A DNA stretch of 63,954 nucleotides, counting the filler, from Neoconidiobolus thromboides FSU 785 (taxonomy: Eukaryota; Fungi; Entomophthoromycota), in assembly GCA_025603075.1 (NCBI GenBank). It is 9 parts of 9 records of this genome, joined end to end, with 100 filler letters (N's around TTAATTAATTAA, not from the genome) between each part and the next. Parts side by side here need not be neighbours in the genome. Positions count along the whole stretch, not along the records: positions 1 to 14,853 come from MU626601.1; 8 more parts are not named here. One strand, written 5' to 3'. The notes beneath the pieces are model-generated. The model ran no database searches. It had not been told where the DNA came from and was given only the letters and a program-made list of their open reading frames with translations. Within the stretch, counting starts at the first letter, position 1. Every line of letters starts with the position of its first letter. Positions 1-63,954 of this stretch are shown piece after piece. A program made the position numbers and the translations under genes.

Positions 1-1
1 T

Positions 2-421
2 GAGAGTTCGGGGCAAACAAGGATTTTTAATATTAGAACTTGGGAAGAGGTAGATAATGTACCTGGAAATAATAGCTCAAATATAGAAAAGAGTGATATA
101 AGAAAAGATGACTCAAAAAGAAATGATTTACTAAAAAAACAAGAGCCAAATTCGCTTAATATCCTACTAATTGCAGATACTATTGGAAGTTTATTTTTTA
201 TCTTATCGATAGTGTTTACCTTACTTTTCATTTACTATAAGAAAAAAAGGAATAATAAATATAAACCAGATGAAAACATACCAAGAGTTATACCCGAACT
301 CGCTATCTTACCTATTTCTAGAGTTACAGATATTAAAGTTGATTTGAGGTATTCCCCTCATTCTACTCATTATTATAAATCTGATGTTACTGATTTAGAT
401 TTACTGGGCTACCTTATCTAA
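2..421 (+). CDS. 3' part of a Kelch-repeat single-pass membrane protein (paralog A), 5' end outside the window
   Basis: The frame is open from base 2 (ESSGQTRIFNIRTWEEVDNVPGNNSSNIEKSDIRK...IADTIGSLFFILSIVFTLLFIYYKKK...) to TAA at 421. Bases 1-108 are identical to the reverse complement of 12524-12631 in paralog B; TM segment and basic stop-transfer are present. Confidence 0.85.
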   Translation, partial: ESSGQTRIFNIRTWEEVDNVPGNNSSNIEKSDIRKDDSKRNDLLKKQEPNSLNILLIADTIGSLFFILSIVFTLLFIYYKKKRNNKYKPDENIPRVIPELAILPISRVTDIKVDLRYSPHSTHYYKSDVTDLDLLGYLI

Positions 422-1086
422 GACTAAAAAATATTCAGCTATAACTATCTGTTTTATTATATAATAAAACAAATTTCGATACCACTTTACAAGTTTGTTT
501 ATGTATTAATAAAATATTTAAGAGCATAGCCCTTTTTAGTAGTTATGCAAAATACCTATGAAAAATGTATACATTTTTAAAAAAATTTGCTTTTTTTTTG
601 TACACTGCATAGCTTTATTATCATAATGAAATTATGGCATATATTAACACCTTGCTCTTTACACATAAATTCAAAATCCTACCAATTTTAAATAGTTTAT
701 TTTTGTACTTTTTATGGTTAAAATTTTCTCAAAATATTTTTTACAAAACTTTAATTGCTTGTGCTTTATGAATATAAAAAATTATAAAAAATTAGAATTT
801 CAAATATTGATTCTTTTCCAGGGATATATACAAACGTACTCGTATAATTAATATAACATATTATGCTTTATATAATAATTTAAATATTATAAATGACATT
901 TCCTACCTAAAACCTTTTCATCCCTTAATTTACTGATCTTTCAACTCATCAATAGCCAACAAAATTTTATAATAAAATGCATTTGATTTGCCTTTGTTAG
1001 AACGCGAAATCAAAAATCAGTGATCTCAACCAATTTTAAAAAGCAAAAATCAACTTCAATACTTTTTTAAAAAACAAATTTTAAAC

Positions 1087-4000
1087 ATGGGATTGGACTA
1101 CATTGAAGTTGAAAACTTCAAATCTTATAGAGGGAAGCAAATGATAGGCCCCTTTTTTAAGTTTACGGCTGTTATAGGACCTAATGGGGCTGGTAAGATT
1201 TAACATTATCAAACTTAATCATCAATTTCAAACCTTTAACATTTAGGTAAATCCAATTTAATGGATGCCATCTGTTTTGTACTTGGAATAAAAACCTTAC
1301 ATTTACGTTCCAGTAATTTAACTGATTTAATCTATCGTGGGATAAAGGGATCCAAGAATCCTGAAGATTCCCCTAAAGAAGCTTGTGTTAAAGCCAATTA
1401 TATCAAATCCGATAACCGTACTAGGATTGAATTTAAACGTACTATCAATAGCAATGGAGTATCAACTTATTATTACAATGGTACTGCTGTGTCTTATAAA
1501 GCTTATTCACAACTTTTAAAAGAAGAAAATATCTTAACCGATGCTAGAAATTTTTTAGTATTTCAAGGAGATGTCGAAGCAGTGGCTAGTCAGTCCTCAA
1601 AAGCCTTAACTGGATTAATCGAAAAAGTTAGTGGTTCCATGGAGTTAAAAGATAGATATGATGAATTGAAGGCACAAATGGAAATAGCTACTGAGGAAAC
1701 AGCATATACTTTTAATAAAAAAAGGGGTATGGATGCAGAAGTTAAACAGTTTAAAGAACAGAAGGAAGAAGCAGATAAGTATCAAGAAATTAGTAATGAA
1801 AAAATGAATTTGGTTGTTAAACAATTATTATGGCGCATTTATCATATTGAACAAAGTTTTGTTGCAACAGAAGAAGAATTGGATAAAACTGACGAGGAAA
1901 TTAAAAGGTTAGAAAGTGAAAGAGTAAGTATACGTTATGTATTATGAAATTTTATTGATTTTTGTTTAGTCCAATGAAGAGCAAAATTATTCTAATCTTA
2001 AAGGAGAAGAAAGTAGTGCTAAGGTTGAAGTCAAAACAGCCGAATTTAGAATTAAAAATGAAAAGGCAAAGCTTGATTCAAAGATACCAGAGATGCTTCT
2101 ATACAATGAAAAAATTATTTGTATCCAATCCAAAGTCAATGATATACAAGAAAATTCAGCTAAAGTAAAAAGAGATTCCGAACGTCAAAAGAAGGTAGTT
2201 GAAGATTTAAAAAGGAATTTGGATCTCTCAAAGAATGCTTTAAAGCTCCATGAACAAGAAGCTGAAAAGATAAAAGCAAAAGATCTTAGTCCAAATGATC
2301 AGATTGAATACAATAGGTTAAGAGAAGAGTTTAATACTAAGTTTGGGCACTTATTACAGAATTTAGAACAGGTTGAAAGACCAGAAAAACGTTGTAAGGA
2401 TCAAGTGGAGGCTACTGAACAAAATTTATTACAGATTCAGCATCGTATAAGCCGTGTTGAGCAAGCTGAAATTGAACTTAAAGATAGAGAGAATGGAGTG
2501 AAAAAGTCATTAGAAAGTAACCAAAAGGAACTAAATGAAGCTAGTAAAGAGCTTAAGGATTTTAAAGATGAGCAAAGCCGACTTGAAATGGAAGAAAAGA
2601 GTAAGAATGAAAGGCTTACAAAAACATTAAATAGTTTAGTTCAAGCTAAAGTGGATGAAAGGATTTCTATTCGAGAGCAAAAATTTAAAGAGGGTCTTGA
2701 GACTTTAAAAAGAATTTTTCCAGGAGTTCATGGGCGTATTGTAGATCTTATCAAACCAAAAGATAAAAAAAATGAAGTAGCTATACTTACTTTATTAGGT
2801 AAAGATTTGGATGCTGTATTAGTTAATAATGAAAGTACAGCTATGGAATGTATTAAATATCTTAAAGATCAACGACTTGGATCTACAAAGTTTATTCCAT
2901 TAAATACCATCTCTTCTGTTTTGATTCAAGATAAATATCGTCATTTTGAAAAAGCTAATTTAGCTATTGATTTGATTGATTATGATAATCGATTTGAAAG
3001 AGCTTTACAATATTGCTGTGGTAATTCCATTGTTTGTGAAGATTTTAATGTGGCTAGGCACATCTGTTTTGAATTAAATCAAGAAGTTAAAGGTAATAAG
3101 AAGAACACTCATTAATATTTAATAATTTTACTAAAATGATTTTATTCTAGCTGTTACATTAAATGGTACTATTATTCATCGAAGCGGTTTAATTACAGGT
3201 GGTGGTGCAGAAATTATTGGATCAACAGCAGCTACTAGACGTTGGGAAGAAAAGAAATTGGATGGTAAGGATGATATTACCTAATAGTATTAAGTAATAA
3301 ATGTCATTATAGAATTAAAAAGAGAAAAGGAAAAATTATTAAATGAATTAAATGAAATTCAAAAATTAAAGAGGAGAGGGAACGTTGAAGAAGTTTTAAA
3401 TATTAAAATTCAAACTTTAAAAGCAAACATTCAATCTTTGCAAGAAGAGAAGGTATTTTATTTTTATCAATTGTTGATGAGATGCTTATTTGTTTTTATT
3501 TAGAGTAAACTTAGTAAAGATTTAATATCCAATGGCCAAGAACAAACGGTTTTAAAGAATAAACAAAATAAACTTCAACAAGATTTAAATCAAGTAAGTT
3601 ACTTTATCTGATTATACTATTAATAAACTAGCTTTTATAAATAGAATAAGAAGGATTTAGATAAGGCTAAAGCAGAAGCGGATGTAGTAAGAAAGGAGGT
3701 TTATCAAGAGCAAGACAGAATATTTTCCACATTTTGTAGTAGATTAAATTTAGCTAATATTCGAGATTATGAAAATTATCGATTAAAATCAACTCAATCT
3801 ATTGTTGAAAGAAACTTGAAATATAAATCAGCTATATCAGTATTAGAAAATCAGTAATTTTAATTAATAATAACACCAAATAATAATTAAATTAACAAAT
3901 AATAACTAATAGATTTACCTTTGAATCCATGCGTCTTGAAGAAACAGAGCAAAGATCAACTGCATTGACACAAAGTTTACAACAAGAATTAAGAGAATAT

Positions 4001-5448
4001 AATGAACAGCAAAGTAAAAAACAACGAGTAAAAGAAGAATGTGATGGATTCAATGAAAATATTCGACAATTAGAGCAACAACTAGGAAATTGTAAACAAA
4101 AATTATTATTGATATCAATTAAAGTACAAGAATGTCAACGAAAGTTAAATCAAAAATTGAATTTAATTAATTCCAATAATAAAATTATTACAGCTAATGA
4201 AACTGTTTTGAGTAAATTGGATGCGGAAAGATCTTCTATTATTAGACGTTGTAAGTTGGAAACTTTACCTCTTCCTTTAAGAGCTGGACAAACTTTAAAT
4301 AGATTTGATTTGATTCAGGTAAATAAAATAATGAATCTAAATGGTTTAGATATTTATCTTATTTTAGGGGGATCGTCGAGATACAGGTAGAGACTATGAA
4401 CAAATGGAAAACAGAAGAATTAAAAGAAGTGATTGGCAACTTAAAATTGAATTTCAATCTATTACTCAAGATATGAGAAGAGTAAATTTTTATTTTATTT
4501 TATTTTATAAAAAAGAAATCAAAATATTAATTAATTTATTATTTTACAAAAACAGAAAGATTACGAAGAAGAAATGAGAAAATTAGATGAAAAAATTAAC
4601 CAATTAAGCAACGAATTGGATAAAATGGCACCTAATCTTAAAGCTGCTTTAAAGTAACCTATTTTATTATTAAATTTAATTATTTATATATTTTAATTAA
4701 TAAAATTTATTTAGATTTAATGATGCACGTAAAAAATCGAATCAAACCGAAAAAGAGTTTAATCAAACAAGGCAATATATGACTGAATTAAGAAGTCAAT
4801 TTAATCAAGTTAAAAATGAAAGGTAAAAATAGAGTAATTCGATAATAAATATTAACAACTAAATCCTTTATTTAGATACAATCACTTTTACAAAGCATTT
4901 GAACACATCCGTAATGCTATCAATCCCATTTATAAAGAGTTAACACGTGGAAGAGCCTTCCCCATGGGTGGTACTGCTTATTTAAGTTTAGAAAATAGTG
5001 AAGAGCCATACCTAGAAGGAATAAAATACCATGCAATGCCCCCAATGAAACGCTTCCGTGACATGGAACAATTATCCGGTGGGGAAAAATCGGTAGCTGC
5101 CTTAGCTTTATTATTTGCTATTCATTCTTTCCAACCAGCTCCATTTTTTGTATTAGATGAAGTAGATGCTGCTTTAGATAATTTTAATGTACATAAAGTG
5201 GCAAGTTATTTAAGAAAATATTCTAGTCCAGATGTAGAAAAACAAACACAGTTTTTGGTCATTTCATTAAAGAAAGGATTATTTGAAAGAGCTAATTCAC
5301 TTGTTGGTGTTTGCAGAGATAGAGCTAAAAATTCTTCAATGGTGTTAACGTTGGATGTAAGTTATTTATTTTTATGCTTTTGATTATATATTAATAGATT
5401 TTTTAGTTGGAACAATATGATACTGGTATTGCTGGCGAAGGTCATTAA
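1087..5448 (+). CDS. SMC1: Cohesin subunit SMC1, multi-exon
   Basis: Starts [16 protein letters not shown]. Walker A GPNGAG|KSN is split by intron 1193-1246. Hinge region [12 protein letters not shown], signature [15 protein letters not shown] and Walker [13 protein letters not shown] are present. The last exon follows intron 5357-5406 and ends at TAA 5446-5448. Confidence 0.96.
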
Positions 5449-5671
5449 ATAAATGGATTGTAAAGATAGCAATAAATTGAAAGTAATTTAAATAATTTAA
5501 ATTTAACTTTGATTATGTTTTAACAATTTATTTTTTATAATTATCAAAGATTAACATGTTAAATTAATTTAAGATATTTTATAATTAAATTTAAAATTTG
5601 ATATCATAATAACAACTAATAATATATCATTTTTAATATAAAAATCCACTTTATTTCCCATTTCAACTTGA

Positions 5672-7228
5672 TTAAATCTTTGCTTTCTTACCAAAGAAAT
5701 CGACCATTTTTCTTCTTTGAATTTTTCCAGTGGCTGTCTTTGGTAACTTATCAGTAAAATAAATTTTCTTTGGGACTTTAAACTTGGCCATTTTGAGTTC
5801 ACAAAAGTTTTTAATTTCTTGTTCTGTAACTTTTTGTCCTTCCTTAACTTTAACCACTGCATTCACTTCTTGACCATATTTTTTATCGTCTACTGCAAAG
5901 CATACCGCTTCCGCAATTTTACTATGTTGTAATAATACACCATCCACTTCTAGAGGTGATATTTTTTCACCACCACGATTAATTAATTCCTTAATTCTAC
6001 CGGTTAAGAAAAGATAACCATCCTTATCAAATTTACCTTGATCTCCTGTTCTAAAATAACCTTCCAAAGTAAATGATTCTTGATTAGCTTTGATATTATT
6101 AAGATAACCTTTAGTAACATTTTCTCCTTTAATACATACTTCTCCTTCTTCTACTTCTTTACCTTCAGAATCTAATATTTTAATTGATACACCTTGAGGA
6201 ATTCCTACTGATCCTGGTTTTTGTTGATTAAGAGATAAAGGGTTACTCGTCATTTGATGGGCGGCTTCGGTCATAGCATAAGCCTCTAAAACTGGTGCTT
6301 GAAACTTATTTTTTAAATCCTCAAATGTCTTAGGTGCTAATGAAGAAGAACATGAACGAATAAATCGAATATTAATCTTTTTTTCTTGTTTAGGAAATGG
6401 TATATTTAATAATATTTGATGAATAGTAGGTACTGCTGAATACCAAGTACATTCATAATTTCCAAAATCTTCCCAAAATGTAGTAGCGGAAAATTTAGGT
6501 GGAATGATACAATGACCACCTGATAAAAGTGTAGAAAATAAAGCACCAATTAAACCATGAACATGAAACAACGGCATTACAATATAACTTTTATCATTGG
6601 AAGTTAAGTGATAAGTATTAATAATGTTCTTTAATGTAGTGACTATATTTTTATGAGTTAATGGCACCGCTTTTGGTTGACCAGTAGTACCCGATGTATG
6701 TAATAATAAAGCCACGTCAGAAGGTATTGGTTTGATATTTCTACTTTTATCCTCATAAATCTTATTTGTATTATTCCCATTCCAAGGAGTTAATTCCACT
6801 TTCTCATTATTCCATTTTAATATTAACAAATTTAAATTCAATTTTTTAATTACTTTTAAAATGGGAATATCATCTGAAACGAATAAATTTTCATGTAATA
6901 TCACTGTTTTTGAATTAGAATCTTTTAAATAAAATTCGAATTCAGTGCTAGTAAATGTAGCATTTAATGGACAGGCAACCCCTCGAAGTTGGACAATGGA
7001 TAAGAAAGTGAGTACAAATTCAATACTATTATCACATAATAAGGTTACTCGATCATTGGAAGAGAGTTGAGTGTAAGTATAAAGCTGAGAACTTAAGGAA
7101 GAGAGTTGGGTTTGTAATTGATTGTAAGTCAAAGTGACATCTTTTGCTTTAACATGGGCTTTAGTGTTGGTAAGTGCAGGACGATTTACATCACTAGGGG
7201 TTAATAAATCAAGTAAAGTGAGGGCCAT
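5672..7228 (-). CDS. PCS60: Peroxisomal acyl-CoA synthetase, oxalate--CoA ligase (Pcs60/AAE3-like)
   Basis: AMP-binding LHTSGTTGQPKAVPLTH, MPLFHVHGL, YAMTEAAHQM, RTGDQG and GRIKELINRGGEKISP motifs. The C-terminal AKI resembles a PTS1 variant. Confidence 0.85.
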   Translation of the reverse strand: MALTLLDLLTPSDVNRPALTNTKAHVKAKDVTLTYNQLQTQLSSLSSQLYTYTQLSSNDRVTLLCDNSIEFVLTFLSIVQLRGVACPLNATFTSTEFEFYLKDSNSKTVILHENLFVSDDIPILKVIKKLNLNLLILKWNNEKVELTPWNGNNTNKIYEDKSRNIKPIPSDVALLLHTSGTTGQPKAVPLTHKNIVTTLKNIINTYHLTSNDKSYIVMPLFHVHGLIGALFSTLLSGGHCIIPPKFSATTFWEDFGNYECTWYSAVPTIHQILLNIPFPKQEKKINIRFIRSCSSSLAPKTFEDLKNKFQAPVLEAYAMTEAAHQMTSNPLSLNQQKPGSVGIPQGVSIKILDSEGKEVEEGEVCIKGENVTKGYLNNIKANQESFTLEGYFRTGDQGKFDKDGYLFLTGRIKELINRGGEKISPLEVDGVLLQHSKIAEAVCFAVDDKKYGQEVNAVVKVKEGQKVTEQEIKNFCELKMAKFKVPKKIYFTDKLPKTATGKIQRRKMVDFFGKKAKI

Positions 7229-7537
7229 TGTTTAGATTGTATATGATTATTATAAAATTTAATAGAATTTAATCTGTAAAAAATTTCAAGTTTTAAGAGA
7301 TAAGTAATTGATGAGGTTATTTATAGTAGTTATCGCGTTATAGAAAATTTTGGAATAAATGAAATTATGACCAAATTCGTATAGTAGTTAAATAAATTTA
7401 CTTCTAAATTGAGTTATTTATTAAGATTTATTTTTAGTATTATCAATTGATAAGTGTCAGTTTGATTCATAAGTTTAAGTTGATTGTGATTGTATTTTAA
7501 ATTTTTGTTTCTTTTAGAATTTAATAAAGTATGAAAA

Positions 7538-8852
7538 ATGACTCAAAAAATCAACCGAAGTAATGATAATAACAAACATAATAAAAATAAAGATAAAAAT
7601 GAAAATACTTTCAAATACCCAATAATTCATACTTTACCTATTCATCCAGATGGTGATTACATGTGGTTAATTTATGAAGTTATAAAAGATTTGAAAAAAT
7701 ATGTAACATTATTGTTCTATCAATATCATCTGAATAAAAACTCAAGGAAAAGAAAACAAGTCAAATCACAACAAAAATATATAAATACAAAAACAAATAT
7801 TTATCAAAGTTGTATTATTTATCAACAATTAAGACTGGGAAAATGTAAGATTGAATTAAAATATCAAGGAGAAGGTATAAAGTTTCGAGTTAAAGAAAAG
7901 ACAACGATGAGATTCTTTTATCATTTTGGTAATTTTGGTAAATTGAGTTATTTCTTTAAAAAAGAACCAAGGTTAATTCAAGGTAATAATAATAATAATA
8001 ATAATTTTTATAACAATAAGCATAAGGAAAGATTTATTAATAATATATTGATATTTATAGATAATGAAGAATATAATTTAGACTTATTAGAAGTTTATTT
8101 TTTAAAAAAGGGATTTGAAGATAAAATACAAATTAAGGATAATATTGGTGTAAGTTATATAAACTAATTATAATAATAATGTTTTTATTATATAATTTTA
8201 TTAGGTAACTTGGACTTCAACTATGTTATTTCATCTAGGTTATAAATTATACTCTGATAAATTTGTAAATGAATATTTAGTTTATCATTATTTTCGTTCT
8301 AATGGCTGGGTAGTCAAAAACGGTTTAAAATTTGCAACTAACTTTGGTAATTTTAATACTTGTTTTAATGTTTTATTTTATTTAATATTATTATTATATA
8401 TTATTAATATAAAATATTAATATGAATTTATTTTAGTTTTATATAAAGATGGTCCAACTTATCAACATTCAAAGTAAATTATTAAGAATTAGGTCAAAAT
8501 GAGTTTTATAAGACTAATACTTTGTTATCAGATATGCAGTTATTATTAAATCAATTAATAATATTAACGATATCATATTGAGTTGGAAAGACTTAATTCA
8601 GTATACCAGATTAGCATCACAAATTAAAAAAGTAAGTAAATAATAATAATCATATATTATTATTATAATCATATATTATAATAATATTAATATTATAATT
8701 TAACTTAATTTATATAGGAATTATTATTATGTTTTGTTATAAAACCAAAAGAAAATAGAATAGATAATATTAACATTAATGAAAATCAACTAAATTTATT
8801 TAATATTAAAGTTATTAATATTCATCGTTGGGTACCTGAAAAGAATCGATAA
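7538..8852 (+). CDS. SEN2: tRNA-splicing endonuclease catalytic subunit Sen2, multi-exon
   Basis: Spliced reading gives YHYFRSNGWVVKNGLKFATNF|VLYKDGPTYQHS...SWKDLIQYTRLASQIKK|ELLLCFV...HRWVPEKNR*. The Tyr/His/Lys triad positions are present; stop at 8850-8852. Confidence 0.85.
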
Positions 8853-8858
8853 TATTTA

Positions 8859-11051
8859 TTAATAATTAATAATAATATTAATCTCATTATTAGTATCAAT
8901 TGTATCTAATAAAATAGTTAAAAGTGGGTATTTGTTATTCGAATAATTAAATTGATGTAATGGATTATTATCACTAAATAAAATAGATTTTGGTGGAATT
9001 GATTGATTATGAATTAATAATTGATATTTTCTTGATGTTGATTTACCGTTATAATCTCCAGTTACTGCATTTATTTTCAATTTAATTGAAGATGAAGTTA
9101 CTGTCATTTCATATTTTTGCAAAGTAAATTGATTGTTTTTAAATTGTCTTGTTACTAAATCATCTTCATATAATTTATATTCAACTGTATCGTTATTGTT
9201 ATTATTTATAAAATTAGATGGATAAATATCTAATATTATTAAATCATTTAATTTACGTTGCTTATAACTATTAATTGAATTCCACATTGGTATAATAGAA
9301 TTTTCTTTGACAAATAAAGGTAATATATCTAATGGAGCATTATAATTGTTCAATGTGATTGGCCCAGTATATATTTTATTATTCCAATAGTCAATCCATT
9401 TACCTTGGGGTAAATAAATATTATCTCTTTTTAATTCATTTTTATAAACTGGTGCTACTAAAAATGAATTACCAAACATATATTGATATTTCATCAACTC
9501 TTTATCATAAGTTGATTTGTCATCAGGATATTCTAATAACATAGAACGAACAATTGGAATCCCAGTTTGATAAGCTTCATAAGCTAATGTATAAATATAA
9601 GGTAATAATTGTTCTCTTAATTTTAAGTATTTTCTATTGATAGAAGTACCAGGTTCACCAAATCTCCAAGGTTGTTTGTCTTTTGATGCCCAACCTGAAA
9701 TTGACATAAATACAGGTGTAAATACTTTAAATTGTAAATCTCTAATAAAGGTATTAGGACTACCTTCAAATATACCATCAATATCACCAGCTGTATAAAC
9801 TTGACTTGATAATCCAGAACCATGAATTGTTGGTATATGAAATCTTATGTTTTCCCATGTACCATATTGATCTCCTGTCCATTGAACAGAACACTTTTGT
9901 ACACCTGCCCATCCTTCCACTTGCCAAACAAATCCTCTTGCTGTTGAATAATCTTGTATGCCATTATAAGCTTCATTACAAGCTTTAAATCCAAATTCAT
10001 AACCCCTACCTACCCATTTAACATCTAACTTTCTAACTCTTACACCCCATTTACCAACTTCGTTAGGTTGATTATTTAAATTAGATTCTGTCCATAATCC
10101 TAATGTAATATTTCTTTTATTCAAAGATTGATTTGTTTCATTTAATTGTGTATAACCACAGCCATAACCATCATTAACTAACATCCAACCAATTGGTAAA
10201 TCATTTTCAATATAACCATCTGCTACTTTAGTAGAATCAATTAATGTATCTTTTGGTGGTCTACCATTAGCAGTCTTAGAATAACAATCAGCATCTCCTA
10301 ATTCCAAACCATAAATCGGGGGCATAAATGGACGTCCAGTTAAATAAGTGTATTTATTTAGTATTTGTTTATAATTTCCAATAAAATAATAACTATCTAA
10401 TTTATTTTCATTATGAATTAATTGTATTTGATTTTTAAAATTATAATTTCCTGGTGAAAATGTATTTCTAAAAATACCGTATCCTTTAGATGACATCATA
10501 AATGGCACAGGGTTAGGGTTACCTCCATCATTCCAATTATAACTTACAGTTATATTAATATTACTATCTTTATGATTAAATCGTCCATTTTGCATACCAC
10601 CGCCAAAGAAATGTTCATCTTTATCATAAATAAAAGATTGTATTGTAGAAGAAGTATCAATATTAATGGGATTATTTTCATTAAATAAAATAATATCATT
10701 ACTAATTAATTGAAATTTTAAAGGAGTTTTATTGATCTTTAATTGAGCATTGATATTCTTATTAGTTAATATAATTTCTTTAGCAGTGTTGGTGTAAATA
10801 ATAGCTGGTGTTTCAAAAATATCAGTAACAGTTATTTTTGTCTTTAATTCTTCAAATTGACTATTAGATAATACAGCTTGAATTCTTAATATTTGATCTT
10901 CTAACCAAGTAATTTTCAATTTACTATTATTATCGCTAACAATTAAATATTGATTGTTATTAACTATTTGGATATCTTTAAAATTTCCAATAGATGTAGA
11001 GAATACCAAATAAGGCAAGAATAAAAGGACAGAAAATAAGAGAGATAACAT
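8859..11051 (-). CDS. Secreted GH31 glycoside hydrolase, bacterial CPE1046/Nag31-type (putative alpha-N-acetylgalactosaminidase), intronless
   Basis: Signal peptide; HFFGGGMQNGRF, GWMLVNDGYGCGY, RKLDVKWVG (nucleophile Asp), WTGDQ (acid/base Asp), FHIPTIHGSGLS and YLKLREQLLPYIY motifs. GH31 is secure; the subfamily call comes from recalled motifs. Confidence 0.8.
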   Translation of the reverse strand: MLSLLFSVLLFLPYLVFSTSIGNFKDIQIVNNNQYLIVSDNNSKLKITWLEDQILRIQAVLSNSQFEELKTKITVTDIFETPAIIYTNTAKEIILTNKNINAQLKINKTPLKFQLISNDIILFNENNPINIDTSSTIQSFIYDKDEHFFGGGMQNGRFNHKDSNINITVSYNWNDGGNPNPVPFMMSSKGYGIFRNTFSPGNYNFKNQIQLIHNENKLDSYYFIGNYKQILNKYTYLTGRPFMPPIYGLELGDADCYSKTANGRPPKDTLIDSTKVADGYIENDLPIGWMLVNDGYGCGYTQLNETNQSLNKRNITLGLWTESNLNNQPNEVGKWGVRVRKLDVKWVGRGYEFGFKACNEAYNGIQDYSTARGFVWQVEGWAGVQKCSVQWTGDQYGTWENIRFHIPTIHGSGLSSQVYTAGDIDGIFEGSPNTFIRDLQFKVFTPVFMSISGWASKDKQPWRFGEPGTSINRKYLKLREQLLPYIYTLAYEAYQTGIPIVRSMLLEYPDDKSTYDKELMKYQYMFGNSFLVAPVYKNELKRDNIYLPQGKWIDYWNNKIYTGPITLNNYNAPLDILPLFVKENSIIPMWNSINSYKQRKLNDLIILDIYPSNFINNNNNDTVEYKLYEDDLVTRQFKNNQFTLQKYEMTVTSSSIKLKINAVTGDYNGKSTSRKYQLLIHNQSIPPKSILFSDNNPLHQFNYSNNKYPLLTILLDTIDTNNEINIIINY

Positions 11052-11949
11052 TATTATTTATGTATTTTTTGTTGAAAGCTAAAGAGTTTGAGTTTTCTTT
11101 TATACCTTTTACTTTTTTACTTTTTTACTTTTTAAATGCATTTTTTATTGAACTATAATGCTTAATAGAATTAATTACTCATTTTATTAAATTTAAAAAT
11201 CTATTTAAAGACTAACTCAGTTTAACTTATAATATTACATCTATTTATTTTAGTATGCTACTTTGAATCTAACTAAGTTATTTTTTCGAAAATTCCTATA
11301 TTTAATTACTGACTTTTAAAATAATTATGTATGATAAAATGTGATATTATCATTCAAATAACCTTATGATAAGTCATTATATAAAGTTTAAATTAAAATA
11401 AAGTGTTATGATTGGATTGAATTGAACAAGTCTAATATTACTACTTAACTGTTCTCTATAACAATGTTTTTAAAATATTAATTTTTGATTTATGTTAATA
11501 CAATAGCATAAATACAAAACTATTTCGTATAATACCCGTCATTCCTAGAATCTCATCAACAGAGCATCTACTCTTATTACCTTTATAGTGTTGTCTAATA
11601 GAAATAAAAAAAGCAAATATTTTAATACTAACTTTAAATTATTAATCTTTCATTTTATTATATAGTTATTTTACATTCTTTTCACTTATGATTTATCATT
11701 AGTTTTTTATTCGTTAAGCTAAATAAAACAATAAACCTTTTAAATTTTATTCAAGTCAAAGTTATTTTTCTTATAATGATAGCTTAAACAAAGTTAAATA
11801 TAAGTATAATTTAAAGGTCAATGCCAAGGGTTTATTGAGTATAATGGGTGTAAAGCTATAAACTTATTATAGTTATAAGTATATTATTTGTCTTTTAAAT
11901 TGTTTGATTTTGTTGATAATAAAATAAATTGATTGAATTTAGCCTAATT

Positions 11950-12044
11950 ATGGATGTATTTTGTGTTTAAGAATTTTGCTAATAATTTTTCCACTCAAAT
12001 AGCGCTTAAGGGATAGAAAAAGCAAAGCCAAAAAAAATATCCCC
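11950..12044 (+). mobile_element. MITE family 1, copy 1
   Basis: ATGGATGTATTTT...TTTAAGAATTTT...CTCAAATAGCGCTTAA...AAAAATATCCCC; AATT on both flanks. Confidence 0.85.
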
Positions 12045-12201
12045 AATTGAAGTTTATTTTTAAATTTAAAATATTATTATTAAATAGCTATTATTAATTT
12101 ACACATTCAAAGTTTATCTTTTAAAATATTTAAAAAAAAATAAACTCTGATAATTAACTATTTTAATATAAAATAAAACTCATAATTAATCAACCTTTGT
12201 T

Positions 12202-13620
12202 CTATAACTTCTCTTTAGCTAATACATCTCTTAAATTAATATTAGCAATGGATTCTGAATAACAAGTCGAATAAGGATAATGACTTAAATCTAATTTCAT
12301 ATTTTCTATTTTAGGTACAAATAAGGTAACAGGTTCCGTCATAGTTTTGGGTATACTTTCTAATAATTTATGTTTCTTATCCATCTTTCTCTTATAATAA
12401 ATCAAAAGTAAAATAAACACAATTAATAAGATAAAAAATAAACTTCCAATGATGCCTGCAATCATTGGAATATTAGTGGGATTATCCTTTTCCTTGTTCA
12501 TTGAGTTGGCATTGTTTGTATCTTCTTTTCTTATATCACTCTTTTCTATATTTGAGCTATTATTTCCAGGTACATTATCTACCTCTTCCCAAGTTCTAAT
12601 ATTAAAAATCCTTGTTTGCCCCGAACTCTCAGAATCCTTTCTACTACCAAAAGAAGTAATAACTAAATCCTTATATGAAATCAAACAACTTAACTCTAAG
12701 ACTTGAAAGTTGACAACTCTTTTACTCCATTTGAAGGTAACCATATCTAACATATAAAATACGTTTTTATCACCTTCTTTGGATGTAAACAAATACAATA
12801 TGTCCCTTATAACTTGAAACTTTGAATAAAACCTTTCATTCGGTATTTCACCATTCAAGGATATATCCTTAATCTTATTATCACTGAAGTTTACTTCTTT
12901 TATTTTATTCATTGGTAGTTTGTTACCATTTTCACTAGTACCACCTAATAGATATAATTTTCCATTGTATACAAAACATGTTTTCATTGAATCAAGCAGT
13001 TCAATATCCGTTTTTTGGAATATTCCAGTTTCGATATTATATAATATTAGAGGAAGAGTTGTTGATTTAGTGATCTTATTATGTGAGATAGATTGAAAAC
13101 CATATAGTATAAGTTGATTGTTTACTATATCATTTTGTAGAAAATTAAAAATAATTCGGTTTTCAAGACCCAAATTAGTATCGAATTTTAATGCTCTTAA
13201 AAAGGTTAATAATTTAGTATTAGGTCCGTTATCAATAGTCCAGCTATTTTTACTAATATCATAATACGCTGTCCCAAATGGTCCACTTTCTCTAAAAATG
13301 GCCATAATTTTGTTTTCACCCTTACTACTGAATCTGAATACACTTGGTTGTATCATTGTTTGATTTAAATTTGATGGAGCAAGTTTATCCCAAGGTGCTA
13401 TTCGGTTACTCAATTTAAAGCCCTTGTTTAAATCTAGCTTGTAGACTACTTGATTCATATTATAATTTTTAAAATTTTTCAAATAATAATAACCACCAAT
13501 ATAATAAATTGCGTCGTTTACTGATATACATGCTCCTTGTGTCACTCGGGGGTTGATAATTTCTGAGGTTATAGAAAGTAAGTGGAATAAAAAAAACAAA
13601 AAAACAAAAGCCATAAACAT
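12202..13620 (-). CDS. Secreted Kelch/galactose-oxidase-like beta-propeller with single TM helix and cytoplasmic tail (paralog B), intronless
   Basis: Signal peptide; Kelch-like AIYYIGG and KLYLLGG motifs with W-terminated blades (NSWT, FKWS, RTWE); N/S-rich stalk; TM IAGIIGSLFFILLIVFILLLIYY followed by KRK. Confidence 0.8.
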   Translation of the reverse strand: MFMAFVFLFFLFHLLSITSEIINPRVTQGACISVNDAIYYIGGYYYLKNFKNYNMNQVVYKLDLNKGFKLSNRIAPWDKLAPSNLNQTMIQPSVFRFSSKGENKIMAIFRESGPFGTAYYDISKNSWTIDNGPNTKLLTFLRALKFDTNLGLENRIIFNFLQNDIVNNQLILYGFQSISHNKITKSTTLPLILYNIETGIFQKTDIELLDSMKTCFVYNGKLYLLGGTSENGNKLPMNKIKEVNFSDNKIKDISLNGEIPNERFYSKFQVIRDILYLFTSKEGDKNVFYMLDMVTFKWSKRVVNFQVLELSCLISYKDLVITSFGSRKDSESSGQTRIFNIRTWEEVDNVPGNNSSNIEKSDIRKEDTNNANSMNKEKDNPTNIPMIAGIIGSLFFILLIVFILLLIYYKRKMDKKHKLLESIPKTMTEPVTLFVPKIENMKLDLSHYPYSTCYSESIANINLRDVLAKEKL

Positions 13621-13686
13621 AACGTAAAAGAAATTTATCCTTTTATAGACTATTTTAATCTATTTAGTAATATATTTGAAGGGATT

Positions 13687-13826
13687 TATTTAATTAGTAC
13701 ATGCCTTTTATAATCTTTACTAGTTCTATCGCAATAGATTATTTATTCCACTCTATTTAATTAGTACATGCCTTTTATAATCTTTAATTACCAACTCTAT
13801 TGTAATAAATTGTTATTCCACTTTAT
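13687..13826. repeat. Tandem duplication, period 67 bp
   Basis: The 33-bp TATTTAATTAGTACATGCCTTTTATAATCTTTA occurs exactly at 13687 and 13754; the rest of each unit is similar (TTATTCCACT). Confidence 0.85.
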
Positions 13827-14041
13827 TTCAAAGTTATTCTTGAGACTAAAATTAATAGACAAATTAAAGAAAATTTAAATAACCAAAATATTTAACAAAA
13901 CTTACTTTTGATATTTTAAATATCCCTGATAACTTGTTTCTATATAGATTATCCTATTAGTTATATTATACACCTCTACCTAGTTTATTTATAACCAAAT
14001 TTACTAAATTTTATTAGTACTTTATTGCTATTTTAATATAT

Positions 14042-14140
14042 GGGGATATATTTCTATGTTTAAGAATTTTACTACAATCTTTTCACTCAAATAGCGCTTG
14101 AAAAATGGAAAAAGCAATGAAACCAAAAAAAAACAGCCCC
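14042..14140 (+). mobile_element. MITE family 1, copy 2
   Basis: GGGGATATATTT...AAAAACAGCCCC; TSD ATAT/ATAT. Confidence 0.9.
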
Positions 14141-14743
14141 ATATATAATACATTAGCATTTAAGCTGCAGCAATCTAATTTGAAGTCGAACTTGTTTGAC
14201 AACTTTTAATACAGTTTGCTATGTTTTGGTTTAATTTTTTTGCATTTAGACTCCTCTATAGCTTTTTTGATATTATTTCGTTTGTTAAAATTTATGCTAA
14301 AGTTTTAGATTTACCTTTTTCATTGTTATAATTGTTCCAATTCCATTCCAATCTAAATTGTGGTAATTTTTATAATCAATTACTTTTTTGGTTTTTTGAA
14401 GCCTAATCTCTAGATTTTCACTTGATTATAACAGAGTTTTATTATTATGTGAGTGATTATTTAGGTCTCAATAGAATTACAGCAGCTGTAGTCCAAAAAC
14501 TTTAACTAGTAAATTTTTAAGAAAGGCTAAAGCAGCTTTTGGGTTAATAATATATCAATGGTTTAATAGTCTTTAAAGAACAACGCTTTTAATCATTTTA
14601 TTTATATACAGTTAATTATGTGAAATAAATTTTTATATTCAACAAATTTATTATAAATACAGGTAATTTCTATGTAAAGTTTTGCTTTATTTATCTTTCC
14701 ATGATATAACCAGCAAACCTAAATCAGTAACATTAGCTTTAGA

Positions 14744-14853
14744 CTAATGAGTAGGAAAGGAATACCTCAAATCAACTTTAATATCTGTAACTCTAGAAAT
14801 AGGTAAGATAGCGAGTTCGGGTATAACTCTTGGTATGTTTTCATCTGGTTTAT
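14744..14853 (-). CDS. C-terminal tail of a third Kelch-TM paralog (C); upstream part lost in the gap
   Basis: Reverse complement of 14759-14853 is identical to 261-355 (KPDENIPRVIPELAILPISRVTDIKVDLRYS). It then diverges to TAG at 14744-14746, and homology continues to a second stop at 14687. Confidence 0.75.
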
Positions 14854-14953
14854 NNNNNNNNNNNNNNNNNNNNNNNNNNNNNNNNNNNNNNNNNNNNTTA
14901 ATTAATTAANNNNNNNNNNNNNNNNNNNNNNNNNNNNNNNNNNNNNNNNNNNN

Positions 14954-15128
14954 GTCCTGGAAACCTACCATTAATTGTTATCAACTTTATGTCTTTATCC
15001 CAGCTAACTATACTCTCTTCTGCTACTATCCATTTATAATAGCGTGTTCTATGATATCCATATGCTGGTTGATATCCAGAAATAATAAGCGCATTAGCTA
15101 AAATCAACAGTAATAGTTCAACTATCAT
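14954..15128 (-). CDS. 5' fragment of multicopper oxidase copy 1 (rest in gap)
   Basis: Signal peptide followed by TRYYKWIVAEESIVSWDKDIKLITINGRFPG; 14954-15048 is identical to 18420-18514 of copy 2. Confidence 0.8.
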
Positions 15129-15283
15129 TTTAAAATAGCAATTTTGTAATTATTATTTAACTTTTATAGTTTTCTCAATCCTTCCTTGGGATCGCCCTAA
15201 TCATTGATAGGGGCGTATTTTTTGTTAAAGATTTACGACCATGCTTTTATTCAATAAAACAAACATTGCTACAAACATCAGTC

Positions 15284-15365
15284 ATATTATCCAACTTTTG
15301 ACTTTTTAAAAAACGCTGAAAAGGCTTCTTAATGTTTTTAAATAAAGACCAAAGTTGGATAATAT
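15284..15365. repeat. 82-bp inverted repeat / hairpin (possible mini TIR element)
   Basis: ATATTATCCAACTTT ... AAAGTTGGATAATAT forms a perfect 15-bp stem that extends imperfectly to about 30 bp. Confidence 0.6.
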
Positions 15366-15988
15366 AGGAGATATTCATGACAATGATCAAATTTTATTCT
15401 TTGAAAATAACTCATTTTTAAACAATGGCACTTTTATGGCTAAGTTTTTGAATTATCATTAGGCAAAATTAGCTCAATTTTTAGTACCATTATTAATACG
15501 GGAGAAGTTCGTAACTTATTAATGCATTTATTTAAATTTAAGTGTACATTATATAGCGTTGATTTTTATATTCAGTAACTTATAGTTGGGCTGATTTGAA
15601 TATTAATACCTTAAATTTGTATCCTTAAATGAGCAGTAAAATAGTATAAAGTTGGTTTAAATAGTTACAAAAACAATAAAATATAGCATCAAAATTATAA
15701 CTATCAAATATCCATGATATTTTTGGATTTTGTAAAGTTACGATTGAACTAAATCTATCTATTTAATTTTAGTAGTTTGAATTAAAATAGCGCTTTTTTA
15801 GCTAAAATTAAATCCCAGATTAAAGTATAGTAAATTTAGCCCAGTTTGACTAACATTTATTATTAAATTAATTTTTATTCAAAATAAAAATGATCTTTAA
15901 AAAAATGTCGTCACCCCATAATATTTGCTAATATCATTGATGTTTTTTGGAACACCCTATCAAATATGGGGGAATGCCCTTTATAAAT

Positions 15989-16084
15989 GGGGCTGTTTTT
16001 TTGGTTTTATTATTTTTCCATTTTTTAAGCGCTATTTGAGTGGAAATTTGTTGGTAAAATTCTTAAACACAAAAATACATCCTC
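15989..16084 (-). mobile_element. MITE family 1, copy 3
   Basis: Reverse orientation, GGGGCTGTTTTT...AAAATACATCCTC; TSD AAAT/AAAT. Confidence 0.9.
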
Positions 16085-16566
16085 AAATTGTCCTTTTTTG
16101 CTATTCTTATAAATTTAGAAATTAGTTAGTCAATATCCTATTCAAGTTTGAATGTGTGCTAGGTAACTGTTCATTTTAAATAAAGCTAACATGCCTCAAA
16201 TCAGTATGATAAAACAAACAATTAGTTATAAGATTCATTATTTAACAATGGCACATTCAAGCTTAGGCAACTGAGGATTGGTTAATTTAAATTTAAAAAA
16301 ATAGCAAGGGTAATGTAATACGTGAAAAATATCCCTATATAACAACGATTCTATTAAAAAACAAAATAAATTAAAAAAATAAATTAAACCATTTTGTTAT
16401 ATTATTAATATAATAAAAAGGATATTTTGAACAATCAGATATAAAATGTTTTGAATCCTGTCAACATAATCTTTTGGTAATATTGTTGAAAATTATATGG
16501 GTTGAACCTTTACCTGTAATTAAGCTTTTAATTTCACAGTTTTTAATGAAGTGTTGAAAAAGATAT

Positions 16567-16659
16567 GGGGATGTATTTTTTGTTTAAGAATTCCACTATC
16601 TTTCTGCTCAAATAGCACTTAAAAAATAGAAAAAGTAATGAGACCAAGAAAATATACAC
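16567..16659 (+). mobile_element. MITE family 1, copy 4
   Basis: GGGGATGTATTTTT... with a decayed right TIR; TSD ATAT/ATAT. Confidence 0.85.
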
Positions 16660-16797
16660 ATATATAAGTATATTAGTTATACGTAAATATCTTTAAAAAA
16701 ATTTATGGTGTGATAGTTCCATCTGAAACTAATAAAAGACGAAATATCCACATACTTGAGCTTTTTAAAGTTAAAGTATTATATTTATTACTCGTTA

Positions 16798-18594
16798 TTA
16801 ATATCTATTTATATGATAATTCCTAGGCAACTCGTTAATGATATGGTATTTCCCCATAATTAAATGTGGAGTAATATGACAATGCATAAACCAAGAGCCA
16901 GGGTTATCGGCAATAAATCGGATTGCATACCAGCCGCAAGAGACATATTCATCTGGATTATTATTGATATTAATATTAGACTTGACAGCAGTGAAATCTT
17001 GATTCTCTGAGAACGCAACCTTCAGAGTGGATATTTTAAAGTTAAATGCCTTTGCTTGTAATTGATTTTGATCAACGATATCAGGATAATGTGTAAAGGT
17101 ATCCCTTAAAATTGGGATTTTATTCCCATATCTCAAATTATCTTCGATTTCTCTTTCTTCATCAATTTTGAAGTCATCTTTACCATAACCAACAACATAA
17201 TATGAATGACCATGTAAATGCCATGGATGGATAATACAGTTTGTACTATTATTGCGCATAGCAAAGTGTTCAATAACTATCTGTACACTATCACCTTCCC
17301 TGATATCTACGATTCCTTGTGAATTTTCTTGATATGGTACATACGTTTTATCTACTACTTCAGTCCATAAAGTACTATTATCTTTTGATACCCTTTTTCC
17401 ATCCATTGTAAAATAAATAGCTTTATTAACATCGCTTGCTTCAGCTACTTTGAAATAAAGTCTCTTGTTAACAGTTTTAGGCACATCATAAAAGTGTTTT
17501 AACTTTCTCCTTAAATACCACTTANNNNNNNNNNNNNNNNNNNNNNNNNNNNNNNNNNNNNNNNNNNNNNNNNNNNNNNNNNNNNNNNNNNNNNNNNNNN
17601 NNNNNNNNNNNNNNNNNNNNNNNNNNNNNNNNNNNNNNNNNNNNNNNNNNNNNNNNNNNNNNNNNNNNNNNNNNNNNNNNNNNNNNNNNNNNNNNNNNNN
17701 NNNNNNNNNNNNNNNNNNNNNNNNNNNNNNNNNNNNNNNNNNNNNNNNNNNNNNNNNNNNNNNNNNNNNNNNNNNNNNNNNNNNNNNNNNNNNNNNNNNN
17801 NNNNNNNNNNNNNNNNNNNNNNNNNNNNNNNNNNNNNNNNNNNNNNNNNNNNNNNNNNNNNNNNNNNNNNNNNNNNNNNNNNNNNNNNNNNNNNNNNNNN
17901 NNNNNNNNNNNNNNNNNNNNNNNNNNNNNNNNNNNNNNNNNNNNNNNNNNNNNNNNNNNNNNNNNNNNNNNNNNNNNNNNNNNNNNNNNNNNNNNNNNNN
18001 NNNNNNNNNNNNNNNNNNNNNNNNNNNNNNNNNNNNNNNNNNNNNNNNNNNNNNNNNNNNNNNNNNNNNNNNNNNNNNNNNNNNNNNNNNNNNNNNNNNN
18101 NNNNNNNNNNNNNNNNNNNNNNNNNNNNNNNNNNNNNNNNNNNNNNNNNNNNNNNNNNNNNNNNNNNNNNNNNNNNNNNNNNNNNNNNNNNNNNNNNNNN
18201 NNNNNNNNNNNNNNNNNNNNNNNNNNNNNNNNNNNNNNNNNNNNNNNNNNNNNNNNNNNNNNNNNNNNNNNNNNNNNNNNNNNNNNNNNNNNNNNNNNNN
18301 NNNNNNNNNNNNNNNNNNNNNNNNNNNNNNNNNNNNNNNNNNNNNNNNNNNNNNNNNNNNNNNNNNNNNNNNNNNNNNNNNNNNNNNNNNNNNNNNNNNN
18401 NNNNNNNNNNNNNNNNNNNGTCCTGGAAACCTACCATTAATTGTTATCAACTTTATGTCTTTATCCCAGCTAACTATACTCTCTTCTGCTACTATCCATT
18501 TATAATAGCGTGTTTGGCCATACCTGTAGCCTGGTTGATATCCTGATACAATAAGGATATTGCTTATAAACAATACAAATAGCACAGCTATCAT
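16798..18594 (-). CDS. Secreted multicopper oxidase (ascorbate-oxidase/laccase-like) copy 2, middle covered by the 895-N gap (17525-18419)
   Basis: Signal peptide; TINGRFPG; copper motifs HPWHLHGH and WFMHCHITPHLIMGK; ADNPGSW. Confidence 0.88.
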   Translation of the reverse strand: MIAVLFVLFISNILIVSGYQPGYRYGQTRYYKWIVAEESIVSWDKDIKLITINGRFPGXXXXXXXXXXXXXXXXXXXXXXXXXXXXXXXXXXXXXXXXXXXXXXXXXXXXXXXXXXXXXXXXXXXXXXXXXXXXXXXXXXXXXXXXXXXXXXXXXXXXXXXXXXXXXXXXXXXXXXXXXXXXXXXXXXXXXXXXXXXXXXXXXXXXXXXXXXXXXXXXXXXXXXXXXXXXXXXXXXXXXXXXXXXXXXXXXXXXXXXXXXXXXXXXXXXXXXXXXXXXXXXXXXXXXXXXXXXXXXXXXXXXXXXXXXXXXXXXXXXXXXXXXXXXXXXXXXXXXXXXXXXXXXXXXXXXXXXXXXXKWYLRRKLKHFYDVPKTVNKRLYFKVAEASDVNKAIYFTMDGKRVSKDNSTLWTEVVDKTYVPYQENSQGIVDIREGDSVQIVIEHFAMRNNSTNCIIHPWHLHGHSYYVVGYGKDDFKIDEEREIEDNLRYGNKIPILRDTFTHYPDIVDQNQLQAKAFNFKISTLKVAFSENQDFTAVKSNININNNPDEYVSCGWYAIRFIADNPGSWFMHCHITPHLIMGKYHIINELPRNYHINRY

Positions 18595-18849
18595 TTTTTA
18601 AAAATAATTTTTTAGATTGGCATGGTCTAATTTATTCACTTTTTATTGAGATTCAATCTAATAATGATTGACACGAATATGCTTATCCAAAAAATAGCTC
18701 ATTTTCTCTAACAAGATCTTAAAAAATAGCTTACAAAATTTGAGCAGATTTTACTTGATTCTAAAGAATTAAATTTCCAATGATGTAACTGCTTATCTAA
18801 TTTATTTTAATCTAATAAGCTTATTCCAAAAAGGTAAAGATCATAAAAT

Positions 18850-18946
18850 GAGGATGTGTTTTTGTTTAAGAATTTTATTAACAAATTTTGCACGCAAATA
18901 GCGCTTAAAAAATGGAAAAAATAATGAAGTCAAAAAAAACACTCCC
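18850..18946 (+). mobile_element. MITE family 1, copy 5
   Basis: GAGGATGTGTTTTT...AAAAACACTCCC; TSD AAAT/AAAT. Confidence 0.9.
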
Positions 18947-19034
18947 AAATATTTAAAAAAATCTCCTTTTAAAAAAATTGTCGGGTTTCATATAAAACCA
19001 GTATCATAACTGCTTCATTTATTTAAATCATTAT

Positions 19035-20534
19035 TTAATTTTCCTGAGAAGCAAGCCATTGTTTTATACTTTGAATTTGGTTTTCAACCGATTGCAAGGA
19101 AGTTCCTCCAATCCCATTACGTCTATCACATGATGCTTCAAAATTACCTCCCATATCTTTAACATCATCTCCAAAGGCTTCGTGTTGCTCTTTTAGTACA
19201 TTTAATGGAAGCTGAGTAATAGGTGTTTCTAGTTCTTCGGATCTCAAAACCAACTGTCCGGCATGATGATGACTTTCTCTAAATGGTACCCCCTTTCTTA
19301 CCAAATAATCTGCTAAATCGGTAGCTAGCATATCCTCACTAAGAGCTTCTGCCATTTTTATATTGTTAACCTAAACAAGTTAATACGTGCATAAACTAAA
19401 ATAATAGGAATTACAGTCAACATACTAATAACATCACCAATTAACGGAATGCACTTTTTCATTGTGTCTACAGTATCAAACATTGGTTCTTTGTCTTCTT
19501 GCATATCTTTATTATAAGAAGAGGGCAGCCCTTTCATAGTCATCATAAATCCGCTTAGCTTTATTAAAATTTAAGCTAAATTTAATCAAAAATTTTAAAA
19601 TATTATGTACCTTTCCGAATATTCTTCCAGATTTACCTCTCAATAATTCTAAACTATCAGGATTACATTTTTGTGGCATTAAACTAGATCCGGTTGAATG
19701 TCTTTCATTTAATTGTATATAGTCGAATTCTTTTGATGAATAGATGATTAAATCTTCTGATACTTGGGATATATGAATTCCAGTTAAAGATGCCCAAAAT
19801 AAAAACTCAATTATAAAATCTCTATCTGACACTGCCAAGATAGAATTTGGTATAATTTCTGAAAACTGCAATTCCTCTGCTATCTTTTTTTGATTGATAG
19901 AAAATGGATTACCAGCTAATGCCCCAGCACCCAATGGCAATTGGTTTACTCTCTGTAGTATTTCAGTCAAACGCTGGTAATCTGATTTAAAGCGAAATAT
20001 ATAATTCAATAGCCAATGACTGAATCTAATTGGTTGTGCTCGTTGTAAGTGTGTGTAACCTGGTAAAATAATGTCCTTATTCTCATCTGCAATTTCAACC
20101 ATATTTTGAATTGTAAGATGTAGCTGAGAAAGTAGTATCTTAATTTCCTCTCTTAACCACAGACGCATATCAGTAGCAACCTGATCATTGCGTGATCTCC
20201 CAGTATGCAGTTTGCCACCTACGGCTCCAATGATTTCAGTTAATCTGCGCTCATTTGCCGTGTGTATATCTTCATCACTTTCCTTGATCACAAATTTTTT
20301 TTGCTCCCATTCCTCTAAAACCTGATTCAATCCCTTTTCGATTAAAGTGCTTTCTTCTAAACTTAATAAACCAGCATCCTGTAATGCATGAGCATAAGCG
20401 ATTGATCCTAATATGTCTACTTTATATAATCGTTTATCATAACCTATCGAATAATTCAGTTCATCCATCAGTGGGTCGCTTACTCCGCTAAATCGACCAC
20501 CCCATAACTTTTTTGATTCTTCGTTTTCACTCAT
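19035..20534 (-). CDS. ARG4: Argininosuccinate lyase, 2 introns
   Basis: [54 protein letters not shown] and (after splicing) [46 protein letters not shown]. Confidence 0.96.
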
Positions 20535-20621
20535 TTTTAAAATAAATTATTAACTCCATTTTTGCTCCTTTTATACTATTCATTATCCCTTGTTTCACCT
20601 ATTAGCCAATTGCATTCACTT

Positions 20622-20629
20622 TGAGTCAT
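20622..20629 (-). promoter_or_regulatory. Candidate Gcn4/CpcA site (ATGACTCA) upstream of ARG4
   Basis: TGAGTCAT on + lies 87 bp upstream of the ARG4 ATG. A near-site ATGACTAAT is at 20653-20661 and a CCAAT at about 20606. Confidence 0.5.
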
Positions 20630-21054
20630 CTTAACTCTTATTTATAATTGGTATGACTAATAGTACATTTTGTTAGCATTACTCATTTCAATTTGAAGCA
20701 TTAATTCAAAAATGTCAAATAAAAAATAAAGTATTAAAAAATAAAGTATTAAAAAATATCTCTCTTATATAAATATACAAGTGTTTGCCCTAATTATCTT
20801 CCTTTTAATTAAATGACGCCCTTTTTTATGATAAATAATAAAAACACTAATAGCAACCTACTTTATGTTATTTAATAAACCTTAAAAATTAGCAGTCACA
20901 AAACTTGATTTTTTTAATCAACCACAAAAGATACCACAAAATAATAAAGTTGTAGTAAACCATAGCAAATCAATAAATACCATAACAAGATTTAACACAA
21001 AAGTAGTATAAAAATATGGTATTTGAGCTATAGTCTGATACTTTTTATCAATTA

Positions 21055-21834
21055 ATGAACTTACTCCTTACAACAATAAATATACTACTTCTTAAACTAA
21101 TTATTGGAAATAACGATTGGGGCTATGACAAAGATAATGGACCAAGTCGCTGGGGCTCGATTAGTAGCGCCTACAAAATCTGCAAAGAAGGAAAGAGACA
21201 ATCACCTATTGCTTTAAAAAAACACGTTTCTGACTTTACAACTAACAAGGATTATGTTAATGAATGGCCTAATACTGAGGCTACCCTTGCTTATGTAAGT
21301 AGTGGGAATGCTATCTCAGTAGATTTAGCTTCAGTCCATGTACCTTTTTTTGAGCTAGATGGCTACGAATTATACTTAAAACAATTCCACATCCATACAC
21401 CAGCTGAACATACCATCGATGGGAAAAGAGCAGACCTGGAAGCCCACTTTGTATTTACTAATGATTATGCGAATGCCTATCAAGTCTTTGGTGTGCTTTT
21501 TGATGTTGATTTATTTTTAGAAGATCATGATGGCTTTTTTAAGGGTCTTTCTCAAAGTAGCAAAATTACTAATAAAAAAGAGTTCTGTGGATTAGAGCTT
21601 GGTAGCTTATATAAAGCTGTACATGGATTTCAATCTGGTCATGTTTATCGTGGTTCTCTTACTACTCCCCCATGTACGGAAGCTGCTAGGTTTATAATTT
21701 CTGATCATATATTATCTATATCCTCTCACCAATTAGACATCTTAAAGAGTGCAGTACATGGCAATAATAGTAGACCTATTCGAAATACTACTGAGCTTCA
21801 TGAAGTAGGAGTATTTGAATGTACTCTTAAGTGA
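21055..21834 (+). CDS. Secreted alpha-class carbonic anhydrase, intronless
   Basis: Signal peptide; WGY..DNGPSRW, GKRQSPIAL, Zn ligands QFHIH and LEAHFV, YRGSLTTPPCTE. Confidence 0.9.
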   Translation: MNLLLTTINILLLKLIIGNNDWGYDKDNGPSRWGSISSAYKICKEGKRQSPIALKKHVSDFTTNKDYVNEWPNTEATLAYVSSGNAISVDLASVHVPFFELDGYELYLKQFHIHTPAEHTIDGKRADLEAHFVFTNDYANAYQVFGVLFDVDLFLEDHDGFFKGLSQSSKITNKKEFCGLELGSLYKAVHGFQSGHVYRGSLTTPPCTEAARFIISDHILSISSHQLDILKSAVHGNNSRPIRNTTELHEVGVFECTLK

Positions 21835-22418
21835 CACCTTTCCGAACGTCGAATGACCTATAAAATATATTTTTAACTAAAATATAGTATAAAAGTTTAT
21901 TTTGATGCTTTCTTGTTTTCATTAAAAACTATTTCAGCAACCATAGTCCTAACAAATATAAAAGATTTATATGCTATGGCAAACGAATCTTTTAGCGCTT
22001 TAATTAAAAGTATTGAATAAATATCTTAACAAGTATTAAATTTTATTTTATTAAAAACTATCAGCTTTTGATGCTTATTTTTATAATTTATTTGATACTT
22101 TCCAATCTTGCTTTTGTTTAATACATACACCCTAGAGGATTCAAGTTTAAAAAAGATACTCTACATTGATAACTGCTTTTCAATTTAAGGCGGATAAATT
22201 ACAGAAGCTTCCTTATAAAAACTATTCAAGGGAAAATATTATCCTCATTACAAAAGAAAACCAGAAAGCATATAAATCATAATTCCAAAAAAAGTTGATT
22301 TGTAATTACACTATAGCGCAAATTTCAAGATAAACCAAAAAGCCAAACCATGGTGTAAACTACTTTATTAAATATATATATATATACTAAATATAAGAAA
22401 CTCAAAAACGACTTACAA

Positions 22419-24120
22419 ATGTCGGCCATATCTAAATCAGACAATATTTGTGAAAACCAACATCCATTACTTGAAGATGAAAACTAGCGTTCATCGGTTG
22501 GAGATGGCGAGAATTTAATAACAAGCAATCAACCAAGCAAATTGAGCAACTTTAAGTTCGTAAGTATACTATTCAGTTTACTCCTTATCCTTGCCTTTGC
22601 AGCTTTCGATCAAACGCTTATTGTGACTCTACTTGTCCCAATAGCATCCGAATTTAATAAACTTTCAAAGATAAGCATCTGGGGATGTATTTTTGTGTTT
22701 AAGAATTTTGCTAACAACTTTTTCACTCAAATAGCGCTTAAAAGATAGAAAAAGTAATGAAGCCAAAAAAACACCCCCATCTTTAGTATTGTTTATCTAT
22801 CAACCTTGTTCATTGTTGAAAAGCATGCTGTAAGGTTATGCTATACACTCAGTCGTAAAATTACTATCATAGCTTCAGTTTTATTGTTTTTAAGTGGGAT
22901 TATTCCGGCTAGTTTATCTGTTAATCTCACCATGCCAACTGTTGCTAGAGCGACTGGTGGATTTAGTGGGGGAGGTTTGTTACTTTTATGTATATCAGTT
23001 ATAAGAGAAATAGTACCAGAAAATAGGTTTGAACTTTATACAAAGGTGGCAGTTGGGATCTTTACTCTCATCTGAATTTTAGTCTCAATGCTAAACAATA
23101 TTTTCTTAGATAGATTAACTTAGAGATGGTGTTTTTATGTCACCATGCCTCCTATGAACATCGGATACATTCCCCTCATCTTTATTCTACCGAACAAATT
23201 TGATATGAAATCAGACATCAAAATCTAGTAATTTGACTATATAGGATCTATAACTCTTTTTTCTTTTACAGTACTTTTAGCCTTATCCTTAAATTGGACT
23301 GTTGAATTTTACCCCTGGAATTCAGTTGTTGTTTTAACTCAGTATTAAGTTTTCTATTACTTATTGGATTTATCTATTCTCAATTTAAGTTGCCAAATTT
23401 AATGATACATCACAACATTATGTCAAGAAATATAATTTGTTCCTGTATTGTTATCTTTTTTAGGGAAGCTGTGTTTTTTACCTCAATTATATATATTCTA
23501 TATTATTTCTAGATGATTTATACTAGCTCCTCTCAAGATTCTGTGGTTGGGATACTACCAATGATTGGTGATATTATAGTAGCATTCTTTTTATTTGGCC
23601 CTATTGTAAACAAAACAGGCATTTGTCGCTTTTTTTAAGCTTTAGTAGTTTACTTGGTATTTCAGGACCAGCCTTATTAATTCATTTTATGAGTCTAGCT
23701 ATCAAAAACATTCAATTATATTCCTCGTTAGCTCTAATAGGATCAGGCGTTGGTGGATGTTTGAAAATTAGCAATATGGCGTCCTAAGTCTCAGTTTTAA
23801 GGGTAAACCCTCAGGCTATAGGCTCTCTAATTCGATTTTTTTTGAACTTTGAAGGTTTTATTGGGATCACTATTTGCGGAACGATATATCATAATGTTTT
23901 GATTAATTTATTATCTAATTATCCATCAAAAATCGATATTGTTTCTTTAATTAATAACACCATTTACATATTATCCTTAAGTCTAGAACTAAGACTTGTT
24001 GTACATAATTGTCATGTGGAAGCTCTCAAAGCAATATTTTATTCATTTATTGCGTTTTTCTCAATTGGCTTTGTCTCTTCGCTTTTTGTTGAACATATGC
24101 CTTTGCCGAAAAATCCGTAA
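22419..24120 (+). pseudogene. MFS drug:H+ antiporter (DHA14/Azr1-like) pseudogene
   Basis: AAFDQTLIVTLLVPIASEF, LSRKITIIASVLLF, ARATGGFSGGGL and later TM remnants are present. It has in-frame stops (TAG 22485, TGA 23073), frameshifts and a MITE insertion at 22681-22778. Confidence 0.8.
22681..22778 (+). mobile_element. MITE family 1, copy 6 (inserted in MFS pseudogene)
   Basis: GGGGATGTATTTTTG...CAAAAAAACACCCCC; TSD ATCT/ATCT. Confidence 0.92.
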
Positions 24121-24281
24121 AGTATATATCAACGTTAATAAAGTCTGTAGTATATTATAATAAACACTTCATGTTCATACCTTAGTATGATTAAAGAAGC
24201 AAAACCAAAAGTGTTTATAAAATTAAATTAAAATTGAACGTATTGTAACAATAAATTCATTTATGAACTACAAAAGACTTT

Positions 24282-24419
24282 TTATTTCGAATTTAAAAAA
24301 TATTGTTCGGTGAAAAATAAATGGTTCTGATTGTGTTTTTGTAGATCGTAAATATTAGCTAAGTAAGGCTGTATACACTCTCCATTGACGCAAAGGTACT
24401 CATTATCTGGATTGTAAGT
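24282..24419 (-). CDS. Possible 3' end of a small Cys-containing protein running out of a gap
   Basis: Open frame from the gap edge: TYNPDNEYLCVNGECIQPYLANIYDLQKHNQNHLFFTEQYFLNSK*. No family recognised with confidence. Confidence 0.25.
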   Translation of the reverse strand, partial: TYNPDNEYLCVNGECIQPYLANIYDLQKHNQNHLFFTEQYFLNSK

Positions 24420-24548
24420 NNNNNNNNNNNNNNNNNNNNNNNNNNNNNNNNNNNNNNNNNNNNTTAATTAATTAANNNNNNNNNNNNNNNNNNNNNNNNN
24501 NNNNNNNNNNNNNNNNNNNGATAATTGAAGTAATAGTATTAACTAAAA

Positions 24549-26027
24549 ATGAAATTGATACAATTATTAGTAGCTTTTCAATTAGTATTCACTAGTTATT
24601 CAACTATTTTGAATAGTCAAGTTAAATCTAGAATAATAGCTCAACTTGAAGATAAAAAGGAAGTACGTATATTAATTCAATTTAAACCTAAAGATATTCA
24701 AGTTGATTCAAATAATAAACATATCTCAAGTTTATTAAGCTTACGTGAAGAATTGGTCACTCATAATCAACAAAGTTATAAAACAATCGAATCCTTTATC
24801 ACTAAAAATCAACAATTAGGAACTATTAAAGATACCAAATTTTATTTCATCTCAAATACTATTTTAATAACTATAAAAGATAAACAGATACTTGATGAAT
24901 TATTAACTTATAAAAGTATCATAGAAATAAGTTTAAATCAACAATTTAAACTTAATTTACCACAAATAGGAACTAGAAGCGAGAGAGCAATTTCTTGGGA
25001 TGGAAAGAAACCTCATTGGAGTTTAGTATTTATCAATGCCACTAATATATCTTCAGAAATCAAACATAATGCCTCCAAATTAGTTTATGCTAATGCTGAT
25101 TCTGGTTTAGATTACTTACACCCAGCTATTAATAACAATTATTTAGGTAAACTTGATAATAACACCTATAATCATAACTATCATTGGTGGGATGGTAATA
25201 AAGTCAAGAGTCCTGAACGTCCAAATGGTCGTTGTGGGATTAATACTCAAGCACCATGTTATGATAGTGACCATGGTACTCATACTATGTCTACCACTAT
25301 TGGAGGTCTAAATTTAGGTGTATCGTCAACTACCAAATGGATTGCATGTAAAAATATGGACCAAGGTTATGGTACTCCAGAATCTTATTTATCCTGTTTA
25401 CAATTCTTATTAGCACCAACTGATTTAAATGGTAATAATCCAAAACCAGAATTACGCCCTCATGTAATAGGTAACTCTTATGGCTGTCCAACTTCAGAAG
25501 GTTGTTCTAGTACTACTTTCAATCAAGCTTTAATTACTTTAAAACAATTTGGTATATTTATGTCTGTATCTGCTGGTAATGATGGATATTCTGGTTGTTC
25601 TACAATTAATTCCCCACCAGCTTCAGATCCTAATTCTTTTACTGTGGCATCTTCTGATTATAAATCATTTGATCGGTCTTATTTTTCTTCTATGGGTCCA
25701 GTTAGTACTCGTCAAAATGCTATTGATGTTACTGCTCCTGGCTCTAGTATTATGGGGGCTATACCAGGAGGGAAGTATAAAGAGTTAGATGGTACTTCCA
25801 TGGCTGCTCCTCATGTTGCTGGTGCTGCTTTATTAGTTATGGCTGCTTGTCCAAAGTTGGAAAGAGATGTTGAAAAAGTACAATATATATTGAGAACTTC
25901 AGCTACTCCAGTTTATTCAAATGAGAAATGTGGAGGTGATACTAATAAGTCTTATCCTAATAATGAGTATGGATATGGAGTTATTAACGTAGCTAAGGCA
26001 ATTCAATTATGTCAATCTATTAATTAA
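24549..26027 (+). CDS. Secreted S8 subtilase, bacillopeptidase-F-like, intronless (copy 1)
   Basis: Signal peptide and prodomain; triad ADSG (Asp), DHGTHTM (His), GTSMAAPHVAG (Ser); KWIACKNM, QFLLAPTDLNG, RPHVIGNSYG; C-terminal NNEYGYGVINV. Confidence 0.92.
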   Translation: MKLIQLLVAFQLVFTSYSTILNSQVKSRIIAQLEDKKEVRILIQFKPKDIQVDSNNKHISSLLSLREELVTHNQQSYKTIESFITKNQQLGTIKDTKFYFISNTILITIKDKQILDELLTYKSIIEISLNQQFKLNLPQIGTRSERAISWDGKKPHWSLVFINATNISSEIKHNASKLVYANADSGLDYLHPAINNNYLGKLDNNTYNHNYHWWDGNKVKSPERPNGRCGINTQAPCYDSDHGTHTMSTTIGGLNLGVSSTTKWIACKNMDQGYGTPESYLSCLQFLLAPTDLNGNNPKPELRPHVIGNSYGCPTSEGCSSTTFNQALITLKQFGIFMSVSAGNDGYSGCSTINSPPASDPNSFTVASSDYKSFDRSYFSSMGPVSTRQNAIDVTAPGSSIMGAIPGGKYKELDGTSMAAPHVAGAALLVMAACPKLERDVEKVQYILRTSATPVYSNEKCGGDTNKSYPNNEYGYGVINVAKAIQLCQSIN

Positions 26028-26479
26028 TGTGTTTGACGGTTTTATCATGCTATAAAATTGAATTTATCTTTTATTTTTTTTATATTTTAAATTCAATTTA
26101 TAAAATTTTGGAATCACTTAATTTTTATATAAACGGATTTAACATTTTATACCATACTATAACTATTTATTAAATAATATCAAAACTTAATTTGTTATTA
26201 AGCAATGATAAAAATGTCCATAAAAAACAAAATAATTAATAAAACACCATCAAGAATAGCTTCACTTTTTTTAATATGAAACTTCTATTTCCATTCAAAT
26301 CTCTTCAAAATTAAAATCTTGACATAAAAAATATTCAATATTTTAACCTATAATTTAAAATGATATTAACTCAAAGCAAAAACAAAAAATAAAATGAATT
26401 TTAAACAATAATTTTAACTCTCCGTTGGATTAATGTAATAGAAGTTTAATAAGTAGAAAAGAGATAAAATACAATCAAG

Positions 26480-28882
26480 TTAATTAAACTTTGAGACCTC
26501 ATCTGAGTAAGACATCCTAAAAAAATAATCATCAACACTATTTCAGAATTTTACATTAGAAAAATTTCATTTACTTTAAATTTTGTTCTGGTCTTTTTTC
26601 CCAATCCGTTGTAAATTCAAAAAATTCAAAAGTACCTTGCTCATACTCTTTAGCCACAATTTCTGGTTCTTTATCTTGTTGATACCATAAATGGAACCTA
26701 GAATTGTATTTCCATGTTTCAAATAGTTTTTTAGCTGCATAATATCTATTTTGATTGATTATTTTAATTTGTTAATATGAAATTATTCTTACTGTCGATG
26801 ATCTCCACGTTGAAAATAATAAATAAAAAACAATGTATCTTGATCTAATTGTTCAAAGATAGCTGGGTCATACAATGCTGCTAATGGTTGAGATGGATAA
26901 TACATTGGGGTATCACAAGGCACTGTTGGAATATAAAATCTAGGTCTAAAAAGAGAATATAAGTAAAATAATTTAAATTGAAAGTTTCAATTTTTCTTTA
27001 CGGATCCAAATCAGCCTCAACAATTTTATGGCGCATACCAACCTCTAACATCTGTTCGTAATAATGATGAGCTGTTGCAGCTATCTGTGCTGGTCTACCA
27101 CTTAATGGGATATCACTTTGTACCTTTGACAAATGTTCAACAAAATGTTTAGCTAAAAATAGGTTGAATATAATAGTTTCAAATTAAATAAAAAATATAG
27201 TACCTCTATCCCTAGCTTCATGAAAGATTTTACTAAGATCATCAAGGTAAAGTGGGAAATTGATTTTAGCAGCTGGTGTCTCAAGGCGACTGTTTTTGCC
27301 ACTCAATCCTTGATTCTCTGCCTTATTTGTTAGTCCTATCCTTGGCTCTACTGTCTTAGCTGGCTCCATTCTCGTTGGTGTATTCTGTTGTTTAACCTGA
27401 GCTTGCACATCATTGGTATTAGGTTGCACCTCCTTTCTTTCTATGATTTCAATAGGCTTCACTTCCTCTTGTATAGGCTTAGCTGGCTCCACTGTGTTGC
27501 GGTTATAGTTATCTTGTGGTGATAGAGCATTACTGAAAGTACCTGCTGATAACTGTGTTGGTACTATAGGCGATTGAGTAGCCTTAGATTGCACAGTAGT
27601 AGCCTTTGAATCTGCTAGACTACCAGCAATTATTTGAGCCATTGATAATGGTTTTTCTAATACTTCATCCACACTCTTAGTTACTAACTCTTTACCTCTT
27701 TTAGCTATAACAATTGTTTCAGGTTCTTTTTTAACTTCTTTAACTTCTTTAACTTCTTTAGTAGGTATTGTACTCTTTTTGACTTCTACAACTTCCTCCG
27801 GTTTATGATAAACGCTTTTTCCGACTACTACTTTGGAAGCTGGATTTTCTTTGATCGTTGATGTTTTATCTTCGGATTTAGCAAGCAATCGGCTTGGTTT
27901 CACTTTCTTTTCAGGTTCTAAGAATATTTTATCTTCATCATTAGTTTCTAAGTATAGGGCCTGTTCTTCTAATGTCTTGGAAACATCAAATAAGTTTTCA
28001 TCATCTATATTTAAGTCATCGTACATCCACTCTGGTTCTTCATAATCATCATACTTTCAATAATTTTAGTTTGAATTTCAAGTTATCAAAAAATTATTAC
28101 CTCGTCTTGTTTTACGTAAGCTTCCACATCATCTCTAACCATGTTAATCTAAAAAAGGTTAACAGAATATAAAAAATCAATTTAAAAGTACTTGTTCAGG
28201 ACTTAGGTGTTCGTTATCCAACATCCTAAGAATAAGTTCCAGTTTGGAGATATGGTGCTTATGCCTTTCCACCTTATTCTTAATTTCATCAAATTTCTTT
28301 AGCTTATTTAAATCCTTTTTCTTTTTATTGATGCCTAAGTTTTCAGCTTCGGACTCCTTTAAATCAATTTGGATTTGTAGCTCATCTAGAACTTCGCGTA
28401 TCCACCCTTTTGTCAAATTCTTTTCCTTCTCTAGTGGATCTACCTTTTCAGATTGCATTAAGCCTTCTTTTGAAAACGTTTTCGTCTTCATCTCTTTTTC
28501 GATCGCTTTGAATTTTTCCATATACTTTTTTAAAGAATTAAAATTAGTACTTTTTTAAAAATAATAAAACTTACTGTTTCCACCAGCCTCCTTTGATCGG
28601 TTACAAAAGTTTTATCTTTTACATCTGGAGAAGAAGCAAACTGTTTCATACTATCACGATGTCTCTGCAACTTCTTTATTTCTGTTTTTAACATGGCTTC
28701 GTATTTATGGGCCATATTGGCGTTTTGAGCACTTTCCATCTTCACAAAGATTTCATTGAATTCGGATATACCTTCATTGATTTTTTTTGCTACTTTATCT
28801 ATTTCAGCTAATAAATAGAGTTAATACCTTTTAATATAGAATCAATTTTAAACTGGGTACCTTGTACTTTCCTTGACGCCAT
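26480..28882 (-). CDS. NOT3: CCR4-NOT complex subunit Not3/Not5, multi-exon
   Basis: MASRKVQ|AEIDKVAKKINEG, LKTEIKKLQRHRD and MEKFKAIEKEMKTKTFSKEGL; C-terminal NOT-box LDQDTLFFIYYFQ...EYEQGTF. The last exon and stop at 26480 are inferred from splice sites. Confidence 0.9.
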
Positions 28883-29284
28883 TTGGTTAATTAGTTAATA
28901 AAAAATAAATTTTTCAATTTTTTAGTTTTGTTAGTGCATCATCATTAAGTGGCCTATTCGTTCACTTTATTGGTTGTTTTTTGCCCTTTACTATGCTACT
29001 AGTATGATTTTTAAAATTTAGCTGTTGGACAGTATAAAGAGTGGTAGCTAGATTTATAGAATTGTTGTTAACTTAAAACAATTGCGGATAATAAAGATTC
29101 AATTGATAACTATTTTATAAATCGTATTTAAATCTTATATTTAATATCTTATAACTTCATACTATAATTTAACATATTAAAAACCATAATAATTTGTGAA
29201 TAAAAATTATTAGAACTGTTTATTTTAACGTTTAATTTAGTAAATAACCAAAGCTCTTTTTTATTAAAAACTCAAAATTGAAAG

Positions 29285-31748
29285 ATGCAAGAACCAGCTC
29301 CACAACAACAAGTGAATGCTATAGGCCTTTATTATACTGGCCCTAAAACGGACTTATCTTATCTATCCTATTCAACACAACATAATGGCTATGATTATTT
29401 AATGCTGGATATGCATTCTCAGGTTAAATACCCTAACTTAAGTGAAATTCATTATTTAGATATTGACTCACTAAATTTGGTTGATGCTAGTAAAAATAGA
29501 TATCAATACTATTAGTTGAATATTGCTAATGACTTTCATTAGATTATTCTTCGTATGTAATTACAAAGGGGATAGAACTTAAGAATGAGTTAAGGGATGA
29601 AGACAGGATCAATGTAGGTCTTATAACTTCATTAGTAGAGTTCAGTATTAATCTTTTTACTAGATTTTACTCAAAGAAATTGAATGGGCAATCCATATTG
29701 GAATAAGAGCGTTTTATTTACCTAGTTTTGATAAAAGTATGAGTAAGGAATCAGCTATTTTGCTAGCTAAAGTAGTTAAAAATTTATTCTTTTTATTTGA
29801 AAGTAGGATTAAAGTAAGAACTACTATCTATTAAATTAAATAATTTGATTGTTATTATTAGTTTATATTACCCATTTATTATAACCCAGATTATGAATTA
29901 TGGCTCAATTATCAATTATTTAAACAAACGCTTGGTGAAGGGAAGGATCTATATATTGGTATAAAGATTTAGTACCACACTTTATCAAAAATATTTAATA
30001 TTTAATATTTAATAGCTCTTATTTTACCGGATCTTTATGACCCCAATGTTGTTATTGATTTGGAGTATTATCATGGTGAGTTAATAGAATGTATAATCTT
30101 ACCAAAAACACGCTTTTTAAAGAATAAAAATGGATATCCAGTATTATCAAAATTAGACCAAAAGGAGCTAAAGGAAATTATAAAAGTAAGCTATAAAAAA
30201 TAACAGCAATAATAAAGAAAGCTTAACCAAAATTATTTTAGTTTAATACTAAGTTTATGATACGCAGTGAAGAAATGTTAGAAATAAACGATGATACAAC
30301 GTGTCATTATTTTGATTATATTAAACATTTAATTAAACAAGTTAAAAAAGTACAATTCAAAATTGAGGATGGCAATGAGCAATATACCTTTGATACCTTT
30401 GCCTCTGGTTATTATGATTATTTACAAACCCCTTTACAAGTAAGAATAAAGCTTTATTGTATTTTGGTTAGATCCTTATCAATACTTTAGCCGCTTATGG
30501 ACCACTTAGAATCCGCCACTTACGAAGTTTTTGAAAAGGATCCTATTAAGTATCAATTATATGAAGAAGTAAGCTTATTTTAAATATATCACTTGTTTTA
30601 TTGATCCTATTTTTTAGGCTGTATATCATGCTTTATTAGATCGTAATAGCAAAAACAAACCAATGTAAGTAAAAAATGTTTGCTTTTTGGCTTTAATCTT
30701 AATCTTTTTTTAGTGTAATTATTGTTGCAGGTGCAGGTCGAGGTCCGCTTGTGGATCGATGCCTAAAAGCATCTGAAAAAAGCAATTTACCAATTCAATT
30801 ATATGCTTTGGAAAAGAATCCTAATGCATATATAACGTAAGTAGAATCAGAAATAGAATGATTTAATACCAAATATTTATATTTACCTTTATTTAGTTTG
30901 CAAAATAGAAAAAGATTAGAATGGGGAGATAAAGTAGATATATACTTTGGTGATATGAGAGTATCCAATTTACCGCAAAAGGTAAATAGATAATAGATGG
31001 ATAAATAGTTTTATTTAGAAAATTTGTAGGCCGATATTTTAGTAACTGAATTATTAGGCTCATTTGGGGATAATGAGTTGTCGCCAGAATGTATTGATGG
31101 TGCCCAAAATCTGTTAAATGGTAAACTTGAATTTCAACTATTTTTCGTTTAATTAATTAATTTATAGAAACTGGTATTTCTATTCCATATAGCTATACTT
31201 CTTATTTAGCCCCAGTTACGAACACTAAGTTATATAATGATACTACTAAGTTTAATGACCCTAAGAAATTCGAAGTACCTTATGTGGTATTATTTCAAAA
31301 GATCCGTCATTTAACGAAACCTATTAAGGTATGGACTTTTGAGCATCCCAATCATAAATTAGAAGGTAATATAATTTATAACCATATTTAATATGTTTAA
31401 CTTTTAATAGATAAAAATAAACATAATCAAAGAGAAGAAGCACTTGAATTTCACCTTGAAAAGCCAGGAGTAGTTCATGGATTTGCAGGTTATTTTGAAG
31501 CTAAATTATATAAAGATATTTTATGCTCTATTCACCCTGATACTCATTCTCCAGATATGTTTTCTTGGTTCCCTATTTACTTTCCATTAAGGAAGCCACT
31601 CTTAATTAGTGATGTCAACCGTTCACTTGAGATGAAAATATGGAGAAGATCACATAGAAATTATGTATGGTATGAATGGTTAGTTACTAATAATAGTGAT
31701 AGTTATATTCATAATTTTAATGGAGAGGCTTATTCCATTGGGTTATAA
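29285..31748 (+). CDS. PRMT5: Type II protein arginine methyltransferase PRMT5 (Hsl7/Skb1), multi-exon
   Basis: [10 protein letters not shown]|[70 protein letters not shown] and [11 protein letters not shown]. Confidence 0.93.
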
Positions 31749-31960
31749 AAGTACCAAAGATAGATGTTTAAAATAAAAGTTTCTACTTTTAATCTTTTTA
31801 TAGATTATGTTTTATAAGTTTATCTAGTTAAAAATGAAATATAAATTATATTTTGCTTTTTTCGAACAAACTAAATTTAAACCAATAGTCAAAAAATAAT
31901 CTCAAAAAGAATATAGCTAATATTAAAAACAGTTTAATGACTGAACTAATTTGCTTCAGC

Positions 31961-32571
31961 TTAGAAGAAAGCAGTATTTCCAACTCTATCAGAGTATCCA
32001 GGTACGGTCCATTGTCCATTAATAAGACGTTGTTCGACTCTTTGGTCGATTTCTGGAATAGCAGTGGTAACATCTTCAACCTAAATTTAAAACTTAATAG
32101 CGCAAAAAATAGTGTATATTAAAACTTACACTTAATTCATCGACTGGGCGAGCACTTTCGATGTTTTTAAGAGTTTCTTTAAGAGATGCAACTTCATTTT
32201 CAATTTGAGCATTGGTCTCTTCAGCTTTTTGAATCTAAATTTTAAATTAGTATAAAATGATCAATCTCATAAAACAAACATACAGCTTTAGTTTCAAAAG
32301 CTTCAATGACTTTTTGTTGAGCTTGGAGGTTATAAGCAACTGGCTTGAACTTCTTCAAAGTAGATTCAAGTTGGTCAACGACTTTTTGGTTTTTAAGTAA
32401 CTTACGGTAATGAGCAAAGTCCACGTTAACCTTTTGTTCTTCTAATTGGGCGAGTTGACGTTTGACATCATCGTATTGTTTACGGAAATTGATCAAAGCA
32501 CCTTGGGTGTTTTGACGGCTGGCTAATGCTCCACTTAATTTGGACCAATTGATACGGCTAATGGCTGACAT
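31961..32571 (-). CDS. ATP7: Mitochondrial ATP synthase subunit d, 2 introns
   Basis: INWSKL, INFRKQYDD, VDFAHYRKLLKNQKVVD, NIESARPVDEL and PEIDQRVEQRLINGQWTVPGY; stop TAA at 31961-31963. Confidence 0.92.
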
Positions 32572-32645
32572 TTTTTTTCAATTTTGTTGGGTAAAAAAGT
32601 TGGTCTTATAATGGTTGCTTGCTCCCATAATAGAAAGTCAATCTA

Positions 32646-32741
32646 TTGATTGGCTAGCACAGATTCACACCAAGGGTTCGGATTTGATTGGCTCACTAGC
32701 AAATACTATCTGATCGTTAGCTAGTTAATTATTGATTGGCT
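32646..32741 (-). promoter_or_regulatory. Three CCAAT boxes (AGCCAATCAA) in the ATP7 promoter
   Basis: The identical 10-mer TTGATTGGCT occurs at 32646, 32684 and 32732, 75-170 bp upstream of the ATG. Confidence 0.7.
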
Positions 32742-32996
32742 GAAACCAAAAAGTGCGTAACTAACCTTAATTTATCTTAAAGCTATCATTTTATGAACAT
32801 GTTCAGTAAATAAAAATAATGTAAATGATTATGTTCTTTTTGAAGTTTGGATATAAGGAATACAAAACAATATCCTTATAAGATATTGATATTGTAAACT
32901 TTCATTATATTTACTTATTTCATTGGTATGCTATTTATTTAGAACTTTAATATTATTCTTAAATTTAAACTTAAAAAGTGGACAAAACATCGACAT

Positions 32997-33095
32997 GGGG
33001 ATGTATTTTTATGTTTAACAATTTTACTGATAAAATTTCCGCTCGAATAGTGCTTAAAGGATGGAAAAAGTAATGAAGCCAAAAAAAACATCCCC
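32997..33095 (+). mobile_element. MITE family 1, copy 7
   Basis: Intact TIRs GGGGATGT / ACATCCCC; flanks ACAT/ATAT (1 mismatch). Confidence 0.9.
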
Positions 33096-33852
33096 ATATA
33101 GTGAAATACTATGACTATAGGAGTTTTATAAAAGCTTGTTTATTCAAAGTTTGTTTTCTATTTGTATTAATTAGATTTTACAAAAGAGCACTACAATAAG
33201 CGATGATGTATGTAGGTAAATTTAAAAGCTCGATTAAAATTTAAAATAAAATTTTCAACTCACTTTCTTTATCCAATTCATATGTACCGCAAAATTTAAA
33301 ATTATTAAAACTGGACAAAAAATGTCCCAATATAGGTAGGTTATTTAAAATTAAAATATTTTTGTAGCACTTATTGCTTAATTTGCAATTTTTCAAAATC
33401 AAAGTTAGACAATTTGAACCGAGCTATTAAATTAATCCATGCATATCATAAATTTTGAAGATAATTAAACGTTTATCTTTTTATGTTATTTCAACTCTTT
33501 GATACTATTTTTTTATATCTCACATTTACGTATTTTAAAAAATGACTTGATCGCTATAACTCACGGGTGCTTGAAAATAGTCTAAAGTAGTTTTATAATC
33601 ATCTATTTTAATTTAATGTCTCTATAGAATTTATAAGCTTTAGTATGCAAAAGTAAATGAATTGTAAATGAGTGCTTATTTATAAGATCAAGGTTTATAG
33701 ACTTTTAATTTGAACGACTATTAAAAGAAACAAATATTGAGCCATGTAAAGCACCTTGTCCATCGATATAGAACATATTAATTTTAAACCTTATATCTGT
33801 AAAAAACTAAAAAAAATGAAACCATTTAATTACTCAAACTTTAATCTTTAAA

Positions 33853-34819
33853 CTAATTAGCAATAATGGGATTTAAAGGATCGAAAGGTTCTTCATTGTT
33901 GGTATTATCGTTAATAGAATTCAACAATTCTGTACTTGGCTGTTCAGTAAAATCAGAAGATCTACCAAGAGACTCTTCATAAATTTGATCACCAATGTAG
34001 TTTCCTAACATATGAATATAAAGATTAGGGAAGAATCCGGGGATTTCTGGTAAGGCTGACATATCCATTACTCTCAACCCAGTAACACCACGTACTCTAA
34101 ACTTACTATCAAGTACTGCCATTTTGTCATTATCTAATCCGATCTTTGCAGTACAGCATACATGATGTCCCCAAGTAATCTCAGTGATCCATTTAGCAAT
34201 TTGATCTCTAGTTTTGATTTCTTTACCTGGGAATGCCTCTTCATAGGAATCTCCAAGGTGCTTTTTAGTTTGATTACGCATGTACTCAATAGTATTGACT
34301 AGTGAAGTGAGATCCTCTTTACCGCCGATATTAAACTTTAATAAGTTGACATCTGGGGTATCAGCTGGGTTTGTTGATCTTAATTTGACATAGCCTTGAG
34401 ATTTAGTGCGAGCCTTTAAGATCAGCCTTGTAAAATAGCGAGTGTTTTCAGAAGCAACTTGGGAATAGCCTTTAAAGTAACCATAGAAATATAGAGGGGT
34501 GTTAATAATAAAGGTATCAGCAGCATCTAATCCTGGTAAGGATTTATAAGTCTCACCACTAATTCCAGAGGCAGCTGTATAAGGCCCAGTTTTGAAATTT
34601 ATGTAATCTCTAAAGCACCTATCATTATTATAATCAGCTCTAAATTCACAACCTCTGAATAAGTTAAGATCGCTATTTAACTTAAGCATATAGGGGATCT
34701 CATCTCTGTCCTGTAAGTTTTTACCTACTCCTTTCAAATCCGAAATAACGTCAATGTTGAATTTTTTAAGCTCATCAGCATCACCAACACCAGATAACAT
34801 TAATAATTGAGGTGTATTA
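33853..34819 (-). CDS. GMC oxidoreductase (choline dehydrogenase/alcohol oxidase-like), C-terminal half; 5' half in gap
   Basis: NTPQLLMLSGVG, GVGKNLQD, GYVKLRSTNP.D.P, WGHHVCCTAKIG and VLDSKFRVRGVTGLRVMDMS. Confidence 0.88.
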
Positions 34820-34919
34820 NNNNNNNNNNNNNNNNNNNNNNNNNNNNNNNNNNNNNNNNNNNNTTAATTAATTAANNNNNNNNNNNNNNNNNNNNNNNNN
34901 NNNNNNNNNNNNNNNNNNN

Positions 34920-35420
34920 AACATCTATATCATTACCATTTACTTTTTCAGCTACTTTAAAAAAGCCTTTAATAGCATCGGTAAATATTTGAGTAGAGAA
35001 TTGTTTTTTGAATGGTGGATTTAATACTTTACGATGACGCTTCCATACATTATGATTTGAGAATACCAAATTGATACCCATAAATTTAGAGAACAGACTA
35101 TTAGGTAATGCTTCAATAGGTATCTCTTTAGGAAAGTTGATAGTATCATTATAAATCATCTTTGCTGCTTTTGGACAAGAAACCAAAACTGTCCATGATC
35201 CTATATTACTTTCCACTTGTACTTTATGCTTTTTTAATATCTCACTATTGAATGCTTCGATTTTGATATCGATTGGTGCTGTATAAAAGATAGCTTTAAT
35301 CGAATCTATTAAGCCTCTAGAAGGTAAATGAGCAAGATTACTTGGTTTCTTCAAAAAAAAGAAATAGAAGTAAAGTGCTGGAATCAAAGATATAACTAAT
35401 ATAAAAGTTGTTATTGTCAT
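34920..35420 (-). CDS. Cytochrome P450, N-terminal fragment; rest in gap
   Basis: N-terminal membrane anchor, then LVSCPKAAKMI and the C-helix signature LVFSNHNVWKRHRKVLNPPF. Confidence 0.8.
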
Positions 35421-35686
35421 TTTTTTATAATTTGTTTAATCAATTACTGCTTGATTTTATACCTTTTCAGTTAAAATATTTTGTTTTTACTATTTTCTTC
35501 GGCTCCTACTTCTTTCCATCGGACCGTTCCTAATGACCAATTATTAAAAACTATTGAGTTTAGATGATGAATTAAAATTATAACACTTGTTTAGCTAGCT
35601 ATGGTTCAAAAATGATAACCCGAGTTACTCTAAAGAATTGTTAAAATTTTAAGCATAGGGCTAAATGTATTTTAATATATCACACC

Positions 35687-35843
35687 TATTATAACTCTTT
35701 TACGACCTTCTTGACTATCTATTTGCCGCAAAAAATTATGTCAAATTCTGCTAAAATCTAAAAAATAGGCTTTAAAAAAATCTTTATATAAATGGTTTTA
35801 CTATAAAATCTATAGCTAAAAGGATCGCAAAAGAGTTGTAATA
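35687..35843. mobile_element. Candidate TIR element (second MITE family), ~157 bp
   Basis: TATTATAACTCTTTTACGACCTTCTTGACTA versus the reverse complement of the right end TATTACAACTCTTTTGCGATCCTTTTAGCTA: ~31-bp imperfect IR, all mismatches transitions, TA at both outer ends. Confidence 0.5.
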
Positions 35844-36045
35844 ACTCTACTATTGTTGGATGTGTAGATTATCTATTTTCCACTTAAATGTTGAAGTTTT
35901 AAGCATATTGTTCCCACACCAAAATCATTAAAGTTTAAGTTGGCCAATTCAAGGGACAATTAATCGGTTTTTGAAACGTTTATACTGAATTTAAAATTAC
36001 CAAATTAGTAAGTTTTATCCAGTAATAAAGTTATTTTATACATAT

Positions 36046-36137
36046 GGAAATGTATTTATGTATTTGAGAATTTTACTAACAGTTTTTCCGCTCAAATAGC
36101 CCTTAAAACATGGAAAAAGTGAAATAAAGAATACCTT
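36046..36137 (+). mobile_element. MITE family 1, copy 8 (degenerate)
   Basis: Core GAGAATTTTACTAACAGTTTTTCCGCTCAAATAGCCCTTAAAACATGGAAAAAGT; TSD ATAT/ATAT. Confidence 0.75.
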
Positions 36138-37150
36138 ATATGGAATTCAAGAAGTTACAAATTATTTTATTTAATACTACAGCCAATATAGATTATACTA
36201 TCCAAGTTTTAAAGGACTGAAAGATACTTGATTTTCTGAGTTCAAGAATAATGTCATTATTCTAAAAATTACAAATGGTACGTTTTTTAAAATTTAGATT
36301 AATTTCCAAGTAAATTCTGAGACCAATCTGGACAATCCCATACAATGTCATTCTAAAACTTAAATTTTTAAATTTGTCTTTAATGTGACAGTTAAATCTA
36401 AAAAGCTTAAAATTAAATCTCTTTAACTTAAAAAACTTATTTTAATTGTTTCCTTTTCTTGAATAATTGATTTTTCTAACTACATGTTTTATATTATTTC
36501 TGTCAAATACTTAATGGATATACAATATATAACTGTACAATTATATAAATGTAGTTATTTGACTTTGTTTTGTTGAAATAAAAATAAAAGCAAACTTTGA
36601 TAACTAAATTGCGAAATAGGATTTTTGAAAATTTTAATACAATAGGGAGGAGCACACAATATAAACATTGTGATTCGTTTACATCAGTTTTAAGAGCTAC
36701 TGTGAATTATCGCTTTGTCACCTCCATGATTAATTATAACATAATAAACACTTAAATTGTTGTGGTCTCGAGTTCAGAGACAATCAATCCCATGCTCTTA
36801 GTTTGATTTACTGTGAGAATTTCTAGCTTCATCCCAAAAAAAATTATCTTCTCATTTTGATATTTGTACTTGTCAAAGTATAAAAGAGATTTTGGGGTAT
36901 AGTAGCTCGAGGCTTTTTAACTGAGTTATTCCTTGATATCTCACATGTAATAAAGTCGCTAAGTTTTCTTAATGGTATTTTATATTAGTATCGTCTACTC
37001 TATTTGTCTTATATGGTCCGTAGCCTATTGCGTGGTATTCTCTGTAATTCAAGTCTATCTTAGTCACATAAATTAAGACCTTTTGACTTACAGTATAGTC
37101 AACTAGGCAATAACTATTTTTGACTCCAACCACTGAGTATTGGATTTCAC

Positions 37151-37197
37151 AGTGCTCAAAAAATAGAGAAAGTAATGAAACCAAAAAAGGCACTCTC
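37151..37197 (+). mobile_element. MITE family 1, copy 9 (right half only)
   Basis: AGTGCTCAAAAAATAGAGAAAGTAATGAAACCAAAAAAGGCACTCTC followed by AAAT. Confidence 0.65.
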
Positions 37198-37383
37198 AAA
37201 TCTTAATAAAATAGTTAAATTGTTTAATAAATCTTATAGAATAATTTTATTTTGCTCATTTTGTATTTTTTGTACTTTTGATAATAGACTGTAATGTTAA
37301 TATTTTATTATTATTACTTATTTTTGAATAACCATATTGATTTTGTATTAAATCTAAAACTTTCACATTCGTTAAAAGAATAT

Positions 37384-37481
37384 GAGGGATGTATTTTTTT
37401 GCTTAAGAATTTTACTAACAATTTTTCCGCTCAAATAGCCCTTAAAAATGGAGAGAGTAATGAAACCGAAAAAATATCTCT
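37384..37481 (+). mobile_element. MITE family 1, copy 10
   Basis: GAGGGATGTATTTTTTTGCTTAAGAATTTT...TCAAATAGCCCTTAAAAATGG...; flanks ATAT/GTAT. Confidence 0.85.
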
Positions 37482-37638
37482 GTATCTTTATTTAATATAA
37501 ACTATAGTTTTTACTTAAACACTTTATACTTTATTATATTAAATTTCACATAAACATTTGTATTTTTTATTTTGGAGAAAATTATAAAGGCAATATGAGT
37601 TGTTAAATATAAATTAAAAGTACTAATAAAGAGAGAAT

Positions 37639-37732
37639 GGGGATGTATTTTTGCATTTCAGAATTTTACTACAACCTTTCCACTCAAATAGTGCTTAAAA
37701 AATAGAAGTAATAAAGCCAAAAAAACATCCCC
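37639..37732 (+). mobile_element. MITE family 1, copy 11
   Basis: Intact TIRs; TSD GAAT/GAAT. Confidence 0.9.
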
Positions 37733-37911
37733 GAATAGTAGTTATAATAAAAGAGCTTTTTTATNNNNNNNNNNNNNNNNNNNNNNNNNNNNNNNNNNNN
37801 NNNNNNNNTTAATTAATTAANNNNNNNNNNNNNNNNNNNNNNNNNNNNNNNNNNNNNNNNNNNNAAGTTTAATTTTAGATTACACTAGTTTAACACTAAT
37901 GTATTTTATAG

Positions 37912-38046
37912 GTATATGAATCTAATTTACCTAATCCATACCGTATTGTTAAACCTGGACAAATGGTTACTATGGACTTTGTAGAGAACAGATTAACTAT
38001 ACATATTGATTCTAATAATATTATAACTAGCGCTGGCTATAACTAA
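37912..38046 (+). CDS. Last exon of a peptidase inhibitor I78 / potato-inhibitor-I-like protein (not in ORF track; 5' part in gap)
   Basis: After acceptor TATAG: VYESNLPNPYRIVKPGQMVTMDFVENRLTIHIDSNNIITSAGYN*, matching the R-x-x-x-PG-x-x-VTMD-x-x-x-x-R-L-x-I pattern. Confidence 0.75.
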   Translation, partial: VYESNLPNPYRIVKPGQMVTMDFVENRLTIHIDSNNIITSAGYN

Positions 38047-38137
38047 TAGTATAATTTATTTAAATAAAAAAGTAATAAAATTAGCAAACATTTGATTTTT
38101 TCACTTTTTATTTATTTTAAGAATCACTATACTATAA

Positions 38138-38236
38138 GAGGATGATTTTTTTGGTTTTATTACTTTTTCCATCTTTTAAGCACTATTTGAGCAGAAAAAT
38201 TGTCAGTAAAATTCTTAAACAGAAAAATACATCCCC
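38138..38236 (-). mobile_element. MITE family 1, copy 12
   Basis: Reverse orientation, ends ...AAAAATACATCCCC; flanks ATAA/ATAT. Confidence 0.9.
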
Positions 38237-38382
38237 ATATAATGATTTGGACCATTTTAATAAAGAATCCTGTTTTTGTATCTTAATACTTGATCAATAT
38301 CACTCAACTTAGAGGGTTCTGTCGATCCTTCAGTGTGTTTTCTCAAAAATTTTACTATTTGAAAAGTAAAATTTTAATACTT

Positions 38383-38475
38383 GGGGGTGTTTTCTTTGAC
38401 TTCATTACTTTTTCATTTTTAAGCGCTATTTAAGCGGAAAGATTGTTAGCAAAATTCTTAAAAAATATATCCCCC
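38383..38475 (-). mobile_element. MITE family 1, copy 13
   Basis: GGGGGTGTTTT...AAGCGCTATTTAAGCGGAAA...ATATCCCCC; TSD not resolved. Confidence 0.85.
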
Positions 38476-38902
38476 ATTTAGTGTTTCTAATGTACAAATA
38501 CATTTTTTCATGACAGCCCACTAATACTTTTGGAATGCTAATGGATCAAAGTAAATAAATAACATGTATTGAGACGCTTATAAAGAAGATAAGCTTTATA
38601 TAGCATATTACTGACAAAAATATTATTCCCTTTGTCTAGAAAAAAACATCACACTCATTATCTATGTTATCTAAAAGGAAGCTCTTAGAAAAAAACCAAC
38701 TGGTACGTCTTTCTTATTTCATTTTTTTGCCTATTATTTGTTCAATATAAAACCTAGATAATTTGCTAATAAAAGTTTCAGAAACTGTAAAAATTTATGA
38801 CTATACTCTAAATAAAATTATAATAAAAATTAAAGAGCAAGTTTTTTACAATGATTATAAGTTTCAAATGAAAACAATTGAACAACTAGCCTTTCAATAT
38901 AT

Positions 38903-38999
38903 GGGGCTGTTTTTTGGCTTCATTACTTTTTCTATCTTTTAGGCACTATTTGAATAGAAAATTTGTTAGCAAAATTCTTAAATATAAAAATACATCCCC
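38903..38999 (-). mobile_element. MITE family 1, copy 14
   Basis: GGGGCTGTTTTT...AAAAATACATCCCC; TSD ATAT/ATAT. Confidence 0.9.
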
Positions 39000-39383
39000 A
39001 TATTATAATATAATGGTAAAAAGGGTATTTTTTGTTACTTTGTTATAGTTTTAAAGATCTTAGTTTAAACTATCTTTTTAAAAAGTAAGGTATTTTATCA
39101 AGCAGTGTAATTATAAAAAACATGATATATGACTAACATGAATTTAAAGGCGTGAATCAGTATGAGTATGTAAACCATTTCCCGAATTACTAACCATTTT
39201 TTGATAGCTGCTAGAACTGAGAAATGATTCTCATGCTCACACCAACTCATGTCTTCAAATTTACATTATTTTTAATCCATCATATTTATCAAATAACTGT
39301 AGGAATTTTCAAAATAAAATTATTAATGCTCAAATATTTGAAATATTGACCTTTTACCCAACTTTTAGGAATAGACTTTAAAA

Positions 39384-39594
39384 CTATAAGGTTTTTTCAA
39401 AAGCTTTTGAGCATTTTTTGAACATCATTAAAAAAATAATTTTGCATCTATCAAAGCATGCTAAATCAAGACTAAAAATAAATGAATTTTGAAAATTCAA
39501 TTAAATTATCTATATTTAAACATTCTGGGTTATAGTAAATCTTTATTCAAGTGCTTAAAAAACATTCAGAAGCTTTTGAAAAACCCCTCATAAG
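39384..39594. mobile_element. Candidate old TIR element (third family), ~210 bp
   Basis: ~40-bp imperfect IR centred on TTTTTCAAAAGCTT(T/C)TGA at 39392-39410 and its reverse complement at about 39565-39583. Confidence 0.45.
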
Positions 39595-39794
39595 TTACAT
39601 TAGGGTGGGTTTCAAAATGGCGACAAAATTTAAACATTTAAGGGGAAAGTTAAACTAAGGCTTAGTGAAAAAATTAGTTAAAAAATAAACTATANNNNNN
39701 NNNNNNNNNNNNNNNNNNNNNNNNNNNNNNNNNNNNNNTTAATTAATTAANNNNNNNNNNNNNNNNNNNNNNNNNNNNNNNNNNNNNNNNNNNN

Positions 39795-40135
39795 ACTCTT
39801 TCAAGCACCTCTTTATAACTTTGAAAATGATAGTCACCCAGTTTATCACCTTGCTTTTCTCTAGTTCCAAGGAAATCATTATTTGGTACTTTTTGACATG
39901 CTATTTATATTGTTATTTAGTATTCTGATATGTTTTTAGTTTAGCTTACTTTCTGTAAATAAGCTATATATTGTTTTATTATGTGCTTTACTATCAACTT
40001 GTTTATCAGAATTTATATTCATATAAATGCCTAACTAAAAGTTAATATTTCATATAGATAAGATATTACTTCATTACCAGTCTGACCCGGCTTTCTAGTA
40101 TTTGGTAATTCACGAGCAAGAATTTTAATTGCCAT
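39795..40135 (-). CDS. Long-chain acyl-CoA synthetase (ACSL/FAA-like), first three exons; rest in gap (not in ORF track)
   Basis: Spliced reading MAIKILARELPNTRKPGQT|GIYMNINSDK...TIYSLFTE|TCQKVPNNDFLGTREKQGDKLGDYHFQSYKEVLERV, with two canonical GT-AG introns. Typical ACSL N-terminus (P...FLG.R...G.Y...Y.EV..R). Confidence 0.75.
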
Positions 40136-40739
40136 TTATAAGAAGAGTGTGATTAAGTTAATTGCTTCCTTTTTATACTTTTTACGCATCCATTGTAAGT
40201 TTTTGCATCATTTTTACAACTCCTTTAAACTTTCTTTTTAAATCTCTAAATTAAGTTGATTGTCTATTGTCTATTAACTACTATCTATTTAACATTCGTT
40301 AATTTACAAATATGGTAGAACTCTTATTTTTTTATCCAATAGTTACTTTCAACAACAGTCAGAATTTTTTCGGTACATTTGGTTCCAAAGTTTATCCTAT
40401 TTTTGCTGCATTAATTGATCATTATATTTTTTTTTAATAAATGCCACTTTTAGCATTGTAAGTGTATTTATTTTTAAAATATTAGAATATCACTGGAACA
40501 TTAAAAATAAATTATAAATGTTAATAATTATGAAAATAACAAGATAATCAAAGCAATGGTTATTACTAATAATATAGAAAATCAAAATATTTGATTTAGA
40601 TCAAGAAACTGATTAATAATAGGCATATAACTTACCATTATTAATGTTTACAAATATTAGATATAATGAAGGCATTTTTATCATTATAGCTGCAAAGGTA
40701 CACACCTAATATTTAGCACTATAAATTTAAAAACTATAC

Positions 40740-40834
40740 GGGAATGATTTTTTTGGTTTCATTACTTTTTCCACCTTTTAAGCGCTATTTGAGCGGAAAC
40801 ATTGTTAGTAAAATTCTTGAAAAAGTATATCCCT
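40740..40834 (-). mobile_element. MITE family 1, copy 15
   Basis: GGGAATGATTTT...AGCGCTATTTGAGCGGAAA...ATATCCCT; flanks ATAC/ATAT. Confidence 0.85.
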
Positions 40835-41096
40835 ATATTACACATGACTATTTTAAAAAATACATACAAATCTAATATTAAATTTCTATAACAAATAGCT
40901 GAATTTATTTGTAAAAACTTTCAAAAATGGGGAGAAATTCTTCTTTCACTGCTTTACGTTTGATTTTAAAGCTAGAATAATATTAGTTTAATATCTNNNN
41001 NNNNNNNNNNNNNNNNNNNNNNNNNNNNNNNNNNNNNNNNTTAATTAATTAANNNNNNNNNNNNNNNNNNNNNNNNNNNNNNNNNNNNNNNNNNNN

Positions 41097-41335
41097 TTAA
41101 TAGAATCATCATCTTGAATTAAACCATTGAGTTTCATTAATTGTATTAAATCAAGATTACTTAATTGAAGATATGTAGGTAAATTAGCTTGTTTAGGTTG
41201 AAGATTTTGGGATTTGACACTATAAATTTTGTTATGATAAGATTGATTATCATCAGGTTTAACACTTTGAGATTGATAAGTTTGAGATTGAGTAGATTGA
41301 GTAGATTGAGGTACTATTTCAGTTGGTTTAATTAA

Positions 41336-41371
<36 letters not shown>

Positions 41372-41578
41372 GAAGTTGACTTCTTGTGTTAATTTATTAT
41401 CTGTTAGTTCATTATCTGTTATTTGATTATCTGTTTCTGAGTAATAAATGTTATGACTAAACCTTGATTTATGAGGTTTTGGTATAGAATCCTTTTGAAT
41501 AGATGGAATATTAGGTACAAATGAAGTTGTAATAGTTATTAAATAAAAGAATGATAAGATAATAGAATTGATTTTCAT
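41097..41578 (-). CDS. Secreted low-complexity Gln/Ser/Thr/Asn-rich protein, 3' end in gap
   Basis: Signal peptide MKINSIILSFFYLITITTS; poly-Asn; PQSTQSTQSQTYQSQ. Confidence 0.65.
41336..41371. repeat. (ATT)12 microsatellite encoding poly-Asn
   Basis: 12 perfect ATT units. Confidence 0.9.
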
Positions 41579-41863
41579 ATTTTTAGGAACAGAGTAAAAT
41601 TAATTAATAGATATTGAAAAGGAAAAATAGAAAACTATTAAGTTAGTTAATATGAATGTCAAGTTTGGACTATTTATATCATCTTTTTTTAAAATCATTG
41701 AAGAATAAACTCAGTTATTTATTATATGAATTTAATGGCTTTTTTAAGGGGTTTTATAATTTATTTTTAATAACATTCAAATTCATTTTAGGTGGATATT
41801 TGAGTTATTTTTTTTACTGTTGATTTAGATATTCAATAGGGATTTAATCAAAGTTATTTATAT

Positions 41864-41949
41864 GTAAATCTCTTTTTGTTTAAGCTTACTATCTTTTCCG
41901 CTCAATAGCACTCAAAAAATGGAATAGGTAATGAAACCAAAAAACCCTC
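41864..41949 (+). mobile_element. MITE family 1, copy 16 (degenerate)
   Basis: TTTTTGTTTAAG...TTTTCCGCTCAATAGCACTCAAAAAATGGAATAGGTAATGAAACCAAAAAACCCTC; TSD ATAT/ATAT. Confidence 0.75.
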
Positions 41950-43294
41950 ATATAAATAATTTAGTAAGAGTTTCAATTTTACGTTAACTTTTAGATAAAG
42001 TAACAGAATTGTTAAAGTTATTCTATTTTGCTATAAAATTTAATATAAAAATTGATTTAGTTTATTTTCGTTTTTAAATGTAAGATAACTTTGGAAGCTT
42101 GATTAAAATTAAAATAAATTTTTCATTTTTTGTTCACTTATGTAGCATAAACTTTAAAAAATATTAGCTATAATTAGACAAAAAAACGTTTTAGTGAATA
42201 ATTTAGAATTAAAAAAGTGACTCTTTGTAACACTTGGTGCTAAATACATAATTTTTAGTAAAAATTGAAATTGAAGTCAAGCTCTTGGATTAACTCATAT
42301 ATACCGGTTATATATTCTGATGCTAAATAATTTGATGTTTTTAATATATAGAAAACTTCATTTGTTAATACAAAATTTTATAATGATTTGAAAAAGAATA
42401 TCTTTACCATCCCTCCCTACAACACACTAATTAAAGTTGTGCAGAGCGTTTATGAGATTAGATGGCTAACTTCATCAATTTTATACATTAGCTTTGAAAG
42501 TAGATATTGTATTTCATTGTTTTATTATGCAACTTTATTTTATCTTATTTTATTTACAACAATAATAGTATTCCATTTTTTGCTATTAAACACTATTCTT
42601 ATAAATAAACCTCTTCATTTTTCTTATCTGTTTCTATTATTTTATCTAAAAATATTACTGATTGAAACAAGTTATGTTTTTTAAATTTCAAATTTGCCAA
42701 TGTTTTATATCAACTTTTAGAACTTTATTTAGTAAATCTGTATTTAAACATGATTTTGGCAATTCATGCTGGTTGACCATGTTTCATTACTCAATATCAT
42801 TATGTTTTTAATATGAATACAGCTCCATTAGTTGATTCAAAATTGCAAATAGCTTGGGGTCTATTATCTTTAGTTAATACGTTATAGAAAGGGTGATAGA
42901 AGTTAAGTGGATTTTTAAAAGAATATTTGTATCCGTTTAAGGGTTTTATATGTACTAAAGATTAAGTTTTAGATCATTTAATTAAGTTTCTTTGCTATTT
43001 TGTTTATTTTATAATATAACTTTGGTAATTTATGCTAGCTTTCTAAATTTGAACTATAATTTTATATCATAAAATTAATCCAAATTCAGATTAAAAACAA
43101 AACCACATTAAGTTTTTGAAATAAATTTAAGAACCTTTGAAAATCCATTCAACTGAATTTAATAAATAGAATATCAGGTATAGTATTTCAAAAAATAGTA
43201 TAAATACAGCAAACATTTATGGCGTTAATATTTATCCAATAACGTTTCCTTTAAACCTTAATACTTAATTGACTTAATATTCCATTTACATAAG

Positions 43295-43584
43295 ATGAAG
43301 AACATTTATATATCTATAGTTTTAGCATCATTAATAGCCAATACAGCCTCTCTTGGTACTAATCTTAATGACATTATAAGTCCAAATTTAATACCATCAA
43401 ATTTATTAAATATTGTTAACGGGGGAAATCCATCAGTACATAAATCAAGTTATGGTTCAAAGTCCTATCAACCGGAATATCCAGATAAAAAGCCAGAAGT
43501 CATAAAACCAATTGATGATAAGCCTCAAACTAATCAACCTCAAAGTACTCAACCACAAGGTACTCAACCACAAGGCACTCAACC
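43295..43584 (+). CDS. Secreted low-complexity protein with PQxTQ repeats, 3' end in gap
   Basis: Signal peptide MKNIYISIVLASLIANTAS; KPEVIKPIDDKPQTNQPQSTQPQGTQPQGTQ running into the gap. Confidence 0.7.
43523..43584 (+). repeat. 15-bp coding minisatellite CC(T/A)CAA(A/G)(C/G)(T/C)A(A/C)TCAA
   Basis: At least four units before the gap; the array probably caused the contig break. Confidence 0.8.
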
Positions 43585-44140
43585 NNNNNNNNNNNNNNNN
43601 NNNNNNNNNNNNNNNNNNNNNNNNNNNNTTAATTAATTAANNNNNNNNNNNNNNNNNNNNNNNNNNNNNNNNNNNNNNNNNNNNGTATGCTATTATATAA
43701 TTATCATAATGTAAATCTTCACTTTTTTTCAAAACATTTATTTTTAAATTTTATTTTTATGCTAATTAATTATTTTTAACTAAACTATAAATAGTATTTT
43801 ATGCACATAGTAGTTAAGTTAATTTATCTTTATATGTTCTAATAGAATGTTAAAAATGGTATATTATAAAAATGGTATTGTATCAATTTTAAAAATTAGA
43901 ACAATTATATCAATTGAACTATTAATATGAATTTACAAATGCTTTATGTTGTGATGTAACAATACGATAGAAACATTAGAGATTATATTGTTTTGGAATA
44001 CTATGTTAAATCATATGTTAAAAATTCACTTAAAAAATTGTATTTTGACTATTTTTATAGACATAGTTTTAAAAATAACTAAATTGGTAGCATAAGATAA
44101 CATTAATTTTATTAAATTTTAATACTAACAATCAATAAAG

Positions 44141-45580
44141 TTAGTTTTTCAAAAGTTCATCAATGAAAGCTAAAACTTTGACTTTAGCTTCGGCAACCTC
44201 TTTAGAATCTATACCTCTTGGAACAGTAGCATCCGAACAATGGGAGGCGCCTTTAACAATAATAGAAGGCATCGATTTGTAATAAGATTTAGAAACAGAG
44301 AGAGGCATCCAAGGGTCTAATTCACCATTAACAAATAATAAGTTCTTAATATAAATATCTTTAGAACGATATTTTAAATTAGTAGCATAAGTATTTGGCC
44401 TTTTTGGACCAGCTGGACCAAAGAGATTCTTACAATATAAATCTTGATAGAAAGGTACCCTTGGTAAACGAGATCTGGTAGCAGAAGAGCCAAAATGAGG
44501 GGCTACTTGCCAATAACCAAATTCAGTGCAACATTGATATAACCATTGACGAGTAGCTGCAGTAGGATCACCCTTCTTTTCTGATTTAAAAGGAGTTAAA
44601 TCAACAAAGCTTTCACAGGTAGCGCCATTTAATACTTTTTTAAAATCTCTAGCAAAATCATCTAATTTTTCACTAGCAGTACCGTTTAATTTTAATGATT
44701 TGCAATAATCCACTACATTACCAGGTTTATTATTATTATTATATTGAACAGTACCGGATACATAAGTTAATGCATCAACAAATAATTCATCGCTGACTTT
44801 TTCACAAGTAAATTTGGATTTTAATGCATCAATATCTTTTCGATTTCTGCTAAACATAATACTATCGATTTTCTTAAAGTTCTCAATATAATAATTCAAA
44901 CAATCTTTACCACCATTAAATTCTAAAGACCTTTGAACTTGTTGATCATATTCAAAAAAATCTTCTTTAGCTTCAACTGGAGCTGAAGAAGCAACTGCAC
45001 CATGAAATACCTCAGGATGTTTGAAACGAGTCCAAGCAGCTAAATTACCTGGATAACTACCACCAGAAATAATCCATTTAGTTTTGCCAAGATCATAATG
45101 AGGTTCATCCGATTGAGGTAATTTAACAGTTTTAGCAAAGTTAGCCAAATCATCGACAGCTAACTCGGAACTAAGATATTGTAAACTCTTAGTAGATAAA
45201 TCTGGTTTTGGATACGATTTACCGTAGAATCGATGTTCCAATGCATAAACTATTCCATTATGTTTTTCAGCTGCTTTAGCTAAAATAGAAACTTCAGTCC
45301 AACGGGCATCTAATTCACCTTCACCACCAATAAATAAAAAGGCTGGACCACCAGGTTTATAAAATTGATCATTTACAAAGTATCTTTGCTGCCAATACTT
45401 TTTACTATCAGGTCCGCCTTTATGTGTTAAGGTTTGATTAAACCATAATTCAGTACTTGGATTGGCTAATCTAGAATTAAATTCATCCAACACTCGATCA
45501 TCAATTTTTAAACTAACTAAAGGTAGTTTGGAGTATACAACAGATGCTATTAAGGAGGTTAATATTAATTTGATATTCAT
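44141..45580 (-). CDS. Secreted S28 serine carboxypeptidase (PRCP/DPP7/TSSP-like), intronless
   Basis: Likely start MNIKLILTSL at 45580. WQQRYFVN, FIGGEG, LEHRFYGKS, GGSYPGNLAAWTRFKHP (Ser), NGELDPW (Asp) and GASHCSD (His). Confidence 0.92.
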   Translation of the reverse strand: MNIKLILTSLIASVVYSKLPLVSLKIDDRVLDEFNSRLANPSTELWFNQTLTHKGGPDSKKYWQQRYFVNDQFYKPGGPAFLFIGGEGELDARWTEVSILAKAAEKHNGIVYALEHRFYGKSYPKPDLSTKSLQYLSSELAVDDLANFAKTVKLPQSDEPHYDLGKTKWIISGGSYPGNLAAWTRFKHPEVFHGAVASSAPVEAKEDFFEYDQQVQRSLEFNGGKDCLNYYIENFKKIDSIMFSRNRKDIDALKSKFTCEKVSDELFVDALTYVSGTVQYNNNNKPGNVVDYCKSLKLNGTASEKLDDFARDFKKVLNGATCESFVDLTPFKSEKKGDPTAATRQWLYQCCTEFGYWQVAPHFGSSATRSRLPRVPFYQDLYCKNLFGPAGPKRPNTYATNLKYRSKDIYIKNLLFVNGELDPWMPLSVSKSYYKSMPSIIVKGASHCSDATVPRGIDSKEVAEAKVKVLAFIDELLKN

Positions 45581-47124
45581 ATTTTTTAAATTAAACAAAA
45601 TTAAAAAATTAATTTGTTTACAATATAACAAACCTCTTGTTTATATACTTTTCTTATTTATAATGCAATAGTCATCCGATAAATCATGAGTTTCTTTCTA
45701 TAAAATGTTAAGTTATTCCATTCCTTAAATTACCGCTTTTTTGATCATTCACTAAATTTATTGAGGTACAGTTATTAAAATTTAGTTGCCATTTTTTACT
45801 AAATTCAATCTCAACCTAAAGTGGGCATTTTTATTTTACATTTTACTCAGTATAAAAATATAAAAACTGTTATAACTAAATTATCAAATGGAAAAGATAA
45901 ATGCCCGATTTATGACTAAATTTAATTTGTAAAAAATTGCGCATTTGAATTCTAACAGCTATACTCAAATTTTATTCCCACCAAGCTATTGGAGAATTGA
46001 TAAAATTAATAAAATATTATACCATCCCTAAAGTCATATGCTAGAATATTAAATTCAATAGCAAAATATAAATTAGTTTAAGACTATAAAGAAATGAACT
46101 TTAAAGATATGATATAATCATGTAACATAAAAACATTATAGATAAGCCAGTAATTTAATATTATAAACGTTATAATATTGAATTTTTTCGAAGTATTTTT
46201 TTGAATAGTTCTTGGCATATTATTAAATTTCAATAAAGTGGATCTATTAGTTTACTAATATTTTTATAGCATTTAATTAACTTTTACCAAAAAATAACTT
46301 AATTTAATTAAATGGCATAAATAATCACGTTCAAGAATATGAGCCTTGAAGATAACAATTCAAACAAGTACGGTATATTATTCATCTAATGTAAATGAAA
46401 CTCAAGTATTTTCAACTTTTGATATTGTTTTAAATTAGATTCAGATCCTATTAACATTAATAATTAATTCTTTAAAATAGAATCAATAAGTTTTTAAAAG
46501 TTATTATAACAAACAAAATTTATAGCTTTTACATTTTAATTTTTTTAAACCTTGAACCTTTACAAGCAAGTGGCTTATTAATAAAACAATAAAGAGAGAA
46601 GTTAGAAAGCTGTTTGACTCTGGCTGATTTACCTTAGAATCATAGTTAAGGCAAGAAGAGGCTAAATGAGTAGCAGTAGGCTACGATACCTGTCATTCAA
46701 GAAAGAGATTAGGGGCTAACAAATCAGCATCTGAGCTCATGTGGATGTTCACAGTACGAGTAATAATAATCCAAAGGGCTAAGGATATGAAAGTGGATGA
46801 AAAAGTGGGCTCTATATCAGGGAGAAGGACTTGAAAGTAGCTAGGAAAAAACAGCGAGGAATCAATTGAGAAGCTTGTAGCGAAATAAAACATATTGGCC
46901 TAAATATTTTATGTATATGATAGTCTAATTAAAAATAATTAATTAGCATAAAAATAAAATTTAAAAATAAATGTTTTGAAAAAAAAGTGAAGATTTACAT
47001 TATGATAATTATATAATAGCATACNNNNNNNNNNNNNNNNNNNNNNNNNNNNNNNNNNNNNNNNNNNNTTAATTAATTAANNNNNNNNNNNNNNNNNNNN
47101 NNNNNNNNNNNNNNNNNNNNNNNN

Positions 47125-48115
47125 TATCTTACACCCATCTGAACTAATTTTTATCAAATCAAATTTTAATTCTCTATTTAAATCCCCATTACATAACTTA
47201 GATAATGGTACTAAAAATTAATTTTATATTATTGTTATTATATGCTATAATATAATATACTTTCAATAGGAGCCCAACATGGATTCGGTATTTTATCTTT
47301 AATCTCAGTTTTATGTACAATTACCCAGTTTAAGTCTTCTCTACTTTTTGAAATTGTTACAAAAGTTCTTGGGTAAGAAGAGCCAAAAAAAGACTTCTAT
47401 AATTTATAGTTGATATAAATTGTTATACATGATTAAAGCTATAGTTACCTTTTTAGGTATATTAGAAGCAGATATTATCAACCTAAATGAAATTGAACAT
47501 CTATAGTAAAACTATATTAACTAACAATACCTTAAATTGAGCTTTGATTCGGCCAACTCTTCGAAAAAGATTGTAATTGACCCTTTTTTTAATTGCCGAT
47601 GTTCATTACGTAAAGCTCCAGTTAATCTTTGACCTTGGCTTGAAGCTAATTGAATAGCTTTAGATGATTTTAAATTTCAATTTTTTAATAAATACCAATT
47701 TGACCTAAAGTACAATCAAAGCTACCAATATATTCTTGATCTCTCCAATCTTTTTTATCAAATTTATCTACATCAACAACAATAAATCTAAAATATAAAT
47801 TATTACTATTTCCCAAATTTTGATGGATCCTTACCTTAATTTCTGTAACGTTTCAAAGCTATAATCCAAAATGAAACTCTTTGCAAAGTTGGGGTTTAAG
47901 TTATCTTTAATTACTTCTGTACAACCTTTTATTCTACTTTCATCAAATTGCTGTGTGATTGGATCTGCCGCTAATAAAAATACTTGAGGATCACTTTTTG
48001 AAAGGTAATCTAAATCAGGTAAATCTCTTTAATCGTCTTTAATTATCTATCTTTTCATTATAATATTGTTTTACTGGCATTTAATTTTCAACTCAACTTG
48101 GGTATGTGCCATCAT
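47125..48115 (-). CDS. Copine (C2A and C2B domains), multi-exon; vWA domain presumably in gap (not in ORF track)
   Basis: Spliced reading MAHTQVELKIKC|QDLPDLDYLSKSDPQVFL...CTEVIKDNLNPNFAKSFILDYSFETLQKLR|FIVVDVD...YIGSFDCTLGQI; C2B remnants VHKTEIKD...NPCWAP and LCNGDLNRELKF. Confidence 0.85.
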
Positions 48116-51100
48116 TAAAGAAATATCTTTATTTGTTTTTTTAGTCTATTCTTATATTAATTTTAACCGGTGATTCACATATAAGAACATGCTCAAAGAA
48201 TGACGGAATAACTCAATTTATAATTTTGCGCTTTTTCTATTTAGAATATATGTATAAATTTAAAGTGATTATATAATAAGCTTATATTATAGCAAAGGAC
48301 AAAAGTGATTCTGATATATTTTTTTGAAAGTTTAATACACTGCTGACCAAAAAATCTTAACATATATGTAATAAAATTACTTCATCCTTTATTATACACT
48401 AAATAGATCCAGAAATATAAAGTAGAAACTATGCTAATTCTGCCTTCTAAAAAGTATTTATTAACTTATAGTAATAATAAGATTAAAAGTATTAAATTGA
48501 GATTTAAAGAAACTTTTATGAGCTATCTGTAATCTGATATGAAAGGATTAAGATTTGATTAAAAGTAACTTTCTAGAGCTTTAGTAAACTTGAAAATAAA
48601 ATTTAAAATTAGTTTTAATTTAAAAAATACATTTTTGTAATTTCAAAGACTAATCTATTTTCAAAGTATAATTTATAATTAATTTTTAAATTTAATTAAG
48701 TCCTTGCTTATATATATCTAATTTTAATTTAACATACTTAAAGCAAGTGGTAATGTAAAACTTTAATCAATAAGTAATTTTTTTTAACTTTACCAAACTT
48801 CAATCTTTAATTCATAGCTAAAGAAGATAATACTATTTTAGTTTTTTCAAGAGACTATAAATCATCTATATACAAAATTAAATTTATTTATAACAATTAA
48901 TACTTTAAAATATTAGTTTGTTTCTTATTAAAATGAATTTTAATATAATTTGGAAAATCAAATTAATCCTTGAGTTTTTAAAATTATAGAAACTTTTTGT
49001 TTTACCTTGTTTTTCTATAATTATAAAAAATTATAATTAAAACGTAACTATTATATACATATATATTTATTGAATAAGTTATGTATATAATAGCTATTAA
49101 ACTGATAAAATGAAATACAGTTAAATTTTTTCTATTGACCGTTCTTTCAATATCAAAATAAGATATTCCTCTAATAATGTTAAATTAAATTCAAATATAA
49201 GAGGTTTGTTCTTTATCGATAAGTTCAAATAACTATTAGTTTGACATTAATATTACTGATAATATTTTTTTAGATTACCCACCCATAATGAGTAATATAG
49301 TTTATTAAGACATGAAAAAGTTAAGGCCAATGATTGTGAAATTTTAAAATAAGAAATTGAATAGAGCAAAAGTAAGAGATAACGTGTCAAGACTGAGTCT
49401 CTGAAGGACTAATAAAATGTTTTAGGGAGTCCTGGTCTGGGATTACTAGACCTTTTTTTAAATCTTGAGTGTTTTACCTAATGGCGAATGAATAAGAGCA
49501 TTTTCAAAAAAGCTATTTCCACTTAAAATTGAGACATCTATATATAAGGATCATTTCATATTAATCTTTAAAAAATACCAAAACTTAAAGCAAACTTAAA
49601 TCAACTTTATTTCAAGTCCTTCTCATATTTTATCATACTTTCGGTCTCTTTATTGACAAATGACTAATAGTCTCCGTCCCTTCCATTGTTCCCCTTAAGC
49701 CTATATAATATTTACTAGTCTTTAAGTAGTTTGTTTTTATTACACTAGATTCTCACCAAGCAACTATAATAATCTTTCCTCTACTTTTTTTATCTTCGTT
49801 CCTCGGACCAGTTTTCACGAAACGAGTTTAAAGTTATAGAATACAACCTTTGTAGACAAAAGATGCTCTATCAAATTGGAGTGTTATCTTCAATTCAGGT
49901 TTAACATCTTCCTTTGATCACTTTTCTTCTTATCATGCTATCATATTATCTCACATATTGTTCTTAAAAATAAATCATTATGAGCTTTTGCTCTTTCAAG
50001 GTATGCATGGAAAAATACTTTTTTCTTAGCCTTTTGAATGAGATTCACAAATACCTACAGTACTAATGCTTGTTTTTTAACATTTATATTAAATATTACT
50101 ACTGAATGTAATTTAATTATATACTTTATAATTAAAGTGGTATTGAATTAGTTAAACTTGTTAGTTTAAAGCTCAATTATAGCAGAACTTGATAAGAAAG
50201 AGTTACAGTAAACATCAATGTAAGTATGAAAAAATTACAACATTATATCAATTTAAATTAGATAGATACTTCAATACATTATGATAAATAGTCAAATGTA
50301 GCAAATAGTGGTAGAATCGGCAATATTGTTATGAAAACGTTAATTGAATTTTAATTAAATCATTATTATGGAAAGTAATATTTAATTCAAAATAAGATAG
50401 AATTATATATTACGTAAATTTATGAACGTCAACTTTAATTATAAGCAAAGAAAATTGGTCATTTTAAAAAGTGTAAAAAAAACATTACGGATATTTAAAA
50501 TGATATAAAGATATGCTCTAGATTTTATACACTCAGACTGATGTAAGATATAAAAAACCCTAACGCAAATAAACCAAATTTAGCCTAACAGTAATTTGAC
50601 TTTAAGAAGCCATATTCTAATAAGTTTAGTCAAAGTGACTCAGCTATTACGTTATCTCTTTCTCTTTTATTTAATATTGAACTGTTATAAAGCAGTGTAA
50701 TTTTACTATTATCAAGTTATGTAATTTTGATATTATTTTATTAAATTTCCTAGATTTATAATTTTAAGTACAGAATTAAATTTTGTGCTTTTTTCTACAA
50801 ATTTAATTATTTTCCTAACAAAAAAACAGCTTTATCCCAATATTTGGCCAATAATAATTAAAGATAATAGTAACAACTTTTATTAACTTTGATAAAAAAT
50901 TAAAAATACAGTGTATCTTATTTATTAACAATAATTAAGTCCAATATAATAAGCTTTAAATATAATTAATTATGAGTTTTTTTTGACAAAATTAAAATGT
51001 CCATAATAGATAAAATTAAACACGGTTTAAAACAGTTTCGGCAAAATGGTATCATAATTTGCTGTGTGGGAAAATTAAAATACAGGAAGTTAGGATTACA

Positions 51101-51535
51101 ACATTCTGATCCCATAAACGCTAAACTATTAAATTCTTAAATTAATCTATTACTTATTATATTCTCGAGTTTCATTAATATTTTTTTAAAAAGTCTTTGT
51201 TTCATTTTTTAATAAAATTTTACTTTTATTTAAACTTTTATATATTTTTATTTAATTACTACGTTACTATTTAATTTTATTATAGTAAAAATGTGACAAA
51301 AAAAATTGAGAATTGAGTCTCAATTCAATATTGTTCTATTTGATTACTATTTTCATTAATTTCGTCAATAATAAAATACAAATATTAACATATTAGCCAA
51401 AATTAAAAACTTGAATAGTCACTAAGTGGAAATGTTATTTATATAATATATTTAAATACAGGTTTTATTAAAAAAAATGAAACTTTTGACCAAGTCATTA
51501 AAAGGAATTAAATAATGTAGATTCTTAAAACAAAG

Positions 51536-52459
51536 TTAAACTTCGTGGTAAACTGAATTTAGACCTTCGTTATTAGTAGAAAACTCAGGGAAGAAATCTT
51601 GGGATCTTGCTGCGCGTTGTACGTTAAATATCGTCTTTGTTTGTGATGAAAGATCAGACTCAGATCGAGAAGTCAATCTTTTATTTATATTAAGATTGTT
51701 AGGAAGGCTCCTACGGCGTGCATAAACTGTTTTTGTAGGTGGCAACCAATTAACTGGAAGAATTGCACCAGTACTTTTAACATGATCCTGTAGTCGATTA
51801 ACAACAGTATGTATAAGCATGAGCTGAACTAATGGACGTTGCTCTTTATATTGTAATTTTTGAAGACTGTGCATATATGTAGTCCTTAGAGTAGAATTTG
51901 CAAGATCAAATGGCATACCACCATCATTTAGTGATAAAGTAAGTGATATATCTGATTCATCTAATATCCCATCATCATCATCAAATAAATTTTTTGCTTT
52001 AATACGACCACCCTTTTCAGAATCCATTTTAGCTTTATGTCCAAACAATTTTCTTAAACTTCCAAGGAAAGAGGATCTCTTTTGTAATTTCTTTTCTTCA
52101 AGCTTTATGGGGGCTTCACTCGCTACTTTATTAGAATATGTTTTAAAAATAGAGAACCTTTTTTTCTTTTTATTTTGTATTTCAGTTCCATTCATTTCAA
52201 TATAACTTTTCTCAATTAGTGACTTTTCGGTAATTATGGGTAAACTGGTAGTTGATAGTGATTTTCTTACATATTTGGGTTCATCTAACCATGAGTTGTC
52301 TGTTAAAGTCAATAAACTGTCAATATCATTCCTTAATGACTTTTGTGATAGTCTTCTAAGGGTTCGTTCAATTGAATCTGGTCTTGACCTTTGGGGTGAT
52401 GCAGCAGTTTCAATATTGAAATAAGGGTCAGAATATACTTCAGTTACTAAGGCAGGCAT
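51536..52459 (-). CDS. Hypothetical Ser/basic-rich protein with a possible divergent Zds_C-like motif
   Basis: 307-aa intronless ORF. The segment LRTTYMHSLQKLQYKEQRPLVQLMLI resembles the recalled Zds1 C-terminal pattern R..Y..S..KL....RPL.Q.VL. Confidence 0.6.
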   Translation of the reverse strand: MPALVTEVYSDPYFNIETAASPQRSRPDSIERTLRRLSQKSLRNDIDSLLTLTDNSWLDEPKYVRKSLSTTSLPIITEKSLIEKSYIEMNGTEIQNKKKKRFSIFKTYSNKVASEAPIKLEEKKLQKRSSFLGSLRKLFGHKAKMDSEKGGRIKAKNLFDDDDGILDESDISLTLSLNDGGMPFDLANSTLRTTYMHSLQKLQYKEQRPLVQLMLIHTVVNRLQDHVKSTGAILPVNWLPPTKTVYARRRSLPNNLNINKRLTSRSESDLSSQTKTIFNVQRAARSQDFFPEFSTNNEGLNSVYHEV

Positions 52460-54996
52460 CTCAAACTGAAAATTGAATATTTGAAAGAGAGTTGTAAATT
52501 CAAAGTTGAATAGTTAGTGGACTATTTATAGTTGGAATCTATTTTTAACTACTATTCAAGAATAATGAAAGTTTATTATCACTTAATCAGGGTGAGATAA
52601 GCCCTATAATTTAATAATAATGATATAATAGATAAGAATTAGACAAATTAAACTTAATCAAAACCAATAATATTTGATATTAGTTATCCTATTGGCCACA
52701 ATTTAACCAATGTGAATTAAATTAGTAAATTTTTTAAATAAATGAGTAAAGAGAATTAATAGAAAAGTATATGTATTGATTGGAGGATAAAGTTGAGTTA
52801 AGGTGGCTTGAATACTTTGTTGGATGTTCGAGTTAGCAAATCATCGTCAAAGCTGTTTAACTTGCTAGTTTATAACTCTTATTACTTAACCTGGTAACAC
52901 ATTTATCCGTATATTAATTCGATAATGTACATTATTTCACTTTTTAAACTTTAAAAAATTGAATAATTATTTTAATAAAACAAAGAAAGGTTGTACTTCG
53001 ACATATTGATTTATTCTTACATAAGCTATGTTCTTAATTTAGCAAAGTTCAATTTGAACACCAAACTTTTTTATCTTCCTTTTATAATTATTCAACATAG
53101 TGAACAAATTAATAGTAAAATTTTATTATAAGTATTAATTTCAATATGTTATTAACTTAAAGAATGAATACCAAGAAAATTGTAATCAATTAAAATATCT
53201 TATAGTATTGTTTTTAAACTGATGGTAAAAGACTCTAACTATAATTACTATATTTAATAATATGGTTACACTATTTTTAAAATCAATTAATTATAAATAT
53301 GCGAAATAAATTATAAAATATAAACTATAATTTGTTACTTATTAAAAATAGATTTTTCCTTACAAAAATATAAAGGACAAAATTTTAATAAGATATTCTA
53401 CTCATAAATAATTGATCTTAAATTCATTTTCTAAATGCTTATTGTTGAAAGTTCAATTTGTATAATTATATTTAATAAGTAATTAAGTCACAGTATAAAA
53501 TAAATCTTCAATTTCTGATAGACGTGAAATAAAGTTAATAAATTAAAAACATAGTATTATAGTGAAATATATTCTTTTAACTAAGTTTTTGAAATTTCAA
53601 TTAAGCGAAAGATAACATCATTGATCAAAATATTCGCTTTTTATAATATAGCTTAATTTTAATCTATTTCTTTAAAACTAAGTTATAGTGAAAAGCTTAT
53701 AAGGCCCGAGTTTCCCTATTTTTAATAAACAAATATTTTAGCTAACTTCATATTACAAAGAATTGTGTATTTTAAAGTCAACTTTGTGTATTAATTGAAT
53801 TTAGATCTTTCTATCTTATTTGATACAACACACTGCTTTAAAAAAATTAAAGTAAAGTAACAAATACAAAAGAAGGTGTATAATTTTTATATTTATTATT
53901 ACTCTCCAGTTATTTTTTAGATAATGAACTCACTATTTACGTTAAAAGTTAACTTTCCATGAAAAGCATATTAATTATCATACTAGAGTCCAATTAGAGT
54001 ATAAGGGATAAATCATTAATAAGGCATACTGCTATCTAAGAAACTAATTTAGATAAAGGTTTGAACCTCTTCTGGTTAAACTAAATGAAGTAAAACAGGG
54101 ATCAGAAGGAAAGATAACAAAGATAATATGAACAATTAGTATTGTAATCTCAGATTATATCCATTTTTAATTTTGATATTCAATTTTTGTTTCTTTATCA
54201 TAATAAAATTTGATCTTTTTTGACAGGAAATGCCAGATAGCTGCTATGTAATTTTAAGATAAAATGAGTTTATAATTAAAAATGATGTTATCAAAACCTC
54301 ATAATAATCTTAATTTAATATAAAGATTTGCAATTTAGTTTTAATTTTTTATAAATTGAATTTCCAAATTAAATAAAAATGGCATTGAGCTAATTTGAAC
54401 TTAATTAAGAAACTAATATATTAAACGCCAGTATTAATATCCTTTGGTAAATAGTTTTACACGAAAATTTTAATAAAGGGCGGATATTAAAAGCGATTTA
54501 GATATAAGAGGCTAATTGTTTACTAACTATTTTGCGTATTAGGGTGTAATTTTAAAATACAATGCTTAATTTTTTGGTCAAGTTTAGAATGGCGTACATG
54601 TAAATCAAAGCTGTTTCCAGTAATTTTAAAGCTTAAGAAATCAGTATAGCGAGTTACTGATTATAATTACTGACAAATAGTTGGTTGGTAAATTTCAGGA
54701 TAAAATTTTTATTATAATGCTCTTATCTTTATAAAGAATATTTTACAGTTTTTACTTTTGTTACAAGCTTAGAGCACATACTTTATACAACAGGTATTTA
54801 ATATATATATTCTACATAGAAGTGTTACTATTTTCAACTGTAGATTAAGTTTCTTATATTAAGTTAATAGTAATAAATGTTAAAATAATAAGGTGATAAT
54901 TCAAAACTTGTATTTCTAAAGTAGTGGGATGAATAGTTTCAAAAATAGTATTTATCTTTATAACTTAATAATTAAATGTAGAATATGTCTATTTAC

Positions 54997-56447
54997 TTAT
55001 AACAGGCCAAGAGGTACGTCGTCATTTTCGTCGTCACCATCGTCATTAACGTTTAATGGCAAATATGGTTTGGCACGGGTAACACTTTTAGTAATAAACT
55101 TATTATAGTTGTCATCATCATCATCATCATCAGTTAAATTATTGTTACTTGAATTGTCTTCACTTTGATCTAAATAATTAAGATAACTATTACTCTGTGG
55201 TTTATATTTTTGAGTAGGAATAAGATATTCACCATCATCATTTTTGCTATACTTTATCTCCATTTCTATATAATATAAGTATAAACCTTATTTAATTCAT
55301 CTTAGCTATGAATTAATAATTACCTTCTCGTTTGTTTTTATGGTGTGAATATTCTGGTGGCGGCCATACCACCCCTTCTTCATCCTCATATAATTTTATT
55401 TCAAACGATACTCCGTCTCCTTTCATCTCTTGAGGCCATAACCACAAAAAGACTCTTTCACCTAATACACTCTTTATGTTTTTGATTACTCCTAAATCGT
55501 ATGGGAATTTGACCTAAATAAATAAATAAATAAAACTAAGTCTATAATAAAAAATCAACAAAATACTTCAGTTAATTTTCCTGATTTGACCAAACTGGCC
55601 ACCTTATCTTTTTCCATATTTTCAATAGTCGTCGTATTCTCACATACTGAATAAAATTGATATGCTGATAAAAACAATACGCAAATAAAAGTTGGCGTAC
55701 ATAACACCAAATTACTTACTAATATAAAAATATCGAAGGATGTGATTGAATTATATCGCTATAATAATTAAGTTGCTATTAAAGCTAAGCTATATATAAC
55801 TTACTTTTATATAATAGGTAGTATCAAATAATAGTATCAAATATCTTACAAATATGTAAAAACTTATACCAGTGGTTATATTGACATAAAATATGAATCT
55901 TATAAAGTGACCAAAATTGTAATAGCCAACACAGTTATTTAACCATGGGCCTAATTAACTATTAACCATTGTTGTTTTAATAAAATATACTTACAATGAT
56001 GATCCATTTTTAAAACACATCTAATAATTCGTTTAAAATATTATAATACAATCTAACTAATAATTTATACCTTTCACAAGAAGAACAATGATGCGTTCTA
56101 GGTGGTTTATATTGTTTACATGTTTTACAAAACCTTGGTTTAGAATTCGATTTTTTAACTTGTAAATAAGGTGCATTCGGGTCAGGAGCCTGAAATACAA
56201 TAAGTTAATAGCTTTATAACTATATCTTTGATATTACCCATCCCTTGGGTACTTTCCCTGGATCTGTAGTTACCGCCAAATAATAATTATGCAATAATAA
56301 TATTACTAGAACATTATATATAATTAAAAGAAGGACAAATTGAGCACTTATTTCTTCATAATATTTATAAAATATATATTGTCCAGTATATCCTATATAA
56401 ACAATCAAAAATACTACAAATCCTACTACTAGCTTTCCTAGATCCAT
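54997..56447 (-). CDS. PFA4: DHHC palmitoyltransferase, Pfa4-like, multi-exon
   Basis: TTDPGKVPKGW, PRFCKTCKQYKPPRTHHCSSC and CVLKMDHHC|PWLNNCVGYYNFGHFIRF; acidic tail. Confidence 0.85.
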
Positions 56448-56715
56448 TCTAAAAATGATTAAAGTTTATTACCGTTATTTGTTTAAGAGCTCATTAAAGC
56501 TACCAATCATATCCTATCATAGACTTTGATATATCCATATTAGATTTTATTTAGTTAACTATTTTAATTAGTATATAAAATGAATATAATATTATACATT
56601 TATTTATTATAAACAAATTTAAAAAGCTATATCAAATCTAAATGATATCTCCATTTTTAAGAATAAAAGTCATATCGTTTCAATATTTAGGAAAATTGCT
56701 ATGGCCATCCTTTAA

Positions 56716-57364
56716 TCAATTTTGATAAAGGTAGAAGAGAGCAGGGGTCAGAACCGAAATCAAACAAGGAACAAAGTCTAACTGGAAAGCAGTATAAGCC
56801 CAAAGCGTAGATAGCCCTGCTGAGGATTTCATTTCTCCTAATGTAGGCCTTCCTTTCATTAAAGTCATTAACTTAACTCCACAAGCTAAACCAGCTAATA
56901 GCAAGCCCATTTTAACATATCGATTGCCTCTATGTTTATTTGTTACATAGATAAAAAAGCATAATGCTGAAAAAATAGATTAAAAATAAACCTGGTTGCT
57001 TTTAATAAAGTTCAAATTATTAATTACCTGGAAATATTCTAATAAAACATTTGATCAGATCAAGTATCTCAAAAGGTTCGCCATATTGTTTGAAAATAAG
57101 TAACTCCATTATAGAATAAAAAGTAGTGAATGGAATTGAATAAATAATAGAGTCAAAAATAAAATCATCTGGTGGTGGTTTTGTAAAATCAACTTTTTCT
57201 TCTTTTTCCTTTACTTTGTCTAAAATGCCACTTTGTTTTATCAATCGCCATTTCTCATCCTCAGGGATATCATCAATTAGTTTTTTTGTTTGTTCTCCTT
57301 GTTTTGCTATTGTTTTGCTATATTTTGCATCAAATTCACTTGGTTTTAAACTTCTTTGACTCAT
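56716..57364 (-). CDS. Conserved fungal multi-pass membrane protein of unknown function, 1 intron
   Basis: LIDDIPEDEKWRLIKQSGIL followed by hydrophobic segments. Intron from about 57030 to 56970 joins to LCFFIYVTNKHRGNRYVKMGLLL...LSTLWAY. Confidence 0.7.
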
Positions 57365-58805
57365 CTTTTAATTAAAATTAGTTGCTTTTTTTTTCTCCAT
57401 CTTTTTTTATTTCCTTTTTTTTTGCATCTTACCTTTGGCTGATTCCTTTTAATTTATTTCTACAAGTACATTAAAATTCTGGATTAATCAAAAGAACGAC
57501 TAATTTTATCTTTTTATCTACTGGTAGCAGTGAATTTTTATCCATACAAAAATATAGTATCAAATCGAGTTTCATCTAAGCCTGACTCTAATAATAAATA
57601 ATAAATCACGTTTTGTATAATATTTTGTATAATATTTCAAGTTAGAAGTCATTAAGAATACCTGTCCTCTAAAAACTTCAGATACTCTTAATTTAATTTT
57701 TTTAATTAATATTTATTTTGGTCAAAATGGATAATATTTTAACCTGGGCAAAAGTTGTCCCTACACATGATATTACTAATGCTTATGAACATATATTGAT
57801 AGAAATTTTACTATAATTTCAATAGCTAATAGCAATAATATAAGCGAATAAGAATAGTTTGAAATAACATTAAAAGTCAAAAATTAAAACATGGGTAGTA
57901 TTTTTAAAACTGAGTTCTTTCTTTATTATATAGGAACATATCTTTTTCAATTACTTTTTACTTTTTAAGCATAGAACTTGAGCAGATTACTAATAAGATA
58001 CTTACAAATAAAAGCATGTCATATTAAGTGGTGGCTATGAATTTATTGTTAAAATATTTTATCCCCTTCAACAAATTATTTTATTACTGCATAAATATTT
58101 TAGAATAAAGAGTTCTATTTTTACCTACACTTTACCTTTTATCTATGATTAATAAATAAGAATTTCTTTATAATTAGTTTACATTATTTATAGATTCTAT
58201 TTTTATTTTTACAAACCTAACAACTGTACAAGATCGCATCTGTTGTTTGTTTTGTATAATGTTCACTCAACAACAAATAATAAAGTGCTAACATATCATG
58301 TAATAAAAAATATAGTTTCTTCTTTAGAAGCGGTATTATTTTTAAAAAATAGTCATGATTGATTAATTTTGCCAAGTTTTTTAAAAATTAAAGGTTTTAA
58401 CAAAGGGATAAATGCATTGTTTAAAGTAATAAAGTTTGGATTCAAAGTATTAAAATAATAATAAATTACTAACATCTATTTATAGCTTTTATATGTAATA
58501 AAAATGTAAAACATTTAATTGACAACTACATAATCTCTAATAAAAAACTATACTAAACTAAGAATGTTAGTTAACCTAAATAAATTAAAAATCATTAACA
58601 TGGAGATTTTTGAATAGCCAATTAAATCTTATATAGATGAATTTATAAAAACTCTTTTTGTTTTAGCTTCTAATTTTATTTTTCTCAAAATAAACGTTTT
58701 ATAGTTTTTTTAATGTGTTTATATCAAAAAATTATTTAATTTTGTAAATAGATACTGTTTAATAGTCCAATTCAAACAATTTGGTTTTTTATTTATTTAA
58801 TCAAC

Positions 58806-61800
58806 ATGAAGCTATTCAAATTTCTTAAAAGAATATTTAAAAAGAATCAAAACTCCGTTAATACTGAAAATAGAAGTCGGAAGATTGATTTTTTAAAAAG
58901 AGAACTCAATTTAATTAATAATTCAATACGTACTTCAAAATACACCTTACTTAATTTTATTCCTGTCAATTTGTATATTCAGTTCTCTAACTTAGTCAAT
59001 GTATATTTCTTAATTATTAGTATTATTCAATTTATACCTGGTGCTTCACCAGTAGGCGTTGGCTCTACTATATTACCATTGTCAATATTTGTACTTATAG
59101 CTATGGCCCATGAAGGCTATGATGATTTTAGGAGACACCAAATGGATCATACCGAAAATAACCGTAAAGTCGAGGTATTAAAAAATGAAGGCTTGATTGA
59201 AGAAAATCAGTCAATTCAAATGACTGAAAGGATATCTGAGTTTGAACAAAAAGCATGGTCTGAACTTTATGTTGGCGATATCGTTAAAATCGAAGAGAAT
59301 CAATGGATTCCAGCTGACCTCATACTTCTAGCTTCATCAAATCAAAACTCATTATGTTATGTTGAAACTGCTGCGTTGGATGGCGAAACAAATCTTAAAC
59401 GTGTTCAAGGATTACAGCCATTACAAGATCTCATTACCGATAAGGGTAGCTTTTCTGATTTAAGAGGGTATGTTCAAGTTGAGGAACCAACGGAAGATAT
59501 GTATAAAATTGAAGGAAATTTCCATTTAGGTGATTCATCTCAATTTCCTTTGAATATAGGACAAGTACTTTTAAGAGGATCCATTTTGAGAAATACGCAT
59601 TATGTTTATGGTATGATATTATATTCTGGTGAAGAAACTAAAATCCGCTTAAATGCTAATCGTAATATTAAACCAAAAATACCTTTCTTAACTAAGTCTA
59701 TCAACAGAGCGGTTTTAACTGCCTTTTTACTCCTTTTACTTTTATCCATTATTGCAACTGTCCTCAATGTATCTTGGGAAAGGAATGAAGGGGCCAACGC
59801 TTGGTATTTGAACTTTACTAGAGCAACTGCTGGTAACATAACTTTAACCTTTTTGGGATTTATAGTCATTTTAAATACCATTGTACCTATATCATTATTT
59901 GTAAGTTTGGAATTTTGTAAGGTAGTTCAAGCATATTTTATATCACAAGACAAAGAGTTATATCATGATAAAACAAAAACACCAGCTAAGTTTCACACCT
60001 CTGTTTTAAATGAAGATTTGGGTATGGTTAGTTATATTTTTTCAGATAAAACAGGTACGCTTACTGAAAACTCAATGCATTTACGTAGAGTTTATTGTAA
60101 TAATGTCAGTTATAACTATGACCCAGATATGTCTTTTTCAACCAACGGCGTAAAGTTACCCTGTCCAACACAGGAATTTGAACCCATAAATGATATCTCA
60201 AAGGTTCTTAATGTCTCTATTACTCCACAATTTTCTCTTTTAGCAATTGATATTTGCCACACTGTTAATCCAGATAGTAATAATGAAAAAAATGAGATAA
60301 ATTATCAAGCCACATCACCAGATGAGTTAGCATTAGTTAAAGGTGCCAAAGATCTAGGATTGATTTTAAAAGGTAGGAGTTCACATCAGATTTTTCTAGA
60401 ATGCCTAGGAGAGGACTTTGAAGTTGATATCTTGGATATAATTGAATTTTCAAGTGATCGCAAACGTATGTCAGTAATTTGTAAACTACCAGATTCAGAA
60501 AACTTGATGATAATATGTAAAGGTGCAGATTCTACTGTTATTCCATTACTTTCCAAAGATAATAAAAGTGATACTGTCGAAGATTTAAACAAATGCATAT
60601 ATGGTTACTCTTGTCAAGGTTTAAGAACGTTAGTATATGGATACAAAAGTATTAGAGAAGAGACATATAGAAAATGGAAAAAAGATTATGATTCTGCAAC
60701 TAATAACTTAAACACAAGTCGTCAAAAAAGCATTGATCAAATTGTATCAGAACTCGAAAGTGACCTTAAGTTACTTTGTGCTATAGCATTAGAAGATCAA
60801 TTACAAGACGGAGTTCCAGATACCATCTTTAAACTTCAGAAAGCCGGAATTAAAATATGGGTACTTACAGGTGATAAAAGAGAAACTGCAATTAATATAG
60901 GAAGATCGTGTTCTCTTGTTTTGCCAGATGCTCCGTTAATTGTACTAGACATTAAAGAAAAGGAATTGTCGCAGCAAATTAAAGGTGCTATTGATAATTG
61001 GAAAGAAGGATCTTGCTTAGTGATAGATGGTGGTACCTTTTCACATCTAGAGGCTAGAGAAGGGGAGGATCTTGAACAATTTCTCACTTTAGCATTGAAA
61101 TGTACTTCAGTAATACTGTGCCGTTCATCTCCAGCCCAAAAAGCGACAGTAGTTCGTATGGTAAGAAATAAAATAACTAAGGTTGTAACATTAGCTATAG
61201 GAGATGGCGGTAATGATGTGTCAATGATACAGGAAGCGCATATTGGAATTGGAATATCTGGAAATGAAGGTTTAATGGCAGCAAAATCAAGTGACTATAG
61301 TATTGCACAGTTTAGATTTCTTTTACCGCTTTTGTTAATTCATGGCCGTTGGAATTACTTTAGAATTTCTAGATTTATTTTGCTTACATTTTATAAATGT
61401 ATGACTTTCTATTTTGCACAGTATATATATCAACCTTTTACTGCCTATACGGGTACCTCATGGTACGAGACATGGTCTTTTTCACTTTACAATGCAGTAT
61501 TTACGTTGCTTCCAGTATTGGTGATCGGGACCTTAGAACAGGATTATCCTAGAGACTATTTACTAGAACACCCAGAGGACTATAAAAGTTGTGGCCCAGC
61601 AGGTATCTATTTTAATATTCCTTTATACCTTGGAACAATTATTATGTCATGGATCCATTCTATAATGATTGTCTTTCCCTATTTTTTAATGTATTATTGG
61701 GTAGTACCTGATTATGATTTATATCCACCTTCTGATGTCAATGTTTTGAATATGGGAATGTCGGTCTATTTTACTACAGTTATTGTAGTAAGCATTGTAG

Positions 61801-62096
61801 TTGCTATACTTTCATCTTACTTTTGTACCTTAGTTCATATTGGTTTTGTTATACTTAGCATAGCAGTTTATATTATTATTGAAGCTATATTCTCTGTAGT
61901 ATATCCTCTTGACTCTGTTTTGCCAGTTCGTGGTAGTTTTTATACTATATTTTCTTCAGCTTCAATGTGGCTTCCACTCATTCTATCCGTCGGCTTTGTC
62001 ATTGCATGGAAATGTATTCAAAGATTGGTTTCACCAGAACTTCCTAGTTTTCAACAAACAATTGGGTATATCAAATTACTATTTCAAAAGAAGTAA
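58806..62096 (+). CDS. P4-type ATPase phospholipid flippase (Dnf3-like), intronless
   Basis: NSIRTSKYT, YVETAALDGETNLK, PISLFVSLE, phosphorylation motif DKTGTLT, WVLTGDKRETAINIG, LCRSSPAQKA, AIGDGGNDVSMIQ and SDYSIAQFRFL. Confidence 0.95.
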   Translation: MKLFKFLKRIFKKNQNSVNTENRSRKIDFLKRELNLINNSIRTSKYTLLNFIPVNLYIQFSNLVNVYFLIISIIQFIPGASPVGVGSTILPLSIFVLIAMAHEGYDDFRRHQMDHTENNRKVEVLKNEGLIEENQSIQMTERISEFEQKAWSELYVGDIVKIEENQWIPADLILLASSNQNSLCYVETAALDGETNLKRVQGLQPLQDLITDKGSFSDLRGYVQVEEPTEDMYKIEGNFHLGDSSQFPLNIGQVLLRGSILRNTHYVYGMILYSGEETKIRLNANRNIKPKIPFLTKSINRAVLTAFLLLLLLSIIATVLNVSWERNEGANAWYLNFTRATAGNITLTFLGFIVILNTIVPISLFVSLEFCKVVQAYFISQDKELYHDKTKTPAKFHTSVLNEDLGMVSYIFSDKTGTLTENSMHLRRVYCNNVSYNYDPDMSFSTNGVKLPCPTQEFEPINDISKVLNVSITPQFSLLAIDICHTVNPDSNNEKNEINYQATSPDELALVKGAKDLGLILKGRSSHQIFLECLGEDFEVDILDIIEFSSDRKRMSVICKLPDSENLMIICKGADSTVIPLLSKDNKSDTVEDLNKCIYGYSCQGLRTLVYGYKSIREETYRKWKKDYDSATNNLNTSRQKSIDQIVSELESDLKLLCAIALEDQLQDGVPDTIFKLQKAGIKIWVLTGDKRETAINIGRSCSLVLPDAPLIVLDIKEKELSQQIKGAIDNWKEGSCLVIDGGTFSHLEAREGEDLEQFLTLALKCTSVILCRSSPAQKATVVRMVRNKITKVVTLAIGDGGNDVSMIQEAHIGIGISGNEGLMAAKSSDYSIAQFRFLLPLLLIHGRWNYFRISRFILLTFYKCMTFYFAQYIYQPFTAYTGTSWYETWSFSLYNAVFTLLPVLVIGTLEQDYPRDYLLEHPEDYKSCGPAGIYFNIPLYLGTIIMSWIHSIMIVFPYFLMYYWVVPDYDLYPPSDVNVLNMGMSVYFTTVIVVSIVVAILSSYFCTLVHIGFVILSIAVYIIIEAIFSVVYPLDSVLPVRGSFYTIFSSASMWLPLILSVGFVIAWKCIQRLVSPELPSFQQTIGYIKLLFQKK

Positions 62097-62627
62097 GGTC
62101 TTTTTTTGTTAAAATTAGATTGTTTATTTATATTACTAATTGCTAAAATATTTTCAAAAAAGTAATGAAGCATAATTAAATAATTAGTTAGACCATTTAT
62201 TATAAACTAAATTATCAATTTGTCTTTTTTGAAATGGGTTTATATGATTTTGTTTAAAATTAGTTGATTTATTTCTAATAAATTGTATTATACAGTAAAT
62301 AGTAGGTTTAAAAGCCAGTTTAGATAAAAGCAAAACTGCTTAATATGTACTTATAAATTCATACCTTGCTTTTAATTATTATGCTAGATATAATCCAAAC
62401 ATAAACTGTAAATGATCTACTTGTATCATATATTATTATATGAAGGCAAAATATGCTAATCTGTTCGTTTAAAATAACAGTTGTTATAATTAAATTTATC
62501 ATTGCTTTTAATATCATTTTGACTTTGTCTATATATTTAATAAATATTGTCTCTTTACTATAACTACAAATATCAAAAATAAAATAAAACTTAATTTAAA
62601 TAACATTACTTTAATTAAATTGAAAAA

Positions 62628-63954
62628 CTAATTATAGATCTTTTTACATATTTGTAAGGCTTTAGCTACATTGATAACACCGTAACCGTATTCATTGTTT
62701 GGTACAGATTTATCAGTATCCTTACCACATTTTACTTTAGGAAGGACTGGGGTAGCAGATTGATGTAATACTTTAGCAATAAGATCAACTCTACGACTTA
62801 AATGTGGGCATCCAGCAATAACTAATAAAGCAGCACCAGAAACATGTGGTGAAGCCATAGAAGTACCTTGTAAAGCAGCGTATTTACCACCTGGAATAGC
62901 GGAAGTAATATTAGCACCTGGAGCAGCAACATCAATTGAAAGAAATGGTCGTTCAGCTACTGGTCCCATAGATGAGAAGCTAGCCCTTTCAAAGGATTGA
63001 TATTTAGTAGCAGCAACATTGAATGAATTAGGGTCAACAGCAGGTGGGATATTAACAGTTGAACATCCTTTTTTACCACCATTACCAGCAGAAACGGACA
63101 TGAAAATACCGGCGGATTTCATGGCTCTAAGAGCATATTTAAAGGTAGAACGAGAGCAACCTTCAGCTCCTGGGCAACCATAAGAGTTACCAACAACATG
63201 AGGACGAAGATGTGGACGAGGGTTAATACCATATAAATTAGTTGGAGCTAAGAAGAATTGTAAACAACCAAGGTAAGATTCGGGAGATCCAAACCCTTGG
63301 TCCATGTTTTTACACGCCATCCATTTGGAAGATGGAGATACACCTAAGTTTAAACCACCAATGACGGTACCCATGGTATGGGTTCCATGAATGCTATCAT
63401 CACATGGAATTTGAGAGTTGATACCGCATTTAGGATTTGGGTTGGTAGCATTGACATATTTGTTAGCATCCCACCAATAGTAATTATGGTTATATTTTCC
63501 TCTTGAATCTCTTCCTAAATAATTATGAGCAATAGCAGGATGAGTATAATCTACACCAGTATCAGCATTAGCATAACGTAAATATTTAGCATTATTGGTA
63601 ACTTCTCTTGGTAACTTGGTAGCATTAATAAATTTTAAACTCCAATGAACTTCTTTCCCAGTCCAGTTGATATCACCAGCTAATACAGCTTCTTGTTTTC
63701 CAAGGGATAAAACATTTGCATTCACTTTACGGTTGGAAGAAATTTCTTCAACTTGACTACTGTTAGATAAAATATCAATCAATTCTTTTGGAGCTTCAAC
63801 AGCAAAAGTATTAGAGATTGAATAGAAACGATAATCCTTAATTTTTCCTTCTTTCTTATATTTCTCTAAGATATCTTGAACAGAACCTTTAGTTTGTTCA
63901 GCATGGGTATTTAAAACATCAACAACATTATCAGCATGGGCATCTAAGATAACT
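62628..63954 (-). CDS. Secreted S8 subtilase, bacillopeptidase-F-like (copy 2), 5' end outside the window
   Basis: Frame open to the window end; ADTG, HGTHTMG and GTSMASPHVSG; clearly paralogous to 24549-26027. Confidence 0.92.
   Translation of the reverse strand, partial: VILDAHADNVVDVLNTHAEQTKGSVQDILEKYKKEGKIKDYRFYSISNTFAVEAPKELIDILSNSSQVEEISSNRKVNANVLSLGKQEAVLAGDINWTGKEVHWSLKFINATKLPREVTNNAKYLRYANADTGVDYTHPAIAHNYLGRDSRGKYNHNYYWWDANKYVNATNPNPKCGINSQIPCDDSIHGTHTMGTVIGGLNLGVSPSSKWMACKNMDQGFGSPESYLGCLQFFLAPTNLYGINPRPHLRPHVVGNSYGCPGAEGCSRSTFKYALRAMKSAGIFMSVSAGNGGKKGCSTVNIPPAVDPNSFNVAATKYQSFERASFSSMGPVAERPFLSIDVAAPGANITSAIPGGKYAALQGTSMASPHVSGAALLVIAGCPHLSRRVDLIAKVLHQSATPVLPKVKCGKDTDKSVPNNEYGYGVINVAKALQICKKIYN

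Follow-up and report, generated by a model that had tools for sequence, protein, structure and literature searches.

Nag31A of Enterococcus faecalis (PDB 6m76, 6m77, 7f7q, 7f7r) is, by sequence and by fold, the best solved relative of the fungal protein described here. It has a four-domain core that is common to both proteins, and, as cited in PMC9491548, a hydrophobic pocket that houses the N-acetyl methyl group of GalNAc. All characterised enzymes of GH31 subfamily 18 (GH31_18) accept alpha-GalNAc as substrate (PMC11790493, PMC13096917), and most of those tested free peptide-linked GalNAc (PMC11790493), but one cleaved pNP-alpha-GalNAc and not mucin, Tn or fetuin (PMC13096917). CAZy-curated GH31_18 genes are present in soil Streptomyces, where the curators assign them to animal glycan or proteoglycan targets (PMC11475409). 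In Lepidoptera, a gene of the same bacterial type (Bombyx mori Nag31/Danaus DpGH31) has become fixed in a eukaryote, in which it is expressed and lacks introns; it was donated by Enterococcus about 65-145 Myr ago and is restricted to Lepidoptera (PMC3606386). The closest non-fungal sequences are the GH31 proteins of actinomycetes and Bacillaceae (Virgibacillus, Bacillus pakistanensis, Kribbella, Streptomyces), which share 45-54% identity with the fungal protein and are collinear with it over the full 730 aa. They measure 1000-1250 aa and carry extra carbohydrate-binding (NPCBM/CBM32) and Ig-like modules (PF00754, PF08305, PF10633), which the fungal proteins lack. The typical GH31 alpha-glucosidases and alpha-xylosidases of fungi have the same fold and likewise a retaining mechanism, but canonical GH31 glucosidases and glucosidase II score about 100 bits or less, and carry nucleophile motifs of the WxDMNE type. 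The fungal GH27 alpha-GalNAcases belong to an unrelated family with the same predicted reaction; to our knowledge, all fungal alpha-GalNAcases known so far are GH27 enzymes, and we know of no characterised GH31_18-type enzyme from fungi.

The gene considered here lies in a window (the whole stretch of DNA that was analysed, 63,954 nucleotides including filler) from Neoconidiobolus thromboides FSU 785. The preferred reading, which as a whole appears fairly probable, is that it encodes a subfamily-18-type alpha-GalNAcase that reached fungi by a single ancient transfer from a bacterium, and was then inherited vertically and lost many times.

The gene and its neighbours

The locus comprises the following genes:

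5672..7228, minus strand: fungal Pcs60-like acyl-CoA synthetase gene, unspliced (Pfam AMP-binding, homologue matches, RNA contig)
7538..8858, plus strand: convergent neighbour gene with four spliceosomal introns at 8150-8204, 8346-8435, 8474-8531 and 8632-8717 (GT..AG joints, RNA-derived contigs)
8859..11051, minus strand: GH31 gene, single exon, complete (ORF list, translation, Pfam, PDB match, AlphaFold, RNA-derived contigs)

The GH31 gene is an uninterrupted reading frame of 730 aa from ATG to stop, the longest in its piece of the window. Contigs of three runs are taken to be RNA-derived because they contain the GT..AG joints of the convergent gene, which are missing in a DNA run. Spanning 8718-10269, 10230-10660 and 10737-11000, and hence most of the GH31 frame, these contigs show no splice joint in it, and the protein aligns collinearly with its bacterial homologues. 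The gene is intact, expressed and without introns. The first-pass annotation had described an intronless 730-aa frame with a secreted-type N-terminus and several diagnostic motifs, all of which are present in the ORF, its translation and the Pfam matches. Its description of the neighbours as intron-rich holds for the convergent gene and for a nearby SMC gene with several exons, but not for the AMP-binding gene, where an RNA contig over 5550-7281 shows no joint. Since this neighbour is also intronless, the absence of introns is not diagnostic at this locus.

The spliced convergent gene shows that the locus is eukaryotic; a Pfam search with its first exon gave no match. Early-diverging fungi supply the best named matches of the Pcs60-like neighbour (Massospora, 59%; Glomeromycotina; Basidiobolus), except for a plant-labelled record at rank 1. 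Overlapping contigs of the DNA run span the GH31 frame and both flanks (5400-11300), and together with the spliced, fungal-type neighbours and the host-like codons they show that the gene is physically integrated in the fungal genome and is not contamination. Its codon use is fully host-like, i.e., extremely AT-rich, with a GC3 of 12.6% and an RSCU correlation with the neighbours of r = 0.92. A GC content of 25% and poly-Asn runs in this DNA raised the possibility of a dictyostelid origin, which was rejected on the homologue search and on the fungal affinities of the Pcs60-like neighbour. Among orthologues, the GC content of the gene likewise tracks the host, from about 26-38% in the AT-rich genomes of the Conidiobolus group to 47% in Rhizoclosmatium and Calcarisporiella, whose orthologues contain one and four introns, respectively, all of them canonical spliceosomal introns.

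Domains, catalytic residues and predicted activity

All four GH31 Pfam modules (Gal_mutarotas_2, TIM barrel, proximal C domain and DUF5110) are found above their curated cut-offs. The features of the protein, all on the minus strand, are:

10992..11051: probable cleavable signal peptide, codons 1-20, MLSLLFSVLLFLPYLVFSTS (hydrophobicity, low pLDDT)
10446..10919: N-terminal beta-sandwich domain, aa 45-202 (Pfam PF13802, E 3.6e-16)
9585..10379: catalytic (beta/alpha)8 barrel, about aa 225-489 (Pfam PF01055, Nag31A alignment, model)
10023..10025: codon of D343, predicted catalytic nucleophile, in RKLDVKWVG (Nag31A alignment, invariance, codon checked)
9870..9872: codon of D394, predicted general acid/base, in WTGDQ (Nag31A alignment, invariance, codon checked)
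9291..9563: proximal C-terminal beta-sandwich, aa 497-587 (Pfam PF21365, E 5.3e-25)
9006..9239: distal C-terminal domain DUF5110, aa 605-682 (Pfam PF17137, E 2.5e-12)

The PF01055 match is limited to aa 328-489, and the barrel boundary near aa 225 was set from the Nag31A alignment and from the model's secondary structure. The N-terminus is strongly hydrophobic (12-residue Kyte-Doolittle mean of 2.0-2.7), as are those of the fungal orthologues, and residues 1-20, which precede the first beta-sandwich strand, are the sole low-confidence stretch of the AlphaFold model. Because a cleavable signal would give both the hydrophobicity and the low pLDDT, a signal peptide is predicted, and the N-terminus is probably a secretion signal. 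The model itself reached a pLDDT of 93 with an input alignment of 43 sequences, whereas 11 fungal sequences alone gave a poor barrel and a pLDDT of 61. It superimposes on 7f7r/6m77 with a TM-score of 0.90, within the range in which GH31 structures in general match it (TMq 0.77-0.90).

The motifs IGWMLVNDGYGCGY (aa 287-300), RKLDVKWVG (aa 340-348) and WTGDQ...RFHIPTIHGSGLS (aa 391-415) are all present, and the last two hold the predicted catalytic aspartates. D343 aligns with D455 of Nag31A, which is mutated in 7f7r (D455N) and 7f7q (D455A), and D394 aligns with the aspartate of the Nag31A WTGDQ motif. The predicted role of D394 follows from GH31 enzymes in general, in which it corresponds to the acid/base D508 of Nag31A. 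D294, K341, D343, W391 and D394 are invariant across 43 fungal and bacterial sequences. Judged by its four-domain architecture in sequence and model, and by the two catalytic aspartates, the protein is a member of GH31. It would act by double displacement, with D343 as the nucleophile and D394 as the acid/base.

The best PDB sequence match is Nag31A (E 5e-101, 342 bits), which takes the first four places among PDB entries, ahead of FjDex31A as the next family member (196 bits); its Foldseek E is 8e-72, against 3e-59 for the next. These results agree with the alpha-N-acetylgalactosaminidase branch of GH31 that had been recognised from the motifs. Near the active site, the two proteins share the K-x-D-V-x-W-V-G nucleophile motif, WTGDQ, NDGYG and RFHIPT, at an overall identity of only about 30-40%. 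Unlike the fungal protein, Nag31A has about 30 extra residues inserted where the N-domain joins the barrel, because of which its alignment is split in two, and its C-terminal part bears FN3/CBM32 modules as well as an LPXTG anchor. The fungal protein is by comparison a bare catalytic core with a predicted eukaryotic signal peptide. By sequence, the gene product groups with GH31 subfamily 18, a label that rests on its nearest neighbours; Streptomyces is a genus with many of its close relatives. The enzyme is most likely an alpha-N-acetylgalactosaminidase, i.e., a secreted retaining exo-glycosidase of the subfamily-18 type that would free alpha-linked GalNAc; a candidate substrate is the GalNAc-Ser/Thr core left on mucin-type O-glycans after trimming.

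Phylogeny and origin of the fungal clade

In site-heterogeneous maximum-likelihood trees (LG+C20 PMSF, 45-49 rows), the 15 fungal homologues, taken as those above the listed score cut-offs so that lower-scoring ones may have been missed, form one clade with 100/100 support. A fungal profile search placed 10 fungal proteins on top (1137-1258 bits), with bacteria at 1024 bits or below, and an exhaustive search of representatives added only chytrid sequences. The carriers are the Conidiobolus group, chitinophilic chytrids (Chytriomycetaceae, Polychytrium) and Calcarisporiella. Of all the fungal proteomes that were searched, those of some ten species, belonging to three phyla, contain it, a very patchy distribution in which absence was judged on protein databases. 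The fungal clade is nested within a bacterial clade that is itself supported by 100/100, with more bacterial outgroups beyond: actinomycetes are its sister (100/98), then Bacillaceae (100/100), followed by Bacteroidota, Planctomycetota and Clostridia. Two-part sequences of the Nag31A type fall in the outgroup; the nearest bacteria reach about 780 bits, and Nag31A reaches 342. Homologue searches found no non-fungal eukaryotes near the fungal clade.

Within the clade, Calcarisporiella and the Conidiobolus group together are sister to the chytrids, which mirrors the fungal phylogeny, and the internal branches are as deep as those that separate bacterial phyla. The deepest fungal split is moderately supported (93/75 and 93/95 in one analysis, 97/87 in another), and several tree rows, including the protein of this locus, deviate in amino-acid composition. 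A FastTree analysis of 101 rows placed the sequence of Entophlyctis and the second gene of Podochytrium apart from the fungal clade, as if acquired a second time. This was overturned by the site-heterogeneous tree, which put both long-branch chytrids in the chytrid subclade (100/100); as that tree moved both sequences, the FastTree placement is read as long-branch attraction.

Because the fungal gene nests among bacterial sequences, its ultimate origin is bacterial, in keeping with the first-pass annotation, but its nearest relatives are soil actinomycetes and Bacillaceae and not the Enterococcus/Clostridium-type branch named there. For the same reason, the fungal event is regarded as independent of the lepidopteran transfer (PMC3606386); the fungal clade derives from a different, soil-bacterial sub-branch, and its presence in three fungal phyla implies a much older event. 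The ancestor of the gene was probably derived from soil bacteria long before this fungus existed, with a putative donor near the actinomycete or Bacillaceae soil lineages. Since the gene is common to three phyla, the transfer is probably very old and would most likely have preceded the split of Chytridiomycota from terrestrial fungi. The gene would then have been inherited vertically, with local duplications; some lineages would have gained introns, and most fungi would have lost the gene. A single ancient transfer requires at least 10 independent losses across fungi. In the Conidiobolus-like (Entomophthoromycotina) genome studied here, the gene is native: it is expressed, has intron-bearing fungal neighbours and uses host codons.

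The annotation had proposed a capture by this fungus itself, i.e., a recent, lineage-specific acquisition of a Clostridium/Enterococcus-type Nag31 gene, as in the silkworm, for stripping insect mucin-type O-glycans. This now appears very improbable. A separate origin of the Conidiobolus lineage, modelled by constraining the group with actinomycetes, costs 63 lnL and is rejected (AU p = 3e-6), every fungal copy falls in one clade shared with Chytridiomycota and Calcarisporiella, and Nag31A-type sequences are an outgroup, Nag31A itself having less than half the bit score of the nearest bacteria. The motifs do agree with Nag31A, bacterial proteins, at 50-54% identity, are nearly as close as the chytrid orthologues, and an intronless lepidopteran gene of Enterococcus origin is on record (PMC3606386). 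However, intron absence, which might also suggest a recent arrival, extends to the fungal AMP-binding neighbour, orthologues in two other phyla bear introns, and codon use is fully host-like. A vertically inherited fungal GH31 clade, which the annotation had named as the contrary outcome, was recovered in part: the clade looks vertically inherited, but is patchy and not broadly distributed. This patchiness would be explained without many losses if one bacterial gene had entered a single fungal lineage, e.g., chytrids on arthropod remains, and had passed from there to the Conidiobolus group and Calcarisporiella. Carriers in part share the arthropod-remains niche (PMC12115818), and the GH31 locus here shows no synteny with those of Neoconidiobolus or C. 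coronatus. Such fungus-to-fungus transfer is nevertheless unlikely, as the rooted fungal subtree consists of two reciprocally monophyletic halves that fit the species tree, with neither nested in the other, and as its branches are so deep. The weight of this argument is limited by the moderate support of the deepest nodes. At the other extreme, the gene might be an old eukaryotic or fungal one, with bacterial relatives through deep shared ancestry or fungus-to-bacterium transfer. The fit to fungal phylogeny, the introns of some orthologues and the unremarkable composition would all be compatible with this, but it is hardly credible for a clade that lies many nodes deep in bacterial diversity, near which no other eukaryotes were found in searches. 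Moreover, the present trees suggest a root away from the fungal stem, and the other known eukaryotic member, in Lepidoptera, is a documented bacterial transfer (PMC3606386).

The single ancient transfer can be combined with different substrates. Somewhat doubtful, but worth weighing, is an alpha-linked glycan of the GalNAc/Gal type other than peptide-linked core GalNAc, e.g., microbial GalNAc-containing exopolysaccharides or wall polymers. The nearest relatives are from soil bacteria, which encounter no mucins, identity to assayed enzymes is low, and the GH31_18 enzyme that is active on pNP-alpha-GalNAc leaves mucin, Tn and fetuin intact (PMC13096917). Against this, each characterised member is an alpha-GalNAcase, most of those tested free peptide-linked GalNAc (PMC11790493), the catalytic and adjacent motifs are conserved with Nag31A, and CAZy classes the Streptomyces genes as directed at animal glycans or proteoglycans (PMC11475409). 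It is tentatively conceivable, in turn, that a gene gained from soil bacteria before Chytridiomycota and terrestrial fungi diverged was kept almost only by fungi that feed on arthropods or their remains, namely the Chytriomycetaceae and Polychytrium, which colonise exuviae, and the Conidiobolus group. It would then be a niche gene retained over a long time, whose enzyme would strip O-GalNAc from cuticle or exuviae glycoproteins alongside the chitinolytic machinery. Since the chytrid carriers are specialists of arthropod exuviae (PMC12115818), a link to arthropod glycoproteins is plausible.

Implications

No report of this fungal clade was found in the literature searched, which included a study that screened 44 early-diverging fungi for interkingdom transfers (PMC11291939). 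As the enzyme class is known and bacterial CAZyme genes are common in early-diverging fungi, the finding, though useful, is not surprising. The case shows that an intronless, bacterial-looking gene can mislead on the age of a transfer. With orthologues that lack introns in one lineage and contain one to four elsewhere, the clade offers a small natural series on intron gain in transferred genes. Finally, the specialisation of the chytrid carriers on arthropod exuviae leads to an ecological hypothesis, in which the trimming of O-glycans may contribute to the decay of chitin particles and possibly to insect infection.

Enzyme family and predicted substrate

The longest ORF of its piece, where GC is ~25% throughout, contains every motif quoted in the first-pass annotation, and Pfam recovered the four modules of the GH31 enzyme with scores over curated thresholds:

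8859-11051 (-), GH31 ORF, 730 aa, ATG to stop
aa 287-300, motif IGWMLVNDGYGCGY
aa 340-348, motif RKLDVKWVG
aa 391-415, motif WTGDQ...RFHIPTIHGSGLS

Residues 1-20 of the protein are strongly hydrophobic and form the sole low-confidence stretch of its AlphaFold model (pLDDT 93, pTM 0.93; alignment of 43 homologues), which fits a predicted cleavable signal peptide. The enzyme type proposed at first reading, a GH31 protein with motifs like those of Nag31A, the α-N-acetylgalactosaminidase of Enterococcus faecalis, was borne out: a search against all PDB sequences put Nag31A and mutant forms of it in the three top places (342 bits, E 5e-101), ahead of the next GH31 enzyme at 196 bits and of classical α-glucosidases at ~100 or less, while Foldseek ranks the four Nag31A entries best (TMq 0.90). 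D343 aligns with Nag31A D455, the residue named as mutated in the titles of 7f7r and 7f7q, and D394 (the Asp of WTGDQ) pairs with the corresponding Nag31A Asp and is presumably the general acid/base, by the role known in the GH31 family. In the 43-sequence alignment, D294, K341, D343, W391 and D394 are invariant in fungal and widely divergent bacterial homologues. The GH31_18 members described to date are exclusively α-GalNAc-active (PMC11790493, PMC13096917), although one of them cleaved pNP-α-GalNAc but failed on every natural mucin substrate it was given (PMC13096917); CAZy also curates GH31_18 in soil Streptomyces (PMC11475409). Given the best matches in sequence and fold, the aligned and invariant catalytic residues and the published GH31_18 activities, the protein is predicted to be a retaining α-GalNAcase, a substrate assignment that we regard as fairly likely at an identity of only 30-40% to assayed enzymes.

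Transcription and genomic setting

Logan contigs from four sequencing runs, which inform on presence and splicing, were mapped over 5400-11300. In three runs, GT..AG joints occur in the convergent plus-strand gene (8149/8205, 8345/8436, 8473/8532, 8631/8718), but these joints are absent from the DNA run; the three runs are therefore derived from RNA. Their contigs cover the GH31 ORF at 8718-10269, 10230-10660 and 10737-11000 and contain no joint within it over these stretches, so that the gene is transcribed and, as had been claimed, intronless. In run X4, the depth of RNA-derived contigs is ~570 over 9441-10269 but drops to ~1-60 in the 5′-most third of the ORF (10325-11051), which could be due to fragmented assembly, 3′-biased coverage or an internal start.

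The accompanying claim of intron-rich neighbours applies to the convergent gene and to the SMC gene upstream, which is divided among several exons, but not to the AMP-binding gene:

7538-8858 (+), convergent neighbour gene, four short GT..AG introns (55, 90, 58, 86 nt)
5672-7228, AMP-binding gene adjacent to GH31, unspliced in the same RNA-derived runs
12202-13620 (-), Kelch-repeat ORF, 472 aa, upstream of GH31

Since the adjacent AMP-binding gene is likewise unspliced, an intronless gene is nothing exceptional here. GC3 in the GH31 gene is 12.6%, and the correlation of its RSCU with that of its neighbours is r = 0.92. Transcription, fungal and intron-bearing neighbours, and host-like GC3 and RSCU together establish that the gene is integrated in the genome and fully host-adapted.

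Several observations concern the neighbours themselves. The RNA contig of the convergent gene, whose first exon has no match in Pfam, continues past that gene and covers the 3′ portion of the GH31 ORF as far as 9470 or 9677; the probable cause is either a 3′ overlap between the two convergent transcripts or a merger during assembly. Named matches of the AMP-binding gene are mostly Pcs60-like proteins from early-diverging fungi (Massospora, 59%). The top bit score belongs to P0366 (a 761-aa protein labelled Rumex salicifolius, a plant, and located on a 50-Mb contig), which has only 47% identity, ranks first because of its length and may therefore be a fusion or mis-annotation; the other matches are almost all fungal. 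Two contig variants over this gene (5742-7153) occur in X6 and X8, both runs of organism D; one of the variants differs at numerous sites, transitions for the most part, which suggests that the sample holds two alleles, two strains or else a close paralogue. An RNA contig of run X4 that also spans the AMP-binding gene has a 67-nt GT..AG joint (5482/5550, +), likewise absent from the DNA run, downstream of where the last long SMC ORF stops (5383); an additional 3′ exon or a UTR intron of the SMC gene may lie at 5482-5550. A RIFIN match of the Kelch-repeat ORF was weak, below threshold and most likely a low-complexity artefact.

Relatives and age of the probable transfer

The best matches come from Neoconidiobolus thromboides (65% and 60%) and Conidiobolus coronatus (61% and 52%), followed by five Chytridiales (~49%) and Calcarisporiella thermophila (49%), and then by Bacillaceae and actinomycete proteins (1000-1250 aa, 44-54% identity), which differ in having extra CBM32/NPCBM modules. 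A fungal-protein profile placed all ten known fungal members on top (1137-1258 bits; bacteria 1024 or less) and added a Polychytrium member. When 1.84 billion cluster representatives were searched exhaustively by HMM, 3484 relatives scored at E < 1e-30; among the listed representatives looked up by name, additional eukaryotes were chytrids only (a second Chytriomyces gene, Entophlyctis, a second Podochytrium gene). Absence from other fungi refers to protein collections, for which listing cut-offs applied. C. coronatus carries two GH31_18-type genes at locus L005, 2737-4586 (-) and 10001-12178 (+), ~5.4 kb apart in opposite orientation; the annotated product of one (593-618 aa) has no distal C-terminal domain, perhaps because its gene model is truncated. 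The Entophlyctis cluster includes fragmentary and 1476-aa models.

FastTree runs gave one fungal clade, but misplaced the two longest chytrid branches: P0274 and P0302 (Entophlyctis and the second Podochytrium gene; terminal branches ~1.4-1.5) fell outside it, and inside under the site-heterogeneous model. These two chytrid paralogues may be fast-evolving or neofunctionalised copies; P0240, another homologue, has a very long branch (2.4). In IQ-TREE trees (LG+C20+F+G4, PMSF) of 45 and 49 trimmed sequences, the fungi form a single clade with 100/100 support in both (15 sequences in the 49-row tree). Its sister in the larger tree is an actinomycete clade (100/98), then Bacillaceae (100/100), with Bacteroidota, Planctomycetota and Clostridium further out. 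Sequences whose alignment is split in two, like that of Nag31A, form the outgroup; the one identified by name is an Erysipelotrichaceae protein.

The deep nesting of the fungal clade within bacteria makes a purely vertical eukaryotic origin unlikely. Recent capture by this fungus, as the first-pass annotation had proposed, is effectively excluded by the single fungal clade, intron-bearing orthologues and host-like GC3 and RSCU; moreover, constraining the Conidiobolus-group genes to join the actinomycetes, apart from other fungi, worsened the fit by 63 log-likelihood units (AU p = 3e-6). Within the fungal clade, the chytrids are the sister group of Calcarisporiella plus the Conidiobolus group (97/87 and 100/99 in the 45-row tree; 93/75 and 93/95 in the 49-row tree), a branching order that agrees with the accepted one for these phyla. 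The Neoconidiobolus and C. coronatus genes have a single exon each, the Rhizoclosmatium orthologue has one 63-nt GTATGT..AG intron with a stop codon inside, and that of Calcarisporiella has four frame-shifting GT..AG introns (65, 73, 87, 62 nt); GC of the orthologues tracks that of the host genome, species by species. Taken together, congruent topology, orthologue introns and GC tracking point to a single old transfer, which would have reached an early fungal ancestor and been followed by vertical descent with duplications and many losses. One transfer with subsequent spread from fungus to fungus appears rather improbable. The lepidopteran GH31 transfer from Enterococcus (PMC3606386) is an event separate from the fungal one.

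Carriers and putative role

The enzyme class is already known; a description of the fungal clade was not found in the literature examined. Transfers into 44 early-diverging fungi, C. coronatus and R. globosum among them, have been surveyed systematically, and GH31 goes unmentioned in the text of that survey and in the supplements examined (PMC11291939).

Chytrid carriers are Rhizoclosmatium, Chytriomyces, Obelidium, Siphonaria, Podochytrium, Entophlyctis and Polychytrium. We take Chytriomyces, Obelidium, Siphonaria, Podochytrium and Entophlyctis to belong, like Rhizoclosmatium, to the Chytriomycetaceae. According to one source, this family and Polychytrium are the chitin-baited chytrids of arthropod exuviae, with Rhizoclosmatium and Polychytrium named, and the secretome text there makes no mention of GH31 (PMC12115818). 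The Conidiobolus group is arthropod-associated as well, the source covering C. coronatus (PMC12387763). This shared link, though confounded by phylogeny, lends circumstantial support to the idea that the predicted enzyme might trim O-GalNAc from arthropod glycoproteins.
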